From Promethearchaeota archaeon (GTDB lineage Archaea; Asgardarchaeota; Lokiarchaeia; Sigyniarchaeales; SOKP01), in assembly GCA_016839555.1 (NCBI GenBank), contig JAEOUA010000003.1:64001-128000 (forward strand): a DNA stretch of 64,000 nucleotides. The letters run 5' to 3'. Under the pieces are notes generated by a model. It made no database searches. It worked only from the letters and a program-made list of their open reading frames with translations, and was not told the DNA's origin. Every line of letters begins with the position of its first letter. Within the stretch, counting starts at the first letter, position 1. The position numbers were made by a program, and so were the translations under genes. Shown here piece after piece: positions 1 through 64,000 of this stretch.

Positions 1-610
1 AAGCAATTTGATAATCAAAGGAACCATCGGCATTAATTCCTTCGAGCTTATCTTCTAATTGTTCTATATACTGCAAAGCCGATTGAGGAGGTACATCTCT
101 TCCATCTAATAAGGTGTGAACTCTTACAATTCCGATATGAGAATCTTTTGCTCCTTCTAATAATCCAATTAAATGAGAAATATGACTATGAACATATCCA
201 TCTGATAATAAACCGAAAAAATGAAGTACTTGATTATTTTTTTTAATTTTATCCGTAAAATTCATCCATTTGTCAGTTTTAAATAATTTTTTTGATAAGA
301 TAGCTTCTTTTGCTAGAGTTGCTCTTTGTTTTACAATTCTACCCGTCCCTAGGGCATTATGTCCGACCTCTGAATTGCCCATTTCTTCATTCGTGGGTAA
401 TCCTACTGCAGTTCCATGAGCTTTTAATTCGGTGTATAGATTCTTTTTAGGGCATTCTATTTGAAGTTTATCTAAGTATGGGGTATTTGCTAAATAAACT
501 GCGTTCATATTATTTTTTTCCCCTAGCCCAATTCCATCCATAATAATTAAAACTAAAGGCCCTTTTCTTCCCGAAAAATTATCTAATTTTTGAAGTTTGA
601 ATTTTTCCAT
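1..610 (-). CDS. gpmI: 2,3-bisphosphoglycerate-independent phosphoglycerate mutase (partial, runs off window start)
   Basis: Hand translation from ATG at 610: MEKFKLQKLDNFSGRKGPLVLIIMDGIG...AHGTAVGLP...MGNSEVGHNALG...GLLSDGYVHSH...HTLLDGRDVPPQSA; these are iPGAM signature motifs. Not in the ORF track. Confidence 0.92.
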   Translation of the reverse strand, partial: MEKFKLQKLDNFSGRKGPLVLIIMDGIGLGEKNNMNAVYLANTPYLDKLQIECPKKNLYTELKAHGTAVGLPTNEEMGNSEVGHNALGTGRIVKQRATLAKEAILSKKLFKTDKWMNFTDKIKKNNQVLHFFGLLSDGYVHSHISHLIGLLEGAKDSHIGIVRVHTLLDGRDVPPQSALQYIEQLEDKLEGINADGSFDYQIA

Positions 611-982
611 ATTTAATCTTTTTACAAATTTATGATTTTTATAAGCTTGAGAATTAATATATAGATTATAATTTCGTAAGAAAATAAATCATTTCTACAT
701 ATAATATAATTCTATAAATTTTTGATAAAATAAGGGTTTTTTTCCTTTTCTAAGAAATAATTATTAAATTTCTAAAATATAAAATTTTTGAAGTAAATAT
801 AAAGAGATTTTTACAATACTAAGCACTTTCGAAAATTCTATAATAATTTAAGATAATTTTGAATTAATTTATTTCAAACGTTTAAGGATCTAACTCCTTT
901 CAGAATATGTTATTTAAGAATTTTAGAGAGATATTTTAGGTAGATATTTTTTTAAAAAATTAAAAATTTGAATTAATATATT

Positions 983-1777
983 TCAGCGGAAATAGGAATC
1001 CGCACCTGGACCTCTTTGTTCTCGATATTGTTTCATAAAGGTATCTGTTTTTTCCTTGAATTTATCTAACATTTCCTCCATTTCTTCAATTTTCTTATCT
1101 AATTCTTTATAGTCCATATCAATATCAAAATATTCCTTAAGTACTGTTACTAATCGCTTTGAAGCTTTTGGGTTTAAATTGATCATTTGAAGAGGGACGG
1201 TTTCTGCCAATAAACAAATTCCTGGGGCAAATCCATTAGTACCAGCCCAAGCAGGTAAGATACCATTAGCACCTGCAATTACTCCATTTTCCATAATTTC
1301 TGTATTAGAAAATTTTAAAAAACTCTTCATAATTTTTTGATCAGTTCCCGAAATAAATACTGTTGGAATTTCATCCTCAATTGGTTTATCAGATACCATA
1401 GCCCCCGTACTAATATACATTTTAATGTTACCATGAGTTAATTCATCCATCATCTCACAGAATCTTTTTGAAAATTCAAACACTCCTTCTGCAGAATGGG
1501 GTTGATAGTCTGCGGTCAATATAAAAAAATCATTTGATTTTCTACTTTTATAATATAGCTTCGCTGTAGGAATATCCAGTTTCCCATTTTCCACGGTACT
1601 CTTTGGAGGAAAATCAAAAAATTGGATATCAAAGATTAAATCAGCACCAATAGAATCTCTAATGGCTGTTATTGCTAATTTACCGACTAATGCAATACCT
1701 GGAAAGCCGATGAGAATAACAGGGTCTTTTATTTTCTCCGGATCGAGTTCCTTTTTCTTCTCAAAATTTATATACAT
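983..1777 (-). CDS. PAC2-family proteasome assembly chaperone-like protein
   Basis: ILIGFPGIALVGKLA N-terminal motif, GVIAGANGIL, CLLAET, C-terminal helix ending in YFR. Confidence 0.8.
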   Translation of the reverse strand: MYINFEKKKELDPEKIKDPVILIGFPGIALVGKLAITAIRDSIGADLIFDIQFFDFPPKSTVENGKLDIPTAKLYYKSRKSNDFFILTADYQPHSAEGVFEFSKRFCEMMDELTHGNIKMYISTGAMVSDKPIEDEIPTVFISGTDQKIMKSFLKFSNTEIMENGVIAGANGILPAWAGTNGFAPGICLLAETVPLQMINLNPKASKRLVTVLKEYFDIDMDYKELDKKIEEMEEMLDKFKEKTDTFMKQYREQRGPGADSYFR

Positions 1778-1985
1778 TTTTCTATTTTGTTCAACTGAAT
1801 TTTATTCAATTTTCTTTAAAAAAAAAGAATATTTATATAATAAATAAATAATTCCTATCAAATATTTTTAATCATTCTAAAGATGTTCTATTTAAATATG
1901 AAGAGACCCTCATTTTAATTTCTATAACCCTATAAAATAAATTTAAAAATATAAAAAAAATGCTCTATTTAATAAACCTGAGGAG

Positions 1986-2903
1986 ATGAATACAATAAAT
2001 AAAATTAGAGCAAAACGAAAAGAAATTATTAATAAACTGGAAAAAAAATCAGACAATCTTGATAAAAAGTCCAAAAATTACTTGAAAGACGCAATTAAAT
2101 TGCTAGATATTCAATGTGGAATAGAAAATATCATTTATATTATTTTATTTGGTAGCCAAAGTAGTGGAATACCTTCTAAAATTTCAGATTGTGATTTATT
2201 AATAATTTTAAACAATTCTCTATCTAAAAATGAAATTTGTTTGTTAAAAAAAAACTTTCTCGCCTTAGAACTTAAGCATGAGTTTCGAGAACAACCTAAA
2301 GGGTTTATTAATAGAATTTCTGTTGGATTTCAAAAAGCCACAGGTATGTTTGTCAGTCATTTCATTACTGATTTAAAAACTTGGACAGAAAAGAAGTTTT
2401 ACAAAATTTTCGATGTTAATAAATTCTTTTCTTATCTATTAGCACCCAGAGATATTATCCTCCATAGTGTAATAAAAAGTAGTATTATTCTCTATAAGGC
2501 AAATAGCTTGGAAATTTTAAATAAAGATTCTTATTTTATTCCTAAGATTATTGAGATGGTTAAAAGTATCATAATGAATTATCTACTAACAATTGGTTCA
2601 CTTTTATTTATCCCATTTAATCCAGTATCAATAAAATATTTATTAGAATCCATTAAATGGTCCTTAAGAAGTTCTAACTGTTATATTTTTGGAGATTCAG
2701 AATCATTAAAAAAAATATCTTTCCGTTTTATCGCATTTGAAAAAAATATAAAAAAAAGAAGAAAAACCTCTCAATATTTTAACACATTTATTATGTTAAG
2801 AGATAATCCTTGTTATGATTTTAGATTTATATTCAAAAGTCTATATAGAGTTTTGAAGATCCATATACAAGGAATTATGTTTAGAAAAATCTTTAATGAA
2901 TAA
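1986..2903 (+). CDS. Nucleotidyltransferase-domain protein (pol-beta superfamily) with C-terminal helical domain
   Basis: ILFGS-x9-DCDLLII matches the hG[GS]x9-13DhD motif. Confidence 0.7.
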   Translation: MNTINKIRAKRKEIINKLEKKSDNLDKKSKNYLKDAIKLLDIQCGIENIIYIILFGSQSSGIPSKISDCDLLIILNNSLSKNEICLLKKNFLALELKHEFREQPKGFINRISVGFQKATGMFVSHFITDLKTWTEKKFYKIFDVNKFFSYLLAPRDIILHSVIKSSIILYKANSLEILNKDSYFIPKIIEMVKSIIMNYLLTIGSLLFIPFNPVSIKYLLESIKWSLRSSNCYIFGDSESLKKISFRFIAFEKNIKKRRKTSQYFNTFIMLRDNPCYDFRFIFKSLYRVLKIHIQGIMFRKIFNE

Positions 2904-3150
2904 GTTATTAATTCCTAAAATAAGGGCCCATAAAAATTTTTAGGGTACTGTTTTTAAAGGGGTTATGATTTTAAGAAAGCTAAAACATACAAAACTTCAA
3001 GAAATATTAGCCGATAATTAATATGTTTAAGACTTTTTTAAATTAAAATTTTAAGAAAAAATTTTTAACTTAATATCACAGAGATATTACATTTTTTTTT
3101 TATTTCTCGTTTCCATTTTTCCTTAAATAATTCTCTTATTTGAATAGATT

Positions 3151-3681
3151 ATGTTAAAATCAACGTGTATTGATGATAGTATAAAAGTATCTATAATTGG
3201 TTTTCCTGCTGTGGGAAAAACTACGATGACTAAATTACTTGCCCAAAAAGAGGTTACTAAGAAATATATTCCCACCGCAGGGTTTGATCTTAAAACGGTA
3301 AAATTTGGGTCTTATAAACTTAAGATCTGGGATTTTGGAGGGCAAAAAAATTACCTTAAAAAATATTTAAAGAATTTTATTGTAGGGTCAGATTTAATTT
3401 TTATCATGACTGATTCAACCCCAAGGAATGTACTTAGTTCAAGGGAATTAATAGATCATGCAAGAGAGATTATGGAAGATGATTGCCCTATCATAGCCAT
3501 TGCAAATAAACAGGATTTATGCAAAACAGACGGTAGAATGGATTCTAAACGTGTTGAAGATGTATTACATACTCGTACGATCGGATTAACGGCAATTGAT
3601 CCAAATGAACGATTGCATTTATTAAAAACGATTGAAAATGAGTTAAAACAGGTATTAAACCGGAGGGATTTAAAGAGATGA
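3151..3681 (+). CDS. Small GTPase, Ras superfamily (Arf/Rab-like)
   Basis: G1 GFPAVGKTT, G2 PT, G3 WDFGGQ, G4 NKQD. Confidence 0.92.
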   Translation: MLKSTCIDDSIKVSIIGFPAVGKTTMTKLLAQKEVTKKYIPTAGFDLKTVKFGSYKLKIWDFGGQKNYLKKYLKNFIVGSDLIFIMTDSTPRNVLSSRELIDHAREIMEDDCPIIAIANKQDLCKTDGRMDSKRVEDVLHTRTIGLTAIDPNERLHLLKTIENELKQVLNRRDLKR

Positions 3682-4238
3682 ATTTTAATGAAAATGAAAT
3701 GTTTGGCGCTGCTTTAATAGGTTTTGATATGATTGATGGTCCTTTTCTAAAATGGAAAAAAGAATTTGATGACCACATTGATAGTGTAAATCTCGATGAT
3801 TTTGCGATGAATTTTTACTTATCTTTTCGTGGAGGGAACGCCGGAAAAAAGCCAAAAGCTATTCTATATGATGATTTTTATATAGTTGCATTTCCGCACG
3901 ATTTAGAACTATGCTGTCTCTTTATGAAACCGCAAGGGATTCAAGCAAATATTAAAAAATTACATAAAATTGCATCTCGAATTATGATTGATATGGAAAA
4001 GCTTGAAGAAGAGGAAGATGGAGAGAATTCAGAAGAGTCCGATGATGATACCATTGAAGAAATAAAAAGATTGATAGTAAACCTCTTAAATGATACCGAG
4101 ATGTCCACTCCAGAACTACGTAGATATTTTAAACTCTCAAACTCCCAAATATGGAGAGTGATGTCAGAGTTGGAAGAATCTCATAAAATAAAACGCACTC
4201 GAAAAGAAGGAAGGGCTCAATTGTGGTCTACAAACTAA
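3678..4238 (+). CDS. Putative longin/uDENN-like domain fused to a C-terminal winged helix-turn-helix
   Basis: N-terminal LIGFDMIDGP (FDxxxGP hairpin typical of uDENN/longin), acidic linker, then MSTPELRRYFKLSNSQIWRVMSELEESHKIKR wHTH; ATGA overlap with the GTPase gene. Confidence 0.55.
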   Translation: MNFNENEMFGAALIGFDMIDGPFLKWKKEFDDHIDSVNLDDFAMNFYLSFRGGNAGKKPKAILYDDFYIVAFPHDLELCCLFMKPQGIQANIKKLHKIASRIMIDMEKLEEEEDGENSEESDDDTIEEIKRLIVNLLNDTEMSTPELRRYFKLSNSQIWRVMSELEESHKIKRTRKEGRAQLWSTN

Positions 4239-4372
4239 AGTTTTATAATTATTTTATTAATATATAATTATTTATTTTTTTATTTGTTGTATGTAATCTT
4301 ACAAAATTTCTATATTTAATTTTCTTATTCTTAAATAATGAAATTTAAAAAATATGATAAGATCAGTAAGAA

Positions 4373-5512
4373 TTAGTAAGGTAAAAGAATAAATTTACTT
4401 ATTGGTAATATCTTATTTAATACTGTCCCGAAATAAGTATAAAGACCCGACTTGAGAAAATTTTTTTTCAAATAATATTGCAATTCTTCATTACTTTCAA
4501 GATATTTTATTTGTTTTTCTGAGTTTTTTTTAATCTTTTTTATTGTTTTTTTCATGTATTTTTTATAATATTTTAGAGCATTTTGATTTTTCTTTGTTCC
4601 TTTCTTAATTGCCTTTGCTAAATATCTTCCACTTAATGCTGCAGCATCCATACCTAATCCACGAGATAAGTCAATTAATCCAGCAGCATCTCCAATAAAA
4701 AATAAATTTTCATTACCTAAATATACATGATCTGGATCATATAGACAGAATTTTGAAACAAATCCTTCTTTTTTTATAATTTCTCCATTAAAATTGTATT
4801 TGTCTCTAATATAATCTACTAATTTATCACAACGGCTTGCAACATTATCTGTATGCCCTGTACCTATTACCCATTGATCGTTTTTCTTATAAGCCCAAGC
4901 AAACATAAGATTGGAATAATTAATATTCCAAAATTGATATAGGGTATTTGAATTTAAATCTCCTTCATTATAATTTTTAAAATAATAATTTAATGTAACT
5001 CCTGGATTGCTTTCAGTATAATCTTGAGGTCTGATTTTTTTACGCAAGCAAGAACAAAGCCCATCAGCTGCAATAAGATATTTTGTCTTAACTTTTTCTA
5101 TATCTTCATGTTTAGGATGGAGTGAAACTAAAAAACCATCATTAATCCTCTTGAAATCATCACATCTTACTCCATCCCGAAATTTAGCACCTTCCTCTAT
5201 AGCAATCTGGTTCAACCAATTATCAAAGACATCCCTTGTAAAATTTAACATCGGAAAGGGCATTTTAAGAGACTTGCCGTTAGGGAATTCCATACATACT
5301 CTATTAAGCGAATTTTTACATAATTTTTCCTTAGGAATCTTTTTACCGATGATTCGTTCAAAATATTTAAATTGAATCGCACTACAAGGTTTTTCCCGAG
5401 GTGTAAATGCACTTTCTACGATTAAAGTATTTAAGTTGGCTTTTGCAAGATATCTCCCTGCTACTGAGCCAGCAATACCTCCTCCTACGATAAGTGCGTC
5501 ATAATGATTCAT
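4373..5512 (-). CDS. Geranylgeranyl reductase-family FAD-dependent oxidoreductase
   Basis: GGGIAG Rossmann motif, REKPC, IAADG, IGDAAG, GMDAAALSG. Confidence 0.85.
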   Translation of the reverse strand: MNHYDALIVGGGIAGSVAGRYLAKANLNTLIVESAFTPREKPCSAIQFKYFERIIGKKIPKEKLCKNSLNRVCMEFPNGKSLKMPFPMLNFTRDVFDNWLNQIAIEEGAKFRDGVRCDDFKRINDGFLVSLHPKHEDIEKVKTKYLIAADGLCSCLRKKIRPQDYTESNPGVTLNYYFKNYNEGDLNSNTLYQFWNINYSNLMFAWAYKKNDQWVIGTGHTDNVASRCDKLVDYIRDKYNFNGEIIKKEGFVSKFCLYDPDHVYLGNENLFFIGDAAGLIDLSRGLGMDAAALSGRYLAKAIKKGTKKNQNALKYYKKYMKKTIKKIKKNSEKQIKYLESNEELQYYLKKNFLKSGLYTYFGTVLNKILPISKFILLPY

Positions 5513-5680
5513 ATTTTTTACCTTTAATAGAACTTTATTTTTTCTCTTCTTAATGATAATGACTTAAAAGGTACAAAAATATTTCTATTTACACCTCAAT
5601 ATTATTGAAAATATTAGAAATAATGTTAAAAAAGAAAGAAATGATTGAAAAATTTTAAAAAAATGTTTAAAAAAAGTTAA

Positions 5681-6514
5681 TTAATAATCTAAACCTTCTA
5701 ATTTTCGATATATCCATCCTTTTTCCTTTGTGAGTAATCTTGAAAACATCATATAGCAAATATCTGGAAGATCTTCATCTTGATTGGAAATAGTGATATA
5801 TCGCAAAATATGGTTGATTATAAAAATACCAATTAATTCCAAATGATAACTCCCCATCTTTTCTAAATTTTCGCCAGAATATGAAATATTTAAATCTTCT
5901 TTATCTTGATTATATGTAACTTCAATATATATCTCTGGGAAAACCTCTTTTTTAAATCTCCACCCGGAAATTGTCTTCCACACTTTCCCATTAATAAACT
6001 CTTCTAAAGGGCGTTTATCATTATCTTTTAATAGCTTAAAGGGTTTTTTTCGTTGCTTAAATACCTTTTTCATTAAATCTGTTGTGGTATTATAACTTTT
6101 ATCGTAGGGGGGCTTGTTTTTAATCCTTCGTTCAATAAAATCAAATATGATATCGATATAAGTAGCAGAGTCCTCACCCGGGATCCAATATACTCGCTCT
6201 CCAGAAAATAGAAATCTAAACTTTGCTCTCACATCCCCAAATTCATCTCCATAATAAAAATAAGATAAATGAATATTAGCTTTTGGGAAAAATTCCATAG
6301 TAATTGTCCAATCTTCGTCAAATCTAATGTCTTCTAGTTTTGCTCCAAGATCATCTTCCACAATTTTTTTTAATTTATCCATTTCCAGGTCGATAAATAA
6401 TGGAATTTTAGCCCTTCCCATATCTTCTAATTCTTTTTCATGAGGACCTCTTACTCCAGTGGCATCTATTTGCCCCACCGTATAAAATTTATTTTTTTTC
6501 TTTTTTTCTACCAT
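5681..6514 (-). CDS. Hypothetical protein with two related internal domains (DUF3786-like)
   Basis: Repeated W-x5-[FV]FP-x3-I-x3-Y segments (WTITMEFFPKANIHLSY / WRFKKEVFPEIYIEVTY); GDEF...FLF resembles DUF3786. Confidence 0.4.
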   Translation of the reverse strand: MVEKKKKNKFYTVGQIDATGVRGPHEKELEDMGRAKIPLFIDLEMDKLKKIVEDDLGAKLEDIRFDEDWTITMEFFPKANIHLSYFYYGDEFGDVRAKFRFLFSGERVYWIPGEDSATYIDIIFDFIERRIKNKPPYDKSYNTTTDLMKKVFKQRKKPFKLLKDNDKRPLEEFINGKVWKTISGWRFKKEVFPEIYIEVTYNQDKEDLNISYSGENLEKMGSYHLELIGIFIINHILRYITISNQDEDLPDICYMMFSRLLTKEKGWIYRKLEGLDY

Positions 6515-6638
6515 GTTCTGCTTCTTTTTCTTTTTAATCGATTATATTATAATTATGAATATCATGAAATAATTATCATATTCTTAATATTTTTTATAAA
6601 AAGTAAGAAATTTATTAAATTCGAATAATTTCAATAAT

Positions 6639-6947
6639 TTAATTAATAACTTCATTAATTTTTTCTTTTTTAATATGTCCAACTTTATAGAGAATTATAT
6701 GTTTATCAGCCGTAAAAATTCTATTAGGTCTAATATTACTCTTTTTTTTCAAGCTCCCAATTTCAAAATCTTTAGAAGTTAATGAAATAGCATAAGTGTC
6801 AGAAATCTTTTGACTTGTTATTTGACATAAAATAAGGTCTTCACCTTTTAGATCAGTTATAACTAAAGCAGGTCTACGTTTAGCATGAGAGAGATCAGAA
6901 AAAGGAAACGGAATAACAACTATATCTCCTTTTACAAATTTTGCCAT
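6639..6947 (-). CDS. mazF: MazF/PemK-family toxin (C-terminus apparently shortened by an in-frame TAA)
   Basis: KGDIVVIPFPFSDLSHAKRRPALVI, CQITS, SNIRPNRIFT. Confidence 0.88.
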   Translation of the reverse strand: MAKFVKGDIVVIPFPFSDLSHAKRRPALVITDLKGEDLILCQITSQKISDTYAISLTSKDFEIGSLKKKSNIRPNRIFTADKHIILYKVGHIKKEKINEVIN

Positions 6948-7135
6948 GCTTCATCTTCCTCTGGACGACTCCAATCCTTTTTTAAACTTGATTCACTTAA
7001 CATCATAGTTTCCATAATGCTTCTATTTATTTTTCCTTTAAGATACTTTACATAATCTAAAACTTCATCCAAGAGTCTTTCGGGAAAATTATTTAGTTCT
7101 TTAATGATTTGATCTATTTTTGAAATTTTTATCAC
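6932..7135 (-). CDS. Putative antitoxin, DUF2281-like
   Basis: EVLDYVKYLK...LSESSLKKDWSRPEEDEAWQNL; overlaps and precedes the toxin gene. Confidence 0.75.
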   Translation of the reverse strand: MIKISKIDQIIKELNNFPERLLDEVLDYVKYLKGKINRSIMETMMLSESSLKKDWSRPEEDEAWQNL

Positions 7136-7341
7136 CTATTAGGTTTTAGAATATCACTATTTTTAAATAAAAGATTAAATAAATATCTTAGTGCTTTAAA
7201 TTGATGAACATTCCATTATAATAATATATTTTTTTATTTATAATCGTTTTTTTAAATATATTATATTCTTTTTTAATTTGTTTTCCCTAAATTGTATATT
7301 ATTTTTTTTATACCATTTTTAGTTAAATATTCATCTCATAT

Positions 7342-8682
7342 TTAATAATTTTTCTTAAATTTTCCAATAAAAAAACCTTTTGTAGCATTGGTTGATGGAA
7401 ATAATCGCCCCGTCCCTGAGATTATTTTATCATTAATTCTATAGCTTGAAGAGATATAGTTTGGTAAAGGAAGAGGATCTAATCTATCTAAAAATTTTAA
7501 AATTTGAAGTTCCCCTTCTTGTGGATAAAAACTACAAGTGGAATAAATTAAATCTCCCCCTTGTTTTAACATATTTATAGCTGATTGAAGCAATTTCTCT
7601 TGTAATATTGTATTCTGATGTAAAAAGGAGTTATTTTGCCGCCACTTTAATTCAGGATTAGAAGAAAATGCTCCATTCCCGGTACAAGGGGCATCAAGGA
7701 GGATTTTATCGAATTGTTTCCCCTTTTTTAATGAAAAACTTATACTATCTGTATTTATAATTGAGATATTTGACATTTGATATAAATTAAAAAGTGATTT
7801 CATTATTTTTACTCTATTTATCTGAAATTCTGCAGCAACTAATTGAGAGCTATCTTGTAAAAATTGATTGATTATACTAGCTTTCATTCCCGGTCCTGCA
7901 CACATATCACATATTATGTTATCTTTTAATGGTCTTAATAGATTTGCAGTGTAGATTGAGGCTTTATCGAGAATTATTATATTTCCATTTTTATTGAAAT
8001 CACTATTTATTAAATCATTTTTATAAGAAAAGGGTATTTGGTAAATATATTCCACATTTTTATCATTTCTATAAGGAATTTTTATGTTTTTCAAAGATTT
8101 TTTGACTTTTTGCGATAATTCTTTATAATTTTTTTCGGATTTAGTATTTATGATAAAATATAAATTTAATTCTTCAGGAGAATTCATTAATTTTAAATTT
8201 TCTTTTAAAAAGTTAAAATCTAGGTAGGGTTTTATTTGTTTTATAAAAAAGGTCGGAATTGCTTCTGTTATGCTTAGCTTTTCAATAGGCGTTTTATTTT
8301 TAAGAGCTTTTTTCCAAGAAAATGTTTTTAATTTATTATAAAGATTAGTAAGGTTCTTTTTACTTAATTTAAAAGGAATTTTCATGAAAAAGCTTTTCAT
8401 TTCCTTTAAAATTTCTTTTAAAGAAACTCGTTCCCAAACAATTCGATAGACAATATATAAATAAAGAGCTTTTCTGACTCGAGTTAATTTTGCTTTTTTG
8501 CCTAAGGCACTAAGAGTATAATTAAGGATAAAATTGATTTTATTGAAATATCGGAGAATTTCCATATAGTAGTGAAATATAATATGATTTTGACGGTTTA
8601 CTTCTGATAATTGAGTAGGGTTACCCTTTAAGAATTGTTGGATTATAGGTAGTAACCTTTCTATTGATTTCTTATCTGGCAA
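7342..8682 (-). CDS. RsmB/NOP2-family RNA m5C methyltransferase
   Basis: DMCAGPGMK, ILLDAPCTGNG, LIYSTCS, GFFIGK motifs. Confidence 0.9.
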   Translation of the reverse strand: MPDKKSIERLLPIIQQFLKGNPTQLSEVNRQNHIIFHYYMEILRYFNKINFILNYTLSALGKKAKLTRVRKALYLYIVYRIVWERVSLKEILKEMKSFFMKIPFKLSKKNLTNLYNKLKTFSWKKALKNKTPIEKLSITEAIPTFFIKQIKPYLDFNFLKENLKLMNSPEELNLYFIINTKSEKNYKELSQKVKKSLKNIKIPYRNDKNVEYIYQIPFSYKNDLINSDFNKNGNIIILDKASIYTANLLRPLKDNIICDMCAGPGMKASIINQFLQDSSQLVAAEFQINRVKIMKSLFNLYQMSNISIINTDSISFSLKKGKQFDKILLDAPCTGNGAFSSNPELKWRQNNSFLHQNTILQEKLLQSAINMLKQGGDLIYSTCSFYPQEGELQILKFLDRLDPLPLPNYISSSYRINDKIISGTGRLFPSTNATKGFFIGKFKKNY

Positions 8683-8780
8683 TATTATGAAAGAAAATTA
8701 TTATTTGATTCTCTGAGCTTTTAGAAAAAGAAGTTTAGGAGATTATAAAAAATTAATCTTCAAAAATTATAAATCTCGGT

Positions 8781-9482
8781 TTATATTAGAATTTTAATAG
8801 CTTTTCTTTGTAATTCCTGAAAGGGCTCAGGTATCTCTAGTAATTTATTATGAATTATATTGAGAACTTTTAATGATTTTAAATCAGTAACTGTATTTGG
8901 AATGCTTCTTAAATTATTAAAGCTGAGATCTAATTCTTCTAGATTCTCTAATTTATGTATGCTAGGAGAAATACTCTTTAAGTTATTGCCAATTAAATCT
9001 AAAATTTTTAAGGAAGATAATGAAAATATGAACTCTGGGAGCTCTTCAATATGATTCCATGATAAATTTAAATTTTTTAAGAATTTTAAATAATTAATTT
9101 CTTCTGGAATTTTCATTAAATCACACATATATAGGCTAAGACCAGTTATGTTCCCTTTTTCAATCATGAAGCCCAATGAGTTACATTTCATAACGGGAAT
9201 AATATTTAATTTGAATTTAAGCCTTTTTTCTATAATATCTATTGCTTTTTTCTCTATTTCATTGAGTTGCTCTCTCTGTTTTTTTAATTTTCGTTCTTTT
9301 TTCAATCTATTATAACATAAACAGCAATAAAACTCTATATGGCTATTTTCCCATAATTGAATTAATCTTTTTTTAGAGAGACTCCTATTTCTTATTATAA
9401 ATTCTCCAATTTCTATAGGTCTATTACATTTATAGCATCTTCTCTTCCTATATCGTTTTTCCTCCTCAAACCGATAACTCAT
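8781..9482 (-). CDS. Leucine-rich-repeat protein with N-terminal Cys-cluster (putative Zn-binding) domain
   Basis: CYKC...CCLC followed by LxxLxLxxNxL repeats (LNLSWNHIEELP, LDLIGNNLKSIS, LDLSFNNLRSIP). Confidence 0.85.
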   Translation of the reverse strand: MSYRFEEEKRYRKRRCYKCNRPIEIGEFIIRNRSLSKKRLIQLWENSHIEFYCCLCYNRLKKERKLKKQREQLNEIEKKAIDIIEKRLKFKLNIIPVMKCNSLGFMIEKGNITGLSLYMCDLMKIPEEINYLKFLKNLNLSWNHIEELPEFIFSLSSLKILDLIGNNLKSISPSIHKLENLEELDLSFNNLRSIPNTVTDLKSLKVLNIIHNKLLEIPEPFQELQRKAIKILI

Positions 9483-9539
9483 ATTATACTAAAAACGTTT
9501 TTTTATTAAAATTTTTTTAAAAAGATAAAAAAAAGGAAA

Positions 9540-10289
9540 TTAAGTTGGTATACGCTTTATTAACCATTTTGGCATTACTAATGAAAAATACGAAAATAGA
9601 ATAAATAAAATTACGAAGATCCAACCAATATAGATAAATATTGAATATCCCGGGTGATCGAAAAATACAATTAATACATTCTCTAATATATTGCACGAAA
9701 AAAAGGCGACCATACATAAAACGGAAAGGGCATACAATAAGAAACCAACTCTGACTTTTTTATCCTCAGCTTCACTCTGAGCTTTCAAACTTATAATTGC
9801 AATTGATAAATAGATTGCCATTGAATATATAGTGAATGATAGGGTAGAAAATATTCTAATACTGACTTCACCAACATAATCTTCTTGTGGAACACCCCAC
9901 CAGTTCCATGGTAATAATAAAATTATGCTTAAAATTATCCCTATGATAATTATGAAGTATATTGCGTTGCCTGATTTCTCAGTTATTTCATTTGTAAATC
10001 TGAATAATAAAATATCTGCTACTATTACGCTTACATAAGCAAGAGGAAATGTCATTCGATAAATTTCTTTAAAATAACCAGTGATGATTGTTTCTAGTAG
10101 TCCAATTGCTAAAAAACTTAATGCAATAATAAGAGAAATAAAAACCAAACCTAAAATAAGCGGTAATTTACTTTTTCTCTCTTTCCATTTATTGAACATC
10201 TTTATTGTGATAAATATACCAAAAGCGATTAGAATAAAATAAACAATCAATAATGCGGGAACCCCGGGATTCATAGGTGTATACGACAT
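9540..10289 (-). CDS. Multi-pass (about 7 TM) membrane protein, function unknown
   Basis: About seven hydrophobic segments in 249 aa. Confidence 0.7.
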   Translation of the reverse strand: MSYTPMNPGVPALLIVYFILIAFGIFITIKMFNKWKERKSKLPLILGLVFISLIIALSFLAIGLLETIITGYFKEIYRMTFPLAYVSVIVADILLFRFTNEITEKSGNAIYFIIIIGIILSIILLLPWNWWGVPQEDYVGEVSIRIFSTLSFTIYSMAIYLSIAIISLKAQSEAEDKKVRVGFLLYALSVLCMVAFFSCNILENVLIVFFDHPGYSIFIYIGWIFVILFILFSYFSLVMPKWLIKRIPT

Positions 10290-10384
10290 AAAATTAGCTT
10301 TTAAGATTGTAGATTAAATTTAATTATTAATAAATATAAGATTAATATTAATCTTTAACAAATATAAAATTAATCCTATTATTA

Positions 10385-12133
10385 TTGGTAAAAAAAATGA
10401 ACGAGAAAGAAGGAAAAATAAAAATTATTAGAATCAGTGGTTTAATGGTATTCTATTTCATATTATTAGTTACTATATTAGCTTGGATTACATACGGTAC
10501 TTTACAAGGAGTCTTTGGAATGCTTTCTTACCTAATCATCGGTTTAATAAACTTCTATCCATGGATTATTCCGATTATTGGAATCCCTCTTGGTATATTA
10601 AATTTTCTAGGCATAATTGGTCCTGATATGTACAATTTCACCCTTAGCTTAGCACATCTTAATTCTTCTTGGATGTCTATAACTTGGTTTTGGTTTATTT
10701 TAGTAATTGGGAATATTATAGATATAATACTAACGCTCTTAATTATATTAAGAGTAGTCGAATTAATAACCGGGAAAAAAGAACCAAAAACGGATTATGC
10801 TTTGATTAATTGTACGATAATAGATGGGGATAAAAATAGTAAAACTATCAATAATGGAGTAATTTTAATAAAAAACATAGTGGATGAGGAAACTGATGAA
10901 TTACCAGGGAAAATTGTTGCTGTCGGTCAAAAAGAGGATATAGAAGTTCCTGAAAATTATAAAACAATTGATTTAAAAGGAAAATATATATTACCTGGAT
11001 TGATAAATGCTCATTGTCACTTAACCGGAAGCGGAAAGCCTACCTTTTTAATGAAATTAAGCGATAAATGGTTGAATAGATTTATAAGGATCCTCGGAAC
11101 TCCATTAGGAATGATTCTACTGAAATCAATGATGAAAAAGAATGCATTAAATGCATTAAATGCCGGAATAACAACAATGAAAACGATGAGTGATCCAATT
11201 TATATGGATCTTAAGGTGAGAGATGATATAAATGAAGGAAAATATCTCGGACCACGATTGATATGTGCTGGGAAAGGTATTTGTATCACTGGAGGTCATG
11301 GGGGCGTTATGGCTTACATAGCAGATTCTATACCTGAAATTAGGAAAGCAGTAAGACAGAATCTTCGAGAAGGAGTGGATTTCATTAAGATATTAAGTAC
11401 GGGAGGGGTAATGGATGCTGAAAAAATTGGAGAAGCAGGACGCCCTCAAATGACAATTGAAGAGATTAAAAATGCCTGTTTCGAAGGACATAGAGGAAAT
11501 CTTTTAGTCGCAACTCATTGTGAATCCACCAAAGGAATAGAAGAAGCATTGGAGGGAGGAGTGGATTCAATTGAACATGGTGCAGCAATACTCGATGAAT
11601 TAATTCCATTATTTAAAGATAATCCAAATTCATTAAGAGGGTATACTTATTTAACCCCTACTATCTCAGCTGGAATGGGATTGGCAGCGCTGCCAAAGGA
11701 GGAAACCAAGATCACAGATATAAAAAAGCAAAACGCGGTTCTTATTGAGAAAGGAATGATTCAGGGTCTGCAGAAGGCATATCAATCAGGAATCAGATTT
11801 GGAGTAGGAACAGATGCTTCAGTTCCCTATTCTTTACATTATGAGGTATGGAAGGAATTATATTATTTTACTAAATATACTGGAATGTCTAATCAAGAAG
11901 CTATTTATTATGGAACAAAAAATAATGCTGAACTTCTGGGGATTGATGATGAAACGGGCAGCGTGGAAGAAGGCAAATTCGCAGATCTGATTGTCTTGAA
12001 AAAAGATCCATTGGAAGAGATTGAAGCATTAGCTGACGTTGATCACGTTTTCATTAAAGGGTATTTTATTAAAAATCCGAAGGTAAAGAAGATAAAAGGC
12101 TTAGAAGAATTCGAGCCAATAGAAATTCAATAA
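10385..12133 (+). CDS. Amidohydrolase (prolidase-like) with N-terminal transmembrane region
   Basis: ILPGLINAHCH, TGGHG, DFIKILSTGG, ATHC, SIEHG, GTDA, GKFADLIVL; first ~125 aa hydrophobic. Confidence 0.88.
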   Translation: MVKKMNEKEGKIKIIRISGLMVFYFILLVTILAWITYGTLQGVFGMLSYLIIGLINFYPWIIPIIGIPLGILNFLGIIGPDMYNFTLSLAHLNSSWMSITWFWFILVIGNIIDIILTLLIILRVVELITGKKEPKTDYALINCTIIDGDKNSKTINNGVILIKNIVDEETDELPGKIVAVGQKEDIEVPENYKTIDLKGKYILPGLINAHCHLTGSGKPTFLMKLSDKWLNRFIRILGTPLGMILLKSMMKKNALNALNAGITTMKTMSDPIYMDLKVRDDINEGKYLGPRLICAGKGICITGGHGGVMAYIADSIPEIRKAVRQNLREGVDFIKILSTGGVMDAEKIGEAGRPQMTIEEIKNACFEGHRGNLLVATHCESTKGIEEALEGGVDSIEHGAAILDELIPLFKDNPNSLRGYTYLTPTISAGMGLAALPKEETKITDIKKQNAVLIEKGMIQGLQKAYQSGIRFGVGTDASVPYSLHYEVWKELYYFTKYTGMSNQEAIYYGTKNNAELLGIDDETGSVEEGKFADLIVLKKDPLEEIEALADVDHVFIKGYFIKNPKVKKIKGLEEFEPIEIQ

Positions 12134-12203
12134 ATCTAAGGGTTTCAAAATACAATAATTGGTCTAATAATCACTTAAAAGTAATTATATCTATTAAAGA
12201 TTT

Positions 12204-12923
12204 ATGAATGAGGTAGATTCTAACAAGGAATATGAGAAATTTTATTTAAATCCAAAATTCCAATTAATAACAACCTATATTTGGTTTTTTATAGGAGCCC
12301 TTATAGTTATTTTAATCTTTATAATACTTTCCGGATTTAATATTAGCGTGGCTATGAGTACTATACAAAATAATCCGCATCTCTATATTTTCATAGAATT
12401 TTCTTCCGTCGGGTTATTGCCAATTATATATGTTCTTGTTTCAAAAGATAGAATTTCTAAATATGGTGTTAATGCAGAAAATCTGGTAAAATCAATTTCC
12501 ATTTCATTTCTAATGGTTCTAATATATTTTCTCTTAGGATATCTTATAAATGGCAAAATAATGACCTATGAACCATATGATTTCAATTTAGAATTACCGT
12601 GGAATTTATTTTTTGGAATAGGGGGAATTATTGTATGGGGGCTACTTGAGGCTTTTTTCTTTATTTGGCTTATTGATAAAACAAATGATGCCTTTTTTTT
12701 CGAAGATAAAAAGTTAATAGTAAGTGCATTAATTACATCATTGATATTTGGTGTTTTATTACATCTTATTACGACAAGTGTATATAATGCGATCTATACA
12801 GGAATAATATTTCTCCTATTAAGTCTAATTTATGTGTATACAAAAAATTCCATAGGTCCAATAATCGCCTGGACTCTCTTAAATGGGCAAGTGTGGTTCA
12901 TAGGACAAATGATATTTGTCTAA
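12204..12923 (+). CDS. CPBP/Abi (CAAX protease-like) intramembrane protein with degenerate motifs
   Basis: WGLLEAFF, FGVLLH, KNSIGPIIAWTLLN in a multi-TM context. Confidence 0.6.
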   Translation: MNEVDSNKEYEKFYLNPKFQLITTYIWFFIGALIVILIFIILSGFNISVAMSTIQNNPHLYIFIEFSSVGLLPIIYVLVSKDRISKYGVNAENLVKSISISFLMVLIYFLLGYLINGKIMTYEPYDFNLELPWNLFFGIGGIIVWGLLEAFFFIWLIDKTNDAFFFEDKKLIVSALITSLIFGVLLHLITTSVYNAIYTGIIFLLLSLIYVYTKNSIGPIIAWTLLNGQVWFIGQMIFV

Positions 12924-12982
12924 ATTATATAAAAATTTGAAAGATATATTTTATAATTTTTAATATATGGTTCTTAAGGTTT

Positions 12983-13849
12983 TTAAATGATATTAAAGGA
13001 CTTTAATAGTTTTTGAGCATTTTTAATAAATATTCCTTCCTTAAAACTTTCAGGGATTGGTAATTTTTCAATCGCGGGAATTATTTGATTCCAATGAGTT
13101 AAAGGATGGTCAGATGCGAATAAAACTTTATTATCTACGTTATAATCCATATACGCATCCCATGGAAAATATTGATAGAGAGCGGGATGAGCAGAAATAT
13201 CTACATAGACATTAGGATGCCTTGAAACAACGGAAAAGGTATCCCAGAACCATGGTGTTCCCATATGACCAAGAATAATTGTTAAATCAGGATATCGCAT
13301 TGCTAAATCATCGATCCGCATAGGATGACCATATTTCGCCTCTGAACCCGCTGTTGAAACCTGATGTCCGGCGTGTATCCATAATGGAATATTTAAATCA
13401 TTAATTTTTTTCCAAATAGGATTATATATTGGATCTTTTAAGTCAAATTTTTGGACTGGAGGAACCAGTTTAATTCCTTTTAATTCTAATGAACTTATGG
13501 CATAATCAAGCTGGTCAAGCGCATCTGGAGCCGGAGGATCTATTCCCGCAAATCCAATAAATCGATTAGGATACATTTCAACAAATTTTGCGATATCATC
13601 ATTAGTAACAAGAATAATATCATAGGCAGTTTTAACATTCATAGAGACGATAACTGCTTTTTCAATTTCAAACTGATCCATTAGTTCAATATAATTATGA
13701 ATAGAAAATTTTGTCGCAACATTTTGCAACATTACTTTCATTCTCTTTTTTCTTTTGGGATCGAGCCCCCACATCGCTTCAGCTACTTTACCTAGGTCCT
13801 CCCAAGTGGCTTCCTTACAAAACGGATGGATATGAACATCTATTTTCAT
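12983..13849 (-). CDS. Amidohydrolase_2-family metal-dependent hydrolase
   Basis: IDVHIH, KGIKL, WIHAG, ILGHMG, VYVDIS, LFASDHP. Confidence 0.88.
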   Translation of the reverse strand: MKIDVHIHPFCKEATWEDLGKVAEAMWGLDPKRKKRMKVMLQNVATKFSIHNYIELMDQFEIEKAVIVSMNVKTAYDIILVTNDDIAKFVEMYPNRFIGFAGIDPPAPDALDQLDYAISSLELKGIKLVPPVQKFDLKDPIYNPIWKKINDLNIPLWIHAGHQVSTAGSEAKYGHPMRIDDLAMRYPDLTIILGHMGTPWFWDTFSVVSRHPNVYVDISAHPALYQYFPWDAYMDYNVDNKVLFASDHPLTHWNQIIPAIEKLPIPESFKEGIFIKNAQKLLKSFNII

Positions 13850-13995
13850 TTTTAAATATTACCGATTTTATTAGATATGTTTAATTTAGTATAAAATAAA
13901 ATTTTATTCATTTTTAAATTCATTATTATCAATTTTTCAGAGAAATTAGATCTCATTTGGAAATCTTTTGAGGAGGATTTTAACCCTTGTATAAT

Positions 13996-15342
13996 TTATG
14001 AAAAATATAAAAAGTCATCCAAGGTTTTCTGTTTCCTAATAAAATTAATCAATTTACTATTGTGTTGCCATTGCTCTGGGTTAACAAGAAAATCTTTACT
14101 TAAATTATCAATAGCATCATTGAAATTATCTAAAACTTGAGGTTTTGAAGATTCCATGGCATTTTTAACCGTTTCACGAATAACCCAAACTCCAAGTGGA
14201 ACTATATATCCAGAAGAAACTTCTCGAAAAATTATAATTCTCGCCTGTCTATGTATTTGATAAAGGTATTCACAAACAGACTTGCGGGCTGCATAATAAG
14301 CTCCTGTTATATTACTCGCATAGGATTTTCTCCCTTGATAAAATTCAAAATCAGTTAAAATCTGAGGTTTATAGTCACTAATCTCTGCTTTAGGAGTTGG
14401 ATTCCATAAGGAATTTGGAGCCCAGACTTCATTCATCTCGAAGGTAAATTTTCCCGGAAATAATAAAATCTTGAAATGATTATCTAAATAAGCTGCTTCA
14501 AAAATTTTGAATTCACTAATCTCAGGAAATTTCTTTATTTCTTCAATTAATCGTTTTGAAGTAATATCATCAACCGCGGTGATTGTCCAACGCGTGGGTA
14601 CGAGTTTTCTTCTCCTTTTCTCCCCTAAAAGTCCCGCCGAGAAAACTCTCTGAATTGTCGATAAAGGAACATTTCCATCCATGTATAAATAATCTCCAAT
14701 GGCATCTTGGGCTTTTAGATCGGTATCAGATACACAGTATTCCACTTTTGGATCTACTTTCACATTTTCGGTAATTTCTATTTTATCGGTATATCCACTT
14801 GGACCCATTGGCAGCGAATGAGTATCAAACATCATCCTTAAACTTAATTTTTCAAACTTGGTTTCTGTATCAGTTGGATGAGCAGCCATAGACAGTAATT
14901 GAGAATTTTCTAATAATCGCTGGGTTTTTAATGGTGGTTTATTTTTTAAGGTTTGCTGTCCGACTTTCACATTTATCTTAAAATTACTTCTTACAAGGCT
15001 GCTTCGATAAGTCATTACTTTTGTAAGACTTTTACCAAACCATAACTCAGGAGCATCTAAAATGTGATATTTTTCTTTTGGAAAATTCATATTTTTAGAA
15101 AATGTCGAGAAGGGGATAAGAGGTCCAACGGCGACTTTTGGATAATTAAACCTTCCAACAAAAAATCCGGGAGGGCTAGCTCCGAAAATATCAATATTTC
15201 TTAAAGATTTTCCCACATCAAATGGAATAATTGATTTTAATACCGATTTCTTTAATAAAATTGGGCAGGTTTTTTTTCCGCAGAGAAGTTTTGCGCCCTT
15301 ACAGCGCACGCACAGATTTTTTTCTGTTGGAGGTCTGACCAA
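13996..15342 (-). CDS. nreA: Archaeal Nre-family DNA repair protein
   Basis: CxxCKGxxxLCGxxxCP, GRFNYPKVAVGPL, LVPTRWTITAVD, PLGVWVIRE, C-terminal PIP box QKTLDDF. Confidence 0.9.
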   Translation of the reverse strand: MVRPPTEKNLCVRCKGAKLLCGKKTCPILLKKSVLKSIIPFDVGKSLRNIDIFGASPPGFFVGRFNYPKVAVGPLIPFSTFSKNMNFPKEKYHILDAPELWFGKSLTKVMTYRSSLVRSNFKINVKVGQQTLKNKPPLKTQRLLENSQLLSMAAHPTDTETKFEKLSLRMMFDTHSLPMGPSGYTDKIEITENVKVDPKVEYCVSDTDLKAQDAIGDYLYMDGNVPLSTIQRVFSAGLLGEKRRRKLVPTRWTITAVDDITSKRLIEEIKKFPEISEFKIFEAAYLDNHFKILLFPGKFTFEMNEVWAPNSLWNPTPKAEISDYKPQILTDFEFYQGRKSYASNITGAYYAARKSVCEYLYQIHRQARIIIFREVSSGYIVPLGVWVIRETVKNAMESSKPQVLDNFNDAIDNLSKDFLVNPEQWQHNSKLINFIRKQKTLDDFLYFS

Positions 15343-15493
15343 TTTTATTCTATCATCTCGATTTATTCTTTTAAATATGAATTTATTCTATCCCTAAGAA
15401 AATAAAAGAACTTATTTAAAAAAAATTATCAATTAAAAAATATAACCCTCAAAAAATGATTAATATCTTTTTATTTATAAGAAATTCAAGTGT

Positions 15494-16609
15494 TTATGTT
15501 TGAGATAAGAGATCAATCAAAGCACGTGGGATTTCAAGATAAGTTTCTACAGCAAAAAATTTACCACCACCTGCTTTAGCAATCTCTTTACACGTTTGGA
15601 TGCCCATATCAGCATCATTTTCGGGAGGCATCCCGATTACATGTAATTTCGGATATTTTTTAGCTATCTCCAGTGGATCATCCCCCCGATTGTAATTTCC
15701 ATCTGATATTAATATCCCAAATTCATTTTGTCTCTTACTTTTTAATCTCTTTAATTCTTTCAACCCCTTTTCAAGCCCAATAGAAATATTGGTAAATCCT
15801 ACGGCTTCAGAATCCAAAATCTCATCGATTATATTAGTGATGAGTTTATCTTCTGCCATTTTTTTTAAAACCATAGCTGTGGAGTTGAATAATATGATAG
15901 CATAATCCTCTTTTTCTAGATGATATGATAAAACAGAAGCGGTTAAGGCTGCGTTTAATAACAATCGGCCGTACATACTCCCACTTGTATCAAGAATTAA
16001 GGCAACCTTTCTTTTTTCTCGCTCTCTTTTTATTCCGTAAATATCTTTATAAGATAAGGTTTCATTATGAATTTTTAGTGGATTATGTTGGATTGTTTCA
16101 TCCAAATCAAATGAAACCATTCCCAAATGATAATAAGGTACAATTTTTCTTTTATATCCCTTAATTCCCCGACTAGTGATTTTATATGAAGTTTTTAAAA
16201 CACTTTGGCGTGCTAATCTTCTGAAAATTTTTTTATATTTTTCTGAGATTGGGCGCCTAATGAAAAAATATACTTCTGGCATAAAATCTGGAGATTCTTT
16301 TGCTTTTTCAGAGAAAAATTTCACGGCTTCTTCGCAATCAAGAGCATCAGAAGCCGCGTACACATTAGATTTTAATAATCCTCGGATAGCCTCGAGGTTT
16401 TTATATTGAATGGCTAAATAGGTTAATTCTTTAATCTGTTTATAATCAAGCGAATGGGCTAAATGTTGATAATAATCTGGTTTTTTCTTTCTCTTGCGTA
16501 TGATTTCATATTCTAATATCTTTTTATCGTCTGGAAGGTCAGTAAGCCTTACATGAAGCCGTTTATTTGTCTCCTCCTCTTCGGATTCTTCCTTAGAGAA
16601 ATCATCGAT
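15494..16609 (-). CDS. VWA-domain protein (MoxR partner); start inferred at ATC 16609 (ORF track starts at GTG 16363)
   Basis: MIDAS motif DTSGS, TNI, ISDG; the frame is open upstream to a TGA at 16625-16627 with no ATG/GTG/TTG. Confidence 0.8.
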   Translation of the reverse strand: MDDFSKEESEEEETNKRLHVRLTDLPDDKKILEYEIIRKRKKKPDYYQHLAHSLDYKQIKELTYLAIQYKNLEAIRGLLKSNVYAASDALDCEEAVKFFSEKAKESPDFMPEVYFFIRRPISEKYKKIFRRLARQSVLKTSYKITSRGIKGYKRKIVPYYHLGMVSFDLDETIQHNPLKIHNETLSYKDIYGIKREREKRKVALILDTSGSMYGRLLLNAALTASVLSYHLEKEDYAIILFNSTAMVLKKMAEDKLITNIIDEILDSEAVGFTNISIGLEKGLKELKRLKSKRQNEFGILISDGNYNRGDDPLEIAKKYPKLHVIGMPPENDADMGIQTCKEIAKAGGGKFFAVETYLEIPRALIDLLSQT

Positions 16610-17490
16610 TACTGAAAATTCGAATCATTGAGCACCGCTAATACAATATCGGAAATTAATTCTTTTTTTGTTTTTGAGATTCCATCTTCGATTTCGATTT
16701 TATTATAGAGCGCCATAATCGCGGTTTTGATCCATTTTTTTGTACTTCTTGAATTATTATATTGGTTCATTAATGCAGCTAAGTCAATTCCTCCTCTAAT
16801 TGAACTGCCTCTTCTAATTGAAGTACTCTCTCGTGTTTTTTGTATTATACGCTGGGAAAGTTCCGCTAATTTTTGAGCTTGTTTGTCTTTCAATTTAGCA
16901 TCTTGAATTATTATTTGCTTTTCTTCTTCAGGGCTCTGATAATCTAAATGGATCCATACAAATCTGTCCAATATGGCCTCGCCCAAAACAGTTACTCCGA
17001 TATGTGCAGAAGGATTAAGCGTTGCAATGGTAAAAAAATTTTCAGCTGCCTGAATTGTTTTTAATTTTGGAATTTCCAATATTTTTTCATCTAAAGCTGT
17101 TAATAAAGCATTTTGAGTAATTTCGGGCATACGATTAATTTCATTAATAAAAAGACAACCTCCTTTAAGCATTGCAGATGCCAGTGGACCATAGATATAG
17201 GTATCTTCTTTATATCCTTTAGATATGACTAAAGGAGGATCCCAATAGCCGACTAAATTATGTGTTAAGGTGTCTTCACTGCAATCAATGCGATAAAAAT
17301 TTGTATCAAAATAGGAGGCAACTGCTTTCGCAAGTGTCGTTTTTCCCACTCCCACCTCCCCTTCTATAAGTATATTTTTACCGACTGAATGTGCCAAAAT
17401 AATTTGTTTTAATTCTTCGGTTCTTCCAACTACATGATAATTTTGTTGAATTTCTCTAACAGCTTCATTAATATTTATCATACTATCCAC
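16609..17490 (-). CDS. MoxR-family AAA+ ATPase
   Basis: GEVGVGKT, LFINEINR, ATLNP, AILDRF. Confidence 0.9.
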   Translation of the reverse strand: MDSMININEAVREIQQNYHVVGRTEELKQIILAHSVGKNILIEGEVGVGKTTLAKAVASYFDTNFYRIDCSEDTLTHNLVGYWDPPLVISKGYKEDTYIYGPLASAMLKGGCLFINEINRMPEITQNALLTALDEKILEIPKLKTIQAAENFFTIATLNPSAHIGVTVLGEAILDRFVWIHLDYQSPEEEKQIIIQDAKLKDKQAQKLAELSQRIIQKTRESTSIRRGSSIRGGIDLAALMNQYNNSRSTKKWIKTAIMALYNKIEIEDGISKTKKELISDIVLAVLNDSNFQ

Positions 17491-17600
17491 AAATAATAAA
17501 ATGATTCTTTTAAAAAAAATAAATTCAAATCTTTTAATTACTAATGAGATTTTTCAAACCTAAATTGTACTAAAATGACTTAAATAAAGTGTATAGATTT

Positions 17601-18851
17601 TTATTTAGGAAATAATTTTACCATAACTTTTTCTCCCGCTTTTAATCCTTCTCTTTCTTTGGAAATTTCTACTATTCCATCGGATTCTGTGAGGGAACTA
17701 AGGATTCCAGAACCTTTTAATCTAACGGATTTTGCGATAAATTTATCTTCTTTTTTTTCCAAATATACTCGCAAATGATGAAGATATCCCATATGCGAGA
17801 CGGGAATATCTTTTTGAATAATTGCTTGCAACTCTTGCCTTGGATCGAGTTTTATTGCATCCATCATTTTTAGGATTGCAGGGCCAGCAAATTTTAAGAA
17901 ACATACATAAGCTGCTACTGGTGTGCCTGGCAGACAGAAAATTAACGTGTTATTTTTTAAAGCAATCAAGAGTGGTGACCCGGGTCTCATTGCGATTCCA
18001 TGAGCTAAAATAGTAGCATGTTCGCTTACCACTTCTGGTAAATAATCTTTCGTCCCAACAGAAGTCCCTCCAGTAAAAATCACAATATCTGAATCTTTAA
18101 TACTATTTAAGAGATTTTTTTGAATAAGAGCTTTATCATCTTTTAATGTAGATTCTAGAATTACATAACCACCATATGTATTCACCAAATTAGAAATCAT
18201 AGGGGTATTAGAATTATAAATTTGATTTTTTCCTAAGGGCTGTCCAAGTTCTATTAGCTCATCACCAGTCGCAAATACACTCACTTTAGGCTTTTTTCTT
18301 ACAAAGACGGTTTCTATACCTTGTGAACTAATGAGGGCAATATGTTCCGCTCTTAGTTCTGTTCCTTTTTTAACAATAATTTCATCTTTTTTAATATCTT
18401 CTCCTTGCTTAGAAACATTTTTGCCTGGAGTAACAGGGTTATAGAGTATAATTTTATTATTTTTTTTTTCAGTATCTTCAATTTTAATAACGGCATTTGC
18501 ACCTTCTGGTAATGCTGCTCCTGTTGAAATCCGAATAGCCTCTCCTTTATGAATAGATAAAGGAGACACTTCTCCTATTTCAATTTTACCTATTTTTTCC
18601 ACAATCTTAGGATTATTAGGGGATGCTCCAAAAGTATCCTCGGCAATAACCGCATAGCCATCCATCGCAGATCTATTAAAACTTGGAACATCGATTTTAC
18701 TCCTTATTGCCTCCGCTGTAATCCGCCTTAGAGCATTATTAACTTTGATTTCCTCAGTTTGAGTAAAATTTAGAGTAGAAAACATTCTTTCAGTAGCATC
18801 TTCAACGGACGTTAATTTTGAAAACCCAATCTTTCTTAATCTGTCTATCAT
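17601..18851 (-). CDS. moeA: Molybdopterin molybdenumtransferase MoeA (paralog 2)
   Basis: SAMDGYAV, ISTGA, TGDEL, TGGTSVG, LPGTP. Confidence 0.93.
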   Translation of the reverse strand: MIDRLRKIGFSKLTSVEDATERMFSTLNFTQTEEIKVNNALRRITAEAIRSKIDVPSFNRSAMDGYAVIAEDTFGASPNNPKIVEKIGKIEIGEVSPLSIHKGEAIRISTGAALPEGANAVIKIEDTEKKNNKIILYNPVTPGKNVSKQGEDIKKDEIIVKKGTELRAEHIALISSQGIETVFVRKKPKVSVFATGDELIELGQPLGKNQIYNSNTPMISNLVNTYGGYVILESTLKDDKALIQKNLLNSIKDSDIVIFTGGTSVGTKDYLPEVVSEHATILAHGIAMRPGSPLLIALKNNTLIFCLPGTPVAAYVCFLKFAGPAILKMMDAIKLDPRQELQAIIQKDIPVSHMGYLHHLRVYLEKKEDKFIAKSVRLKGSGILSSLTESDGIVEISKEREGLKAGEKVMVKLFPK

Positions 18852-18856
18852 AGTAA

Positions 18857-19399
18857 TTATTCTGTTTTATTGATAATATAACTCGTATGAGCTAATTCGG
18901 GTAATATTAATTCTATTAAGGCTAATTTCACAGCATTTGGTGAACCTGGTATTAAAAATAACGCTTTATTGCCAATTTTTCCCCCAATTGCTCTTGAGAG
19001 CATCGCCGCCGAGCCAATTTCTTTATATGAAAGATAACGAAATAATTCTCCAAACCCTGGTATTATTTTTTCTAATTTAGGTTTCACTGTTTCATAAGTA
19101 ATATCTTTTGGGGATAAACCAGTTCCCCCACTGAATATAATTGCATCTATAGTTGGAATACTTAAACATTCTCTCAAGGTTAGTTCTATATGGTCAATTG
19201 AATCAGGAATTATTTTTGTAAAATTCAGATAAATATTTGATTTATTTTCTAATATTTCTCTGACCAATGGGATTGTTTTATCTGAAGTTTTTTTGCTACT
19301 TTGTAATTCTTCAAATCGAGAGGTACTTACTACTATAAATGCGATTTTAAGTTCTTTTTTTTGGTTTGCTTCTTGTTTATGTTCTTCATATACTTTCAA
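18857..19399 (-). CDS. moaB: Molybdopterin adenylyltransferase MoaB/MogA
   Basis: SGGTGLSPKDIT, PGFGELFR, LSRA, PGSPNAV; TTG start with AAGGAG upstream. Confidence 0.92.
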   Translation of the reverse strand: MKVYEEHKQEANQKKELKIAFIVVSTSRFEELQSSKKTSDKTIPLVREILENKSNIYLNFTKIIPDSIDHIELTLRECLSIPTIDAIIFSGGTGLSPKDITYETVKPKLEKIIPGFGELFRYLSYKEIGSAAMLSRAIGGKIGNKALFLIPGSPNAVKLALIELILPELAHTSYIINKTE

Positions 19400-19443
19400 A
19401 TTCTATATAACTCCTTTAATATAAGTTTTAAAACATTTCGGTA

Positions 19444-20670
19444 TTAATAAGTGTAGAATGTTTTTTTATCGCCTTTTTCTACAATTTCCTCCAATTCTTC
19501 AATTTCAATATATCCGTCTGAATAGAATAAAGTACTGATGGCTTCTGAGCCCGTTTTGATTGGAAAAATCTTTTTAATACCGCCAACTTGTTCTATTTTA
19601 ACTGGTTTAAAATGATGTCGTCCTATTGGGCTATAAATTCTTTCACCAATTTCAATTTCTTGAGCATTTTTATCACGCAGAGGGTTTCCAGTTATTTTTC
19701 TTAAAAAATCATCTATAAAAATATAAAAACAACTTAAAGCAGATGTAGGATATCCTGGCAGAATAAAAATCATCTTTTTTTCAAGTTTTGCAAAAATAAG
19801 AGGTTTTCCAGGCTTTATCTTCACACCATGGACTAATAACTCGATATTATTAAATGTATTTAAAACTCTCACTCCAAGATCACCTTCTCCTTTCGAAGTT
19901 CCCCCAGATAAAATAACAATATTACTTTCTTTAAGTCCTTGTTCGATTGCCGCTTTTAACTCATTGAAGTCGTCCTTGATAATCCCCAAGAATTGCACCT
20001 CTGCACCTGTATTTTCAATGGCTTGTTTAAGAACAATTGAATTTATGTCATAGATCTTTCCTATTTTTAAATCTTCCACATCAAGGTTCTGAAGTTCATT
20101 TCCGGTACTAATAAGAGATATTTTAAGTTTTTTGTAAACGGGAACTTCTTTTATTCCACAAGCAGCTAAGATACCCATTGTTGGAAGATCAATTAGCTTA
20201 TAAGGATTTAAAACTTCTTCTCCCTTTTTTACATCATATCCTATATTAATTACATAAGTGCCAGGTGTAACGGCTGTTGAGATCAAAATTTCATTATCTT
20301 TTTTTTCCGTATATTCTACCATTACTACAGCATCTGCATTTTTAGGAATAGCCGCTCCTGTAGCTACATATGAGCATTGCCCCTTTTCTAATTCTTTTTG
20401 AGGGATATCTCCTACTTCTATCATTTCAATCAATTTTAAGGGTATTTCATTATCTTCTTCAGCTCCGAAAGTGTCCTCTGCTCTTACCGCATAACCATCC
20501 ATTCGAGACTTTTTGAAATGAGGAACATTAATTGGACTCTTTATTTCTTTTGAAATTACTCGATTAAAACTCTGTTCTAAAGGAATAATTTCATCTTCCT
20601 GTATTAAATTAGGGAGTTCATTTAAAATACTTCTAAAATCAGAAACTGAAATGGTTTTTAGAAATTTAAT
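19444..20670 (-). CDS. moeA: Molybdopterin molybdenumtransferase MoeA (paralog 1); start inferred at ATT 20670
   Basis: The in-frame upstream extension IKFLKTISV...EIIPLEQSFNRVISKEIKSPINVPHFKKSR-MDGYAV aligns with the N-terminus of the neighbouring MoeA; GAGGAG lies 6 nt upstream of ATT. Confidence 0.9.
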   Translation of the reverse strand: MKFLKTISVSDFRSILNELPNLIQEDEIIPLEQSFNRVISKEIKSPINVPHFKKSRMDGYAVRAEDTFGAEEDNEIPLKLIEMIEVGDIPQKELEKGQCSYVATGAAIPKNADAVVMVEYTEKKDNEILISTAVTPGTYVINIGYDVKKGEEVLNPYKLIDLPTMGILAACGIKEVPVYKKLKISLISTGNELQNLDVEDLKIGKIYDINSIVLKQAIENTGAEVQFLGIIKDDFNELKAAIEQGLKESNIVILSGGTSKGEGDLGVRVLNTFNNIELLVHGVKIKPGKPLIFAKLEKKMIFILPGYPTSALSCFYIFIDDFLRKITGNPLRDKNAQEIEIGERIYSPIGRHHFKPVKIEQVGGIKKIFPIKTGSEAISTLFYSDGYIEIEELEEIVEKGDKKTFYTY

Positions 20671-20739
20671 TGAAATCTCCTCTAAATTTATAATTTAAAA
20701 TTGTTTTACTATAAATTTATTTATTATTTTAATAATATA

Positions 20740-21195
20740 TTAGTGTACCCATTTTTTAGAATGATCCAAGAATTCTTCTCTTTTCCATACCTCAATCTCT
20801 TTTTTATAACGTTCTACAGCTGTTCTTAGCGCATTAAATCCCTCTTCTCTATGAGCAGATGCTACCACCACATATACTAAATCCTCAGATAATTTAAATT
20901 CCCCTTTTAAATGAATTATTTTAATATCAATTATTCCTGGAATTTTTTTTATATCTTCACAAATATGATTAATACTTTTGTTAGCTAATTCCTCATAAGT
21001 ATTTATAGTTAGGAATTTCACAAGTTTTCTTTCTTTGGATGTTTCTCTAACTATGCCATTAAAAGAAAGAATAGCACCCGCTTTTTGTATTTCTGGATTA
21101 CTTTTTAAAGAAGCAATAAGCTTTGGAAAATCAATTTCATTTTTTCTATATATTCCCGATTTAATATGCGAATCCTTCTTCTTATTGTTTTTCAT
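20740..21195 (-). CDS. moaE: Molybdopterin synthase catalytic subunit MoaE
   Basis: GAILSFNGIVR, ASAHREEGF, VWKRE. Confidence 0.92.
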   Translation of the reverse strand: MKNNKKKDSHIKSGIYRKNEIDFPKLIASLKSNPEIQKAGAILSFNGIVRETSKERKLVKFLTINTYEELANKSINHICEDIKKIPGIIDIKIIHLKGEFKLSEDLVYVVVASAHREEGFNALRTAVERYKKEIEVWKREEFLDHSKKWVH

Positions 21196-21200
21196 ATCTG

Positions 21201-21482
21201 TCAGCCTCCAGATACAGGTAATAAAAAAGCTAAAATATCATCCTTTAGTAATAGTTGAGAATTGAGATTGTGATTTTTTATAATGCAATGATTGATGGCA
21301 ACAGAGATTGTGTTTTTAATAGTGTTGGTTTTTTCTTCTAATAATATCTTTTTAAGAAGTGGATATTTTTTTATAAGTTTATTAATTAATTCTCCCAAAG
21401 TTTTTAATTGATTGAGATTAATGTATTCTTCATCTTTGTGAGTAATCGTCTTAAAATCAGCAAAATATAATATTTTTACCAT
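21201..21482 (-). CDS. moaD: MoaD/ThiS ubiquitin-like sulfur carrier
   Basis: KILYFA start, C-terminal PVSGG, adjacent to moaE. Confidence 0.9.
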   Translation of the reverse strand: MVKILYFADFKTITHKDEEYINLNQLKTLGELINKLIKKYPLLKKILLEEKTNTIKNTISVAINHCIIKNHNLNSQLLLKDDILAFLLPVSGG

Positions 21483-21514
21483 TTATAACATTAATCTCCT
21501 ATTTTTATATTTAT

Positions 21515-22432
21515 TCAATAATATGGTTCTCGAGAATCGACTACTTCTCTTATTACTTTCTCAAAATGTTCCAATGAATTAAGATTTAGATCATTTTTTA
21601 TATTTTTTCCCCTATCAGCACGATATAAGCATCCAAATAGATTTCCATCACAGCCCACTCTTAATTTTGTACATCCCATACAAAATTCGTGACTTGGATG
21701 AATAGCTTCTACAATTGCGCCATTTGACAGAAATAAAACTTTTCGGTTTTGCATCAACCCTCTTATTTTCACATCAACAGCTTTTTCTACTAAACTCTTA
21801 ATTATATCTGATAAATCTAAGTGATATTTCACATAGAATTCTTTTTCTTTTCCAATTGCATCTGATCTTGCATGTAATTCTATTAATTGTAGGATATATC
21901 CAGTTTTTGCAGAAAATTCAATGAAATCCTCTAATTCAAGATCATTTAATCCTTTTAACATCACATAGTTTATTTTAATTGGAAATAATCCAACTTCTTT
22001 TGCTTTATTAAGACCTTTTAATACTTTCGATAAAGAATCAGAACCTGTAATTTTTTTATAAACATCTGGTTTTAAGGATGGTAAAGATACATTAATACGG
22101 TTTAATCCAGCTCGAACTAAATCTTCTGCTTTTTCATATAATAAATATCCATTAGTAGTCATTGAAATATCTTTATATAATCCTAAATCACTAACTTGTT
22201 GAATTATTGGAATTATATCTTTTCGACTTAAAGGTTCTCCCCCCGTAAATTTAATTCTTGTCACATTTAATATTTCTGCTAATAAACGGCATATTTTTTT
22301 AATCTCTTCTACTGTCAATTCTGTCGTTTTTGGAATAAAACCTTCATTATCACAATAAATACAATTAAAATTGCATTTATCAGTAACTGAAAATCGAATG
22401 TGCTTAATTTTCCTATTACATTTGTCTTTCAT
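21515..22432 (-). CDS. moaA: GTP 3',8-cyclase MoaA (radical SAM)
   Basis: CNFNCIYC, TGGEPL, TTNG, FCMGCTKLR...GC. Confidence 0.95.
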   Translation of the reverse strand: MKDKCNRKIKHIRFSVTDKCNFNCIYCDNEGFIPKTTELTVEEIKKICRLLAEILNVTRIKFTGGEPLSRKDIIPIIQQVSDLGLYKDISMTTNGYLLYEKAEDLVRAGLNRINVSLPSLKPDVYKKITGSDSLSKVLKGLNKAKEVGLFPIKINYVMLKGLNDLELEDFIEFSAKTGYILQLIELHARSDAIGKEKEFYVKYHLDLSDIIKSLVEKAVDVKIRGLMQNRKVLFLSNGAIVEAIHPSHEFCMGCTKLRVGCDGNLFGCLYRADRGKNIKNDLNLNSLEHFEKVIREVVDSREPYY

Positions 22433-22444
22433 TATTATGCTTGC

Positions 22445-22879
22445 TTATACTTTCTTTAATTTTTCTTCCACTTTAATGTCTTGAATTATAGTAGAGGGGT
22501 ATTGACCATTTTTATCTTTCTCATACATCTTCACGACATCCCATACATTTAAAAGAGCTGCAGAAACTCCTGTTAAGGCCTCCATTTCAACCCCTGTTTT
22601 CGCAATACTTTTTACGATACATGTAGCCTTTATATAGGATTCTTTATCTTCAATTTCAAAATCAATCGAAACATTTGTTATTGGAATTGGATGACAAAGT
22701 AGGATTAAATCCGGAACTTTTTTTACAGCATTTATTCCGGCAATTCTTGCTATTGTCCTCACATCCCCTTTTTGAATATTATTAGTTTTAATTTTATCAA
22801 TTGTGCTTCTTTTTAAAAATATTTTTCCCGATGCTTTGGCTATCCGTTCTATTTTTTTTTTATGGGATATATCAATCAT
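22445..22879 (-). CDS. moaC: Cyclic pyranopterin monophosphate synthase MoaC
   Basis: [28 protein letters not shown]. Confidence 0.95.
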
Positions 22880-23112
22880 GATTGAAGTGAAATTTTTTTA
22901 TCGTTATATTTTTATATACATCACGTCGTTAGTTAGAGTATAATACCAAATGTAAAAAATATTAACTAATATAAATATAACTAATTTTGATTGATTTATT
23001 TAAATTTAAAATCAAAAAGATAAATTTTTTTTTACAAAATAATATATTATTCTACTTAAATTCAATTCTTACTCGGTAAATTTATAAGAAATTATATAAT
23101 AAGATAAAAATT

Positions 23113-23589
23113 TTATTTAGCAAACCTTCCATCATCCTTCATAAAATTTAATTGATCTAAGTTATTTTTAAGCCATCCTATCTCCGTTTTATCGAGATTA
23201 AATTCTGGTATATACGGTTTTATATCTAATAATGGAGTTTGATCAATAATATCTAAATTCTTTATGAATAAAATATTATCTTCTACTCTAATTAACTTAA
23301 CAACAGATATTCCTATAGGATTTGGTCTGCTTGAAGCATGGGTAGAAAAAACTCCATGTTTTTCTGTATCTAAAAACGGTTTTACTAGTAAAGAAGGGTT
23401 TTTAGAAAGATGAAAATGATAAATTAATATTAAATGTGAAAATCCCTCAAGATCTTTTAAACCTTCCGCATATTCGGGATAAACTATAACCTTTCCTTCA
23501 ATTTCTTTAGATATTGATATTTGAATAGGTGTTCCCTTAGGATTTTTAAAAGGCGAACGGATGATACCAATTGGTTTATAATTTATCAT
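23113..23589 (-). CDS. tsaA: tRNA (N6-threonylcarbamoyladenosine37-N6)-methyltransferase TrmO/TsaA family
   Basis: KPIGIIRSPF, GFSHLILIYHFH, GVFST...RPNPIG, TPLLDIKPY. Confidence 0.88.
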   Translation of the reverse strand: MINYKPIGIIRSPFKNPKGTPIQISISKEIEGKVIVYPEYAEGLKDLEGFSHLILIYHFHLSKNPSLLVKPFLDTEKHGVFSTHASSRPNPIGISVVKLIRVEDNILFIKNLDIIDQTPLLDIKPYIPEFNLDKTEIGWLKNNLDQLNFMKDDGRFAK

Positions 23590-23748
23590 GTCTTTTTGAA
23601 TAGCTATTTTTAATTCAATTTTTTAAAATCAACTAATCTTAAATAAAATAATGGAGCATTATTCAAAAGACATTTTAAATGTTGAACTATAAAAACTTAC
23701 ATGCATTACCAGAAATTAGAAGAATAAGACTTCGATAATTATGGTTAT

Positions 23749-24648
23749 TTATTGTCCAAGAAACGGAAAGATTTGTTTAAAAATAGATAATAAAGAAGGA
23801 ACTTGAGGTAATGGAAGTATCCCATAAATATAGAAAAAAATTAATATAAAAATAATAAGGCAAAACATAATAAAAGCCCAGTCCTTTTTTTTGAATTTGA
23901 CTTCTGTCAGATATGTTCTTTCTTTAGAAATGCCAAAGCAACGATTTTCCATGGAAATTGATGTGATATACCCTTTTCTTAGAATTGATACTAATATCGA
24001 AATAAGTCGTTCAAAAATAAGATTATATGCTTTTTTTACGGTTTTTACTCTTTCTCTTCCAAATCCTCGAGCCTTTTGAGCTAATGCTATTGTTTTTGCC
24101 TCTTTCTCGATTAAAGGAATGTACCTCAAGCCCACCATAAAATTAAAACAATATTTATAGGGGATTTTCAGTTTAATAAGAGAATATACAAAATCTTTCA
24201 TTGATGTAGTATTAGTGAAAACAATTGAAGAGGTGAATAAAGTAATTACAATAAAAAATGCTTTCAAGGCATAATAGACAGCTAATCTTCTTATTGGTAA
24301 AAATTCTAATCCGAATAAATAAAACAATACTTCAGCTTCTTCTTGGGGAATAGCATTAAAAAAGATATTTAATAAGACGCTAACTATCATTACAATAATC
24401 ATGAATCTTAACTTCCTTGCTAAATCTTTTAATGAAATTCCACTCAATAGTGCAATGATAATGAGTGATAATGTAAATATTGAGAAAAAGATAAGACTTT
24501 TAATGAAAAAAATTGTAATCGTTAGCATTAAAATAAAAAAAAATTTTGAGAGAGGATTTAATTTATGAAAGAAGGAATTTCCTGGGTAATAAGCAAATGT
24601 ATATGATTTATTATCTAAAATTTTATTCCTTTTTGTCATTTTATTCAT
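23749..24648 (-). CDS. ecfT: ECF transporter transmembrane T component
   Basis: SFFHKLNP, LRYIP, AQKARG and MENRCF (X-R-G-like coupling motifs). Confidence 0.9.
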   Translation of the reverse strand: MNKMTKRNKILDNKSYTFAYYPGNSFFHKLNPLSKFFFILMLTITIFFIKSLIFFSIFTLSLIIIALLSGISLKDLARKLRFMIIVMIVSVLLNIFFNAIPQEEAEVLFYLFGLEFLPIRRLAVYYALKAFFIVITLFTSSIVFTNTTSMKDFVYSLIKLKIPYKYCFNFMVGLRYIPLIEKEAKTIALAQKARGFGRERVKTVKKAYNLIFERLISILVSILRKGYITSISMENRCFGISKERTYLTEVKFKKKDWAFIMFCLIIFILIFFYIYGILPLPQVPSLLSIFKQIFPFLGQ

Positions 24649-26425
24649 CTCCTGTTTTTTTTTGAATTTGCTTATTTATTTCATTCAGGAGAATAATAGG
24701 TCCTAAATTTCCATGCCTTTTAAAATAGTTTCCGTTAGTGTCATAATCTCTTAAAGTCCCATCATGATTTAATTCAATGATTTTTTTGGTATATTTTAAT
24801 AAAAGATGATAATCATGTGAAGATATTATGATTGTTTTTCCTCTTTTATTTTCAATATACAAAGTCTCAATTAATTCTTCAATAGTATATTGATCCTGCC
24901 CAATAAAGGGCTCATCTAATAAAATGATTTCCGGATTATACACAAATATAGAGCTCAAATTCAATCTTCTTTTTTGGCCCCAACTTAGATTAAACGGGTT
25001 CTTTTCAGGACTTTCATTTCCAATCAATGAGATTAATTTATTAATATATTCCTCTTTAATTTGGTTAAGAATATTAAAATTTTTTGGAGCATATAATATC
25101 TCATCCTTTATAGTGCTTTTAAATATCATGCTCTCTGGGTTTTGGAAAATAAAACCTATTTTTTGGGCATATTCATATTCATCAAAATTTTGAATATTTT
25201 CACCTCGATATAATATCTCACCTGATTTTGGTTCATAAAGGCCTGCCAAAAGGTATAATAATGTTGTTTTGCCCGATCCGTTAGGTCCAACTAATCCTAT
25301 GAAATCTCCTTGTTCGATTTGTAAAGATAAATTCTGTAAGGCAGTGATTCCAGAATTAGGATACTTAAAAGTTAATTTTTTTATTTCCAGATAATTTTTA
25401 GGGATCGTTTTTTGTTTACCAGATGAATGATTTTTTATGCTTTCAATGTATAAATTATCAAATTCAATTAAACGATCAAAATTTTGATATTTTTTCAGAT
25501 AATCGGGATGAATTTCTGTATTAATTAAGACTTTTTTCAATTTTTCCAATTGATTAATACTTAGATTTTGTATTAGATCAATAGCTTCTTGAAAATCTAC
25601 AGGATTTATAATTGATCTATCATATTCATAAAAAGTATTTAGCAACCATGGAACCCGTAAATTACATACTTTTAATTCATTAAAACTATTTCTAAGAATA
25701 TTTGACATTTCTCCATTAAGGGCAATAGTACCGTCATAATTCAAAACTACTATTTTATCCGCAATATCTATTATTCTGGATAATCTATGCTCTATAATTA
25801 TTAAAGTTAAATCATAATTATCAGATTTAATTAATCTTTTTAATCTACCTAACAATAAACTTTCTGATTTTTGATCAAGAAACGCAATGGGCTCATCTAA
25901 AATTAACAATTTTGGGTTCATAACTAAAAATGAACTAAGAATAGTTAATTGCATTTGGCCCCCACTTAATTGATTGATTTCTCTGTCTAAAAGATGAGAA
26001 ATACCTAAAAATTTAGAAATCTCTTTAACGCGCTTCTTTATTTCTGCTTCTGGGTATTTTAAATTTTCAAGACCAAATGCAATTTCATCCTTTACGGTAA
26101 AGGTTACTAGTTGTTCTAAGGGATTTTGTGTCACTAATCCAACTAGTTTATTTAATTCCATGAAATCATAATCCCAGATGCTTTTTCCAAAAATTTGGAC
26201 ATCTCCTTTTGCAAATCCTTTGATTCTCCAAGGAATAAATCCATTAATCGCATATGCAAGAGTTGATTTTCCACTCCCGCTTGGTCCCGCTATAACTAAA
26301 ACCTCCCCTCTATTTAATTGGAAAGTAATATTAGATATAGCGGGTGTATGATCTTTCTCTCTTCCATATATAAATGAAAAATTATTAAAAGAAAGAGCTG
26401 GAATTGAATTTGAATCTAAATTTAT
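24641..26425 (-). CDS. ECF transporter tandem ATPase (two ABC domains); start inferred at ATA 26425
   Basis: First Walker A (GPSGSGKST) is encoded upstream of the first ATG (26161); LSGGQ, LDEP, second GPNGSGKT, LSWGQ. Confidence 0.9.
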   Translation of the reverse strand: MNLDSNSIPALSFNNFSFIYGREKDHTPAISNITFQLNRGEVLVIAGPSGSGKSTLAYAINGFIPWRIKGFAKGDVQIFGKSIWDYDFMELNKLVGLVTQNPLEQLVTFTVKDEIAFGLENLKYPEAEIKKRVKEISKFLGISHLLDREINQLSGGQMQLTILSSFLVMNPKLLILDEPIAFLDQKSESLLLGRLKRLIKSDNYDLTLIIIEHRLSRIIDIADKIVVLNYDGTIALNGEMSNILRNSFNELKVCNLRVPWLLNTFYEYDRSIINPVDFQEAIDLIQNLSINQLEKLKKVLINTEIHPDYLKKYQNFDRLIEFDNLYIESIKNHSSGKQKTIPKNYLEIKKLTFKYPNSGITALQNLSLQIEQGDFIGLVGPNGSGKTTLLYLLAGLYEPKSGEILYRGENIQNFDEYEYAQKIGFIFQNPESMIFKSTIKDEILYAPKNFNILNQIKEEYINKLISLIGNESPEKNPFNLSWGQKRRLNLSSIFVYNPEIILLDEPFIGQDQYTIEELIETLYIENKRGKTIIISSHDYHLLLKYTKKIIELNHDGTLRDYDTNGNYFKRHGNLGPIILLNEINKQIQKKTGDE

Positions 26426-26443
26426 CTTTCACACCTTTATCTT

Positions 26444-27046
26444 TTAAAACGTTGTATGGACCCCTGCTTTGATTAATACATTTGTTACAGCTCGCCCTAA
26501 TAGTCCGACAATAAAAATACCCGAAATAAAAGCATATATAAAAGATAAAACCCAAAGAGTCCAATGTAAATACCATCTCTGATTTAGAACCCAAAAAAAT
26601 GGTGCTTGAAAGAAATTTCCAAACCCGCCGGCAATTCCCCAACCTAAATTGGTTTCTCCTTCCCCTAATTTTTCAATGATAAAAAATCCACTTAGAAGGC
26701 AAAATCCTTCCATTAAATTAACAAATATAATTAATAATCCCCACGGGTCGCCGAATAATAATTCTAATAAGCCTTTCGAAAGCATGGTTATCATAATATT
26801 GGCTTTTTTCTTAGTGAGCCCATAAATGATTGATGCCCAAATAACATGATGTCCACTGATTAATTGAGTGCCCCCAGTCAACGGGTACCAGACCTTTATT
26901 AATAAGCTAAAAGGAATTAAACTTGATATAATTCCACCAAGAACACCAATGATTGTTGAATATAATAAATCAATTGATGTATATTTCTTCCTCGATAACC
27001 CAGTTTCTATGAAGTCTTCATCAAGCTTTTTTGTAATTTCTTCCAT
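26444..27046 (-). CDS. ECF transporter S (substrate-binding) component
   Basis: About 200 aa with ~6 TM segments, directly upstream of the ECF A and T genes. Confidence 0.72.
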   Translation of the reverse strand: MEEITKKLDEDFIETGLSRKKYTSIDLLYSTIIGVLGGIISSLIPFSLLIKVWYPLTGGTQLISGHHVIWASIIYGLTKKKANIMITMLSKGLLELLFGDPWGLLIIFVNLMEGFCLLSGFFIIEKLGEGETNLGWGIAGGFGNFFQAPFFWVLNQRWYLHWTLWVLSFIYAFISGIFIVGLLGRAVTNVLIKAGVHTTF

Positions 27047-27107
27047 ATTTGTTTACCCTAAGATTTTTTTTTTAATATTTTTGTTATTTTTTTTTTAATT
27101 TAAATTT

Positions 27108-27683
27108 CTATTGAATAAGGATAGAGCTTACCATCTTAACACAATATTGAGAACTAAATTCTCCTTCAGGTACAACTGACTGATCTATAACTGATCTAAT
27201 TGGACCATCAGATGTTAATGGAAGTCCATTTTCTTCATAGGCTAAAATTACCGAAGTACTAAAATTTTTGGCAATTATAAGACTAAGTGGTTTTGGCGAA
27301 GCATAGCCATCATATGCATAGAATCGGAATGTAAGCTCTTCAACAGGTCTTGCTAATAAGTCCAATCTATCCAATACACTCCATAAAGTGACTCCAGTAT
27401 AAACTTTAATATATTGGTTATATAAGCGATTCATGATAAGAAATTGTTTATAATAAACTTGTTGAAAAGAGAGAGATTTCAGTTGACTTACAGTAACTAT
27501 TGCTCTTCCTCCTTTAATACCTGTCCCTTCAATGGTTATTGGGGTTAAATCCGGTTGAGTTTGTTGTTGCTGATAAGCTTGATAATCTATATCTAATTCG
27601 ATAAAAGCATAGACATTCAACCAAAAAATACTTAAGCCTATCACCACAGAAGCTATTAAAAGATAGAAATTCCTTGTTTTCAT
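27108..27683 (-). CDS. Membrane-anchored protein with a sulfite-oxidase-type molybdopterin-binding-like domain
   Basis: N-terminal TM; YTGVTLWSVL, AYDGY, ILAYEENGLPL, GPIRSVI, VKMVSSI match the Oxidored_molyb pattern; no Mo-ligand Cys before the GVxL motif. Confidence 0.65.
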   Translation of the reverse strand: MKTRNFYLLIASVVIGLSIFWLNVYAFIELDIDYQAYQQQQTQPDLTPITIEGTGIKGGRAIVTVSQLKSLSFQQVYYKQFLIMNRLYNQYIKVYTGVTLWSVLDRLDLLARPVEELTFRFYAYDGYASPKPLSLIIAKNFSTSVILAYEENGLPLTSDGPIRSVIDQSVVPEGEFSSQYCVKMVSSILIQ

Positions 27684-27856
27684 ATTTTTTCATCTATCTT
27701 TCTTAATTTTTTTGTTATTTATTTGTTATAGATGCACTTATTAATTTATTTTAAGTGATTTTTATAGTAATTCATTAAATATTAAAAAAAAAAATAGTTA
27801 TTATTAAATTAAATTTTCTAGGTTTTTTTGCATTAGCAATTAATATTAATTCTGAG

Positions 27857-29080
27857 CTAAGTAGTAATAGTAATATCAATTCTATATATCATCGAGACGA
27901 AGTGATCTCTAGTTCTGCCGGGAACTATACACGTTAAAGGTCCATGAGCAAGCCTCATCTCCTGCTGCTCAGGCCAAACTGGATTCGTGGGATATGGTTC
28001 ACCAGCCCCTAAATCTATCTCTCCTAATATTCGTTGGGAATAGGCTAATATGATAGGTTTGCCATCATTAATTCCTGCTGGTAAGGGTACTCCGTCAGGA
28101 TTTGCTACTGATTCATTTACATAGTCCCAATATGTTGAATTAAATGCCAATCCCTCATAAATTTCTGTTGTGTTAAACCCTGGATCTTTCGATCTTCCAG
28201 AAGGAGCTGCCCACCCATCGGCAGCAACTACTTTTACCTCGAAATAAACAGAATCATTCATCCCAGCCCAATCACAGATTAAGGAAAGATTTATCCCTAT
28301 GACTTCTCTATTATAGTTCCAAAAATCACTACGATCATAAGAATAATTATAAACTTTTTGGTTACTCACATCTGTAAAATTGCTAGGTTCAAGTGTTAAT
28401 TTTGATACACCATCAACATATACTTCCAATGTCCAATACGTATCAATTTTTATTTCTTTAAGATTTTTTAGTTGAAATATCCTTCCAGCTGATGCTAGCG
28501 TAAAATTACCCCATGGCTCATCTTCATTTGCTAAAGGAGAGTCTTGTAACCATTTTTTATCTGCTGCAAGCACAATAATAACATCTTCTTCATAATTTTC
28601 GATTTTATTCAATAATTCTACGGCGGTTATATCTTCTTCCATCGGATCCAAATATTTATCAAGATTATGAGAAATGAATGTGATTTCCCCCGGATAAGAA
28701 ATATTAAATTTATCTAATAGATCGGTTAAATAAATGCCAGTTAGAGGAATTCCTGATTGTTGATCAAATATTGAAGTAATTCCGATACCTGTATCAATGT
28801 CATATTTTTCAGCGTCCAGCCCTTTTTCCACTTGTTTTAATATATCCCCAAGTGTAATATTTATAGAATCACCCGTTTGATTAGTGAGAATGATTTTTGA
28901 TGAATTTGGAGCAGTAGACCAATCATCAGGAAGTCCAGATTGATAGGTGGTTAGAACTGTTCGCACGCCACTAAGGTCTATAGTTGTAGGTTCTTCTGAA
29001 AGAAGCACATACCCTAAACCCCCTCCCAAGCTCACCAGAGCAATAATTAATACTCCAATTATTCCATCTTTTAGTTCCAT
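27857..29080 (-). CDS. Acidic membrane-anchored protein with two molybdopterin-binding-like domains
   Basis: N-terminal TM; TGIYLTDLL...WGNFTL...LKNLKEIKI and GINLSLIC...AADGW...ILAYSQ...HGPLTCIVPG...VSMIYRIDI. Confidence 0.55.
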   Translation of the reverse strand: MELKDGIIGVLIIALVSLGGGLGYVLLSEEPTTIDLSGVRTVLTTYQSGLPDDWSTAPNSSKIILTNQTGDSINITLGDILKQVEKGLDAEKYDIDTGIGITSIFDQQSGIPLTGIYLTDLLDKFNISYPGEITFISHNLDKYLDPMEEDITAVELLNKIENYEEDVIIVLAADKKWLQDSPLANEDEPWGNFTLASAGRIFQLKNLKEIKIDTYWTLEVYVDGVSKLTLEPSNFTDVSNQKVYNYSYDRSDFWNYNREVIGINLSLICDWAGMNDSVYFEVKVVAADGWAAPSGRSKDPGFNTTEIYEGLAFNSTYWDYVNESVANPDGVPLPAGINDGKPIILAYSQRILGEIDLGAGEPYPTNPVWPEQQEMRLAHGPLTCIVPGRTRDHFVSMIYRIDITITT

Positions 29081-29335
29081 ATTATCACATAAAATTTTTA
29101 TATAAATTTTGGTAGTAAATAATATTTGCGAGTATAAAAGTGTTATGTATGACTGACCATATCGTCTAAGAAAAAATTAATTTTAATCGTTTTTCAAGAG
29201 CTATAAATAGAAAATAAATAAGTCTATTATTATTTCTGAAATTAAAAAAAATAATGTCTAAAAGATAAATAAAAGTAAAAACAAAAATATAAAATACTTG
29301 AAGAATGGGATATTTAGTAGTAGATTTTATCCTTT

Positions 29336-30070
29336 CTAGATACTTATATCTCCTGTATTTTCATTAAATTTAATAACCCCTTTAACAGAAAGTTGTTTCA
29401 AGGTGCGTTGTGCCATTATTGGAGGTACTGTAAGTTGTCCTTTCAAATCATCTAAGTTTGCTTCTCCTCCTTTCATTAAAATTGTGGCGATAATGTCAAC
29501 TTCGGGGAAGTCTTGGTCGCTAAACTCAATCAAAAAGGAGCTAAAAAAGTTACGCCTCTGTGTATCTTTTAATTTAGCGTCTAAATCTTCAAATTTATCC
29601 TCAGAATACATATCTTTTATTTTCTTCTCTTTTTGCTCAATATTGAGTAAATCTTCGTCTAATTTCGCTTTTTCTTCTTCTTTTTTACTAATCTTTTCAT
29701 TTTTTGTTGCCAAATTAGAATTAAGAGTTTCTAATTCGAATTCTGGCTTCTTAATCTCGTCTCTATTACGCTCCAGCGTTCCATTAAGCTCAATTATTTT
29801 TGAGTTCAATTCCTCTTTTTGTTGATTTAATGTTTCAATAGTAGTATCTAATTCTGCAGCTTGTGTATTTAATTCGGCGATATTTGCATTCTGATTTCGA
29901 ATAGTTTCATTTAATTCCTCCATCTGATCTTGCTCTTCCTTGATTTTCTGCCATAGATTGGTTAGATTTTGAAGTATTTCATCCATATTTTTATTAAAGG
30001 ATTGTTGAAAGGTATCAAAGGTATTTTCAAAGGTTTCTATTAACTTTAAAATTTCTTTTGGCGAACTCAT
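29336..30070 (-). CDS. Long coiled-coil protein with C-terminal winged-helix-like domain
   Basis: About 170 aa of heptad E/K/L/N-rich sequence, then EVDIIATILMKGGEANLDDLK...PPIMAQRTLKQLSVKGVIKFNE. Confidence 0.65.
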   Translation of the reverse strand: MSSPKEILKLIETFENTFDTFQQSFNKNMDEILQNLTNLWQKIKEEQDQMEELNETIRNQNANIAELNTQAAELDTTIETLNQQKEELNSKIIELNGTLERNRDEIKKPEFELETLNSNLATKNEKISKKEEEKAKLDEDLLNIEQKEKKIKDMYSEDKFEDLDAKLKDTQRRNFFSSFLIEFSDQDFPEVDIIATILMKGGEANLDDLKGQLTVPPIMAQRTLKQLSVKGVIKFNENTGDISI

Positions 30071-30822
30071 TCAAAATCCACCTCCTCTAATAAAGTTACA
30101 GTATTGGCATTTTCATCAAATTGAACAGGTCCATTATATTCGACCATTTTTCTAAGAATTTGTCTTGCTTTCTCTTCTTTTAAATCAATCGCCATTAAAA
30201 TATGGTTTAAATCTAGAGTAGCTCCTTTCTGCAATGATTTAATTAATTTAATTTGTCCAGATTGAATATAATTGGACCTAATTAAAATTTTCATCGCTTT
30301 TATTCTACTTTCGTAATTATCCACATAATGCTTCTTTTCTAAGAATTTGTCTTCAAAATCTGCTTCTAATTTTTTTAGGTCATCTTGTGATTTATCTTTT
30401 TCAATTTTTAATTCCGTAATGGTCTCTTCTAATTCTTTTAACCGTTGCTTTCTACTTTCGAATTCTTCTTTTTTGCTTGTGATTTCTGATTGAAGTTCTT
30501 TTAGTTTATTTTGGACTTCTTCAATTTTTTTCAAGAAATCATTTTTATTCTTATTTAATTCTTCTATCTCTTCTTTTAATTTGGCAATAGTTCTTTCATT
30601 TTTAGAGATCCTTTCTTTCAGAGAATTAATATTTTCCTTATTTGATTCAATAGTATCTTCTTTACCTTTCTTTTCCACTTCAAAGCTTTCTAAGGCTTGT
30701 AAGATATTTTTTGGTTGTTCAGTCATCTTAGGAATGCTCTCTGTATTGAGTGTGTTAATTTCTTCTACTAACATAAGCAATTTATTGATTGAAGATTTGC
30801 TTTCAGTAATGCGTTCAGTCAT
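30067..30822 (-). CDS. Long coiled-coil protein with C-terminal winged-helix-like domain
   Basis: Heptad region, then QIKLIKSLQKGATLDLNHILMAIDLKEEKARQILRKMVEYNGPVQFDE; ATGA overlap with the downstream gene. Confidence 0.65.
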   Translation of the reverse strand: MTERITESKSSINKLLMLVEEINTLNTESIPKMTEQPKNILQALESFEVEKKGKEDTIESNKENINSLKERISKNERTIAKLKEEIEELNKNKNDFLKKIEEVQNKLKELQSEITSKKEEFESRKQRLKELEETITELKIEKDKSQDDLKKLEADFEDKFLEKKHYVDNYESRIKAMKILIRSNYIQSGQIKLIKSLQKGATLDLNHILMAIDLKEEKARQILRKMVEYNGPVQFDENANTVTLLEEVDFE

Positions 30823-30935
30823 TTTAGATCTTTTTTTTAAAAATTATTTTGAATTTATAATATTATAATTTTAATAATTTACTTTCTAATATATTTTTGC
30901 TTTTAAATTTAGAGATATTATAATTAAATGATTTC

Positions 30936-31793
30936 TTACAGTCCATTCTTTGTAATAATTTTATTTATAATCTCATTTTTATTAAGGTTTCCCATTCCTA
31001 AACCTCTTCTTTTTATTATTATATTAAGGTTTTCTATTAATAATTCTGCGAATGTTTGAAAAGAAAATAGAAATTCATTATTAATTGTAAAGTATTCCTT
31101 TAAAAATACATTAATTAATTGAATCTTATGGGATGGTTCTGATAATTCAAATATTCCAGGGTTCGTATCGATTAAGGAGCAACATACCCAGGAAAGGTCC
31201 TCAAGATAATTTCCTTCATACGCATTTTCAAAATCAAGTCCATATATTCTATTGTTTGAAAAATTTATAATAAAATCCCTTAATTGTGTATCTCCTTTAT
31301 TCAAAACGATTATTTTCTGAACTTCTTTATGTTTAATGATATTTTTATGATGAAGTTCGGCGAACCATTGAGCTAACAGTTTAATGCTCATTTTTAATTG
31401 TTTTCTTATCAGATCAGAAACCTCACTTAATTCCTGTTTGCCTAATAAATTTTGATTAATAAAGTCACATAGGTTTTCACCATTAATTTTTTCAAGTATT
31501 AAATAAGGATCTTCATATAATAAGATCAATGGAACGCTTATGTTTTGCTTCTTTAAATTTTTAAGAATAGCAACTTCTTTATTCCCATTTTGATTTTTAA
31601 ATATTTTTAGTATAAAGTTTTGAGGGAGATTCTTTAATGGTTTCGTTGATCTGACCTCATAAACAGTATTTCTCTTACTCTTTAATTGAATAATATCAAC
31701 CATATTTAAATCTTTATTAAGTTCTCCAAAAATATTAGGAAATTTTTTAGTTAACTTAGAAAAAATTTTTATTTTGGTGGGTTTGTTTCTCAT
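30936..31793 (-). CDS. Protein-kinase-like (APH/Bud32/RIO-like) phosphotransferase
   Basis: SKRNTVY, FILKIF, E-helix, LILEKING, KGDTQLRDF, GLDFE, EDL. Confidence 0.75.
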   Translation of the reverse strand: MRNKPTKIKIFSKLTKKFPNIFGELNKDLNMVDIIQLKSKRNTVYEVRSTKPLKNLPQNFILKIFKNQNGNKEVAILKNLKKQNISVPLILLYEDPYLILEKINGENLCDFINQNLLGKQELSEVSDLIRKQLKMSIKLLAQWFAELHHKNIIKHKEVQKIIVLNKGDTQLRDFIINFSNNRIYGLDFENAYEGNYLEDLSWVCCSLIDTNPGIFELSEPSHKIQLINVFLKEYFTINNEFLFSFQTFAELLIENLNIIIKRRGLGMGNLNKNEIINKIITKNGL

Positions 31794-32059
31794 ATCGCTA
31801 AAAATATAAATTTATTCAAATTAAACGAAAAACGATTAACTTCTATAGAATAATTATTTTTTTGATTCTCTAAAATCTTTAGGTTAATAATTATTAATAT
31901 TAAAAACAGCTAAAAATAATTTTATATTGCTAATTTTATAAATAGAACTTATTTTTAAAAGAAATTTCTTGAATATTTCTTGAACATGTTCGTATTTAGA
32001 CATTTAAACCTTATTAAATATTAAACTAATAAATATAAACAGAATAAATTTATTTTAAT

Positions 32060-32965
32060 ATGAGAATGAAGGATAAAAAAACGCATATCGTAAAACTTGG
32101 GATGCTTTATGGACATGAACCGGATACTATAGATTTAGCTAAAAAATTTATAGGACACTTAATGAATTATCCTGAATTTTGTACTGCATGCGAAGAATTT
32201 GCGCAAAAAGTTAAATGCGATGAATGTCGACAAGACCTTCAATCATTCTCAAAAAATATTTTTTATTATAAAGAAATAGGAAAAGAACTTCCTCAATTTA
32301 TAGATAACCCTGAAAATTATCTCCCAGAAGATTTGCCTGATTTAGATTTTTTATTAGTAGTGGGGATACATGAAGATTTATTAGCAGGACTTCCTGATTT
32401 TTTGGAAGATAAAAATATTAAAGCAGTCATAGTGCCTATAGAAAATCCAAAATGGGTTCCAACTGGTTTACAAAAACAAGTTTTAGAAGCTTTTCAACGA
32501 GTGGGCATACAAGCGGCGTTCCCCAAACCTTTTTGTTGCTTAAATTCCCAAGAGGACGAATATAATAAAGTTGGCTTTAATCTCACTGAAAAGCATAATT
32601 ATATTGAAGAATTTGTAGAATATTTTAAAATTGGCAAACCTCAAATCTCTTTTAGATTAAGTAAAAATAATAAAGCAATTGAAGATTCATGCGTTATTAG
32701 AAGCGCGCCCTGTGGTTCAACATATTATATAGTCCAGCAACTTAAAGGGAAATATATAGAAAACGGAAAAAAAGAGCATGAATCTCTTAATGAGAAAATT
32801 AGCAAAGCTCATCATTCTTATCCATGTAATGCATCCATGGACCAAGATTCTATTCTCAGAGATTCGATCCTTCATGTAGGTGGATATCTCGTAAGAAATG
32901 CTATTAGAAAAGCTTTAAATCTGGAAGAGGAAGAAGGAGTCAAATTAAAATATATTATAAAATAA
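32060..32965 (+). CDS. DUF166-family protein (Cys-rich, archaeal)
   Basis: GIHEDL, PKPFCCL, RSAPCGSTYY, HHSYPCNASM. Confidence 0.7.
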   Translation: MRMKDKKTHIVKLGMLYGHEPDTIDLAKKFIGHLMNYPEFCTACEEFAQKVKCDECRQDLQSFSKNIFYYKEIGKELPQFIDNPENYLPEDLPDLDFLLVVGIHEDLLAGLPDFLEDKNIKAVIVPIENPKWVPTGLQKQVLEAFQRVGIQAAFPKPFCCLNSQEDEYNKVGFNLTEKHNYIEEFVEYFKIGKPQISFRLSKNNKAIEDSCVIRSAPCGSTYYIVQQLKGKYIENGKKEHESLNEKISKAHHSYPCNASMDQDSILRDSILHVGGYLVRNAIRKALNLEEEEGVKLKYIIK

Positions 32966-33093
32966 TTATCTTTATTATCCTCCGAATCAAAATTATTTTA
33001 GAAATAAAAATTATAAATCCTTCACAATATTATATAAAATATTGTTTTTAGTCTTTGAATAATATCTCCTTTTGAATAAATCATTCCATGAAA

Positions 33094-33178
33094 GCGGGAA
33101 TTGCCAAGTTTGGACAAAGGCGCTGGACTCAGAATCCAGTCCTATAGAGGTTCGGGAGTTCAAATCTCCCTTCCCGCA
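33094..33178 (+). tRNA. tRNA-Leu(CAG), intronless, CCA not encoded
   Basis: Acceptor GCGGGAA/TTCCCGC+A, D-stem GCC/GGC, anticodon stem CTGGA/TCCAG with CAG at 33130-33132, long variable arm CCT-ATAG-AGG, T-arm GGGAG-TTCAAAT-CTCCC. Confidence 0.97.
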
Positions 33179-33268
33179 TATGATAGGAATTCAGCTTATA
33201 TAATATAAATTATTAAATCCTTAGTGATAAAGCGCTAATTAAAAGAATTAAAAATATTTAAAAAATAA

Positions 33269-33484
33269 TTATTTATCACTATATTTTTCAATAATATAAT
33301 TCTGAAGAGACCACGCATACTTTTCAAGGTTTAAGAGTAATCCTTTTTGTTGCAAATGGTGTAAATAAGAAACATCCAGTTTTTTAAATTCTGATTTCAA
33401 TTCTTCGATTAAGTCAAATATTTTAACGATTGCTTTCCAATCTTGGGACCATTCTGTATCTTGGGTTTCAATTTGTTTGACCAT
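33269..33484 (-). CDS. Small helical hypothetical protein
   Basis: 71-aa ORF with ATG, protein-like composition, no overlap. Confidence 0.6.
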   Translation of the reverse strand: MVKQIETQDTEWSQDWKAIVKIFDLIEELKSEFKKLDVSYLHHLQQKGLLLNLEKYAWSLQNYIIEKYSDK

Positions 33485-33616
33485 ATAATATACCTTATTT
33501 TTTTAAGAATTATTTAAAAATTTTCTTATGAATTTGAAGAAAACATAAGTTATAAAATCTTATTAATTCAGATATATAATTTACTATTATTTTCTAATTT
33601 TAAAACAATTAAAATC

Positions 33617-35173
33617 TTAAAATTTTTCTTTTGGTAAATACATCAACGAATTAATTAAATCTGTGATACACTGAGCCGTCGGACCTAATTTAATCATATC
33701 AATTTTATCCAATGTGTCTTCTGCTGTAAGTAAATAGTATGGTGATCGGATTAAATGAATCACTTTCAAACCGCCCATAACTGCGAAGTGACCAGCTTCA
33801 CCTATCGGTGGTGTTGCAAAAAAATTGTCTGGTATTAATAGCATTCGTTCCATATCATGCTCTTTAAAAGCTTTCAGTGTATGGGCAACTAATGTTTCGT
33901 TTTGCGAGATAAAAGTAGCACCAATAGCAAGATTGTCTGTTATTTTGAAATCATGAGTTATGGGATCTTCATCTACCTCTTTCGCACATAAATGTTCCAG
34001 ATTCACATCAATCAAAACATTATTCAGTAAACTATTTTTATATTTATGAGCAAAATGTTCAGCACCTATTCCACCATAAAGATGGCCCGCAGTTAAGATA
34101 AATAATAAGGATCGTGGTCGCTTCTCTAAGGGTGTATTCGCCCAAGCCCCTAATTGGGCTAAAACCATTGACACTCCAGTTCCATCTTCTGAAGCTCCTT
34201 GAAAGGCAGCATCGTGGTGACTTGAAATCATTATCATTTCATTAGACTGACCAGGCAAGATTCCTATTATATTATGAGCTATAGAGGGTTCTTTATTTCC
34301 TTCTAGGATCATAGTAGCTTTAGCAGTTTCTGAAATGGCGATTTCTCGTAGTTCTATTCCGTCATATTTTCCTACATATAAAGCAGGCACTGGTTTCATT
34401 GATCCATCATACGGTCCCCAGTGTGTATTAACATTTGAAGGATAATCTCTTAGAATTAGGATTAAACCAACCGCTCCATTATTAACAGCTCGCCAATACA
34501 CAGAATCTTTTATAGGGGGGCCTCCTAATGCTTGAGGGGGGAAATTTAATAGGGCAAAAGTTAATATTATGCTTGTTTCTTTATCTATTGAATTTTTGGG
34601 ATCGGACACATAATAAGGAGGTGCTAATTTTAAAATTTTTCCTATTGGAAACTCCGGAAATTCAATATCAGCTACAACAATCTTACCTTTCACGTCTTTT
34701 TTTTTAAAATCTCTTTTTTCCCCGGTTCTTACATACACTAAAGGGGCACTAATTCCTTCAGAATTAGTAAATTCTGTATTCAAAACATAAAAACAAGGAA
34801 TTTCAATTTGTCCTTTTTCTGTTGAAATAGTTAATTTCCAATTATTTGCCTGCCAATTAATTAAATTAATAGGATCCTTTTTAATATCTTTTAATCCTAA
34901 TTCCTTAAATCGACTAATGAGATAATCTTCAATCTCGTGAGCTTCATTTGTACCGACTCTTCTATGAGGGACACTACATATTTTTTTTAAATCTTCAATA
35001 ATAGTCTTTGAACCTGGTGCTAAAACTAAATTCTCAGGAGATTTTATTTCTGATAATAAATTTTCCGCTTTTTTTCGAAATTTTTTCATTTTTGGACGTA
35101 ATTTTAATAAATTTAAAATAAATTTTTTCCTTGAAAAGCGGAACTCTGTTAACTCTTTATTATTATTCGGCAT
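33617..35173 (-). CDS. M28-family metallopeptidase with PA domain
   Basis: HRRVGT, DVKGKIVV, NIIGILPG, SSHHD, GASEDGTG, AGHLYG, VNLEH. Confidence 0.8.
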   Translation of the reverse strand: MPNNNKELTEFRFSRKKFILNLLKLRPKMKKFRKKAENLLSEIKSPENLVLAPGSKTIIEDLKKICSVPHRRVGTNEAHEIEDYLISRFKELGLKDIKKDPINLINWQANNWKLTISTEKGQIEIPCFYVLNTEFTNSEGISAPLVYVRTGEKRDFKKKDVKGKIVVADIEFPEFPIGKILKLAPPYYVSDPKNSIDKETSIILTFALLNFPPQALGGPPIKDSVYWRAVNNGAVGLILILRDYPSNVNTHWGPYDGSMKPVPALYVGKYDGIELREIAISETAKATMILEGNKEPSIAHNIIGILPGQSNEMIMISSHHDAAFQGASEDGTGVSMVLAQLGAWANTPLEKRPRSLLFILTAGHLYGGIGAEHFAHKYKNSLLNNVLIDVNLEHLCAKEVDEDPITHDFKITDNLAIGATFISQNETLVAHTLKAFKEHDMERMLLIPDNFFATPPIGEAGHFAVMGGLKVIHLIRSPYYLLTAEDTLDKIDMIKLGPTAQCITDLINSLMYLPKEKF

Positions 35174-35522
35174 TTCTAAAATTAAATATAATTTTAATTT
35201 ATAATATCAGTTTTAAACTTAAATATCTATTTACTCATTTAAGATGATTAAATTAATATTCAAATTTCCGCTAAGAACTTAGAACTATTGCTTACTTAAA
35301 ATAATCTATGTTAAAATATTTAAGCAATCATTTCCTATTTTTTATTACTATGAATATTAAAATAATTCCACTAGAAATTATTTTGATTATTATTGGGATT
35401 ATTTAATTTCATAAAAGAAATTTTAAACTCTTTTTATGATTTACATTTCTTTTATCATCAAATAATCGTTTAAAATTTCTTTTTTTTATGAGATAAAAAA
35501 TAACTAATATATGTGAGATGCA

Positions 35523-37121
35523 ATGGAAAATAAATATGTTTATATTTATGATTCGACGCTCCGGGAGGGTTCCCAAAAAACGGGTATAACCTTCTCAATG
35601 AAGGATAAATTGCGGATTTTGAAAAGGTTAGTCAGGGATCTCGAAATACCAATGATTGAAGCTGGATGGCCAGGATCTAACCCTAAAGATATTGAATTAT
35701 ATAAAAACATTAATGAAATGGATTTAAAAACTACGAAAATATTTCCTTTTAGTAGTACACGGAGAAAAAATCAAAATGTGGAAAATGATAGGAATATAAA
35801 AGCCTTATTAGAAACTGGTGCAAATCAAGCCACCATTTTTGGAAAGAGTTGGGATTTACATGTTGAGCATGCCCTTGAAACATCATTAAAAGAAAACCTC
35901 AATATGATAAAAGATAGCATCTCATTTTTGGTTAAAAATAATATGGAAGTAATGTTCGATGCTGAACACTTTTTTGATGGATTTAAAAATAATAATGAAT
36001 ATGCATTAAAAACTATCTTGCAAGCAAAAGAGGCTGGTGCATCTTGGATAGTATTATGCGATACCAATGGAGGCCTATTACCCAGTGAATTAGCTCCAAT
36101 ATTAGAAGAAGTAAAACATAATTTAGGAGACCATTCTTTGGGTATCCATGCTCATAATGATTGTGGTGTAGCTAATGCTATAGCCTTGGAAGCCTGGCAG
36201 CACGGTGTAAAACTTATCCAAGGAACTATTAATGGATTTGGAGAGCGCTGTGGAAATACAGATCTCACAACAATTATTCCCATCTTCAAGTTAAAGTATG
36301 GAATTGATTTTATTGATGATAAGAAGTTGAAAAACTTGACCGAAATATCCCATTATGTATATGAACTTGCTAACTTATCTGCTGATTATGATCAACCGTT
36401 TGTTGGGAAAAACGCTTTTTCTCATAAAGGAGGAGTTCATATCTCTGCCATGTTAAAAGATATAAACACATATGAGCATATAGACCCTGAGGCTGTGGGG
36501 AATACTCGAAATATAAAAGTCTCAGAATTAGCGGGTAAAAGTTCTATTCTCCATATGGCTAAAAAATTTGAACTTCCTTTAACTGAAGATAATCCTAAAG
36601 TAGGGGCAATTCTTAATTTTGTGAAAGAAAAAGAGAATCAAGGGTATTCATTTGAGGGAGCAGAAGGGTCCTTAGAGATTATCATGCGGGGGATTGATAT
36701 GAATATCGAAGATCCTGATTATTATCGAAAAAAATTTTTTGAACTTGAAGGGTTTAGAGTTCTTACGGAGCTATATAAAAATAATCTTATCTCAGAAGCG
36801 ACCATAAAAGTAAAAGTAAAAGGACAAGAATATCATACTGCTGCTGAGGGTGTGGGACCCGTGAATGCGCTTGATAATGCACTCAAAAAAGCCTTAGTGT
36901 ATTTCTACCCAAGTATTAAAGAAATAGAGTTAAGCGACTTCAAGGTGAGAATTATAAACCAAGCAGGGACAGCAAGTATGGTCCGCGTCTTAGCAGAAAC
37001 TCATGATAGTAAAGATTCCTGGGGTACAATTGGGGCTCATGAAAATATCATACTTGCATCGTGGAATGCTTTAGTAGATTCATATATCTATAAATTATTA
37101 AAGAATAAGGAAAATTGGTAA
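35523..37121 (+). CDS. cimA: Citramalate synthase (2-isopropylmalate synthase-like family)
   Basis: DSTLREG, GWPGSNPKD, FGKSWDLHV, DAEHFFDG, HAHND, GERCGN, HKGGVH, C-terminal regulatory domain. Confidence 0.85.
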   Translation: MENKYVYIYDSTLREGSQKTGITFSMKDKLRILKRLVRDLEIPMIEAGWPGSNPKDIELYKNINEMDLKTTKIFPFSSTRRKNQNVENDRNIKALLETGANQATIFGKSWDLHVEHALETSLKENLNMIKDSISFLVKNNMEVMFDAEHFFDGFKNNNEYALKTILQAKEAGASWIVLCDTNGGLLPSELAPILEEVKHNLGDHSLGIHAHNDCGVANAIALEAWQHGVKLIQGTINGFGERCGNTDLTTIIPIFKLKYGIDFIDDKKLKNLTEISHYVYELANLSADYDQPFVGKNAFSHKGGVHISAMLKDINTYEHIDPEAVGNTRNIKVSELAGKSSILHMAKKFELPLTEDNPKVGAILNFVKEKENQGYSFEGAEGSLEIIMRGIDMNIEDPDYYRKKFFELEGFRVLTELYKNNLISEATIKVKVKGQEYHTAAEGVGPVNALDNALKKALVYFYPSIKEIELSDFKVRIINQAGTASMVRVLAETHDSKDSWGTIGAHENIILASWNALVDSYIYKLLKNKENW

Positions 37122-37165
37122 AAGTATTCATTACATTAAAATAGCGAAATTAGCACCATTCTTAT

Positions 37166-38278
37166 TCAAAAAAAAATCTGGAAATTTTTTTCAATAATTT
37201 GTTTTGTATCTTTAAACTCAGAAACATTTATAATTTTATTAATATCTTCAATTTCTTTCAATTCTGATTTGTATCGTTTTTCAAAATCAATCATTAATTG
37301 TTGCATACAATATTCCATATAAGGGTTTTTTTGATTTGTTATTAATAATACTGCAAAACCAGCAGTGTTATTATAATCAACAACAATTTCAGTATTTTGG
37401 GTTTGAAACACATCAATTTGATCTTCTTTATTAATAAATTCAGAGAGAATATGATTTAGACCAATGAGGATATTTCCCCAAATCATAGATTCCCTTTGTT
37501 GGTTATTAATTTTGAAATCATAAGAATATAATAAAACTCCAGATTTATGGTAGATGTGAATATAATAAATTTTGTTTGTTAATTTTACATAAATTTTTGG
37601 ATTTCTTATTGTAATTAAAGATTTAGTAATTAAGGCAAGCCAAAAAAGTGCGATAAATAGGTGTAAGAAAATAACGTTTTCTAAAATGAGGGATAAACAA
37701 AAAAATAAGGTTGAATTTGATAATATTAAGGTAAAAATTAATAATTGATTACTTATTCGCTTAAATTTAGAAATCATTCTAATTCTTAAAGAAGTATAAA
37801 TAAGATAGAGAAGCACTGACCAATTGAAGATTATGATAATTAATTTAGGTATACTGTTCAGGGAATATAAAAGATTAATTTCTTGTTGATTTATTGTAAT
37901 TTTAGATATTGAAATTAAAATCCCTATTAAAAAACTAAATAATAGTGAAAAATATAAAGAAATAAATAATGGGATCTTTCCATATTCTTTTAAGAAACTT
38001 ATGTCTAAGGAATAGAGCCAGATTGATATTGCTTCAGAAATTAATAAAGCCATAAAAAAAGATACATTCCTTAATTCTGAAAAATAAATACCAATTGAAA
38101 GAAATAATAAATGAGGATAAAAAATTCCTACAAAACTTATTATAGCAATATTAAAAATGGGTATTAATCTAATTCCATAATTAGTTCTATTTTTAATTAA
38201 AAATATAATAGTAGTGATACTTGCTATAAGATAAATAGTAAACCAGATGATGTGAAATATCATTGTCGGAGACCACAT
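37166..38278 (-). CDS. About 7-TM membrane protein with C-terminal longin-like soluble domain
   Basis: Hydrophobic first ~225 aa; IHIYHKSGVLLYSYDF...ILIGLNHILSEFI...FAVLLIT longin-type beta-beta-alpha-beta3-alpha pattern. Confidence 0.65.
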   Translation of the reverse strand: MWSPTMIFHIIWFTIYLIASITTIIFLIKNRTNYGIRLIPIFNIAIISFVGIFYPHLLFLSIGIYFSELRNVSFFMALLISEAISIWLYSLDISFLKEYGKIPLFISLYFSLLFSFLIGILISISKITINQQEINLLYSLNSIPKLIIIIFNWSVLLYLIYTSLRIRMISKFKRISNQLLIFTLILSNSTLFFCLSLILENVIFLHLFIALFWLALITKSLITIRNPKIYVKLTNKIYYIHIYHKSGVLLYSYDFKINNQQRESMIWGNILIGLNHILSEFINKEDQIDVFQTQNTEIVVDYNNTAGFAVLLITNQKNPYMEYCMQQLMIDFEKRYKSELKEIEDINKIINVSEFKDTKQIIEKNFQIFF

Positions 38279-38335
38279 TTTCCTTAAACTGTTTCTATCT
38301 TTTTATTTTTTAAATAATATAATCATAACCTAATT

Positions 38336-39442
38336 CTAAACCATAAATGGTTTGAAATAATCATATAAAATTTCTTTTGCATTTTTAAATTCAGAAGTAT
38401 CAATCAATTGGGTATTATTATTGATTTTATTCAAGGTGGATTCATATTCCTTTGTAAATTTTTTCATATATAATTGGACTGCCTTTTCAATCATTTTGTT
38501 TTTATGCTTTACTACTGTAAGTATGGCACAACCATATTGATTATTATATTCAAATATAATATCACCATCTTTCATTTTAATAAGATTTAACATATCTTTT
38601 TTATTAATAAAATTTGAGAGAATATGATTTACTCCTATTAAAATGGAGCCTTTTAATATTGAATCGTCAATTTCCTCATTTCGAGCTAAATTGTAAGAGA
38701 ATAGTAAAACGCCAGATCGATGAAAAATTATAAAATCATAAACCTTATTTGTAACAACCAAAAATAAATCGAATCGGGCTATTATTATAAATATCTCAAA
38801 TGTTAAAAAAATAAGCACCATAATTAAATAAAAATATCTAATTAATAATATATCTGGATTTAAGAGAAAGGCGTGATATATAATTAAATTAATATTAAAT
38901 TGAATTATTAATATCAAATGTAATTTCTTCATTTTTGAAAAACTAATTCTTTTATAACCAATTAAATAAGTAAAGTTCGTAATAAACATTACCAGTCCAT
39001 TAAAAATATAATTCAAAAGTAAAAATATATCATCCTTAGGAATATAGATATAATTATTATTTAGAATTACAATTTGAAATGAATTTGTAAATATTAAATA
39101 TATTCCCAAAACTCCTCCAAAAAAAGCATAAATATAGAGTGGGAGGATTCTTATCTTTCTCTGAATAAATACAAAACAAACAACAGCACTTGGAATAGAT
39201 AATCTAAGGATTCTTAAAATTATAGAAATGATCCAAAAAACATTCGCAACCTCTAATGGTAAAATAACAATAAGGGATAAATTAAACAGAATGAAATAAG
39301 ATATTTCAATATACATATAAAATGATATTAATAACACATCACTGTATCTTATAACATACTTATTCCTATTACGAATTAGGTAATATCCTCCAATTATTAC
39401 TAAATGAATAGATAAACTTATAAAAATTATACTTAATATCAT
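38336..39442 (-). CDS. About 7-TM membrane protein with C-terminal longin-like soluble domain (paralog)
   Basis: FIIFHRSGVLLFSYNL...ILIGVNHILSNFI...IDTSEFK, similar to the neighbouring gene. Confidence 0.65.
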   Translation of the reverse strand: MILSIIFISLSIHLVIIGGYYLIRNRNKYVIRYSDVLLISFYMYIEISYFILFNLSLIVILPLEVANVFWIISIILRILRLSIPSAVVCFVFIQRKIRILPLYIYAFFGGVLGIYLIFTNSFQIVILNNNYIYIPKDDIFLLLNYIFNGLVMFITNFTYLIGYKRISFSKMKKLHLILIIQFNINLIIYHAFLLNPDILLIRYFYLIMVLIFLTFEIFIIIARFDLFLVVTNKVYDFIIFHRSGVLLFSYNLARNEEIDDSILKGSILIGVNHILSNFINKKDMLNLIKMKDGDIIFEYNNQYGCAILTVVKHKNKMIEKAVQLYMKKFTKEYESTLNKINNNTQLIDTSEFKNAKEILYDYFKPFMV

Positions 39443-39520
39443 AACTAAACAAATTTCATTGAAAATTTTACCTCCTAAATAAATTGTATTTCTCTAATAT
39501 TTTAAATTTTAGTATCAATA

Positions 39521-41446
39521 ATGAAGCTTATAAATTCAATTGATTTTTTACAACAAAAAAAAATAATCTCTAAATTAATTACTGATTTCTCCAAAAATCA
39601 AGATATAAATTATAATATTACAGAAATTCAAGAACTAGTTAATAAAATTATTAAAACCTTCAGGAAAAATAGGCTTAAATCTAAAGATTTTGAATCTGAC
39701 TTAGAAAATGTTTACATTAAAGAGATATCATATAAGCAAAGAAAATTATTAGGAGAGATATATACTCCAAAAAAAATTGTATCTTATATTCTTCAAAAAA
39801 TAAGATATAATTCATATTCCGATTTACAAAATAAAAGATTAATTGATTTGAGCTGTGGTTCTGGAAGCTTCTTAGAAGCGGCTTGTGAAATACTTATAGA
39901 TTTTTATAAAAAAAAATTTGAAAAAACTAATTTAAAAGATTTTTCACCACAACAAGCTAAGATAGTAATTAATCAAGTAAAAAACAATATTTTTGGTATT
40001 GATGTTAATCCAATCACTTGTATTCTATGTCAAATTAATCTACATTTAAAATTGGTTGATCTATATATAGTTTTATTTGAAAATACAACTAACTTTAAAG
40101 CACCAAGCTTCAAAATTATATGCCAAAATGCTTATCGCTTAAATAAATTAATTAGTGTTTTTGAATTGAATTCGTTTGATTTCGTGGTTGGAAACCCCCC
40201 TTATATATTTATAAGAGATCTTCCTGAAAAGCATAAAAATATTATCGATTCTGAAGACTTCAAGACAAAAATGGGGCAATATGATTCATATCAATTATTT
40301 ATAGAACTCGGAATTGAATTTTTGCAACAAAATGGTTTTCTGGGCTATATAATTCCAGACTCTATCTTAGCATTATCCAATAGAAGAATTATTAGAAAAT
40401 ACATTTATAATTCTACGAAAATAAAAGAGCTATGTATTGTAAATTCTCAGTTCAAAAATAGTATAGTCTCAAATATAATTTTAATATTGAAAAAAGAAAA
40501 GAACAAGAGAAAGAGAAAAAATAATATTATAAATGTAATGGATATTGCTGATAAAGCTAATTTGATTAATAAATTTCCTCAAAAATTAATTAAAAAATGG
40601 AACTACAAATTTCTTATCAATTTAAATTCAATTGATATTAAAATATTAGAATATTTAAATCAAAATTTTTCAAAATTAAAAGATTTAATGGAAGATGAAC
40701 GGTTTAAGATCCTACTAAATAGAGGAGTGGAATTAACTAAAGAAGGAAAGGTTTTCTTTTGCTCAAAATGTGAAAAATATTATCCCATACCTAAAAGAGA
40801 GAAAAAATGTCAGAAATGTGGAGAAAAATTCATTAAAGAGAACGTCGAAATTATTATATATGATAATTTACCCCCAAATAATCAAGCGGAATATAAATTA
40901 TATCTTTATTCTTTAAACAGATACAAAATAGATGAGTATAAATATATTAATATAAATAAGAAGGGAATTGATTACAAGGATCTCAATTATTTTCACGATC
41001 GAATTATAATTCGGCAAATGAATCAAAATAATCGAATTTGTGCTAGTTATTATGAGAGTCTGTTAATGTGTTCTCAAAGTTATTATAATCTAAAAGTAGA
41101 ATTTTTTTCTATTCCAGAATTTAACAATTTATATTTGCTTGGATTAATAAATTCGCTCCTTCTTTCTTATTTTTTCATTAAGTCTTTTGGTTCTTATAAA
41201 CAGCTTTTTCCAAGAATATTGATTGAAAATATACGAAATCTACCTATCAAAGTTCCTCATACAGATAAAGAAAAAAAAATTGCAAAGAAAATAATAAAAC
41301 TTGTTAAAATTTTGTTGAATCTAAAAAATTCAAATGCTGAATTATTTTATAAGGAACAGAATCAAATAGATTCTTTAGTGTTCGAATTATACCAACTTCC
41401 TTCATTAGATATAAAATACATTAGGGATTTTATGACTAATTTGTGA
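39521..41446 (+). CDS. N6-adenine DNA methyltransferase (gamma class, TaqI-like C-terminal specificity domain)
   Basis: GEIYTP, DLSCGSGSFL, GIDVNP, VVGNPPY, LLGLINS. Confidence 0.88.
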   Translation: MKLINSIDFLQQKKIISKLITDFSKNQDINYNITEIQELVNKIIKTFRKNRLKSKDFESDLENVYIKEISYKQRKLLGEIYTPKKIVSYILQKIRYNSYSDLQNKRLIDLSCGSGSFLEAACEILIDFYKKKFEKTNLKDFSPQQAKIVINQVKNNIFGIDVNPITCILCQINLHLKLVDLYIVLFENTTNFKAPSFKIICQNAYRLNKLISVFELNSFDFVVGNPPYIFIRDLPEKHKNIIDSEDFKTKMGQYDSYQLFIELGIEFLQQNGFLGYIIPDSILALSNRRIIRKYIYNSTKIKELCIVNSQFKNSIVSNIILILKKEKNKRKRKNNIINVMDIADKANLINKFPQKLIKKWNYKFLINLNSIDIKILEYLNQNFSKLKDLMEDERFKILLNRGVELTKEGKVFFCSKCEKYYPIPKREKKCQKCGEKFIKENVEIIIYDNLPPNNQAEYKLYLYSLNRYKIDEYKYININKKGIDYKDLNYFHDRIIIRQMNQNNRICASYYESLLMCSQSYYNLKVEFFSIPEFNNLYLLGLINSLLLSYFFIKSFGSYKQLFPRILIENIRNLPIKVPHTDKEKKIAKKIIKLVKILLNLKNSNAELFYKEQNQIDSLVFELYQLPSLDIKYIRDFMTNL

Positions 41447-41478
41447 TAATATTTCTTATAGCTTAAAAATGAGCATAT

Positions 41479-43311
41479 TCAAGATTTTTTCTCAAATTTT
41501 TGTATTATTTTTTCTGCTAACCTTTGATTTACTATTTTCGTTAATCCTTTCTTTGATGCGTTTCGCATTCCCTCTATACTTCCAAATTCTTTTAATAGTT
41601 TATTTCTGGTTGCGGGACCAATCCCTTTAATGTCATCTAAGATTGACCCTACAAATTTTTTCTGTCTCTGCTTTTTATGAAGTCTTACGGCAAATCTATG
41701 TGCCTCATCTCTTACTTGTTGGAAAAATTTCAATATAGATGAGTCATCAGGGAGAATTATTGAATCTTTTTTATCATGGATGAAAATTTCTTCAAGTCTT
41801 TTAGCTAAACTTATCACTGGTATAGATAAGCCTAAATCTTTTAGCACGTTCACAGCAGCATTTAATTGTCCTTTTCCACCATCTATTAGAATTAGATTTG
41901 GCAAAGTCCAATCTTTTTCCAATAATTTAGAGTATCTTCTTCTAATAACTTCTTTCATCATACCGGGGTCATCGGGAGTGGTTTTTGATCTGATTTTATA
42001 GTGTCTATAATATTTCTTGTATGGCTTTCCCTCTAAGAAATAGACCATCGAGCCTGTGGCATCCTTTCCTTCAATGTTTGAGATATCGAATCCCTCGATA
42101 ATTCGAGGGATTTCTGGTAAATCCAGTAATTCTTTAATATCCTGCAAAAGATTCTTAAACTCATCTTTTTCTTGTTCCTTTAGTTCTTCCATTTCTATTT
42201 TTTGTAATACCATTACTTCTGCATTTTTATTCGCTATTCTCATAAGAGCCCTTTCATTCTTCTCTATAGGCTTCCGAATTTTAATGGTTTTTTTATTATC
42301 CTTTAAAATTTCTTTTAGTAATTCGAAATTCCCATAAAATTTTGGAACAATAATGATATCTGGAAGATTATGTAAAGTATCTTGATAATATTGTTCCAAA
42401 ATAGAATTTAATATATCCTTTTGCTGGATTATTTTTTCTCTTAAATCTAAACTAAATGGACTCTTATTTGTTATCTTTCCCTCCCGAATATGAATAATAA
42501 CCATTGAAACAATTTGTTCTTTGCTATAAAACCCAATAATGTCTTTATCTAATTCTTCATTAAGAAGAACATGCTGCTCGGTGGTTGAATTTTCAATAGC
42601 TTGTAATTTATCCCTCCAAAACGCCGCAACTTCATAATTTTGCTGTTTTGATGCATTTTTCATCTTTTTTTTAATCTGTTTTTTAAGGTCGGAGGTTTCG
42701 CCCTTCAAAAACATTTCAATTCTACGAATATTTTCTAAGTAGTCTTTTTTACTTATTTCCCCTATACAAGGCCCAAAACATAATTTTAGTTGGTAATATA
42801 AACAAGGGCGTTCTCTTTGTCGTACCTTTCTTTTACAAGAACAATATGGAAATATCTTTCTTAAATCCCGAAGAATTCGTTGAATTTCTTTTTTGTCTAT
42901 ATAAGGTCCTAAAAATAAATTATTATGATTAAAATGTTGAGGATTCCTCATTAGTCTAATTCTTGGAAAATCTTCAGAATAGGTAATCATCACCCAAGGA
43001 TAAGATTTGGAATCTCGCATAAAGACATTAAATCGAGGATAATGCTTCTTAATAAGAATATTTTCAAGAATTAATGCTTCTTTTTCATTTTCTGTCACAA
43101 TATAATCAATGGAATGGATTCGATTAACTAGATCCTGAATCTTTTCTTCGTAATAGGGGTCATTATACTTTTTTGTAGAAAAATATGAAGAAACCCTTTT
43201 TTTCAAATCTTTTGCTTTACCTATGTATATGATTTCCTTTTCTTTATTTTTGAATTGATATATTCCTGGTTCATTGGGTAAGCTTTTTCTCTGAAAGTCT
43301 AAATTATTCAT
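41479..43311 (-). CDS. uvrC: Excinuclease ABC subunit C
   Basis: GIY-YIG (PGIY...IYIGKAK), UVR domain, FDISN, IDGGKGQL, RDEAHRFA, HhH. Confidence 0.97.
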   Translation of the reverse strand: MNNLDFQRKSLPNEPGIYQFKNKEKEIIYIGKAKDLKKRVSSYFSTKKYNDPYYEEKIQDLVNRIHSIDYIVTENEKEALILENILIKKHYPRFNVFMRDSKSYPWVMITYSEDFPRIRLMRNPQHFNHNNLFLGPYIDKKEIQRILRDLRKIFPYCSCKRKVRQRERPCLYYQLKLCFGPCIGEISKKDYLENIRRIEMFLKGETSDLKKQIKKKMKNASKQQNYEVAAFWRDKLQAIENSTTEQHVLLNEELDKDIIGFYSKEQIVSMVIIHIREGKITNKSPFSLDLREKIIQQKDILNSILEQYYQDTLHNLPDIIIVPKFYGNFELLKEILKDNKKTIKIRKPIEKNERALMRIANKNAEVMVLQKIEMEELKEQEKDEFKNLLQDIKELLDLPEIPRIIEGFDISNIEGKDATGSMVYFLEGKPYKKYYRHYKIRSKTTPDDPGMMKEVIRRRYSKLLEKDWTLPNLILIDGGKGQLNAAVNVLKDLGLSIPVISLAKRLEEIFIHDKKDSIILPDDSSILKFFQQVRDEAHRFAVRLHKKQRQKKFVGSILDDIKGIGPATRNKLLKEFGSIEGMRNASKKGLTKIVNQRLAEKIIQKFEKKS

Positions 43312-43528
43312 GGAATTTAGGAGGAATAAGAATTTTTTTATTTACAAATTTAGTAAAGTAGATATAATTATATTTTTTTCCCCGTAAATTATTAATTTGT
43401 ATATTTATTTATTTGCTTTTATTATAGCTTTAATTTTTATTTCTCATTTAAAGCTATATAAAATATAGTTTAATATAAGAAATAAAGGCAATAAACTATT
43501 ATATAATAATTTTATTTAATATTATAGG

Positions 43529-43735
43529 ATGGGAAAAACAATACGCATCTGCCCAAAATGTAAAAAACCCTCATTAAAACCAGCCTATAATGTAAGTGGT
43601 TGGTTAGCCCCCGACATGTTTCGATGTGAAGAGTGTGGTTATATTGGTAATTTTTATTTGGAAGTGGAACCAGAAGAATATTTAAAATTTCAAAAGTATT
43701 TAAGAGATAAAGAAGAGGATGAACATTCTCAATAA
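43529..43735 (+). CDS. Small zinc-ribbon protein
   Basis: CPKC...GWL...CEECGY. Confidence 0.75.
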   Translation: MGKTIRICPKCKKPSLKPAYNVSGWLAPDMFRCEECGYIGNFYLEVEPEEYLKFQKYLRDKEEDEHSQ

Positions 43736-43792
43736 AAAGAATATTATGTGTAAAATAAATAATAATATGTAAATAATAAAAGGAGTGAAAAA

Positions 43793-44746
43793 ATGGAAGT
43801 ATTATTGAAGAGAGCAGAAAAGATTAGATCTTTAGAGATTCAAGGAGCAACTAATACTGCATTAAGTGCAATTGAATTTCTCAGCGAATATGCTAAAACT
43901 ATTAAATGCACTACATTAGATGAATGCATAATGAAGTTAAAAGAAGCAAAACAAATTTTAGAACAAACTCGTCCCACGGAACCTGCGATGCAAAATGGAT
44001 TGAACTTTATAATGAACAAGTTAAAAAAATGTAAAGGAGATATCTGCATTGAAGATGTTCCAAGAAAGATTGAAAGTTTTGAAGAGGATTATAAAGCGCT
44101 CATATTAAATGCTAAAAAAAAGATTGCGGAAATCGGGGCAAATAGAATACCGAAGATTCTCAAAAAAACGGAGTATAAAGATGATTTCGTGGTTATGACT
44201 CATTGTCATAGCTCCGTCGTTACTGGCATACTATTAAAAGCAAAAGAACAAGGAAAAACTTTCCGAGTCATTAATACCGAAACTCAACCGAAATTACAAG
44301 GCCGAAAAACAGCTAAAGAATTATTAGACGCAGGAATAGAGGTTCTTCATATTGTGGATAGTGCTATGCGATGGGCTGTAAGTACATATCAAGTAGATTT
44401 AATCATTATCGGAGCAGACTCAATAACATCCGAAGGAACGGTATTGAACAAAATTGGATCACGATTACTTGCTTTGGTTGCACATGAAGAGCATGTACCA
44501 TTTTATGTGGCATCTCCTTTATTAAAATATCAACCTTTAACAACAGTAGGATTTTTAGAAGAGATTGAGACACGTCCATCTGATGAAGTATGGAAAGATC
44601 CTCCAAAAAATTTAAGAGTGTTAAATCCCGCGTTTGAGACCGTTAGTAGACGCTACATTGATGGTTTAATTACAGAGGCGGGAATTTTTGCCAGCTCACA
44701 TGCTCATTGGTATTTTTCAAGACTCTATCCCGATTTAGTAGAATAA
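43793..44746 (+). CDS. Ribose-1,5-bisphosphate isomerase (eIF2B-like family)
   Basis: EIQGA, TRPTEP, THCHS (catalytic Cys), GADSI, NKIGS, NPAFE; adjacent to RuBisCO. Confidence 0.85.
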   Translation: MEVLLKRAEKIRSLEIQGATNTALSAIEFLSEYAKTIKCTTLDECIMKLKEAKQILEQTRPTEPAMQNGLNFIMNKLKKCKGDICIEDVPRKIESFEEDYKALILNAKKKIAEIGANRIPKILKKTEYKDDFVVMTHCHSSVVTGILLKAKEQGKTFRVINTETQPKLQGRKTAKELLDAGIEVLHIVDSAMRWAVSTYQVDLIIIGADSITSEGTVLNKIGSRLLALVAHEEHVPFYVASPLLKYQPLTTVGFLEEIETRPSDEVWKDPPKNLRVLNPAFETVSRRYIDGLITEAGIFASSHAHWYFSRLYPDLVE

Positions 44747-44788
44747 TTCCAACAATTTATCAATGAATAGTAAAGTTAAGTGCTAATT

Positions 44789-46081
44789 TTAAACGTTTAT
44801 AGTATATTTCCCCCATTTTTCAAAAGCGCGGGTTAATTCCTTAACAAATTTTGAATATTCTCTTAGATCAATATTATTGAGAGTAGCATCAAGCGCTTGT
44901 CTAATTGCTTTAGCTCCTGCCTCAGTTCCGTCTGGGTGTCCATGTGTGCCTCCGCCAAACTGAAAAACCATATCTTTGCCAAGAGTTTCAATTAATTCAG
45001 GTATATCTAAGGGATTTAATCCTCCGGATGCTACGGGTAAGATAGGTTTTAATCCATACCAATTCTGAGATAAAAGATTTTTATTATTTCCATGAATCTG
45101 TTGTTCAGTAATTTCTTTATTAATATTCAATACTTCCTTTTTCCCACCTTTCATTTTTCCCACAATTGTACCGGTATGGAGCTGATCTACGCCAATCAAT
45201 CTCATTAATTTGGCTAACACCAACATTGTAATTCCATGTTCTTTTACTCTGGTAAAAGCAGCATGCATTGCTCTATGAGCATGAATTGCCAAATCCATAG
45301 TATCGAGATAATCTCGCATTTCCATCATAGCTGAGAATCCTGTTGTGAAAATGTCAATCATTACATATCTCCCACCACGTTCCTTCACGTAATCTGCTCT
45401 TTCTTTCATCGTGCTCACTTTTGCCGTTATATTTGGCATATAAAATTTTTTTTCTCCCGTTTTATCCTCAATCTGATCTCTTACAGTGAGAGTTTTATCG
45501 ACACGTTCCTCGAAATTATTAAATTTCATATTTGTCAAATTTTCATCATCTTTTACGATATCAAGCCCTCCGCGCCAGGCATCTCCACAAACTTTTGCAT
45601 GTTCCTTCTCGTTTAATCCAACTTTCGGTTTAACAATAGTACCCAGCAATGGTCTATTGGAAATTTTAGTTAATTTTCTAATACCTTTTATACCAAATTT
45701 GGGACCTTTATAGGAATTTACTATATCTTCAGGAAAATCGATATCTAATAACCTTAAACTGTGGAGTTTCTTCATTCCAAAAATATTCCCCGCAATCGCA
45801 CTTAAAATTTGAGAGATATTATCCATCTCAAATAATTCTTCAGTATAAGCGATTTTAACAATATGATTTTTTTCATCTATATAAAACACAAAGGGCTTAA
45901 GTTTTCGAGTAATTTCTTTATACATAGTTGAGATTTCTGTCCAAGTGCCTATGGAACTTTCTTTTGCTATTTCCATACACGCATGTTGTAAATCTTTGCA
46001 CTCTGGAGCTTTATCTACATAATACATAGCGATTAAATCTTTCGAGGTTGGTTCATAGTTTAAATCAACATAATCTACCAT
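44789..46081 (-). CDS. rbcL: Ribulose-1,5-bisphosphate carboxylase large chain, form III
   Basis: ESSIGTW, GTIVKPKVGL, GLDIVKDDE, HAHRAMH, GKMKG, SGG, GGGTHGHP. Confidence 0.95.
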   Translation of the reverse strand: MVDYVDLNYEPTSKDLIAMYYVDKAPECKDLQHACMEIAKESSIGTWTEISTMYKEITRKLKPFVFYIDEKNHIVKIAYTEELFEMDNISQILSAIAGNIFGMKKLHSLRLLDIDFPEDIVNSYKGPKFGIKGIRKLTKISNRPLLGTIVKPKVGLNEKEHAKVCGDAWRGGLDIVKDDENLTNMKFNNFEERVDKTLTVRDQIEDKTGEKKFYMPNITAKVSTMKERADYVKERGGRYVMIDIFTTGFSAMMEMRDYLDTMDLAIHAHRAMHAAFTRVKEHGITMLVLAKLMRLIGVDQLHTGTIVGKMKGGKKEVLNINKEITEQQIHGNNKNLLSQNWYGLKPILPVASGGLNPLDIPELIETLGKDMVFQFGGGTHGHPDGTEAGAKAIRQALDATLNNIDLREYSKFVKELTRAFEKWGKYTINV

Positions 46082-46196
46082 TCCATATACTCCTTTAAAT
46101 TACTATTAATTAATTGAAATTTTAAGAATATTTTATTACTTTAATTTAAGAAATCATAAATAATATATAATATTTTTAATTCATTCTAGTTAATAA

Positions 46197-46517
46197 GTGA
46201 GTTTATCTATGAGTACTGAAACGAAAACTATTACTATTGATATAAGAGAGCTAAGTTTTAAAAAGGATCAATATGTACAAGATTTAATAGTATTTTTAAA
46301 AGAACAATTACCTCAATTGGAGATTGAACGAAAGGGCAATGAATTAGAAGTTCTTATGCCAAATCAGTTATCCAATAGAGCAATCAAATTAAGAATTAAA
46401 AAATATTTATATAAAAATAATTTGAAGGAAGACTTTCGTCCTATCTCTAATAGCGGAAAAAAAGAAGGATATATGGTGAAACTTCGGAAAGTTTTTGAAA
46501 CTTCTTATACATATTAA
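46197..46517 (+). CDS. rpl22e: Ribosomal protein eL22 (L22e) homolog; alternative ATG at 46209
   Basis: TITID...FLKEQL...SNRAIKLRIKKYLYKNNLKEDFRPIS...Y resembles the eukaryotic L22 C-terminal motif. Confidence 0.75.
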   Translation: MSLSMSTETKTITIDIRELSFKKDQYVQDLIVFLKEQLPQLEIERKGNELEVLMPNQLSNRAIKLRIKKYLYKNNLKEDFRPISNSGKKEGYMVKLRKVFETSYTY

Positions 46518-46554
46518 TAATTTATTTATAAATTTATTTAAAATATTTTCTATC

Positions 46555-47526
46555 TTGCCTTTTAAAGAATATTCAAAGCTTGTTGTAAAGACTATTGAAG
46601 ATATTATAAGATGCACAACATTATCAAGTCTTTTAGAAGTATCTGGGTGGCCGAAACCTGGGAATGTCCATCGTACTCATGATTTTAAAAATACGCGTTT
46701 TGAGCATTTTTTAGCCGCAGTGGCTGTTATACAACCTAATTTTTTTAAATTTTGTAAGAGAATTCAAAATAATTCTATAATTCACCAAAATAATTTAAGT
46801 TATGTGCACTTAGGGAAGTTTTTCAAGGATGCTGCTAAAAGGATGATGGAATGGCAAAAAGGTGGAAATGTTATATTAGGACATATCTTAATATTAGCCC
46901 CTTTAGTTGCTGCAACTGTTATTTGTTTGCAAGATGAAAATTTAGATATAAAATATTTTAAAAAAGTATTAAAAAAAATAATTGAAGATACAACCGTTCA
47001 AGACACATTAGATTTATATGAAGCAATAAATTTATGTAATCCTGGCGGGCTTGGAAAAGTAGAGCGATATGATCTAACAGATAAAAATGCCATTCATCAA
47101 ATTCAAAAAGATAAAATTACCCTCCAGCAAATTTTTAATATATCGCAAACTTATGATTTAATAAGCAGCGAATACTCATCGGTATATAATATTATTCTAA
47201 ATGAGGGGTTGCCTTATTATTATGAGGTTTTTAATCAAAGCAACGACATAAATATCTCAACTGTTCATACATTTTTATATATCTTAGAAAACCACTATGA
47301 TACCTTAATTATCAGGAAAGCAGGTCTAAATTTGGCACGAGAAATTTCAGAAAATGCATCTAAAATCTTAAAGGTTGGAGGATTAACCACTAATAAAGGC
47401 AAAAAATTATTAATGGAAATGGATAATAATTTGCAAAGCCATGAAGGAAAACTTAATCCAGGAACAACTGCTGATCTCATTGCCGGTATCATCTTTTGTG
47501 CCCTCATTTTTGGATTAAAATTTTAA
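46555..47526 (+). CDS. citG: CitG-family triphosphoribosyl-dephospho-CoA synthase-like protein (start taken at TTG 46555 to avoid overlap)
   Basis: LLEVSGWPKPGNVH, GNVILG, DTLIIRKAG, NPGTTADL. Confidence 0.8.
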   Translation: MPFKEYSKLVVKTIEDIIRCTTLSSLLEVSGWPKPGNVHRTHDFKNTRFEHFLAAVAVIQPNFFKFCKRIQNNSIIHQNNLSYVHLGKFFKDAAKRMMEWQKGGNVILGHILILAPLVAATVICLQDENLDIKYFKKVLKKIIEDTTVQDTLDLYEAINLCNPGGLGKVERYDLTDKNAIHQIQKDKITLQQIFNISQTYDLISSEYSSVYNIILNEGLPYYYEVFNQSNDINISTVHTFLYILENHYDTLIIRKAGLNLAREISENASKILKVGGLTTNKGKKLLMEMDNNLQSHEGKLNPGTTADLIAGIIFCALIFGLKF

Positions 47527-47604
47527 TCGAATAAAAAAACATGAATATAAAAAAAGAATTAATGAATGAAAAATTAAAGAAGTTAACCTAAATTTCCGTG
47601 ATAT

Positions 47605-47952
47605 ATGGTGGAATTCTGTCCAGAATGTGGAAGCCTTATGCTTCCGTCTAAACAAGATGGGAAAAAAGTCTTTAAATGCAAATGTGGATATATTAAACCA
47701 TTTTCAGAAGAAAAATCTGAAGCATACAAATTAAGACAGAAAATCAAAAACGAAGAGAAACCAATCTCTACTAAAGAAATCTTAGAATGGAAAGAAAAAA
47801 ATCTTCAGTCCGCACTTAAAGATTTTAGATGTCCTAACTGTGGATATGATAAATGCTCCTTAAAGACAATGCAAACAAGGAGTGCAGATGAAGGTATGAC
47901 ACATTTTATAATTTGTTTGAAATGTGGTAGAATGATTAAAATAGGTTCTTAG
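47605..47952 (+). CDS. tfs: Transcription elongation/cleavage factor TFS (RpoM-like)
   Basis: FCPECGSLM, CPNCG, QTRSADEG, CLKCG. Confidence 0.9.
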   Translation: MVEFCPECGSLMLPSKQDGKKVFKCKCGYIKPFSEEKSEAYKLRQKIKNEEKPISTKEILEWKEKNLQSALKDFRCPNCGYDKCSLKTMQTRSADEGMTHFIICLKCGRMIKIGS

Positions 47953-48043
47953 ACTTTTTCTAAAAATTTTAATTTCAATAGAAAAGATTATAATCCTTAT
48001 ATTTTATCAATTTATTATTATTAGAATAATAAAATTGATCTTT

Positions 48044-48343
48044 TTAATGATTAAATAGTTTATGTTGTATTTCTTCTTTATCTATATTTTTATAAAAATT
48101 AATTTCAATTATTTTTTCTTGATTTTTCAAACCAGCGAGAAAAGTAATCTGTGATGATGAAATGCTCAATTTTTTTTTGAAAAGATGTATCAATTCTTTA
48201 TTTGCTTTATTCTTTTTAGCTTTAGATTTAAGTGAAACGGCTAAAAAATCACCATCTTGTTCAATTTTCTGGTGATAAGAATTTGGTTTTACATATAAAT
48301 TTAAGATATAGTTTTTATCAGATTTTTTTTCAATAAAATTCAT
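48044..48343 (-). CDS. DUF167/YggU-family protein
   Basis: LYVKPNS, KANKELI, G...K pattern. Confidence 0.75.
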   Translation of the reverse strand: MNFIEKKSDKNYILNLYVKPNSYHQKIEQDGDFLAVSLKSKAKKNKANKELIHLFKKKLSISSSQITFLAGLKNQEKIIEINFYKNIDKEEIQHKLFNH

Positions 48344-48367
48344 TTATTCCCCTCGTTTATAATAAAA

Positions 48368-49753
48368 TTAGATATATTGTTCGATATTCTGTTTTAATCG
48401 CTTATAAGAGGGAGTGGATAAACGTATTCCACCTGCTAATTTATGTCCCCCACCAGTACCTCCTAATTCCCTTTTAATATTGCTTATAATTTTATTCACT
48501 CCCTTATAATCATTTTTCTTAAGAAATTTACGTGTGCATCTTATACTTAATTTAATGGTATGAGATTTCTTTTCTAAGCCTCCTAATAAGAGAATTTTGT
48601 AAGGATCCAATAATTCATTCACGGTACTAAAAGAAGCAGTATCCGACCAGTTACTTGGAGGAATTTCATCTCGAATTTTAATAAAAATTGCTTTTTCAGT
48701 CTCATATCGAGGTAATTCATTTGAGAGTATTTTAAGATTTTGTGCTAAATTAGTAATATATTCAGAATATACCTTTTTTGCATACCTTGTTATACTCTGT
48801 AATTGAATAATTGAAACGGCTGCACTAATATTCTTAAAACATAAAATATTTAATAGAAGGGCATGTTCAAATGCAAAACTTAACAATCCTCCTTTCTGAG
48901 GTAATATGGCATAATGCCCATAACTTTCAAAGCCTCCTTGTTTTTGGATTTGTTCAATTTCGTAAGGATCTAAGTTTTTCACTTCTTTTTTTGGATTTAT
49001 ATTTAGTCCATTTAGAAAGGTTTGAATTTTAACATTAGATTCTCCCCCTAATCCTGGAATAAAAGGTAAAATACTATATTTTAATCCATTTAATATTGAG
49101 TTATGCATACTCCCAAATAAGATCAAGCCCTCTTTATCTTCAAAAATTTCTTCAGCTAATAATTCTTGATAAATTTCTTTATTAAATGATTTCAATTTGT
49201 CCATAGATTTTAAAGAATCACCAGCAATTCCAATAATCGCCAACCATCCTTGCTTTATAATTTGAGGATATAGTTTCTTCACAAACATATAGGTTAATGT
49301 CGCACCTGCGATGTGTTCAAGTCCATCAAATCCATAAAGAGTAGGATTAATAAAACTTAAATTATCGGGGTGTGAAGTTATATCAGTATCAGTCTCTACT
49401 TCATGATGATCCAAGATAAAAAACATTTCATTCCTTTTTTCTATTATTGGAATTAATTCAGAAAGGTTAGAGCCCACATCTGTAAAAATATAAGCCATTT
49501 TATCAGTATTTCTTTTTGAAAGAATCCCTTCCAAATAGCTTTTCCATGAGACTGATCTATTATAAATAAAATAATCATAATCCAGATTCATTCTATATAA
49601 TAAATTTTGCATCAATTGAAGGCAAGAGATACCATCCGCGTCATTATGAGATATTATAATTACTTTATTGAAATAAGATGATAAATCAGCAAAACGATTA
49701 ACAGCATTATCAAGTACATTTAAAAACTTACTTCTATCTTGCTTATTATTCAT
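48368..49753 (-). CDS. DHH-family phosphoesterase (RecJ/GAN/Cdc45-like)
   Basis: SHNDADG, TDVG, LDHH, INP, GGGHKLAGG. Confidence 0.88.
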   Translation of the reverse strand: MNNKQDRSKFLNVLDNAVNRFADLSSYFNKVIIISHNDADGISCLQLMQNLLYRMNLDYDYFIYNRSVSWKSYLEGILSKRNTDKMAYIFTDVGSNLSELIPIIEKRNEMFFILDHHEVETDTDITSHPDNLSFINPTLYGFDGLEHIAGATLTYMFVKKLYPQIIKQGWLAIIGIAGDSLKSMDKLKSFNKEIYQELLAEEIFEDKEGLILFGSMHNSILNGLKYSILPFIPGLGGESNVKIQTFLNGLNINPKKEVKNLDPYEIEQIQKQGGFESYGHYAILPQKGGLLSFAFEHALLLNILCFKNISAAVSIIQLQSITRYAKKVYSEYITNLAQNLKILSNELPRYETEKAIFIKIRDEIPPSNWSDTASFSTVNELLDPYKILLLGGLEKKSHTIKLSIRCTRKFLKKNDYKGVNKIISNIKRELGGTGGGHKLAGGIRLSTPSYKRLKQNIEQYI

Positions 49754-50034
49754 CCAAATCAGTAAAATTAATCTAAAAAGGTTTGATTTTTATAAAATAT
49801 GAAAAAACTTACAAAATCATCCTAAATTTCGATAGTTTTTCTCATTAAATACATTAAATTATTAATTGGAATCTGTAAGTTTAATTTTTCTCAAATATAT
49901 TTTAACTTTCTATGTTCTTATATTGTTATACAATTGACTAATTATATTTTTTATTAAATTGAAAAATGAAAACTTGAAAAATAAAAAATTAAAATTAAAA
50001 TTAAAATTTAAATAAATATTATTGAGTTTATAAA

Positions 50035-51738
50035 ATGATAAGTGAAATGAAGAAGAATCTTACAAAAAAGATTATTTATTTAATAATAATAGTTATATTA
50101 ATTTCAGTTTCATCTATTTTCCTTCTAATTCCTTTCTCTAAAAAGAATACTAATCTTTATTATTCATATCTGAATCAGAATAATTTAATCAATTCTAATT
50201 CATTTAGTGAAGAGGATTTTAGCTCCATCTTGGCAGAAGAAAAAAATGGTTTAGGGAGCATCTCCATTCAAAATATTTCTTATTATAAAAAAGGATTTAC
50301 AAATTATACTTCTCAATTAAAATATAAAAGAGTAAATGATGATATTTTAAATGAAACCTTAAATATTACGTATCTAGGAACTCAATTTAAGGGAGTGTTA
50401 ACAAACGCTACACGGGATTATCTCAAGAGTACTTTTATAGATCAGAATAAAATTGCTATTCTAATTAATGAAAGCCTTCAAATTTCTTTTGATAATAGTT
50501 CCGATGAGGATGGTCTAGCGGGATATCTTATTTATTTACCATGTTTAACTCCAATAGAAATAAATGAGATTTATATTAATAAAGGTGCAATAAGTTCCAT
50601 CGATTACGCAATTAAAGAAATAAAATGTTATCCCTTTATATATTTTAATTATTTTAACTTTTTAGGGCTGCAAACTAGTGGAACTTTTTCAATGGATATC
50701 ATATTTTCATATAATTTAACGTTAAAAAATTGGGAAGCTACTCAAATCAATTATGAGGATATAGTAGTCATTAACAAAGTTCAAAATATATCAGCAGATT
50801 ATGTTTATAATTTTGAGATAGTAGGAGAACAAATTATTGGAGACACTTCTATTGAAGGAACTGGTAAGGCATCTGACTTAAATGTGAGTTTGAAAATAAT
50901 CCCTTTTGATAGAACTCAATTAACGTATACAATCCTTAAATTAAATGGGAAAAATAAAAATATTAATAATTATACTTCTGATAACATAATTTATATCAAT
51001 CTTTCAGATTCGTTTCAAGCAAATAACAGCGAATTTTCATTAAGTTTTACAACAGAATTTAGAGTCCAATTTTATAACGCAGTTGATAAGACATGGGCGA
51101 TAGACAGACTAGTAGAAAATTTGTATATTAGGGAAAGGATTTATTTTCCCTCTATTACCGAGGGCCCAAGTCGCTTAGTTGTGAGATTCTCTTTTTCCGA
51201 ATCTACAATATTAGAAGAAGATATCATCGATTCTTATACTCAATTTGAAAGAGCAATCACCGAAATTAGTCCTGAGCAATTTGGTATTAAAATTATTACT
51301 CCTGTATTAGTTAAAGGTGAACTGGCATGTCCTATTGCTATTAAATATCAAGCAATCAGAAATTTTAGAATTATTATAAGAGATAATTTTGATGTACCCC
51401 TATCAGGATTAAATATTAAATTATTTTATAATAATAAACCATATGGAACATATATATCAAATAATAAAATTCAGCCCATTGCTCCTTTAACCACAAATAA
51501 GAATGGGGAGATTAATTTGGCTTTTCTACCTGATGGCTTTTATACAATTGCGATATATAAAGATGGCAATTTAGAGGCGGTAAAGACATTAAATACGAAT
51601 CAACCAGTATATGACTTTAAGACAGAAATTCCTCATATTCCTATTGTTGTTATCGTTTTTGGGTCTTTATCAATTCTAATAATTTGTATTGGAGTTATTT
51701 TTTATTTTAGAAATTATAAAGGAAATCTAAGAACTTGA
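50035..51738 (+). CDS. Predicted cell-surface glycoprotein with N- and C-terminal TM segments
   Basis: Terminal hydrophobic helices, many NxS/T sequons, C-terminal beta-sandwich (TNKNGEI...LPDGFYTI). Confidence 0.65.
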   Translation: MISEMKKNLTKKIIYLIIIVILISVSSIFLLIPFSKKNTNLYYSYLNQNNLINSNSFSEEDFSSILAEEKNGLGSISIQNISYYKKGFTNYTSQLKYKRVNDDILNETLNITYLGTQFKGVLTNATRDYLKSTFIDQNKIAILINESLQISFDNSSDEDGLAGYLIYLPCLTPIEINEIYINKGAISSIDYAIKEIKCYPFIYFNYFNFLGLQTSGTFSMDIIFSYNLTLKNWEATQINYEDIVVINKVQNISADYVYNFEIVGEQIIGDTSIEGTGKASDLNVSLKIIPFDRTQLTYTILKLNGKNKNINNYTSDNIIYINLSDSFQANNSEFSLSFTTEFRVQFYNAVDKTWAIDRLVENLYIRERIYFPSITEGPSRLVVRFSFSESTILEEDIIDSYTQFERAITEISPEQFGIKIITPVLVKGELACPIAIKYQAIRNFRIIIRDNFDVPLSGLNIKLFYNNKPYGTYISNNKIQPIAPLTTNKNGEINLAFLPDGFYTIAIYKDGNLEAVKTLNTNQPVYDFKTEIPHIPIVVIVFGSLSILIICIGVIFYFRNYKGNLRT

Positions 51739-52052
51739 TTGTCATATTCGTTGATAATATCGAAGATTTTGCATATTTTCTCCATAAAAGAATTATGGAT
51801 GAAATTTTTTATGAATTCAGAGAAAGGAAAAAGGATGAAGATCTTGGCAGCAAAACTGAAACAGAAGTGATATTTCACTTTCTTAGTAAGGTAGAATCTT
51901 CTTTAATTCTTTACGAAACAAAATTAATATTATCATCCCAAAATGAGGAGCAATTAATTAACCAAGCTCAAGAAATATTAAATAAGGTAGATAATTCTAT
52001 TAAATTTGTGAGAGGAAAAATTAGAGAGATTTTTTTATCTTACTCCTTATGA
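51735..52052 (+). CDS. Hypothetical protein
   Basis: 105-aa ORF with TTGA overlap on the upstream gene; 13-nt convergent overlap with aIF2-gamma. Confidence 0.55.
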   Translation: MIVIFVDNIEDFAYFLHKRIMDEIFYEFRERKKDEDLGSKTETEVIFHFLSKVESSLILYETKLILSSQNEEQLINQAQEILNKVDNSIKFVRGKIREIFLSYSL

Positions 52053-53596
52053 TCTACTCTCATTCCATAACCTATCAATCTGTATCTTCTATTAATGATT
52101 CTCGAAATCGCAAAAATAAAGTCGTTTGGAATACAAATTGGAGGATTCAAGTTAATTATATAACTATTTTTTAAGATCTTAGAAACAGTTCCTGCAGCCT
52201 TTTCTGTGCCCACTACGATAAGAAATTTTTCTCCATGCTTTAAATCATGCACTTTAATCATTTCCTCAGCTCCTATAACTCTATCTAATAAATGAACCTC
52301 TAATTCAACTTCATCTATTAATTCAGGCAAAGAGCCGGGTTTTCCGGCTAAATTTCCAATTAAAGCATCTCCTTTTGTCAAGGCGGGGTCCAATTTAGTC
52401 CCTAGTCCAATTAGACCGCCAGGTTTTGCTTTTTTTAAAAACTTATTACCTTGGCTTATACTGACTATTGTTGATTTTAAAGGTCTATATTGATTTTTTA
52501 CCTTCAATCCAGGACTTATTTCGACTTTATCTCCAATTTCAATCTTACCTTGTAATACCTGACCACCAATTACACCTCCAATAAGTTTATCAATTTCTTT
52601 CCCAGGTCTATTTACATCAAATGAACGAGCAATTAAAAATTCAAAATCTTGAGTTTCATCAAATTCAGGAGTAAGAATTACTTCTTGAATTGCTCTGACC
52701 ACAAGTTCGATATTAATACCAAATAAGGCTGATATGGGAATAATAGGTGCATTTTCTGCAACTGTTCCTTTTACAAATTCTTTTATTTGACGATAATTTT
52801 TTAAAGCATCTTCTTTAGTAACAGCATCAATTTTATTTTGAATAATAATAATATTTTCTATACCTGCAATATTTAATGCTGCCAAATGTTCTCTAGTTTG
52901 GGGTTGTGGACATGGTTCATTAGCAGCTATTAATAAACAAGCTCCATCCATAAGTGAGGCTCCACTCAACATTGTAGCCATTAATATTTCGTGTCCTGGA
53001 GCATCTACAAAAGAGATATTTCTTTTAAATTGTAATTGTCCTTTACATTCTGGGCATCTAAATCGAGGTTCCCCCTCTTTTCTAGCTTCATCGACCATAT
53101 ATGAAGTATAATATTTGTCGCATACTGGACAATGGAAAATAGTGGCATTTGAATAACCTAATTTAATCGAAATGCCACGTTCTTGCTCTTCTGAGTGTCT
53201 ATCGGTCCAATCTCCAGTTAAAATCTCAACTAATGTAGTTTTACCGTGATCCACATGTCCAACCAAACCCAGATTCATTTCAGCTTGCTTGTTCATTTGT
53301 TTTTTTAACTCTGATATAGGTATTTCTTCTGTTTTTTTCATTGGTGCTCTTTTTGGCTTTAATTCTTTTTCTATTATTTTCTCTGGAGCTTTAAATCCCT
53401 TTTCTTCAGTTTCTTGTAATAGTTTCTGGGCAGCTTTAATATATTTTAAAGCAGTTGATTCTCCAATACCTTTAACTTTTAATAAATCATCTACCGTTAG
53501 ATTTGCAAGTTTTTTAACAGAATTTATTCCTGCGGCTTCTAAACTCTCAGCAGTTGCTTTTCCAATCCCGGTAATATCTTCTAATTTCAATGACAT
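52040..53596 (-). CDS. eif2g: Translation initiation factor aIF2 gamma subunit with extra N-terminal helix-hairpin-helix domain
   Basis: GHVDHGKTT, RGISIKLGY, Zn knuckle, DAPGHE, QNKID, RSFDVNRPG, YRLIGYG; N-terminal ITGIGKATAESL...VKGIGESTA HhH. Confidence 0.95.
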   Translation of the reverse strand: MSLKLEDITGIGKATAESLEAAGINSVKKLANLTVDDLLKVKGIGESTALKYIKAAQKLLQETEEKGFKAPEKIIEKELKPKRAPMKKTEEIPISELKKQMNKQAEMNLGLVGHVDHGKTTLVEILTGDWTDRHSEEQERGISIKLGYSNATIFHCPVCDKYYTSYMVDEARKEGEPRFRCPECKGQLQFKRNISFVDAPGHEILMATMLSGASLMDGACLLIAANEPCPQPQTREHLAALNIAGIENIIIIQNKIDAVTKEDALKNYRQIKEFVKGTVAENAPIIPISALFGINIELVVRAIQEVILTPEFDETQDFEFLIARSFDVNRPGKEIDKLIGGVIGGQVLQGKIEIGDKVEISPGLKVKNQYRPLKSTIVSISQGNKFLKKAKPGGLIGLGTKLDPALTKGDALIGNLAGKPGSLPELIDEVELEVHLLDRVIGAEEMIKVHDLKHGEKFLIVVGTEKAAGTVSKILKNSYIINLNPPICIPNDFIFAISRIINRRYRLIGYGMRVDHKE

Positions 53597-53804
53597 GTTA
53601 TAAAAGTTAAAATTTTTTGAATATAATTAGAATACGTAAATTTCTTCCTATATTAAGTAAAATAATTTAATAAAAAATATATTATTTATGAAAATTTAAA
53701 GATCAACTTAGAAACAGTTTAGTCTAATTTCATTTATTATATTATCATTTGCCTTAAAATAATATTAATTGATTTTATAGAAAAAATAAAAGCGAATTAT
53801 ATTA

Positions 53805-54101
53805 TCATTTACTTTTTTTTCCGGTTTTTTCTTCAATCTTTTTTTTCTGTCGTTTTTTACGATCTTTTGAAAAAGATTTGATGGTCTTGATGGTTTTTAT
53901 AGCACCTGCTTTCTTTTCCAATGTTGTATAAGAAACTCTTAATAAGCTATCTACATAGAATGTCGAGGTCTTTCCACACGATTTATCCGTATGATGAATA
54001 TATATTGGAGCAGGATACTTGCCAGAATCAATATCTGCTTCTTCAATCCAAAAAATTATTTGCTTGCCGCAGTGAGGACAATTATTAAATCGATAGGGCA
54101 T
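53805..54101 (-). CDS. Small putative Zn-binding protein with basic tail
   Basis: CPHC...HH...C, FYVDSLLRV, Lys-rich C-terminus. Confidence 0.6.
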   Translation of the reverse strand: MPYRFNNCPHCGKQIIFWIEEADIDSGKYPAPIYIHHTDKSCGKTSTFYVDSLLRVSYTTLEKKAGAIKTIKTIKSFSKDRKKRQKKKIEEKTGKKSK

Positions 54102-54252
54102 TATATATTAGATTTACTACGTCTTTAATATAAGACTTAATAATATCTATAAAATAAATAATTATTGTGAATAATTAAGTACTTATTATTTTATTCTTAT
54201 ATACTATAATAAGATATAAATTAAGTTCTTTTATATGTGATGAGTTAATATT

Positions 54253-56415
54253 ATGGCTCTAATCCGTAAAAAAAGCTTTATTTTGGTACTCCTTTTTTTA
54301 TTTATTTTTAGTATTTCGAGTATTTCTATTCTTTATTATAATGAATTGGCTCTTAAAAACGAAAATGAGGCATTAGCTTCTAATGGAAGCTCTCAATTTA
54401 CTTTTCCTTTGTTGCCCTCGATTGATTATGAATCATTAAATGATACTTGGTATAATCCAAAATTAGAGATGATAATTATAGTACCAAATGGAAGCGAAAT
54501 TTTTGCGAATGCGTGTAAACCGTTAGCAGAATGGAAGAATCAAAAAGGAGTGAAAACTCTAATATTAAGCAATTATTCTTTATATCCTGGAGAAGATAAT
54601 CAATCAAAAATAAGAAATATGATAAAATCATACTATGAATCTGATGGAATTAGATGGGTCTTATTAGCTGGAGATGCTCAAGATGATTTGATCCCAATAC
54701 GGAAAATCTATAATCCAGATACAATAGTTATAGGTGATACTGAACCTCATGGTTTTAGCCAGTCTTATAAACCTACAGATTATTACTATGCGGATCTTAC
54801 AGGAAGCTGGGATTCGGATGGTGATGGAATTTATGGAGAAATAACATTATTTTCAGATGAAATAAATTGGATTCCAGAAGTTTATGTTGGACGTTTGCCA
54901 GCAAGTAATGTTAATGAACTTTCTGAAATGATTAATAAAACACTAAAATATGAAGAAGATCCAGAAATAGGTGATTGGATGAATAGAATGTTATTAGCAG
55001 GGGGAGTATCAGAACCAGTTAATCCAATAAAAGATCCTGATGGAGAAGATGAAGCAAGGCTCACTTCATATATCTTACAATATTATGTTCAAGATCAGAT
55101 GAATTCAACCCATCTTTGTCGTACTACCTCAGCTTATACACCACCAGTTCCCTATGAAGATCTAAATCATAGTAGTTTCAATAATTCCTTTAATGATGGA
55201 TATTCTACAATATTATTTGCTGGTCATGGTGATTATGATGAATTCGCTGATGCGGATGGTGGTATTAGAACATTATATACGAGTGGAGATGCTCAAGATT
55301 GTTCGAATGCTTATAATCCATCCCTAGTTTATGCTGATGCGTGTACAACTTCCTGTTATGACTCTGATGATTTTGATAATAATATTGGAGAGATCTTAAT
55401 TAAGAATAAAAATGGTGGCGCAATCGGGTACATCGGTGGATTAAGATTAACCTGGTATTATACTAATGATTATTTACTTGAGGCGCTCAATCGAGGGAAT
55501 GCGAAATATTTCTGGAAAGTATTTTTTGAGGATAAAATATTCCAGCAAGGAAAAGCATTATATGATTCGAAAGTTTCCTATATGAATAGTTTTTACTATA
55601 AATTTAAGAGAGTTCCATATCATGTAGAAGCCGAGCGCAAGCAATTATCAACATATTGTTTGTTAGGAGATCCGGAAGTGGATATATATACGGATATTCC
55701 CGGTAAAATCGAAAATATTTCACTCCCTTCAACTATCTATGAAGGGCAGTTAGTAGAAATAGAAAAAATTACAGATAATTATAGTAGAATTGTTCCTTAC
55801 CCCCGTCTTTATATTACCACAGAGGATGGCATAGAAAGAACAGTCTATGGCGATAAAAACGGAAATGTGAAATTTCGATTACCTTTAGGAGCGTATAAAA
55901 CCTATAATATATCAATATCTGGTCATAATTTGGACAAATTTTCCAATTTTTCTTTTATTACTGAGCCTGATAATAATCTTCCAAAAATAAACAATTTTTT
56001 ATATTCTCCAAATCAGCCCACTGTATCTACAAATATTAACTGGTATTTTAAGACTACTGATAATGAATCCGGAATAGAAAGTCTATTTCTTATATATTCA
56101 GCAGATAATTTTAAAACCTATCAATATATTCAGTTTAAAAATGATTTTACTGAAAATCAAGAAGATTTTATGTTTCGAACCTTAAAATTGGAGCCCGGAG
56201 ATTATCAATATATCTTATATGCAAGGGATTATGCTAACCATGGAATTTATTTATGGTTACCTTCTTTTCAAATTTCTATTAACATTCCACTAACTTACTA
56301 TTTCATTGAAAGTATTGCCATAACCTTTGCAATTATTGCTGCTGGTTTTTGTATATATTATGTGGTTATATTAAAAAATTACCCAAGAAAAATAGAAAAA
56401 TTCACAGAAATCTAA
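54253..56415 (+). CDS. C25-family (gingipain-like) cysteine peptidase, membrane-anchored
   Basis: WKNQKG, LLAGD, TDYYYADL, VGRLP, FAGHG (His), DACTT (Cys), GGAIGYIG, LLGDP; TM at both ends. Confidence 0.88.
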   Translation: MALIRKKSFILVLLFLFIFSISSISILYYNELALKNENEALASNGSSQFTFPLLPSIDYESLNDTWYNPKLEMIIIVPNGSEIFANACKPLAEWKNQKGVKTLILSNYSLYPGEDNQSKIRNMIKSYYESDGIRWVLLAGDAQDDLIPIRKIYNPDTIVIGDTEPHGFSQSYKPTDYYYADLTGSWDSDGDGIYGEITLFSDEINWIPEVYVGRLPASNVNELSEMINKTLKYEEDPEIGDWMNRMLLAGGVSEPVNPIKDPDGEDEARLTSYILQYYVQDQMNSTHLCRTTSAYTPPVPYEDLNHSSFNNSFNDGYSTILFAGHGDYDEFADADGGIRTLYTSGDAQDCSNAYNPSLVYADACTTSCYDSDDFDNNIGEILIKNKNGGAIGYIGGLRLTWYYTNDYLLEALNRGNAKYFWKVFFEDKIFQQGKALYDSKVSYMNSFYYKFKRVPYHVEAERKQLSTYCLLGDPEVDIYTDIPGKIENISLPSTIYEGQLVEIEKITDNYSRIVPYPRLYITTEDGIERTVYGDKNGNVKFRLPLGAYKTYNISISGHNLDKFSNFSFITEPDNNLPKINNFLYSPNQPTVSTNINWYFKTTDNESGIESLFLIYSADNFKTYQYIQFKNDFTENQEDFMFRTLKLEPGDYQYILYARDYANHGIYLWLPSFQISINIPLTYYFIESIAITFAIIAAGFCIYYVVILKNYPRKIEKFTEI

Positions 56416-56661
56416 ATTAATAAAACTTTTAATCATTTTTTTTAATCTTTAAAAATCTTAAGAGTAAAGCAGCCTTAGAAAAGAAAAAATAAGTTTTTGA
56501 ATCATTAATCCCTAAGATTCGACTTATTTATTCCTTTTAAATTTAACGCATAAACTTTAATTATAAGGGGTTCTTTATTCTATCCAAATTTAAACCATCA
56601 AGTTTTAAGTTATCAATTTCTTAGAAATTGAGATTACTTAAAAATCAACTATGGTTTTTTT

Positions 56662-56843
56662 TTTGGCCACATAAAATGCAGCTCTTCGCTGCAGCGCCGA
56701 AAGTTAAACTTTGTTGCGTTAGCGATAGTACTTCTGTTGAAATCAGCGGGAAACGCTAAACTGTAAGTTCGCTTACGGTCATAGTAACAAGGGATAGTAC
56801 CCGGTCCCATACCGAACCCGGAAACGCTTTTTATGTGGCTAAA
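56662..56843 (+). repeat. Inverted repeat enclosing the permuted 5S gene (15-bp stem plus BHB-like motif)
   Basis: TTTGGCCACATAAAA (56662-56676) pairs with TTTTATGTGGCTAAA (56829-56843) with one G-U; inner GCG/CGC and CCGA/CCGG helices with 3-nt bulges. Confidence 0.9.
56703..56823 (+). rRNA. rrf: 5S rRNA gene, circularly permuted (3' half 56703-56767, UUCG linker 56768-56771, 5' half 56772-56823)
   Basis: Loop C CCCATACCGAAC; helix I CTTACGG/CTGTAAG; helix II GTAACAAGG/CTTTGTTGC; helix III CCGGT/ACCCGG; TTAGCG/CGCTAA with loop E AGTA/GAAA; halves occur in reversed order. Confidence 0.92.
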
Positions 56844-56938
56844 TAATTTTTATAATGCTTCTTCTATCTATAGTATCCTTTTGCCATAATTTTTTAAACA
56901 ATTAATAATATCTTAAATATAATATATTATTTTATCGC

Positions 56939-57451
56939 TTGAATAATAATATGGTAAAGAAATACGTCATTTTTCTCAAAAGAATTTGGAGATCATGGTT
57001 TATAATCTTAGTAATAATTATTATTATCCTTGCGTTTTATAATTTAATTGCAGCCATAATTTTAACGGGTATAACACTTCTTTTATTTGTATTTTCTTAT
57101 ATTCCGTCCTTCTTCTTTAAAAATAGAGTAGTGCGCTTTCTAAAAAATTATTATAGGATTAAAGATGATGATATCATTAAGCATTTTAGCAATAAAAAAG
57201 ATAAAATAAAAAAGGTTCTATTTGATTTAGCACAGGATCAAGCAAAAAAAGATTGGCTCATCGTGTTTGTAAATAATCATTACATCTATTTTCATAAAGA
57301 TATAATTGAGAAATATAAAAATCTCTATCAAAAAGGTTACGGCGAAAAAAAGATTTTTGATCTATTACAAAAGATTGATATTGAGACGAGAGCAGAAATT
57401 AAAGCAATAAATACTACTTTAAAGGCACATAATAGACTTTCAGAAGAATAA
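56939..57451 (+). CDS. Hypothetical membrane protein (2 TM plus soluble C-terminal domain)
   Basis: Hydrophobic aa ~20-60 followed by a charged domain. Confidence 0.65.
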   Translation: MNNNMVKKYVIFLKRIWRSWFIILVIIIIILAFYNLIAAIILTGITLLLFVFSYIPSFFFKNRVVRFLKNYYRIKDDDIIKHFSNKKDKIKKVLFDLAQDQAKKDWLIVFVNNHYIYFHKDIIEKYKNLYQKGYGEKKIFDLLQKIDIETRAEIKAINTTLKAHNRLSEE

Positions 57452-57475
57452 GAAAAATAAAAAAATAAAAAAAAA

Positions 57476-57949
57476 TTATTTCCGATTTCCTTTTTTAATC
57501 ATTTGGATTTCCAATAAAATTCCTAGAGAATCTATTGTGTCAAAATAGGCAACATATTGCGTAAAGAATTGTCCAATAAACACCGCTTCTATATTATTCT
57601 TCTTAAATAATTCAATATACGGATCAAGATCTTCTACCATACCACTTATATGTTGAAGTCCTTCGTGTCCATTATCCAAGAATTCTTGATGTATTCCTTC
57701 ACCAGAGATTGGCTGAATAAGTTCAATTTGTTTGCCCCAATATCGACTCAATGCAAGTCTCAATGTGCAAATTGATTTTTTTCCCCGAAAAACAACTTCA
57801 GATGTTACATCTGGAAAAATTGCAAATTTCGGCATATTCCATAATTTCTCCATTACTTTAGTTTGTTTTTCAACATCTTTATATACATATCCTAATTGCA
57901 TAATTTCCAAATCTCCAATATTCATATCTAATGATTTTTCGTCTGACAT
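57476..57949 (-). CDS. VOC/glyoxalase-family protein (methylmalonyl-CoA epimerase-like), copy 1
   Basis: QLGYVYKD, QIELIQP, GLQHI, YFDT...LLE. Confidence 0.85.
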   Translation of the reverse strand: MSDEKSLDMNIGDLEIMQLGYVYKDVEKQTKVMEKLWNMPKFAIFPDVTSEVVFRGKKSICTLRLALSRYWGKQIELIQPISGEGIHQEFLDNGHEGLQHISGMVEDLDPYIELFKKNNIEAVFIGQFFTQYVAYFDTIDSLGILLEIQMIKKGNRK

Positions 57950-58071
57950 TATCTATACAACTCCTTTTCTTAATATAATAATAAAAACAATTTCATTTTT
58001 ATTTTAATAGAAAAGTAAGTTTGAATGGTATTTATAATTTTTATCCCATAAAAATAAACACAATTTTAAAA

Positions 58072-58152
58072 ATGCGGTTTATCTCTGGGTTAAAAAAATT
58101 ATTCTCAAAATGGATATATGCCCTGATAATAAACTATTTTCCAAAAGTGTAA
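58072..58152 (+). pseudogene. Truncated 5' fragment of the membrane-protein gene family at 58787/59862
   Basis: Translates MRFISGLKKLFSKWIYALIINYFPKV*; near-identical to the start and upstream region of 59862. Confidence 0.85.
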
Positions 58153-58176
58153 AAATAAAAAAAAGGATTTAAAAAA

Positions 58177-58650
58177 TTATTTTCGACTTCTTTTTTTAGT
58201 CATTTGTAATTCCAATAGAAAACCTAAAGAATCAGTTGTATCAAAATATGAAAAATACTGCTTTCCTATATTTCCACTAAATACAGCTTCTATATTATTC
58301 TTCTTAAATAATTCAATGTATGAATCAAGATCTTCTACCATACAACTTATATGTTGAAGTCCTTCGTGTCCATTATCCAAGAATTCTTGATGTATTCCTT
58401 CACCAGAGATTGGCTGAATAAGTTCAATTTGTTTGCCCCAATATCGAGTGAATGCAATTCTAGTAGTATAAACTGATTTTTTCCCCCGATAAATAACTTC
58501 ATTTTTGTTATCAGGAAGAATTGCAAATTTCGGCATTCCCCACACCTGCTCCATTATCTTAGCTTGTTTTTCAACATCCTTATAGACGTAGCCTAGTTGG
58601 AAAATTTCCAAATCTCCTATATTCATATCTAAAAGTTTTTGATCTGACAT
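58177..58650 (-). CDS. VOC/glyoxalase-family protein, copy 2
   Basis: Same length (157 aa) as copy 1 with long identical stretches. Confidence 0.85.
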   Translation of the reverse strand: MSDQKLLDMNIGDLEIFQLGYVYKDVEKQAKIMEQVWGMPKFAILPDNKNEVIYRGKKSVYTTRIAFTRYWGKQIELIQPISGEGIHQEFLDNGHEGLQHISCMVEDLDSYIELFKKNNIEAVFSGNIGKQYFSYFDTTDSLGFLLELQMTKKRSRK

Positions 58651-58786
58651 TTCATATTCTATTCTTAATTTAATTTTAAAAATATTAATATAATAATAGG
58701 AATATTTTCATTTTTATAAATTTAAAAGTAAGTTAAAATTCTAAATAAAATTTTAAATTCATTAAATATAATATAGATTAAAAAAA

Positions 58787-59770
58787 ATGCGGTTTATTTT
58801 TGGATTAAAAAAACTATTCTCTAAATGGATTTATGCTCTTATAATAATCTCTTTTTTAGTATCATGGTTTTTCACTTTATTAGGTATTGTTTTTTTTCCA
58901 GAAAAAGCATTTTTTCAAATTATTCGAATTATAATAAGCGTTTTATTTGGTTTTAATTGTTTACTCTTTATTTTTTCATTTTTTAAATCCCTTGATAAAG
59001 TACATTATATTTTTATAAGCATTGCGTTTATAACGAGTAATTTTTTCTTATTTGTATTTGATAATACTATTTCAATATTGTTTGAGTTCTTTTATACTAC
59101 CAATTTAATTCTAAATTCTCTTTTTGCCTTTATATTATGCATAGATTATGCTATTAATATTGATAATTATTTAACTAAAAAAGACAGAAATATAATTTTT
59201 AGGATAATATTCTGGATCAATATTATTTTTTTTATAATGGAAATTTTCACTTTTTTTTTTGCTATAGAGGATCAATACCAAATTTTTAGGATATTACTTT
59301 GGGTTAATATTGTTTTTTTATTAGGTTTAATAGTGAATTTAATAATAAATAAAAAAATAATCGCTTATTTTGCCTTGTTTCTTCTTTTAATATTTCTGTA
59401 TATACTATATAGAGTAGTCAAGTTTTATATTAATTCTTCTGGTTATATATTTTTATCATATATTTTAGATTTGATTTTATTCATATATATTATTGGCTCT
59501 CTCTTTAACAAAAAACACTTTTTTAAAGAGAAAATGAAATATTTACGAATAGAAACTATTATCCTTTTAGTTATAATTATGAAATTTGTAATTCAAGGAT
59601 TTCAAATTATATCTTCGATTAGTGGAATTAATATCTCAATAAATTTATATAATGAAGATGATAATATGATTCTTTTTATCATATTTATTATATTGTTTGA
59701 AATCTATGGATTAATTAAATATAAAATAAAAAATGGAAAAAGTGAAAACAATATTATCAATTATGATTAA
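58787..59770 (+). CDS. Multi-pass membrane protein, diverged paralog
   Basis: About 9-10 TM segments; colinear with 59862-60878. Confidence 0.75.
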   Translation: MRFIFGLKKLFSKWIYALIIISFLVSWFFTLLGIVFFPEKAFFQIIRIIISVLFGFNCLLFIFSFFKSLDKVHYIFISIAFITSNFFLFVFDNTISILFEFFYTTNLILNSLFAFILCIDYAINIDNYLTKKDRNIIFRIIFWINIIFFIMEIFTFFFAIEDQYQIFRILLWVNIVFLLGLIVNLIINKKIIAYFALFLLLIFLYILYRVVKFYINSSGYIFLSYILDLILFIYIIGSLFNKKHFFKEKMKYLRIETIILLVIIMKFVIQGFQIISSISGINISINLYNEDDNMILFIIFIILFEIYGLIKYKIKNGKSENNIINYD

Positions 59771-59861
59771 AAGAAATTAATATTTAACTTTTCTATTGAA
59801 AAATAAATTTAAATTCTTTATAAAATTTTAAATCCCATAAAAACAACCTTAATTTTGAAAA

Positions 59862-60878
59862 ATGCGGTTTATCTCTGGTTTAAAAAAATTATTCTCAAAA
59901 CGGATATATGCTCTGATCATCATCTATTTTTTAGTATCGTGGTTTTTAATTTTATTAGGTATTGTTTTTTTCCCGGCAGAGGCATTTTTTCAAATCATTC
60001 GAATTATATTAAGTGTTTTATTTGGTTTCAGTTTATTGTTATTCATCTTTTCATTTTTTAAACCGCTAGATGAACTTCATTATGGTTTTATAATTGTTGC
60101 GTTTATTGGGGGCTTATTTTTCTTGATTATATTCGACAACATTATTACACTATTCTATATTTTCTGTTTTTATGCTAATCTCGTTTTAACCGCATTCTTT
60201 GCTTTCAAACTTTGTATGGATTCTGCTATCAATGTAGATAACTATTTATCTAAAAAAGAGAAATATCGGAAAGTACTACGTGTTTTCGAATTTATATTTT
60301 TTACTTTTTTAAATATAGTTAGCTTTTTATTTACACTTAATTTTTTTAGAAGAGTTCTACGACTTCCTCCCTTAGTCGAATTGGTATTTCGAGTAATATT
60401 TTGGTTAAATATAATATTTTTAATGGGAATTGTAATTAGATTGCTAATTACTAAAAAATTTGCGGCATATTTTGCGTTATTTCTTCTATTAGTCTTTCTC
60501 TATATGCTATACAGGGTTGTGGATTTTTATGCTGAAATTATTTTTGCTAATTCATCTGGTTATGATTTTTTTTCATATATTTTAGATTTGATTTTATTCA
60601 TATACATTATGGGGTCTATATTTGATAGGGTGGACTTTCTAAAAGAAAAATTAAAATATCTAAGAGCGGATACTATTGCACTCTTTGTGATTATTATGAA
60701 ACTTGTTGTTCAAGGATTTGAAATAGTAACATCGATTAGTGGAGCTAATGCCCCACCTCAGATACAGGATGAATTAGGTATTATGATTCTCTTTATCATA
60801 TTCACGTTGTCATTCGGTATCTATAAATTAATTAAACATAGCGCAGAATTAAAAAAAACTGAAATTGATATAAAATAA
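59862..60878 (+). CDS. Multi-pass membrane protein
   Basis: About 10 TM segments; paralog of the upstream gene. Confidence 0.8.
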   Translation: MRFISGLKKLFSKRIYALIIIYFLVSWFLILLGIVFFPAEAFFQIIRIILSVLFGFSLLLFIFSFFKPLDELHYGFIIVAFIGGLFFLIIFDNIITLFYIFCFYANLVLTAFFAFKLCMDSAINVDNYLSKKEKYRKVLRVFEFIFFTFLNIVSFLFTLNFFRRVLRLPPLVELVFRVIFWLNIIFLMGIVIRLLITKKFAAYFALFLLLVFLYMLYRVVDFYAEIIFANSSGYDFFSYILDLILFIYIMGSIFDRVDFLKEKLKYLRADTIALFVIIMKLVVQGFEIVTSISGANAPPQIQDELGIMILFIIFTLSFGIYKLIKHSAELKKTEIDIK

Positions 60879-60980
60879 AGATATATATAAGCAATTTACT
60901 GATTACCTCAATTTGAACGATCTTGATCAATTTTAAATTCAACTTATAAGTTTAAATATATTAACCTCATTTTTTTTATT

Positions 60981-61715
60981 ATGGCATTGGAACCAAATAG
61001 TTTAGAATATCAAGTATTTTATATATTAGTTATCTTATTATTAGCGGCTAAATTATCTTTTTCGGTGTACCTTGGAAAAAAGATTATTAATAAAACCAAA
61101 AAAGAGGGTAAATTTACTTTCGATTTTATATTTGGAGTATTCATCCTCATGATTTGCTTATTTGTATCGCGATTTTTATATTTCTTTTATGACTTTTATC
61201 TTATTAAATTCGACCCAGCAAATTTTCTTAATCCCGATGCTCTAATTGTATGGGCATTTGCTTCTTTGATCAGTACTATAGGTTATTCAGCAGCAATGTT
61301 TGCCATCGATTACAGGGTTCTACATTTTAGAATGAAAGGAATTATAGCTTATATAATTATTGGAGTAGGAATATTTGATTTTATCTGGGTTATGGGTGGT
61401 TTCGTGACTTCTGAGGATATATTTGGAATAGTAAATGGAATTTTAATGGTTGCTAATGTGCTTGCTATAATTATCCCAATAATCTTTTTCTACATTGGAA
61501 CAAAAACAACTGGTTTAAAAAAAGTTTCTTATATTATTGCGTTTGGGGTTATTATTTACTCAATTGGATCATCAATAGTCCTAGAACCTATTTTATCTCC
61601 CCTCAGAGATATATTTGGAGACTTAATTCATATTCCTGTCTTCTTTATATTTTTCATCCTTAAATTAGTCGGCTTGGGCATGTTTTCTTACGGGGTTACT
61701 CAATTTAGTCTCTAA
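60981..61715 (+). CDS. About 7-TM membrane protein, function unknown
   Basis: Seven hydrophobic segments in 244 aa. Confidence 0.7.
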   Translation: MALEPNSLEYQVFYILVILLLAAKLSFSVYLGKKIINKTKKEGKFTFDFIFGVFILMICLFVSRFLYFFYDFYLIKFDPANFLNPDALIVWAFASLISTIGYSAAMFAIDYRVLHFRMKGIIAYIIIGVGIFDFIWVMGGFVTSEDIFGIVNGILMVANVLAIIIPIIFFYIGTKTTGLKKVSYIIAFGVIIYSIGSSIVLEPILSPLRDIFGDLIHIPVFFIFFILKLVGLGMFSYGVTQFSL

Positions 61716-61824
61716 TTTTTTTTATTTAAATATTTCATAGCAAAATAAGAACTAAAATTTTCTGAATACTTCAAAAAATTAAATAAAATAGATTGAAATA
61801 AATTTTAAGAATTAGTATTTTGAT

Positions 61825-62121
61825 TTATTCAATATCTCCGAATTCTAAATCGAAACTATAATATTTTCTTACAGGTTTTTTAACCTTCCACTTGCAATTT
61901 AATCCCTTCTTAAATTGAACTAAATCTCCCTTACCAAATTCTATTTTTTCTCCTGTCTTTGGGTCCTTAACCTCCACTTCTCCGTCTAAAAGGTAGCACG
62001 TTTCTGTGTCACCATAAGACCAATCAAATTCACTCACTTCTTTTTCCCAAGTCCCCCAAGATTCAACACCTAAATTTTCTAATTCTTCTTTTGTGGGTTT
62101 CTTTTTTTTCATATTTGCCAT
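61825..62121 (-). CDS. Cupin-domain protein (DUF861/Cupin_3)
   Basis: WGTWEKEVSEFDWSY..TETCYLLDGEV, GDLVQF, W...VRKYY. Confidence 0.88.
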   Translation of the reverse strand: MANMKKKKPTKEELENLGVESWGTWEKEVSEFDWSYGDTETCYLLDGEVEVKDPKTGEKIEFGKGDLVQFKKGLNCKWKVKKPVRKYYSFDLEFGDIE

Positions 62122-62373
62122 ATTTTTATCAGTTCCTCTTAATTTATTTTTTTATAATGAATATAACGAGCTCTATTTGAAAATAATAATTAGTCTTTAT
62201 TATAATTTATTCAAAATGGAAACTACAATTGAGCTAACATATTTTAAGTGTTGAAATTAATTAATAGTTTAATTGAATGTATATTAAGGAGGATAAAGAA
62301 TTAATTAATATACTATTATTCTTAATAATTTAAATTTTAAGTTTGAAAACAATTAAAAGCAGAGGGAAAAAAA

Positions 62374-63183
62374 ATGGTCGATAGATTTTTAGATGGAAAA
62401 GGAGTTTTAATAACTGGAGGTGCTTCTGGATTTGGAAGAGGTGTCGCCTATGCATATGCGGAAAGAGGTGCCGACTTAGCATTAATTGATATTAATGAAG
62501 GACTATTAGAAGAAACCGCCAATGATATAAGGCAGAAACATAAATGTAAAGTAATTCCAATCATTTGCGATGTATCTAAAAGTGAAGAGGTTCAACAAAT
62601 GGCAAAGCAAGCATCTACTGAATTAGAAAATATTTATATTCTTTTTAATAATGCTGGTATAGGTTCTATTTATGGACCGAATCTCTTAAGAATAAAAGAA
62701 CCAATATTCGATTCTATTCTAAATATTAATCTCCGCGGTCAATGGTTAGTCGCAAAATATATTTGCCGAAGAATGAAAAAGCAAAATTTTAAACCATTAG
62801 CGGGAAAGATAATTTGCACTGCCTCAGTTGCGGGCGTTGCAGTAAATCCTAAATTATGTGCCTATAGTATCAGTAAGGCAGGTGTTATTGCTATGATGCA
62901 AATGTTAGCAAAAGATCTTGCCCCAGATATCACTGTAAATGCAATCTCTCCAGGCTATCATGTGACGGGAATATATAAAACCTATGAAGCTATGAAGGCA
63001 ACTATGGATGACGGAAATGTTAAAACGCCATTAAATAGAGTTGGCACAATAGAGGATGTGGTCAATCTTATGATTTTTTTAGCCTCAGATAAATCCAATT
63101 TCATTACAGGACATAATTTTATAGTTGATGGAGGAATTGCAGAAGTTGGCAAACCACCAGATTATTTAGATTCAGAAATTTAA
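62374..63183 (+). CDS. Short-chain dehydrogenase/reductase (SDR)
   Basis: TGGASGFG, NNAG, YSISK, VNAISPG, VDGG. Confidence 0.93.
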   Translation: MVDRFLDGKGVLITGGASGFGRGVAYAYAERGADLALIDINEGLLEETANDIRQKHKCKVIPIICDVSKSEEVQQMAKQASTELENIYILFNNAGIGSIYGPNLLRIKEPIFDSILNINLRGQWLVAKYICRRMKKQNFKPLAGKIICTASVAGVAVNPKLCAYSISKAGVIAMMQMLAKDLAPDITVNAISPGYHVTGIYKTYEAMKATMDDGNVKTPLNRVGTIEDVVNLMIFLASDKSNFITGHNFIVDGGIAEVGKPPDYLDSEI

Positions 63184-63592
63184 CATATAAGAAGAATTGA
63201 AATTTGGTACATGGATTTTCATTGGAAAAAAATAATTTCATTATTATATTTTTATTTTACTAGTTCAAAATAATATCTGTTAATAAGCTGGATAATCTGA
63301 TCTTCTTAAATAAAAAGTTATGAGCTAATCTGGGCAATTAAAAATATAAATAAGAAGCTTTATACAGCTTAAATTAAATCTATAACACTTCAATATACAA
63401 TAATTTAAATATTCTAACTATTATAAATAAAATATTAATAGATAACCTTAACATTTAAATAACCTAAATAAAAAGTAAAAAACTTTATTTATCTTCCCTT
63501 TAATTATTAATATATAATTATTTTATAAAAATAGCTTTAATATATCACAACTTTAACTTATTAGATTATAAAAAAACTACTAGTGAAAGAAA

Positions 63593-64000
63593 TTGCCTAA
63601 GAAATTCATCTTCAAGATCTTAACAGCGGGGGAAGGCGGTGTCGGCAAGACAACGCTCCTTCATCGATACGTTAATGGCAAATTCTCAGAATCAACAAAA
63701 ATGACTATTGGTGTTGAATTTTTTCTTAAGGAAATAGAAATGGAGGATCATAACTGCACCTTGCAGCTGTGGGATTTTGGAGGGCAAGGGCGCTTTCGCT
63801 TTCTTATCGATAGCTATGTACTGGGCGCAAAAGCAGCCTTACTTATGTTTGATCTCACAAGACCTATGACCTTAGAAAATCTCGATGAATGGGTTAATAT
63901 CTGTCGAAAAAATGATCCTAATCTTCCGATACTCTTCTTAGGTACAAAATTAGATTTAACAGAGGACATCAGTGTTGATGATGATTATGCTGAACAATTC
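63593..64000 (+). CDS. Rab-like small GTPase (partial, runs off window end)
   Basis: Hand translation from TTG 63593: MPKKFIFKILTAGEGGVGKTT...MTIGVEFFLK...LQLWDFGGQGRFRFL...MFDLT...GTKLDL. Not in the ORF track. Confidence 0.92.
   Translation, partial: MPKKFIFKILTAGEGGVGKTTLLHRYVNGKFSESTKMTIGVEFFLKEIEMEDHNCTLQLWDFGGQGRFRFLIDSYVLGAKAALLMFDLTRPMTLENLDEWVNICRKNDPNLPILFLGTKLDLTEDISVDDDYAEQF

What the first reader, a model, noticed from the sequence alone, without database searches (positions are those of the whole stretch)
56703..56823. Circularly permuted 5S rRNA gene with native 5'/3' ends sealed by a UUCG tetraloop
Seen: a GC-richer island carries all 5S rRNA elements in swapped order. The 3' half (GTTAAACTTTGTTGC...AGTA...GGGAAACGCTAAACTGTAAG, 56703-56767) comes first, then TTCG, then the 5' half (CTTACGGTCATAG...CCCGGTCCCATACCGAACCCGGAA, 56772-56823). 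Helix I (CTGTAAG/CTTACGG), normally open-ended, is a hairpin capped by UUCG, and the break falls instead in loop B between GGAA and GTTAA. Helix II still pairs over 9 bp across the halves, which argues for selection. Established: permuted RNA genes are known for some tRNAs (Thermofilum, Cyanidioschyzon), Thermoproteus SRP RNA and some organellar 5S rRNAs. I do not know of a described permuted archaeal 5S gene, but could not search. Inference: the functional 5S rRNA is a 121-nt circle, or a re-opened or permuted molecule, that standard 5S models would miss or split.
Basis: partly seen in the sequence, partly recalled or inferred. Interest (0 to 1): 0.97.

Follow-up and report, generated by a model that had tools for sequence, protein, structure and literature searches.

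The report
Back-to-front 5S rRNA gene, spliced ring
This Asgard archaeon encodes its only detectable 5S ribosomal RNA with the two halves swapped, between tRNA-intron-type cut signals, so a normal 5S can form only by cutting the transcript and joining it into a 121-base ring, a layout shared by many Asgard lineages and not described in the papers I could search.

Summary
Observation confirmed. 56703-56823 is a circularly permuted 5S rRNA gene: a profile built only from colinear 5S genes scores the halves at 28 and 21 bits in swapped order and 64 bits after rearrangement. It is the only 5S-like locus in this Promethearchaeota (Lokiarchaeia) genome. Permuted genes occur in 112/125 genomes of the family and in about 20 other Asgard families; colinear genes occur in other families only. 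In 76 of 81 family loci the best-pairing motif gives the canonical joint. The joint moves between relatives and the motif moves with it, and relatives carry 30-nt BHB introns inside the 5S. EndA (alpha and beta) and RtcB are encoded. So splicing into a ring is well supported by sequence (0.9). That the ring stays closed in the ribosome is inference (0.7): I obtained no RNA data. Closest precedent: Thermoproteus SRP RNA. This scan has noted the same thing on other DNA (49 findings, 43+ genomes).

The parts
56637..56645 (+). TATA-like element, probable promoter of a stand-alone transcript (inferred)
   Evidence: A CTTA(T/A)(A/T)(A/T) word lies 28-31 nt before the stem start in 33 of 64 family loci, 30 nt in 21 of them; sequence
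56662..56676 (+). 5' arm of the outer processing stem (15 bp with 56829-56843)
   Evidence: Pair list, inverted repeat I1, fold of 56655-56850 z = -5.1; arm conserved in relatives
56677..56693 (+). Leader hairpin (6 bp, 5-nt loop), role unknown
   Evidence: a small hairpin at this place is seen in many relatives
56694..56702 (+). Leader strand of the relaxed BHB motif: h' GCG, central helix strand CCGA, bulge AA; predicted cut 56702|56703
   Evidence: Rank 1 of 71 candidate motifs by pairing alone; best of 441 neighbouring cut pairs; 3 of 4 central pairs, one A.C mismatch
56703..56767 (+). 3' half of 5S rRNA (end of helix III, loop B, helix II strand, helix V, loop E, helix IV, helix I strand), encoded first
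   Evidence: HMM model 50-114, 28.2 bits; covariation
56768..56771 (+). TTCG loop that joins the usual 3' and 5' ends of helix I
   Evidence: 4-nt loop on a 7-bp stem in 74 of 77 family loci
56772..56823 (+). 5' half of 5S rRNA (helix I strand, loop A, helix II strand, helix III, loop C, AA bulge), encoded second; 56818-56821 CCGG doubles as the BHB central-helix strand
   Evidence: RF00001 partial hit; HMM model 3-52, 20.9 bits
56824..56827 (+). Trailer strand of the BHB motif: third bulge base A and h' CGC; predicted cut 56823|56824
56829..56843 (+). 3' arm of the outer processing stem, followed by a T-rich stretch (possible transcript end, inferred)

Best explanation
This is the cell's working 5S rRNA gene, stored in permuted order. 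It is transcribed alone as a precursor of about 185 nt whose leader and trailer pair and present a relaxed BHB motif. The tRNA splicing endonuclease EndA cuts at 56702|56703 and 56823|56824, and RtcB joins the two new ends, which restores helix III and gives a covalently closed 121-nt ring. Helix I stays capped by its tetraloop, and the ring is the 5S of the large subunit. Shown: gene order, sole detectable copy, conserved structure, motif position, presence of the enzymes' genes. Inferred: transcription, cutting and joining (about 0.9), and that the ring is not re-opened (about 0.75 given joining).
For: Only 5S-like locus in G000; uL5 and uL18 genes present. Single-copy permuted gene in 112/125 family genomes, no colinear gene over cut-off in the family. 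Motif chosen by pairing alone gives the canonical joint at rank 1 in 76 of 81 loci, rank 2 in 3. Leader strand tracks the mature strand: CCGG/CCGG 37, CTGG/CCAG 16, CTGG/CCGG 18, CTGG/TCAG 5, CCGA/CCGG 3; h' pairs in 12 different letter combinations. In 18 loci the joint lies 16 nt earlier with its own BHB, and there the joint predicted for this window is written out in the DNA; these loci are not one clade (p-AU 3e-5, at least 3 changes). 29-31-nt BHB introns at four or more sites restore the canonical sequence exactly. EndA alpha (Y/H/K motifs visible) and beta subunits and RtcB are encoded; 17 of 28 tRNA genes called carry introns. For staying closed: 7 bp plus a 4-nt loop keeps the ring at 119-122 nt, the size of colinear sister genes (110-120 nt); E. 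coli ribosomes work with native 5S ends joined by a 4-nt connector (PMC7283268); Thermoproteus SRP RNA stays circular (PMC4731332).
Against: No RNA evidence was obtained here. The motif in this window is imperfect (A.C mismatch in the central helix, inner bulge not canonical), and I did not test whether this EndA has the specific loop linked to relaxed substrates (PMC5829648). The loop is variable (UUCG 44/77) and mostly not C-G closed. Permuted tRNAs are re-opened after circularisation (own knowledge; PMC4267664 mentions the joining only), so a ring can be an intermediate. G000 is 92% complete and its 23S gene was not found, so a second 5S in a gap cannot be excluded from this genome alone. 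The 81 loci are kin, not independent.
Confidence: 0.68

Rival explanations
1. The ring is only an intermediate: after EndA/RtcB joining, a nuclease opens the helix I loop and the ribosome holds an ordinary linear 5S, as with permuted tRNAs.
For: Same gene and motif evidence. Loop sequence varies. Circular 16S/23S intermediates are usually thought to be re-linearised (PMC12918454; PMC7758197). Several Asgard families have colinear genes.
Against: The spacer is 4 nt on a 7-bp stem in 74/77 loci, with nothing to trim and no second BHB; introns next to the loop are removed so as to rebuild stem and loop exactly; no known enzyme for such a cut (own knowledge); sealed ends work in E. coli.
Confidence: 0.19
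2. EndA (or another nuclease) only trims the precursor; the ends are not joined and a linear permuted 5S with a nick in helix III is used, like brown algal mitochondrial 5S.
For: Permuted linear 5S rRNAs exist in stramenopile mitochondria (PMC4267664). Two base pairs and helix II could hold the nick together.
Against: Cuts rebuild the canonical sequence to the base at three or more different joint positions, including loop C, and internal BHB introns need the ligase anyway; RtcB is present; the nick would lie in the uL5/uL18-binding domain (own knowledge).
Confidence: 0.08
3. The locus is a relic or an assembly artefact, and a colinear 5S gene lies in an unassembled part of the genome.
For: G000 is incomplete; 23S not found and 16S cut by a contig end.
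Against: Same layout, single copy, in 112/125 family genomes and in single-contig genomes of other families; strong covariation; no colinear gene over cut-off in any family genome searched, including two single-contig ones.
Confidence: 0.02

Closest known systems
Permuted, circular SRP RNA of Thermoproteus tenax / T. uzoniensis (Plagens et al. 2015, PMC4731332)
   Same: [quoted passage not shown]
   Different: Here the RNA is ribosomal; the trait spans about 20 families of a phylum rather than two species; the joint position moves between relatives; internal BHB introns occur; no RNA or enzyme data here.
Permuted tRNA genes (Thermofilum pendens, Cyanidioschyzon merolae; own knowledge, mentioned in PMC5829648 and PMC4267664)
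   Same: 3' half before 5' half, BHB between leader and trailer, circular product.
   Different: tRNA rings are opened at the acceptor stem by RNase P and tRNase Z and have a removable spacer; here the spacer is a 4-nt loop with no known opening step.
Permuted mitochondrial 5S rRNA of brown algae (Valach et al. 2014, PMC4267664)
   Same: 5S rRNA with helix I turned into a hairpin.
   Different: Ends lie at the three-way junction, the product stays linear and permuted, no BHB splicing.
BHB-circularised archaeal pre-16S/23S rRNA; circular 23S in ribosomes (PMC12918454); permuted 23S of Pyrococcus (PMC7758197)
   Same: EndA/RtcB-type circularisation of rRNA through a flanking stem with a BHB.
   Different: Those genes are colinear and the joint lies outside the functional core; PMC12918454 states that 5S is not processed this way. 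Minor 5S circles in Sulfolobus come from a colinear gene and were not validated (PMC3326292).
Engineered circularly permuted E. coli 5S fused into 23S (Huang et al. 2020, PMC7283268)
   Same: Native ends joined by a 4-nt connector, compatible with translation.
   Different: Artificial, fused to 23S, opened at loop C or D.

Membership tests
5S rRNA (Rfam RF00001) | Sequence matches the family over its whole length | tested here: met
   Only after rearrangement: 64.0 bits over model 3-114 of an HMM from 12 colinear genes that pass the Rfam cut-off. The Rfam model itself could be run only on the native order: 27.2 bits, under cut-off.
5S rRNA (Rfam RF00001) | Five helices, loops A-E, three-way junction | tested here: met
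   Helices I, II, IV, V covary; helix III is completed across the joint.
5S rRNA (Rfam RF00001) | Colinear gene with free ends at helix I | tested here: not met
   Halves swapped, helix I capped. A variant gene form, not a canonical member.
5S rRNA (Rfam RF00001) | Bound by uL5/uL18 in the large subunit | not testable with these tools
   Genes present; no solved structure recognisable as Asgard among uL18 hits.
BHB-spliced permuted RNA genes (Thermoproteus SRP RNA, Thermofilum tRNA) | 3' part encoded before 5' part | tested here: met
BHB-spliced permuted RNA genes (Thermoproteus SRP RNA, Thermofilum tRNA) | BHB or relaxed HBh' motif between leader and trailer with cuts at the mature ends | tested here: met
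   Relaxed form here (3/4 central pairs, 3/3 h'); 4/4 central pairs in 76 of 79 resolved family loci.
BHB-spliced permuted RNA genes (Thermoproteus SRP RNA, Thermofilum tRNA) | EndA of a type able to cut relaxed motifs, and a ligase | tested here: inconclusive
   Two EndA subunits, consistent with (alpha-beta)2, and RtcB; the specific loop was not checked and activity not tested.
BHB-spliced permuted RNA genes (Thermoproteus SRP RNA, Thermofilum tRNA) | Joined RNA observed | tested here: inconclusive
   No RNA holder listed; two pattern scans of metagenome contigs gave nothing and had no positive control.
BHB-spliced permuted RNA genes (Thermoproteus SRP RNA, Thermofilum tRNA) | Mature form circular (SRP type) or re-opened (tRNA type) | not testable with these tools
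   Only indirect: loop size census.
Organellar permuted 5S (mtPerm-5S of brown algae) | Ends at the three-way junction, linear permuted product, no splicing motif | tested here: not met
   Break in helix III with a BHB.

The most novel reading that the evidence does not exclude
Many Asgard lineages build ribosomes with a covalently closed, end-less 5S rRNA that exists only through tRNA-type splicing; the gene behaves like a disrupted tRNA gene, with a joint that relocates repeatedly and 30-nt BHB introns at several sites, and the permuted state may be ancestral in Asgard archaea, so that colinear 5S (including the one inherited by eukaryotes) was regained.
Probability: 0.5. Interest if true: 0.92.

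Novelty: new variant of a known kind. Interest (0 to 1): 0.82.

Why it matters
5S rRNA is treated as a universal, colinear, easily found gene. A permuted form explains why 5S genes could not be predicted in closed Asgard genomes (Wu et al. 2022, PMC8813620) and why such genomes fail rRNA-based quality checks. It would make the tRNA splicing machinery essential for ribosome assembly in close relatives of eukaryotes, give the first natural ring-shaped 5S, and add 5S to the RNAs with BHB introns (none found in the papers searched). Gene order and joint position are also discrete characters for Asgard phylogeny.

Tried and rejected
Sequencing runs: no RNA holder listed for 56560-56960, so no reads could be laid; not evidence either way. 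Pattern scans of metagenome contigs for the joined form: 0 matches twice, no positive control, uninformative. Minimum-energy folds do not recover the 5S shape, so structure rests on covariation, not on energy. The homology-only cut search fails, as expected, for intron-bearing loci and is shifted in some others by profile bias; some introns picked automatically for distant loci are spurious and were not counted; the intron census is. 5S introns of relatives have no significant match in G000. Model R1 also gives weak hits (26-39 bits) on the 3' half of colinear genes in family f2; these were not counted as permuted. G247's marginal RF00001 hit (38.4 bits) overlaps a permuted-model hit, and the copy inspected (L254) is permuted. 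Literature: six searches found no permuted, circular or intron-bearing archaeal 5S gene; subscription journals are not covered. Rejected: mis-assembly, chance match, 5S expansion segments as the reading of the 30-nt inserts (they carry BHB ends and restore the canonical sequence exactly, though retention was not excluded by RNA data).

Full report
1. Observation. The 121 bases at 56703-56823 hold both halves of a 5S rRNA in swapped order. Rfam RF00001 sees only the 5' half, at 27.2 bits, below its cut-off of 38. I built an HMM from 12 colinear 5S genes of a sister family. On the native sequence it gives two hits in reverse order (model 50-114, 28.2 bits; model 3-52, 20.9 bits). On the rearranged sequence it gives one hit of 64.0 bits, against 0.7 for the best of 300 shuffles. 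Of 289 cut pairs, 56703/56823 and two redundant shifts score best. Helix I is 7 bp capped by TTCG and helix II has 9 pairs.

2. Organism and copy number. The genome is 3.74 Mb in 12 contigs, 92% complete. A named record with the same kind of gene is a Promethearchaeota archaeon (L123), so this is a Lokiarchaeia-type Asgard archaeon; the name is by kinship of the gene, not given for G000. No other 5S-like locus was found by RF00001, the HMM or the permuted model. The gene stands alone between a peptidase C25 gene and an unknown ORF. The 16S gene is on another contig and cut by its end; 23S was not found, so the assembly has gaps. uL5 and uL18 are encoded.

3. Distribution. A covariance model of the part common to all permuted forms finds a gene in 112 of 125 genomes of the family, nearly always one copy, and in 10 of 11 genomes of five other families of the class. 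It also finds 32 genomes in 15 further families of the phylum; the 20 I fetched all read in permuted order. RF00001 passes its cut-off in other families (f2, f12, f15, f17, f21, f31) and never in this family. The two states are close to mutually exclusive. The structure covaries: 91% of cells paired, 20 of 28 pairs with double changes, 38-47% in slid controls (the structure was written from one member, which favours it somewhat). Mis-assembly and chance are excluded.

4. The gene is enclosed by a 15-bp stem, 56662-56676 with 56829-56843. Inside it the leader reads GCG CCGA AA|G and the trailer CCGG AA|A CGC. This is a relaxed BHB: outer helix GCG/CGC, a 3-nt bulge, a 4-position central helix with one A.C mismatch. 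Cutting after the second base of each bulge, the standard EndA rule (own knowledge), gives 56703 and 56823. By pairing alone this motif ranks first of 71 candidates and best of 441 neighbouring cut pairs. In 81 family loci the canonical joint is the top-ranked motif in 76 and second in 3. The leader strand, which is discarded, follows changes in the mature strand (CCGG/CCGG, CTGG/CCAG, CTGG/TCAG), so it is kept for pairing and is not a leftover duplicate. A TATA-like word lies about 30 nt before the stem in half of the loci.

5. Natural experiments in relatives. (a) In 18 loci the joint lies 16 nt earlier, at the start of loop C, with its own BHB; in those genes the joint predicted for this window is continuous in the DNA. 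These loci occur in four genera and are rejected as one clade on a tree of the shared 102 columns (p-AU 3e-5; at least 3, at most about 6 changes; few columns, so rough). Other families use joints shifted by one base, and one uses the 5' side of loop B. (b) 29 inserts of 29-31 nt at four sites (loop C, helix IV loop, helix IV 5' strand, helix I) have BHB ends, and their removal gives the canonical sequence. Each of these genes needs both a nuclease and a ligase whatever happens at the outer joint.

6. Enzymes. G000 encodes two EndA subunits, one with the Tyr/His/Lys motifs visible and one without the His, consistent with an (alpha-beta)2 enzyme, and one RtcB. This type cuts relaxed motifs when it has a specific loop (PMC5829648), which I did not check. 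17 of 28 tRNA genes called by ARAGORN carry introns.

7. Mechanism. Most likely: transcription from about 56665, folding of the flanking stem, two EndA cuts, RtcB ligation, refolding of CCGG from the BHB helix into helix III, assembly with uL5/uL18. I put joining at about 0.9. Whether the ring stays closed rests on indirect points: the loop is 4 nt on a 7-bp stem in 74 of 77 loci, which keeps the ring at 119-122 nt; there is no spacer to trim and no second motif; E. coli ribosomes work with the native ends joined by 4 nt (PMC7283268); the Thermoproteus SRP RNA stays circular (PMC4731332). Against: permuted tRNAs are re-opened, and the loop is variable. Overall 0.68 for the closed ring, 0.19 for re-opening, 0.08 for an unjoined molecule. 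I have no RNA evidence: no run was listed and two junction scans were empty and uncontrolled.

8. Comparison and novelty. It works like the Thermoproteus SRP RNA and meets the gene-level features of that kind; the RNA-level features are untested. It differs from algal mitochondrial permuted 5S, which is linear and unspliced, and from circular 16S/23S, whose genes are colinear; a 2026 paper says 5S is not processed by circularisation. Sulfolobus 5S circles were minor and unvalidated. A survey of 5S expansions does not cover these genes, and a paper on closed Heimdallarchaeum genomes could not predict a 5S gene. My searches found no description; subscription journals are not covered. Class: new variant of a known kind.

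9. Earlier notes of this scan. 49 findings in at least 43 genomes report the same thing, some with environmental RNA across the joint in other Asgard lineages. I had reached the BHB reading before consulting them, could not check their RNA claims, and do not count them as support; they gave me the identifier of the SRP paper.

Noticed in passing
L006, L012, L018, L021, L022, L023, L190-L203, L210, L212, L216, L225, L235, L236, L240, L257: BHB introns in 5S genes are almost all exactly 30 nt although their sequences and sites differ; L023 and L201 carry two. The length constraint is unexplained.
   Followed up: partly
L215 (G132), intron in loop C region: The 30-nt insert contains a 17-nt copy of the exon just upstream, which looks like intron birth by local duplication.
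   Followed up: no
L050, L255, L256: A 30-nt intron sits exactly at the permutation joint, so its outer BHB helix forms only with the trailer; suggests two-step splicing.
   Followed up: partly
L216, L225, L236 versus L213/L214, L234, L228: The closest helix-III-joint relatives of loop-C-joint genes carry the loop C intron, which hints that joint relocation and intron loss are linked, e.g. by conversion from a copy of the mature ring.
   Followed up: partly
L183, L184 (family f4, genus g16): Permuted genes with a good central helix but a weak outer helix; the most relaxed motifs seen.
   Followed up: partly
L262 (G165): The start of the permuted 5S is repeated about 170 nt downstream, a possible tandem copy; G247 has four permuted copies.
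   Followed up: no
window 52040-53596 (-): aIF2-gamma homologue with an extra N-terminal helix-hairpin-helix region of about 100 aa (RadA N-terminus-like).
   Followed up: no
window 56593-56658: Imperfect inverted repeat around the TATA-like element (arms 56603-56614/56632-56643), conserved in genera g1 and g3; possible factor-binding site.
   Followed up: partly
window 57476-57949 and 58177-58650 (-): Two tandem 157-aa glyoxalase-family paralogues.
   Followed up: no
window 33094-33178 (+): tRNA-Leu(CAG), intron-less; across the genome ARAGORN calls only 28 tRNAs, 17 with introns, so more disrupted tRNAs are probably missed.
   Followed up: no
Phylum sample, families f10, f25, f14, f16, f28, f29: Most genomes show neither a colinear 5S over cut-off nor a hit to the permuted model; they may hold divergent permuted or split forms.
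   Followed up: no

What the first reader, a model, noticed from the sequence alone, without database searches (positions are those of the whole stretch)
56662..56843. Bulge-helix-bulge-like processing stem whose predicted cuts exactly rebuild the conserved 5S loop B
Seen: a 15-bp outer stem (56662-56676/56829-56843) and GCG/CGC (56694-96/56825-27) bring the permuted ends together. Next come a 4-position helix CCGA/CCGG (56697-700/56818-21, one A-C mismatch) and 3-nt bulges 3' of it on each strand (AAG 56701-03; AAA 56822-24). Established: archaeal splicing endonuclease EndA cuts after the second bulge nucleotide and RtcB ligates the products; pre-16S/23S rRNAs and introns are circularised this way. 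Applying that rule cuts at 56702/56703 and 56823/56824, and ligation gives ...AACCCGGAA|GUUAAAC..., the canonical 5S sequence with no nucleotide gained or lost. Inference: the 5S rRNA is excised like an intron and circularised. The leader CCG competes with the 5' strand of helix III for 56819-21, implying a precursor-to-mature conformational switch.
Basis: partly seen in the sequence, partly recalled or inferred. Interest (0 to 1): 0.9.

Follow-up and report, generated by a model that had tools for sequence, protein, structure and literature searches.

The report
Splice-signal stem around scrambled 5S gene
This Loki-type Asgard archaeon encodes its only 5S ribosomal RNA back half first, between flanks that fold into the cut signal of the tRNA-splicing enzyme, so a normal 5S sequence can arise only by cutting at two exact points and rejoining, most likely into a 121-base ring, though no RNA data were available to show the joining.

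Summary
A 15-bp leader/trailer stem, GCG/CGC (h), CCGA/CCGG (H, one A·C mismatch) and AAG/AAA flank a circularly permuted 5S gene (56703-56823). It is the only 5S-like locus in this 3.7-Mb genome.

- **Motif type:** there is no inner helix h', so this is the relaxed hBH (bulge-helix-loop) form, not a strict BHB.
- **Conservation:** in 65 distinct loci of the same family, 453 of 455 h/H cells pair, with compensatory changes such as CUGG/CCAG.
- **Internal control:** relatives open the circle at a second point, in loop C. The cut-after-second-bulge-nucleotide rule again gives a collinear 120-121-nt 5S. Each type carries, contiguous in its DNA, the junction predicted for the other.
- **Introns:** about 30-nt introns that obey the same rule interrupt the gene in relatives.
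- **Enzymes:** the genome encodes a catalytic EndA subunit, a His-less EndA subunit and RtcB.
- **Distribution:** loci of the same kind occur in 15 genomes inspected from 13 other Asgard families. The sister family, which probably holds the cultured Lokiarchaea, has canonical 5S genes without the motif.

Cleavage at these sites is strongly supported. Ligation and circularity remain inferred, because no RNA runs were listed. I found no paper on this in the library searched. This scan has noted the same phenomenon in at least 99 other genomes.

The parts
56637..56645 (+). Candidate TATA box (CTTAAAAAT), about 25 nt upstream of the conserved core of the outer stem
   Evidence: Read from the sequence. 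ACTTAAA(A/C)A is conserved at the same distance in loci of the same genus. Its promoter function is an inference.
56662..56676 (+). 5' strand of the outer leader/trailer stem
   Evidence: A homologous stem is present in 65 of 65 relatives, with variants such as GCCACAU/AUGUGGC, ACCAUAU/AUAUGGU and ACCGCAU/AUGCGGU.
56678..56692 (+). Leader hairpin (GCAGC-UCUUC-GCUGC) between the outer stem and h; third arm of a three-way junction
   Evidence: It forms in the constrained folds (the unconstrained MFE pairs this stretch differently). Relatives carry a hairpin at the same place with changed stems (GUAGC/GCUAC, AUAGC/GCUAU, AGGC/GCCU).
56694..56696 (+). h, 5' strand (GCG)
   Evidence: It pairs with 56825-27. 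This helix is 100% paired in A2. Compensatory variants in relatives include ACG/CGU, CGU/ACG, CAU/GUG, ACA/UGU and AUG/CAU.
56697..56700 (+). H, leader strand (CCGA). It mimics the 5' strand of 5S helix III
   Evidence: Three Watson-Crick pairs plus A·C with 56818-21. Relatives have CCGG/CCGG, CUGG/CCAG or CUGG/CCGG, and none has a C·A combination.
56701..56703 (+). 5' cut region AAG, with the predicted cut at 56702/56703. It lies in a multiloop, not a closed bulge
   Evidence: Pattern A-N-G in 39 of 39 type-A loci. The retained G is the conserved G of GUUAAAC and the discarded second position varies.
56703..56823 (+). Circularly permuted 5S rRNA, 121 nt. Loop B 3' side, helix II 3' strand and helices IV/V come first. 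Then helix I (56761-67/56772-78) closed by UUCG (56768-71). Then helix II 5' strand, helix III and loop C
   Evidence: Rfam gives two adjacent sub-threshold full-model hits of 17.2 and 27.2 bits. The rotated sequence is collinear with canonical 5S. Helices I and II covary.
56818..56821 (+). H' (CCGG), which is the 3' strand of 5S helix III
   Evidence: It covaries with both the leader H and the 5' strand of helix III.
56822..56824 (+). 3' bulge AAA, with the predicted cut at 56823/56824
   Evidence: A true 3-nt bulge between H and h. It reads AA+N in 39 of 39 type-A loci, and the discarded third nucleotide varies (A 27, G 7, U 4, C 1).
56825..56827 (+). h, 3' strand (CGC)
56829..56843 (+). 3' strand of the outer leader/trailer stem
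56847..56851 (+). T5 run, a candidate archaeal terminator just after the trailer
   Evidence: Read from the sequence. T-runs follow the trailer in most relatives. Its function is an inference.

Best explanation
The locus is a single-gene transcription unit that makes a precursor of about 185 nt. In this precursor the leader and trailer pair through a 15-bp outer stem and the 3-bp helix h. Four leader bases (CCGA) occupy the 3' strand of 5S helix III, forming helix H. This creates a relaxed bulge-helix-bulge motif of the hBH/BHL type.

The two-subunit splicing endonuclease EndA cuts after the second nucleotide 3' of H on each strand, at 56702/3 and 56823/4. That releases a 121-nt RNA with a 5'-OH and a 2',3'-cyclic phosphate. 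RtcB joins these ends and restores loop B (...CCCGGAA-GUUAAAC...). Once the leader is gone, helix III can form. Because the native 5S termini are already sealed by a UUCG tetraloop on helix I, the product is a covalently closed 121-nt 5S rRNA.

Shown here: the anatomy; its conservation and covariation; that the cut rule gives a full-length 5S in two junction types in this family and in other registers elsewhere in the phylum; and the presence of the enzymes.

Inferred: cleavage by EndA, ligation by RtcB, and that the ring, rather than a re-opened form, is what the ribosome uses.
For: **Identity of the gene**
- This is the only 5S-like locus in the genome, seen as two adjacent half-matching Rfam hits.

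**Conservation of the motif**
- In 65 distinct loci of the same family, h and H are paired in 453 of 455 cells.
- Compensatory changes include H2 C-G to U-A in 8 loci (7 type A, 1 type B). The h helix shows several fully changed pair sets.
- The tool count on A2 gives h 100% and H 98.5% paired. The whole test structure (h, H, helices I and II) is 93% paired, against 29-44% when slid, and 0 of 500 shuffles reach the covariation score.

**The cut rule gives a full-length 5S**
- The rule gives products of 120-123 nt in all 40 insert-free loci.
- Type A opens the circle in loop B and type B in loop C. After processing in silico, the two are collinear.
- Each type carries, contiguous in its DNA, the junction predicted for the other.
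- The predicted junction also equals the contiguous sequence in canonical 5S genes of other archaea.

**Other Asgard families**
- At least 10 of the 15 loci inspected in 13 other families show the same design, in three junction registers (GGA|AGUU, GGAA|GUU, GGUAA|UU).
- Their h helices are 7-14 bp long and unrelated in sequence.

**Introns and controls**
- About 30-nt inserts in relatives obey the same rule in 20 of 24 cases. Only 1-4% of candidate splice pairs are rule-compliant.
- tRNA introns of this genome show the same h3-H4-bulge3 geometry. An example is tRNA-Trp at 37/38.
- Negative control: 11 canonical 5S genes of the sister family have a TATA box and a T-run directly at the gene ends, and no convincing motif.

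**Enzymes**
- One EndA paralog has the Tyr/His/Lys triad and best matches the Aeropyrum pernix alpha subunit (3P1Z_B, E = 5e-40). A Lys aligns with the Lys at chain position 44 of that subunit.
- The second paralog lacks the catalytic His.
- RtcB is present.
- Only (alpha-beta)2 and epsilon2 EndAs cut relaxed motifs efficiently (PMC6379350, PMC5829648).

**Precedent**
- The permuted SRP RNA of Thermoproteus is cut by EndA and is circular (PMC4731332).
Against: - There is no RNA-level evidence. No junction reads, RNA ends or proof of circularity were available.
- In this window H has only three Watson-Crick pairs plus A·C. Only one other of the 65 loci shares this.
- There is no h', so the 5' cut lies in a multiloop. 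The unconstrained MFE does not form H. The BHB conformer is 3 kcal/mol above the MFE (-63.9 against -66.9).
- An exact complement of nucleotides is also what a nicked, unligated two-end molecule would need. The comparative data therefore fix the cut sites better than they prove the joining.
- Brown-algal mitochondrial 5S rRNAs function as linear permuted molecules (PMC4267664).
- A later check recorded in this scan priced the reading 'cut, joined, and the ring is the ribosomal 5S' at only 35/100 for another genome.
Confidence: 0.6

Rival explanations
1. EndA cuts at the predicted sites but the ends are not joined. The ribosome then uses a linear, permuted 121-nt 5S. Its helix I is closed by the tetraloop and it has a nick in loop B.
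For: All comparative evidence for the cut sites fits this reading equally well. Linear permuted 5S rRNAs with a closed helix-I hairpin exist in brown-algal mitochondria and are supported by RNA-Seq there (PMC4267664).
Against: - EndA products are the natural RtcB substrates, and RtcB is encoded.
- Known BHB-excised archaeal RNAs (introns, pre-16S/23S, permuted SRP RNA) are ligated (PMC4731332, PMC12918454).
- In type-B relatives the nick would lie inside loop C, the most conserved 5S loop.
- Introns in loop C and in the helix IV/V hairpin of relatives must be spliced and ligated for the 5S to be continuous there.
Confidence: 0.2
2. The ring is only an intermediate. It is re-opened in or near the helix-I loop to recreate conventional 5' and 3' ends, as happens with permuted tRNAs.
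For: Permuted tRNA precursors are circularised and then opened by RNase P and tRNase Z (PMC3978253). Circular pre-16S rRNA is re-linearised in several archaea (PMC12918454).
Against: - The linker is only a 4-nt stable tetraloop (UUCG, UACG, UUAG, UUUG...) on a covarying 7-bp helix. It has no spacer and no conserved processing signal.
- In one relative (G010, L017) the loop carries a 31-nt insert. A rule-compliant splice of it would leave a clean UUGA tetraloop, although that splice scored below the best similarity-based removal.
- The circular SRP RNA and the circular 23S rRNA are final products (PMC4731332, PMC12918454).
Confidence: 0.1
3. The leader/trailer stem is an ordinary processing stem trimmed by other nucleases. 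The resemblance to a BHB motif is incidental.
For: Leader-trailer helices flank rRNAs in many prokaryotes (PMC11404451, listed). In this window H has a mismatch and there is no h'.
Against: This reading would not explain several observations:
- the fixed 4+3 geometry;
- the compensatory change in H;
- the constant 120-123-nt product at several different junctions;
- the rule-compliant introns;
- the absence of the motif from canonical 5S genes of the sister family.
Confidence: 0.06
4. The locus is a pseudogene or an assembly artefact, and the real 5S gene is missing from the 92%-complete assembly.
For: The assembly is 92% complete, so a second gene cannot be excluded.
Against: - The same arrangement is found, one match per genome, in 68 of 134 genomes of the family by a strict pattern.
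- It also appears in the other genera of the family inspected by eye.
- Its helices covary.
- None of 131 family genomes has a credible canonical 5S. The two over-threshold hits look bacterial to me.
Confidence: 0.02

Closest known systems
Permuted, circular SRP RNA of Thermoproteus tenax (Plagens et al. 2015, eLife, PMC4731332)
   Same: An essential structured ncRNA gene is encoded in permuted order. The new termini lie beside a functionally important loop. [quoted passage not shown] The ligated circle is the functional product.
   Different: The RNA here is 5S rRNA, a ribosome component. The trait spans many Asgard families rather than a few species. The junction has moved between loops within one family. 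Circularity is not yet shown here.
Circularly permuted tRNA genes (Cyanidioschyzon merolae; Thermofilum pendens; review PMC3978253)
   Same: The 3' half lies upstream of the 5' half, and a BHB or relaxed BHB forms at the new termini. EndA cuts and ligation gives a circular form. Such genes coexist with many intron-containing genes.
   Different: In tRNAs the circle is an intermediate that is opened at an intervening sequence by RNase P and tRNase Z. Here the native ends are joined by a bare tetraloop with no visible opening signal.
BHB processing stems of archaeal pre-16S/23S rRNA and circular 23S rRNA (PMC12918454, PMC7758197)
   Same: A leader/trailer stem carries a BHB, EndA cuts it and RtcB circularises the rRNA. 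In many archaea the circular 23S stays in the ribosome.
   Different: Those genes are collinear with the mature RNA, so circularisation is not needed to restore the sequence order. The literature states explicitly that this pathway applies to 16S and 23S 'but not 5S rRNAs' (PMC12918454).
Permuted mitochondrial 5S rRNA of brown algae (Valach et al. 2014, PMC4267664)
   Same: It is a 5S rRNA whose helix I is closed by a hairpin and whose ends lie elsewhere. This shows that ribosomes tolerate a closed helix I.
   Different: It is organellar, remains permuted and linear in the final product, and has no BHB motif or splicing endonuclease. Its ends lie at the three-way junction rather than in loop B.

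Membership tests
Strict archaeal BHB motif (hBHBh') | Inner helix h' that closes the 5' bulge | tested here: not met
   U56704 onward does not pair with C56817 and the bases before it. The same holds in the type-A relatives. The locus is therefore not a strict BHB.
Relaxed BHB motif (hBH / bulge-helix-loop; PMC6379350) | Outer helix h next to one intact 3-nt bulge | tested here: met
   GCG/CGC together with the AAA bulge at 56822-24. h is 100% paired with compensatory changes. In other Asgard families h is 7-14 bp long.
Relaxed BHB motif (hBH / bulge-helix-loop; PMC6379350) | Central helix H of 4 bp | tested here: inconclusive
   In the window there are three Watson-Crick pairs plus A56700·C56818. 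In 63 of 65 homologous loci H is 4/4, including the CUGG/CCAG compensation.
Relaxed BHB motif (hBH / bulge-helix-loop; PMC6379350) | Cuts after the second nucleotide 3' of H on each strand give the functional product | tested here: met
   The products are 120-123 nt and collinear with canonical 5S, in two junction types in this family and in other registers in the phylum. The rule was calibrated on tRNA introns of this genome. Actual cleavage was not tested.
5S rRNA (Rfam RF00001) | Score at or above the gathering threshold (38 bits) | tested here: not met
   The genomic order scores 27.2 and 17.2 bits, as two adjacent full-model alignments. The rotated sequence could not be given to cmscan.
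5S rRNA (Rfam RF00001) | Conserved loops and helices I, II and III with covariation | tested here: met
   After rotation the sequence is collinear with canonical 5S of the sister family. Helix I is 100% paired, helix II has 7 of 8 pairs with changes on both sides, and helix III is 97% paired.
Permuted ncRNA genes matured by EndA plus ligase (tRNA, SRP RNA) | 3' part encoded upstream of the 5' part, with the native ends joined by a short linker | tested here: met
   Helix I (56761-67/56772-78) is closed by UUCG at 56768-71.
Permuted ncRNA genes matured by EndA plus ligase (tRNA, SRP RNA) | Ligated or circular RNA detected | not testable with these tools
   No RNA run was listed. The metagenome scan returned only genomic canonical 5S genes.
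(alpha-beta)2 EndA with broad substrate range | Two paralogous subunits, one catalytic (Tyr/His/Lys) and one structural | tested here: met
   The 198-aa paralog has Y, H and K. The 208-aa paralog has Thr in place of the His. Both carry PF02778 and PF01974. Assembly into a heterotetramer was not tested.
(alpha-beta)2 EndA with broad substrate range | Specific loop with a conserved Lys in the catalytic subunit (CSL) | tested here: inconclusive
   In the alignment to A. pernix 3P1Z_B, GAPLGISKPK aligns with GQPLDVEKPR, Lys on Lys. That this is the functional CSL lysine (Lys44) is from my memory of Hirata et al. 2011. PMC6379350 confirms only that a conserved Lys in the CSL is required.

The most novel reading that the evidence does not exclude
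In this Loki-type family, and in many of the Asgard lineages sampled, the 5S rRNA inside the ribosome is a covalently closed ring made by the tRNA-splicing machinery. The 5S gene has become a playground for BHB-dependent rearrangement. The opening point of the circle has moved between loop B and loop C within single genera while the processing scaffold stayed the same. In addition, 30-nt introns have entered loop C, the helix IV/V hairpin and the helix-I loop. The family that probably contains the cultured Lokiarchaea would then be an exception that kept, or regained, a conventional gene.
Probability: 0.45. Interest if true: 0.9.

Novelty: new variant of a known kind. Interest (0 to 1): 0.85.

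Why it matters
5S rRNA is treated as the one rRNA whose gene is always collinear and easy to find. Current reviews state that archaeal circularisation applies to 16S and 23S but not to 5S. If this reading is true, several things follow.

- A universal ribosomal RNA depends on the tRNA-splicing endonuclease and RtcB across much of the archaeal phylum closest to eukaryotes.
- It explains why standard annotation reports no 5S gene in most Asgard genomes. That missing gene counts against them in genome-quality standards.
- It gives a natural series of junction types and introns for studying how relaxed BHB motifs are recognised.
- It raises a testable question about how a closed 5S ring enters the 5S RNP and the large subunit.

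Tried and rejected
- **RNA runs:** no RNA holder was listed for window:56640-56870, so read laying could not be used.
- **Metagenome scan:** I scanned for a contig carrying both junctions contiguously, which would have hinted at assembled circular RNA. It returned 42 loci, all ordinary GC-rich canonical 5S genes of other archaea or bacteria on long contigs.
- **Rfam at gathering threshold:** it finds nothing at the locus.
- **MAFFT alignment with long flanks (A1):** it misaligned the trailers of two rows. I replaced it with anchor-based parsing and a trimmed alignment, A2.
- **Canonical hits within the family:** two over-threshold 5S hits (G069, G091) look bacterial and lie on other contigs. 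I took them as contamination and did not examine them further.
- **Thermodynamic folding:** it does not decide between conformers. The MFE is -66.9, the BHB conformer -63.9 and the conformer with helix III enforced -61.8 kcal/mol.
- **Strict BHB reading:** rejected, because h' is absent.
- **Pseudogene or artefact reading:** rejected on conservation.
- **Literature:** searches for permuted or circular archaeal 5S found no report. Subscription journals are not covered.

Full report
**1. What is there**

- The outer stem is 15 bp (56662-76 with 56829-43, one G·U).
- GCG (56694-96) pairs with CGC (56825-27).
- CCGA (56697-700) faces CCGG (56818-21), with A56700·C56818 unpaired.
- AAG (56701-03) and AAA (56822-24) follow these strands.

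Between them lies a 5S rRNA gene in permuted order. Rfam aligns its whole 5S model twice, side by side, at 17.2 and 27.2 bits. Each alignment matches well over only one half. The native 5S ends are joined: helix I (CUGUAAG 56761-67 with CUUACGG 56772-78) is capped by UUCG.

Nothing else in the 3.74-Mb, 12-contig, 92%-complete genome resembles a 5S gene. The precursor folds far better than shuffled sequence (z = -5.1).

- There is no inner helix h', so only the 3' AAA is a true bulge. The motif is the relaxed hBH (bulge-helix-loop) form.
- A conserved 5-bp leader hairpin (56678-92) sits between the outer stem and h.

**2. Who carries it**

A pattern for a helix I closed by a tetraloop and followed by the 5' half of 5S was scanned over one genome for each of 185,579 species. 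It hit 68 loci, and every named record is an Asgard archaeon (Promethearchaeota/Promethearchaeia; the unnamed ones are 'uncultured archaeon' MAGs). Within the class, all 68 matching relatives lie in the window's own family, with one match per genome. Genera that the strict pattern missed carry the same design with other helix-I loops.

Canonical 5S above the Rfam cut-off appears in 12 of 14 genomes of the sister family. That family holds closed genomes of about 4.4 and 6.0 Mb. My guess is that these are the cultured Lokiarchaea; this was not tested. In the window's family only 2 of 131 genomes have such a hit. Both hits look bacterial to me and are probably contamination.

Beyond the family, permuted 5S genes were seen in all 15 genomes I inspected, from 13 other families of the phylum. 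One of them is a closed 1.4-Mb genome. Other families have canonical genes.

**3. Is the motif more than chance?**

I parsed 83 loci by anchors, which gave 65 distinct ones.
- Of 455 cells in h (3 pairs) and H (4 pairs), 453 form pairs.
- The two exceptions are the A·C at H4, in this window and in one other locus.
- The second pair of H is C-G, U-A or U·G, and never C·A.
- The seven type-A U-A cases coincide with CCUGG/CCCAG in helix III. The leader, the 5' strand of helix III and its 3' strand therefore change together.
- h shows full replacements: ACG/CGU, CGU/ACG, CAU/GUG, ACA/UGU and AUG/CAU.
- The discarded bulge positions vary and the retained ones are fixed.
- The outer stem is found in 65 of 65 loci (median -21.7 kcal/mol, z = -4.5).

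On a trimmed 17-row alignment the counting tool gives h 100% and H 98.5% paired. The whole test structure (h, H, helices I and II) is 93% paired, against 29-44% when the partners are slid. None of 500 shuffles reaches the covariation score.

**4. The cut rule**

Cutting after the second nucleotide 3' of H gives 120-123 nt in all 40 insert-free loci.

The family has two junction types with homologous leaders and trailers.
- Type A (this window) opens the circle in loop B: GCG-CYGG-AA|G...CCYRG-AA|N-CGC.
- Type B opens it in loop C: GCG-CUGG-AA|C-CAUCCGAAC...ACCCGG-UC|A-CGC.

After processing in silico, the two types are collinear and nearly identical. Each carries, contiguous in its DNA, the junction predicted for the other. 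This is an internal control that needs no RNA.

Two genera contain both types: G019 against G043 and others, and G022 against G011. The junction has therefore moved more than once.

In other Asgard families an unbiased scan for the rule recovers sites with h of 7-14 bp exactly at the 5S junction, in three registers (GGA|AGUU, GGAA|GUU, GGUAA|UU). Such long h helices are rare in random windows of this genome: 11% have h of 7 bp or more.

Eleven canonical genes of the sister family have a TATA box about 25 nt upstream and a T-run at the gene end. None has a convincing motif.

The 14-mer junction is absent from this genome. It is the normal contiguous sequence in canonical 5S genes elsewhere.

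**5. Supporting context**

- Relatives carry inserts of about 30 nt in loop C, in the helix IV/V hairpin and in the helix-I loop. In 20 of 24 single-insert loci, a rule-compliant splice equals or nearly equals the best removal judged by similarity. Only 1-4% of candidate splice pairs comply. Some are textbook hBHBh' introns, for example UCAG-UUGC-GA|G-UUACAAC...GUUGUGA-GCGA-AA|U-CUG.
- In this genome aragorn finds only 28 tRNAs, 17 of them with introns. Several of those introns show the same geometry, for example tRNA-Trp AGC-CUCC-AG|A...GGAG-UG|A-GCU at 37/38. This calibrates the rule in the same organism.

**6. Enzymes**

The genome encodes two EndA paralogs, each with both Pfam domains.
- The 198-aa protein keeps Tyr, His and Lys. 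It best matches the catalytic alpha subunit of the Aeropyrum pernix heterotetramer (3P1Z_B, E = 5e-40), with Lys aligned on the Lys at chain position 44. I recall that residue as the CSL lysine; this is from memory.
- The 208-aa protein has Thr in place of the catalytic His.
- RtcB is present.

According to PMC6379350 and PMC5829648, only (alpha-beta)2 and epsilon2 EndAs cut relaxed motifs efficiently. A conserved Lys in the specific loop is required.

**7. Mechanism and its weak points**

The best reading has four steps.
- The precursor forms the outer stem, h and H, with H taking the place of helix III.
- EndA cuts at 56702/3 and 56823/4.
- RtcB ligates the ends.
- Helix III forms, and a closed 121-nt 5S results.

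The cut sites are strongly supported by comparison. Joining and circularity rest on the chemistry of EndA products and on precedent, above all the permuted SRP RNA of Thermoproteus (PMC4731332) and the circular 23S rRNA (PMC12918454).

Points against:
- There are no RNA data.
- H is imperfect in this particular window.
- The 5' cut lies in a multiloop.
- The BHB conformer is 3 kcal/mol above the MFE.
- Linear permuted 5S molecules exist in brown-algal mitochondria (PMC4267664).

**8. Novelty**

Six literature searches found no report of a permuted or circular archaeal 5S. A 2026 paper states that circularisation concerns 16S and 23S 'but not 5S rRNAs'.

The mechanism is of a known kind (permuted tRNA and SRP RNA), applied here to a new and universal RNA. 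It adds junction shifts and introns, so I class it as a new variant of a known kind.

This scan has already noted the same phenomenon in at least 99 other genomes, from Heimdall, Odin, Hel, Njord and Loki groups. I could not test that claim.

Noticed in passing
L007, L011, L015, L046, L070, L083, L092, L094 (loop C); L027, L033, L038, L060, L071 (helix IV/V hairpin); L017 (helix-I loop): Inserts of about 30 nt interrupt the permuted 5S genes of relatives at three sites. Most obey the BHB cut rule and some are full hBHBh' motifs, so they look like spliced introns in a 5S rRNA gene. I found no published report of 5S introns.
   Followed up: partly
L016 (G019) and L019 (G022) against L154-L161 (G043, G011 and others): Two genera each contain both junction types, with the circle opened in loop B or in loop C. 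The leaders and trailers are homologous, so the opening point has moved more than once while the processing scaffold was kept.
   Followed up: partly
own genome, all contigs (outside the window): aragorn finds only 28 tRNA genes in a 92%-complete genome, and 17 of them have introns. This suggests many disrupted tRNA genes that standard tools miss, which fits a broad-specificity EndA.
   Followed up: partly
window 56607-56639: A palindrome (AAGTTATCAATTTC..GAAATTGAGATTACTT) lies directly upstream of, and overlaps, the candidate TATA box. It is conserved in loci of the same genus and in two loci of a neighbouring genus. It may be a regulator site.
   Followed up: no
L187 (G171), L181 (G163), L174 (G031), L173 (G026), L168 (G154): In some other Asgard families the best rule-compliant product is 150-166 nt. 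In G171 the leader carries two CGUG-AGA copies, which looks like a nested BHB or a 30-nt intron right at the junction. In G026 the junction seems to lie near loop A and helix II.
   Followed up: partly
L066: The loop-C insert contains a partial duplicate of the 5S itself (GGGATAATACCCGGTCCC). This hints that duplication seeds new BHB sites.
   Followed up: no
L096-L106 (sister family): Canonical 5S genes occur in two or three copies, tandem in two closed genomes. Each has its own TATA box about 25 nt upstream and a T-run at the 3' end, and none has a leader/trailer stem.
   Followed up: partly
window 56941 onward: An ORF starts at 56941-56943, about 100 nt downstream of the trailer stem (ATGGTAAAGAAATACG...). 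A similar downstream ORF start (ATGCC.AAAAA..., ...TTGGAAGAAAATGGTT) recurs after the 5S locus in several relatives, so the gene order seems conserved.
   Followed up: no
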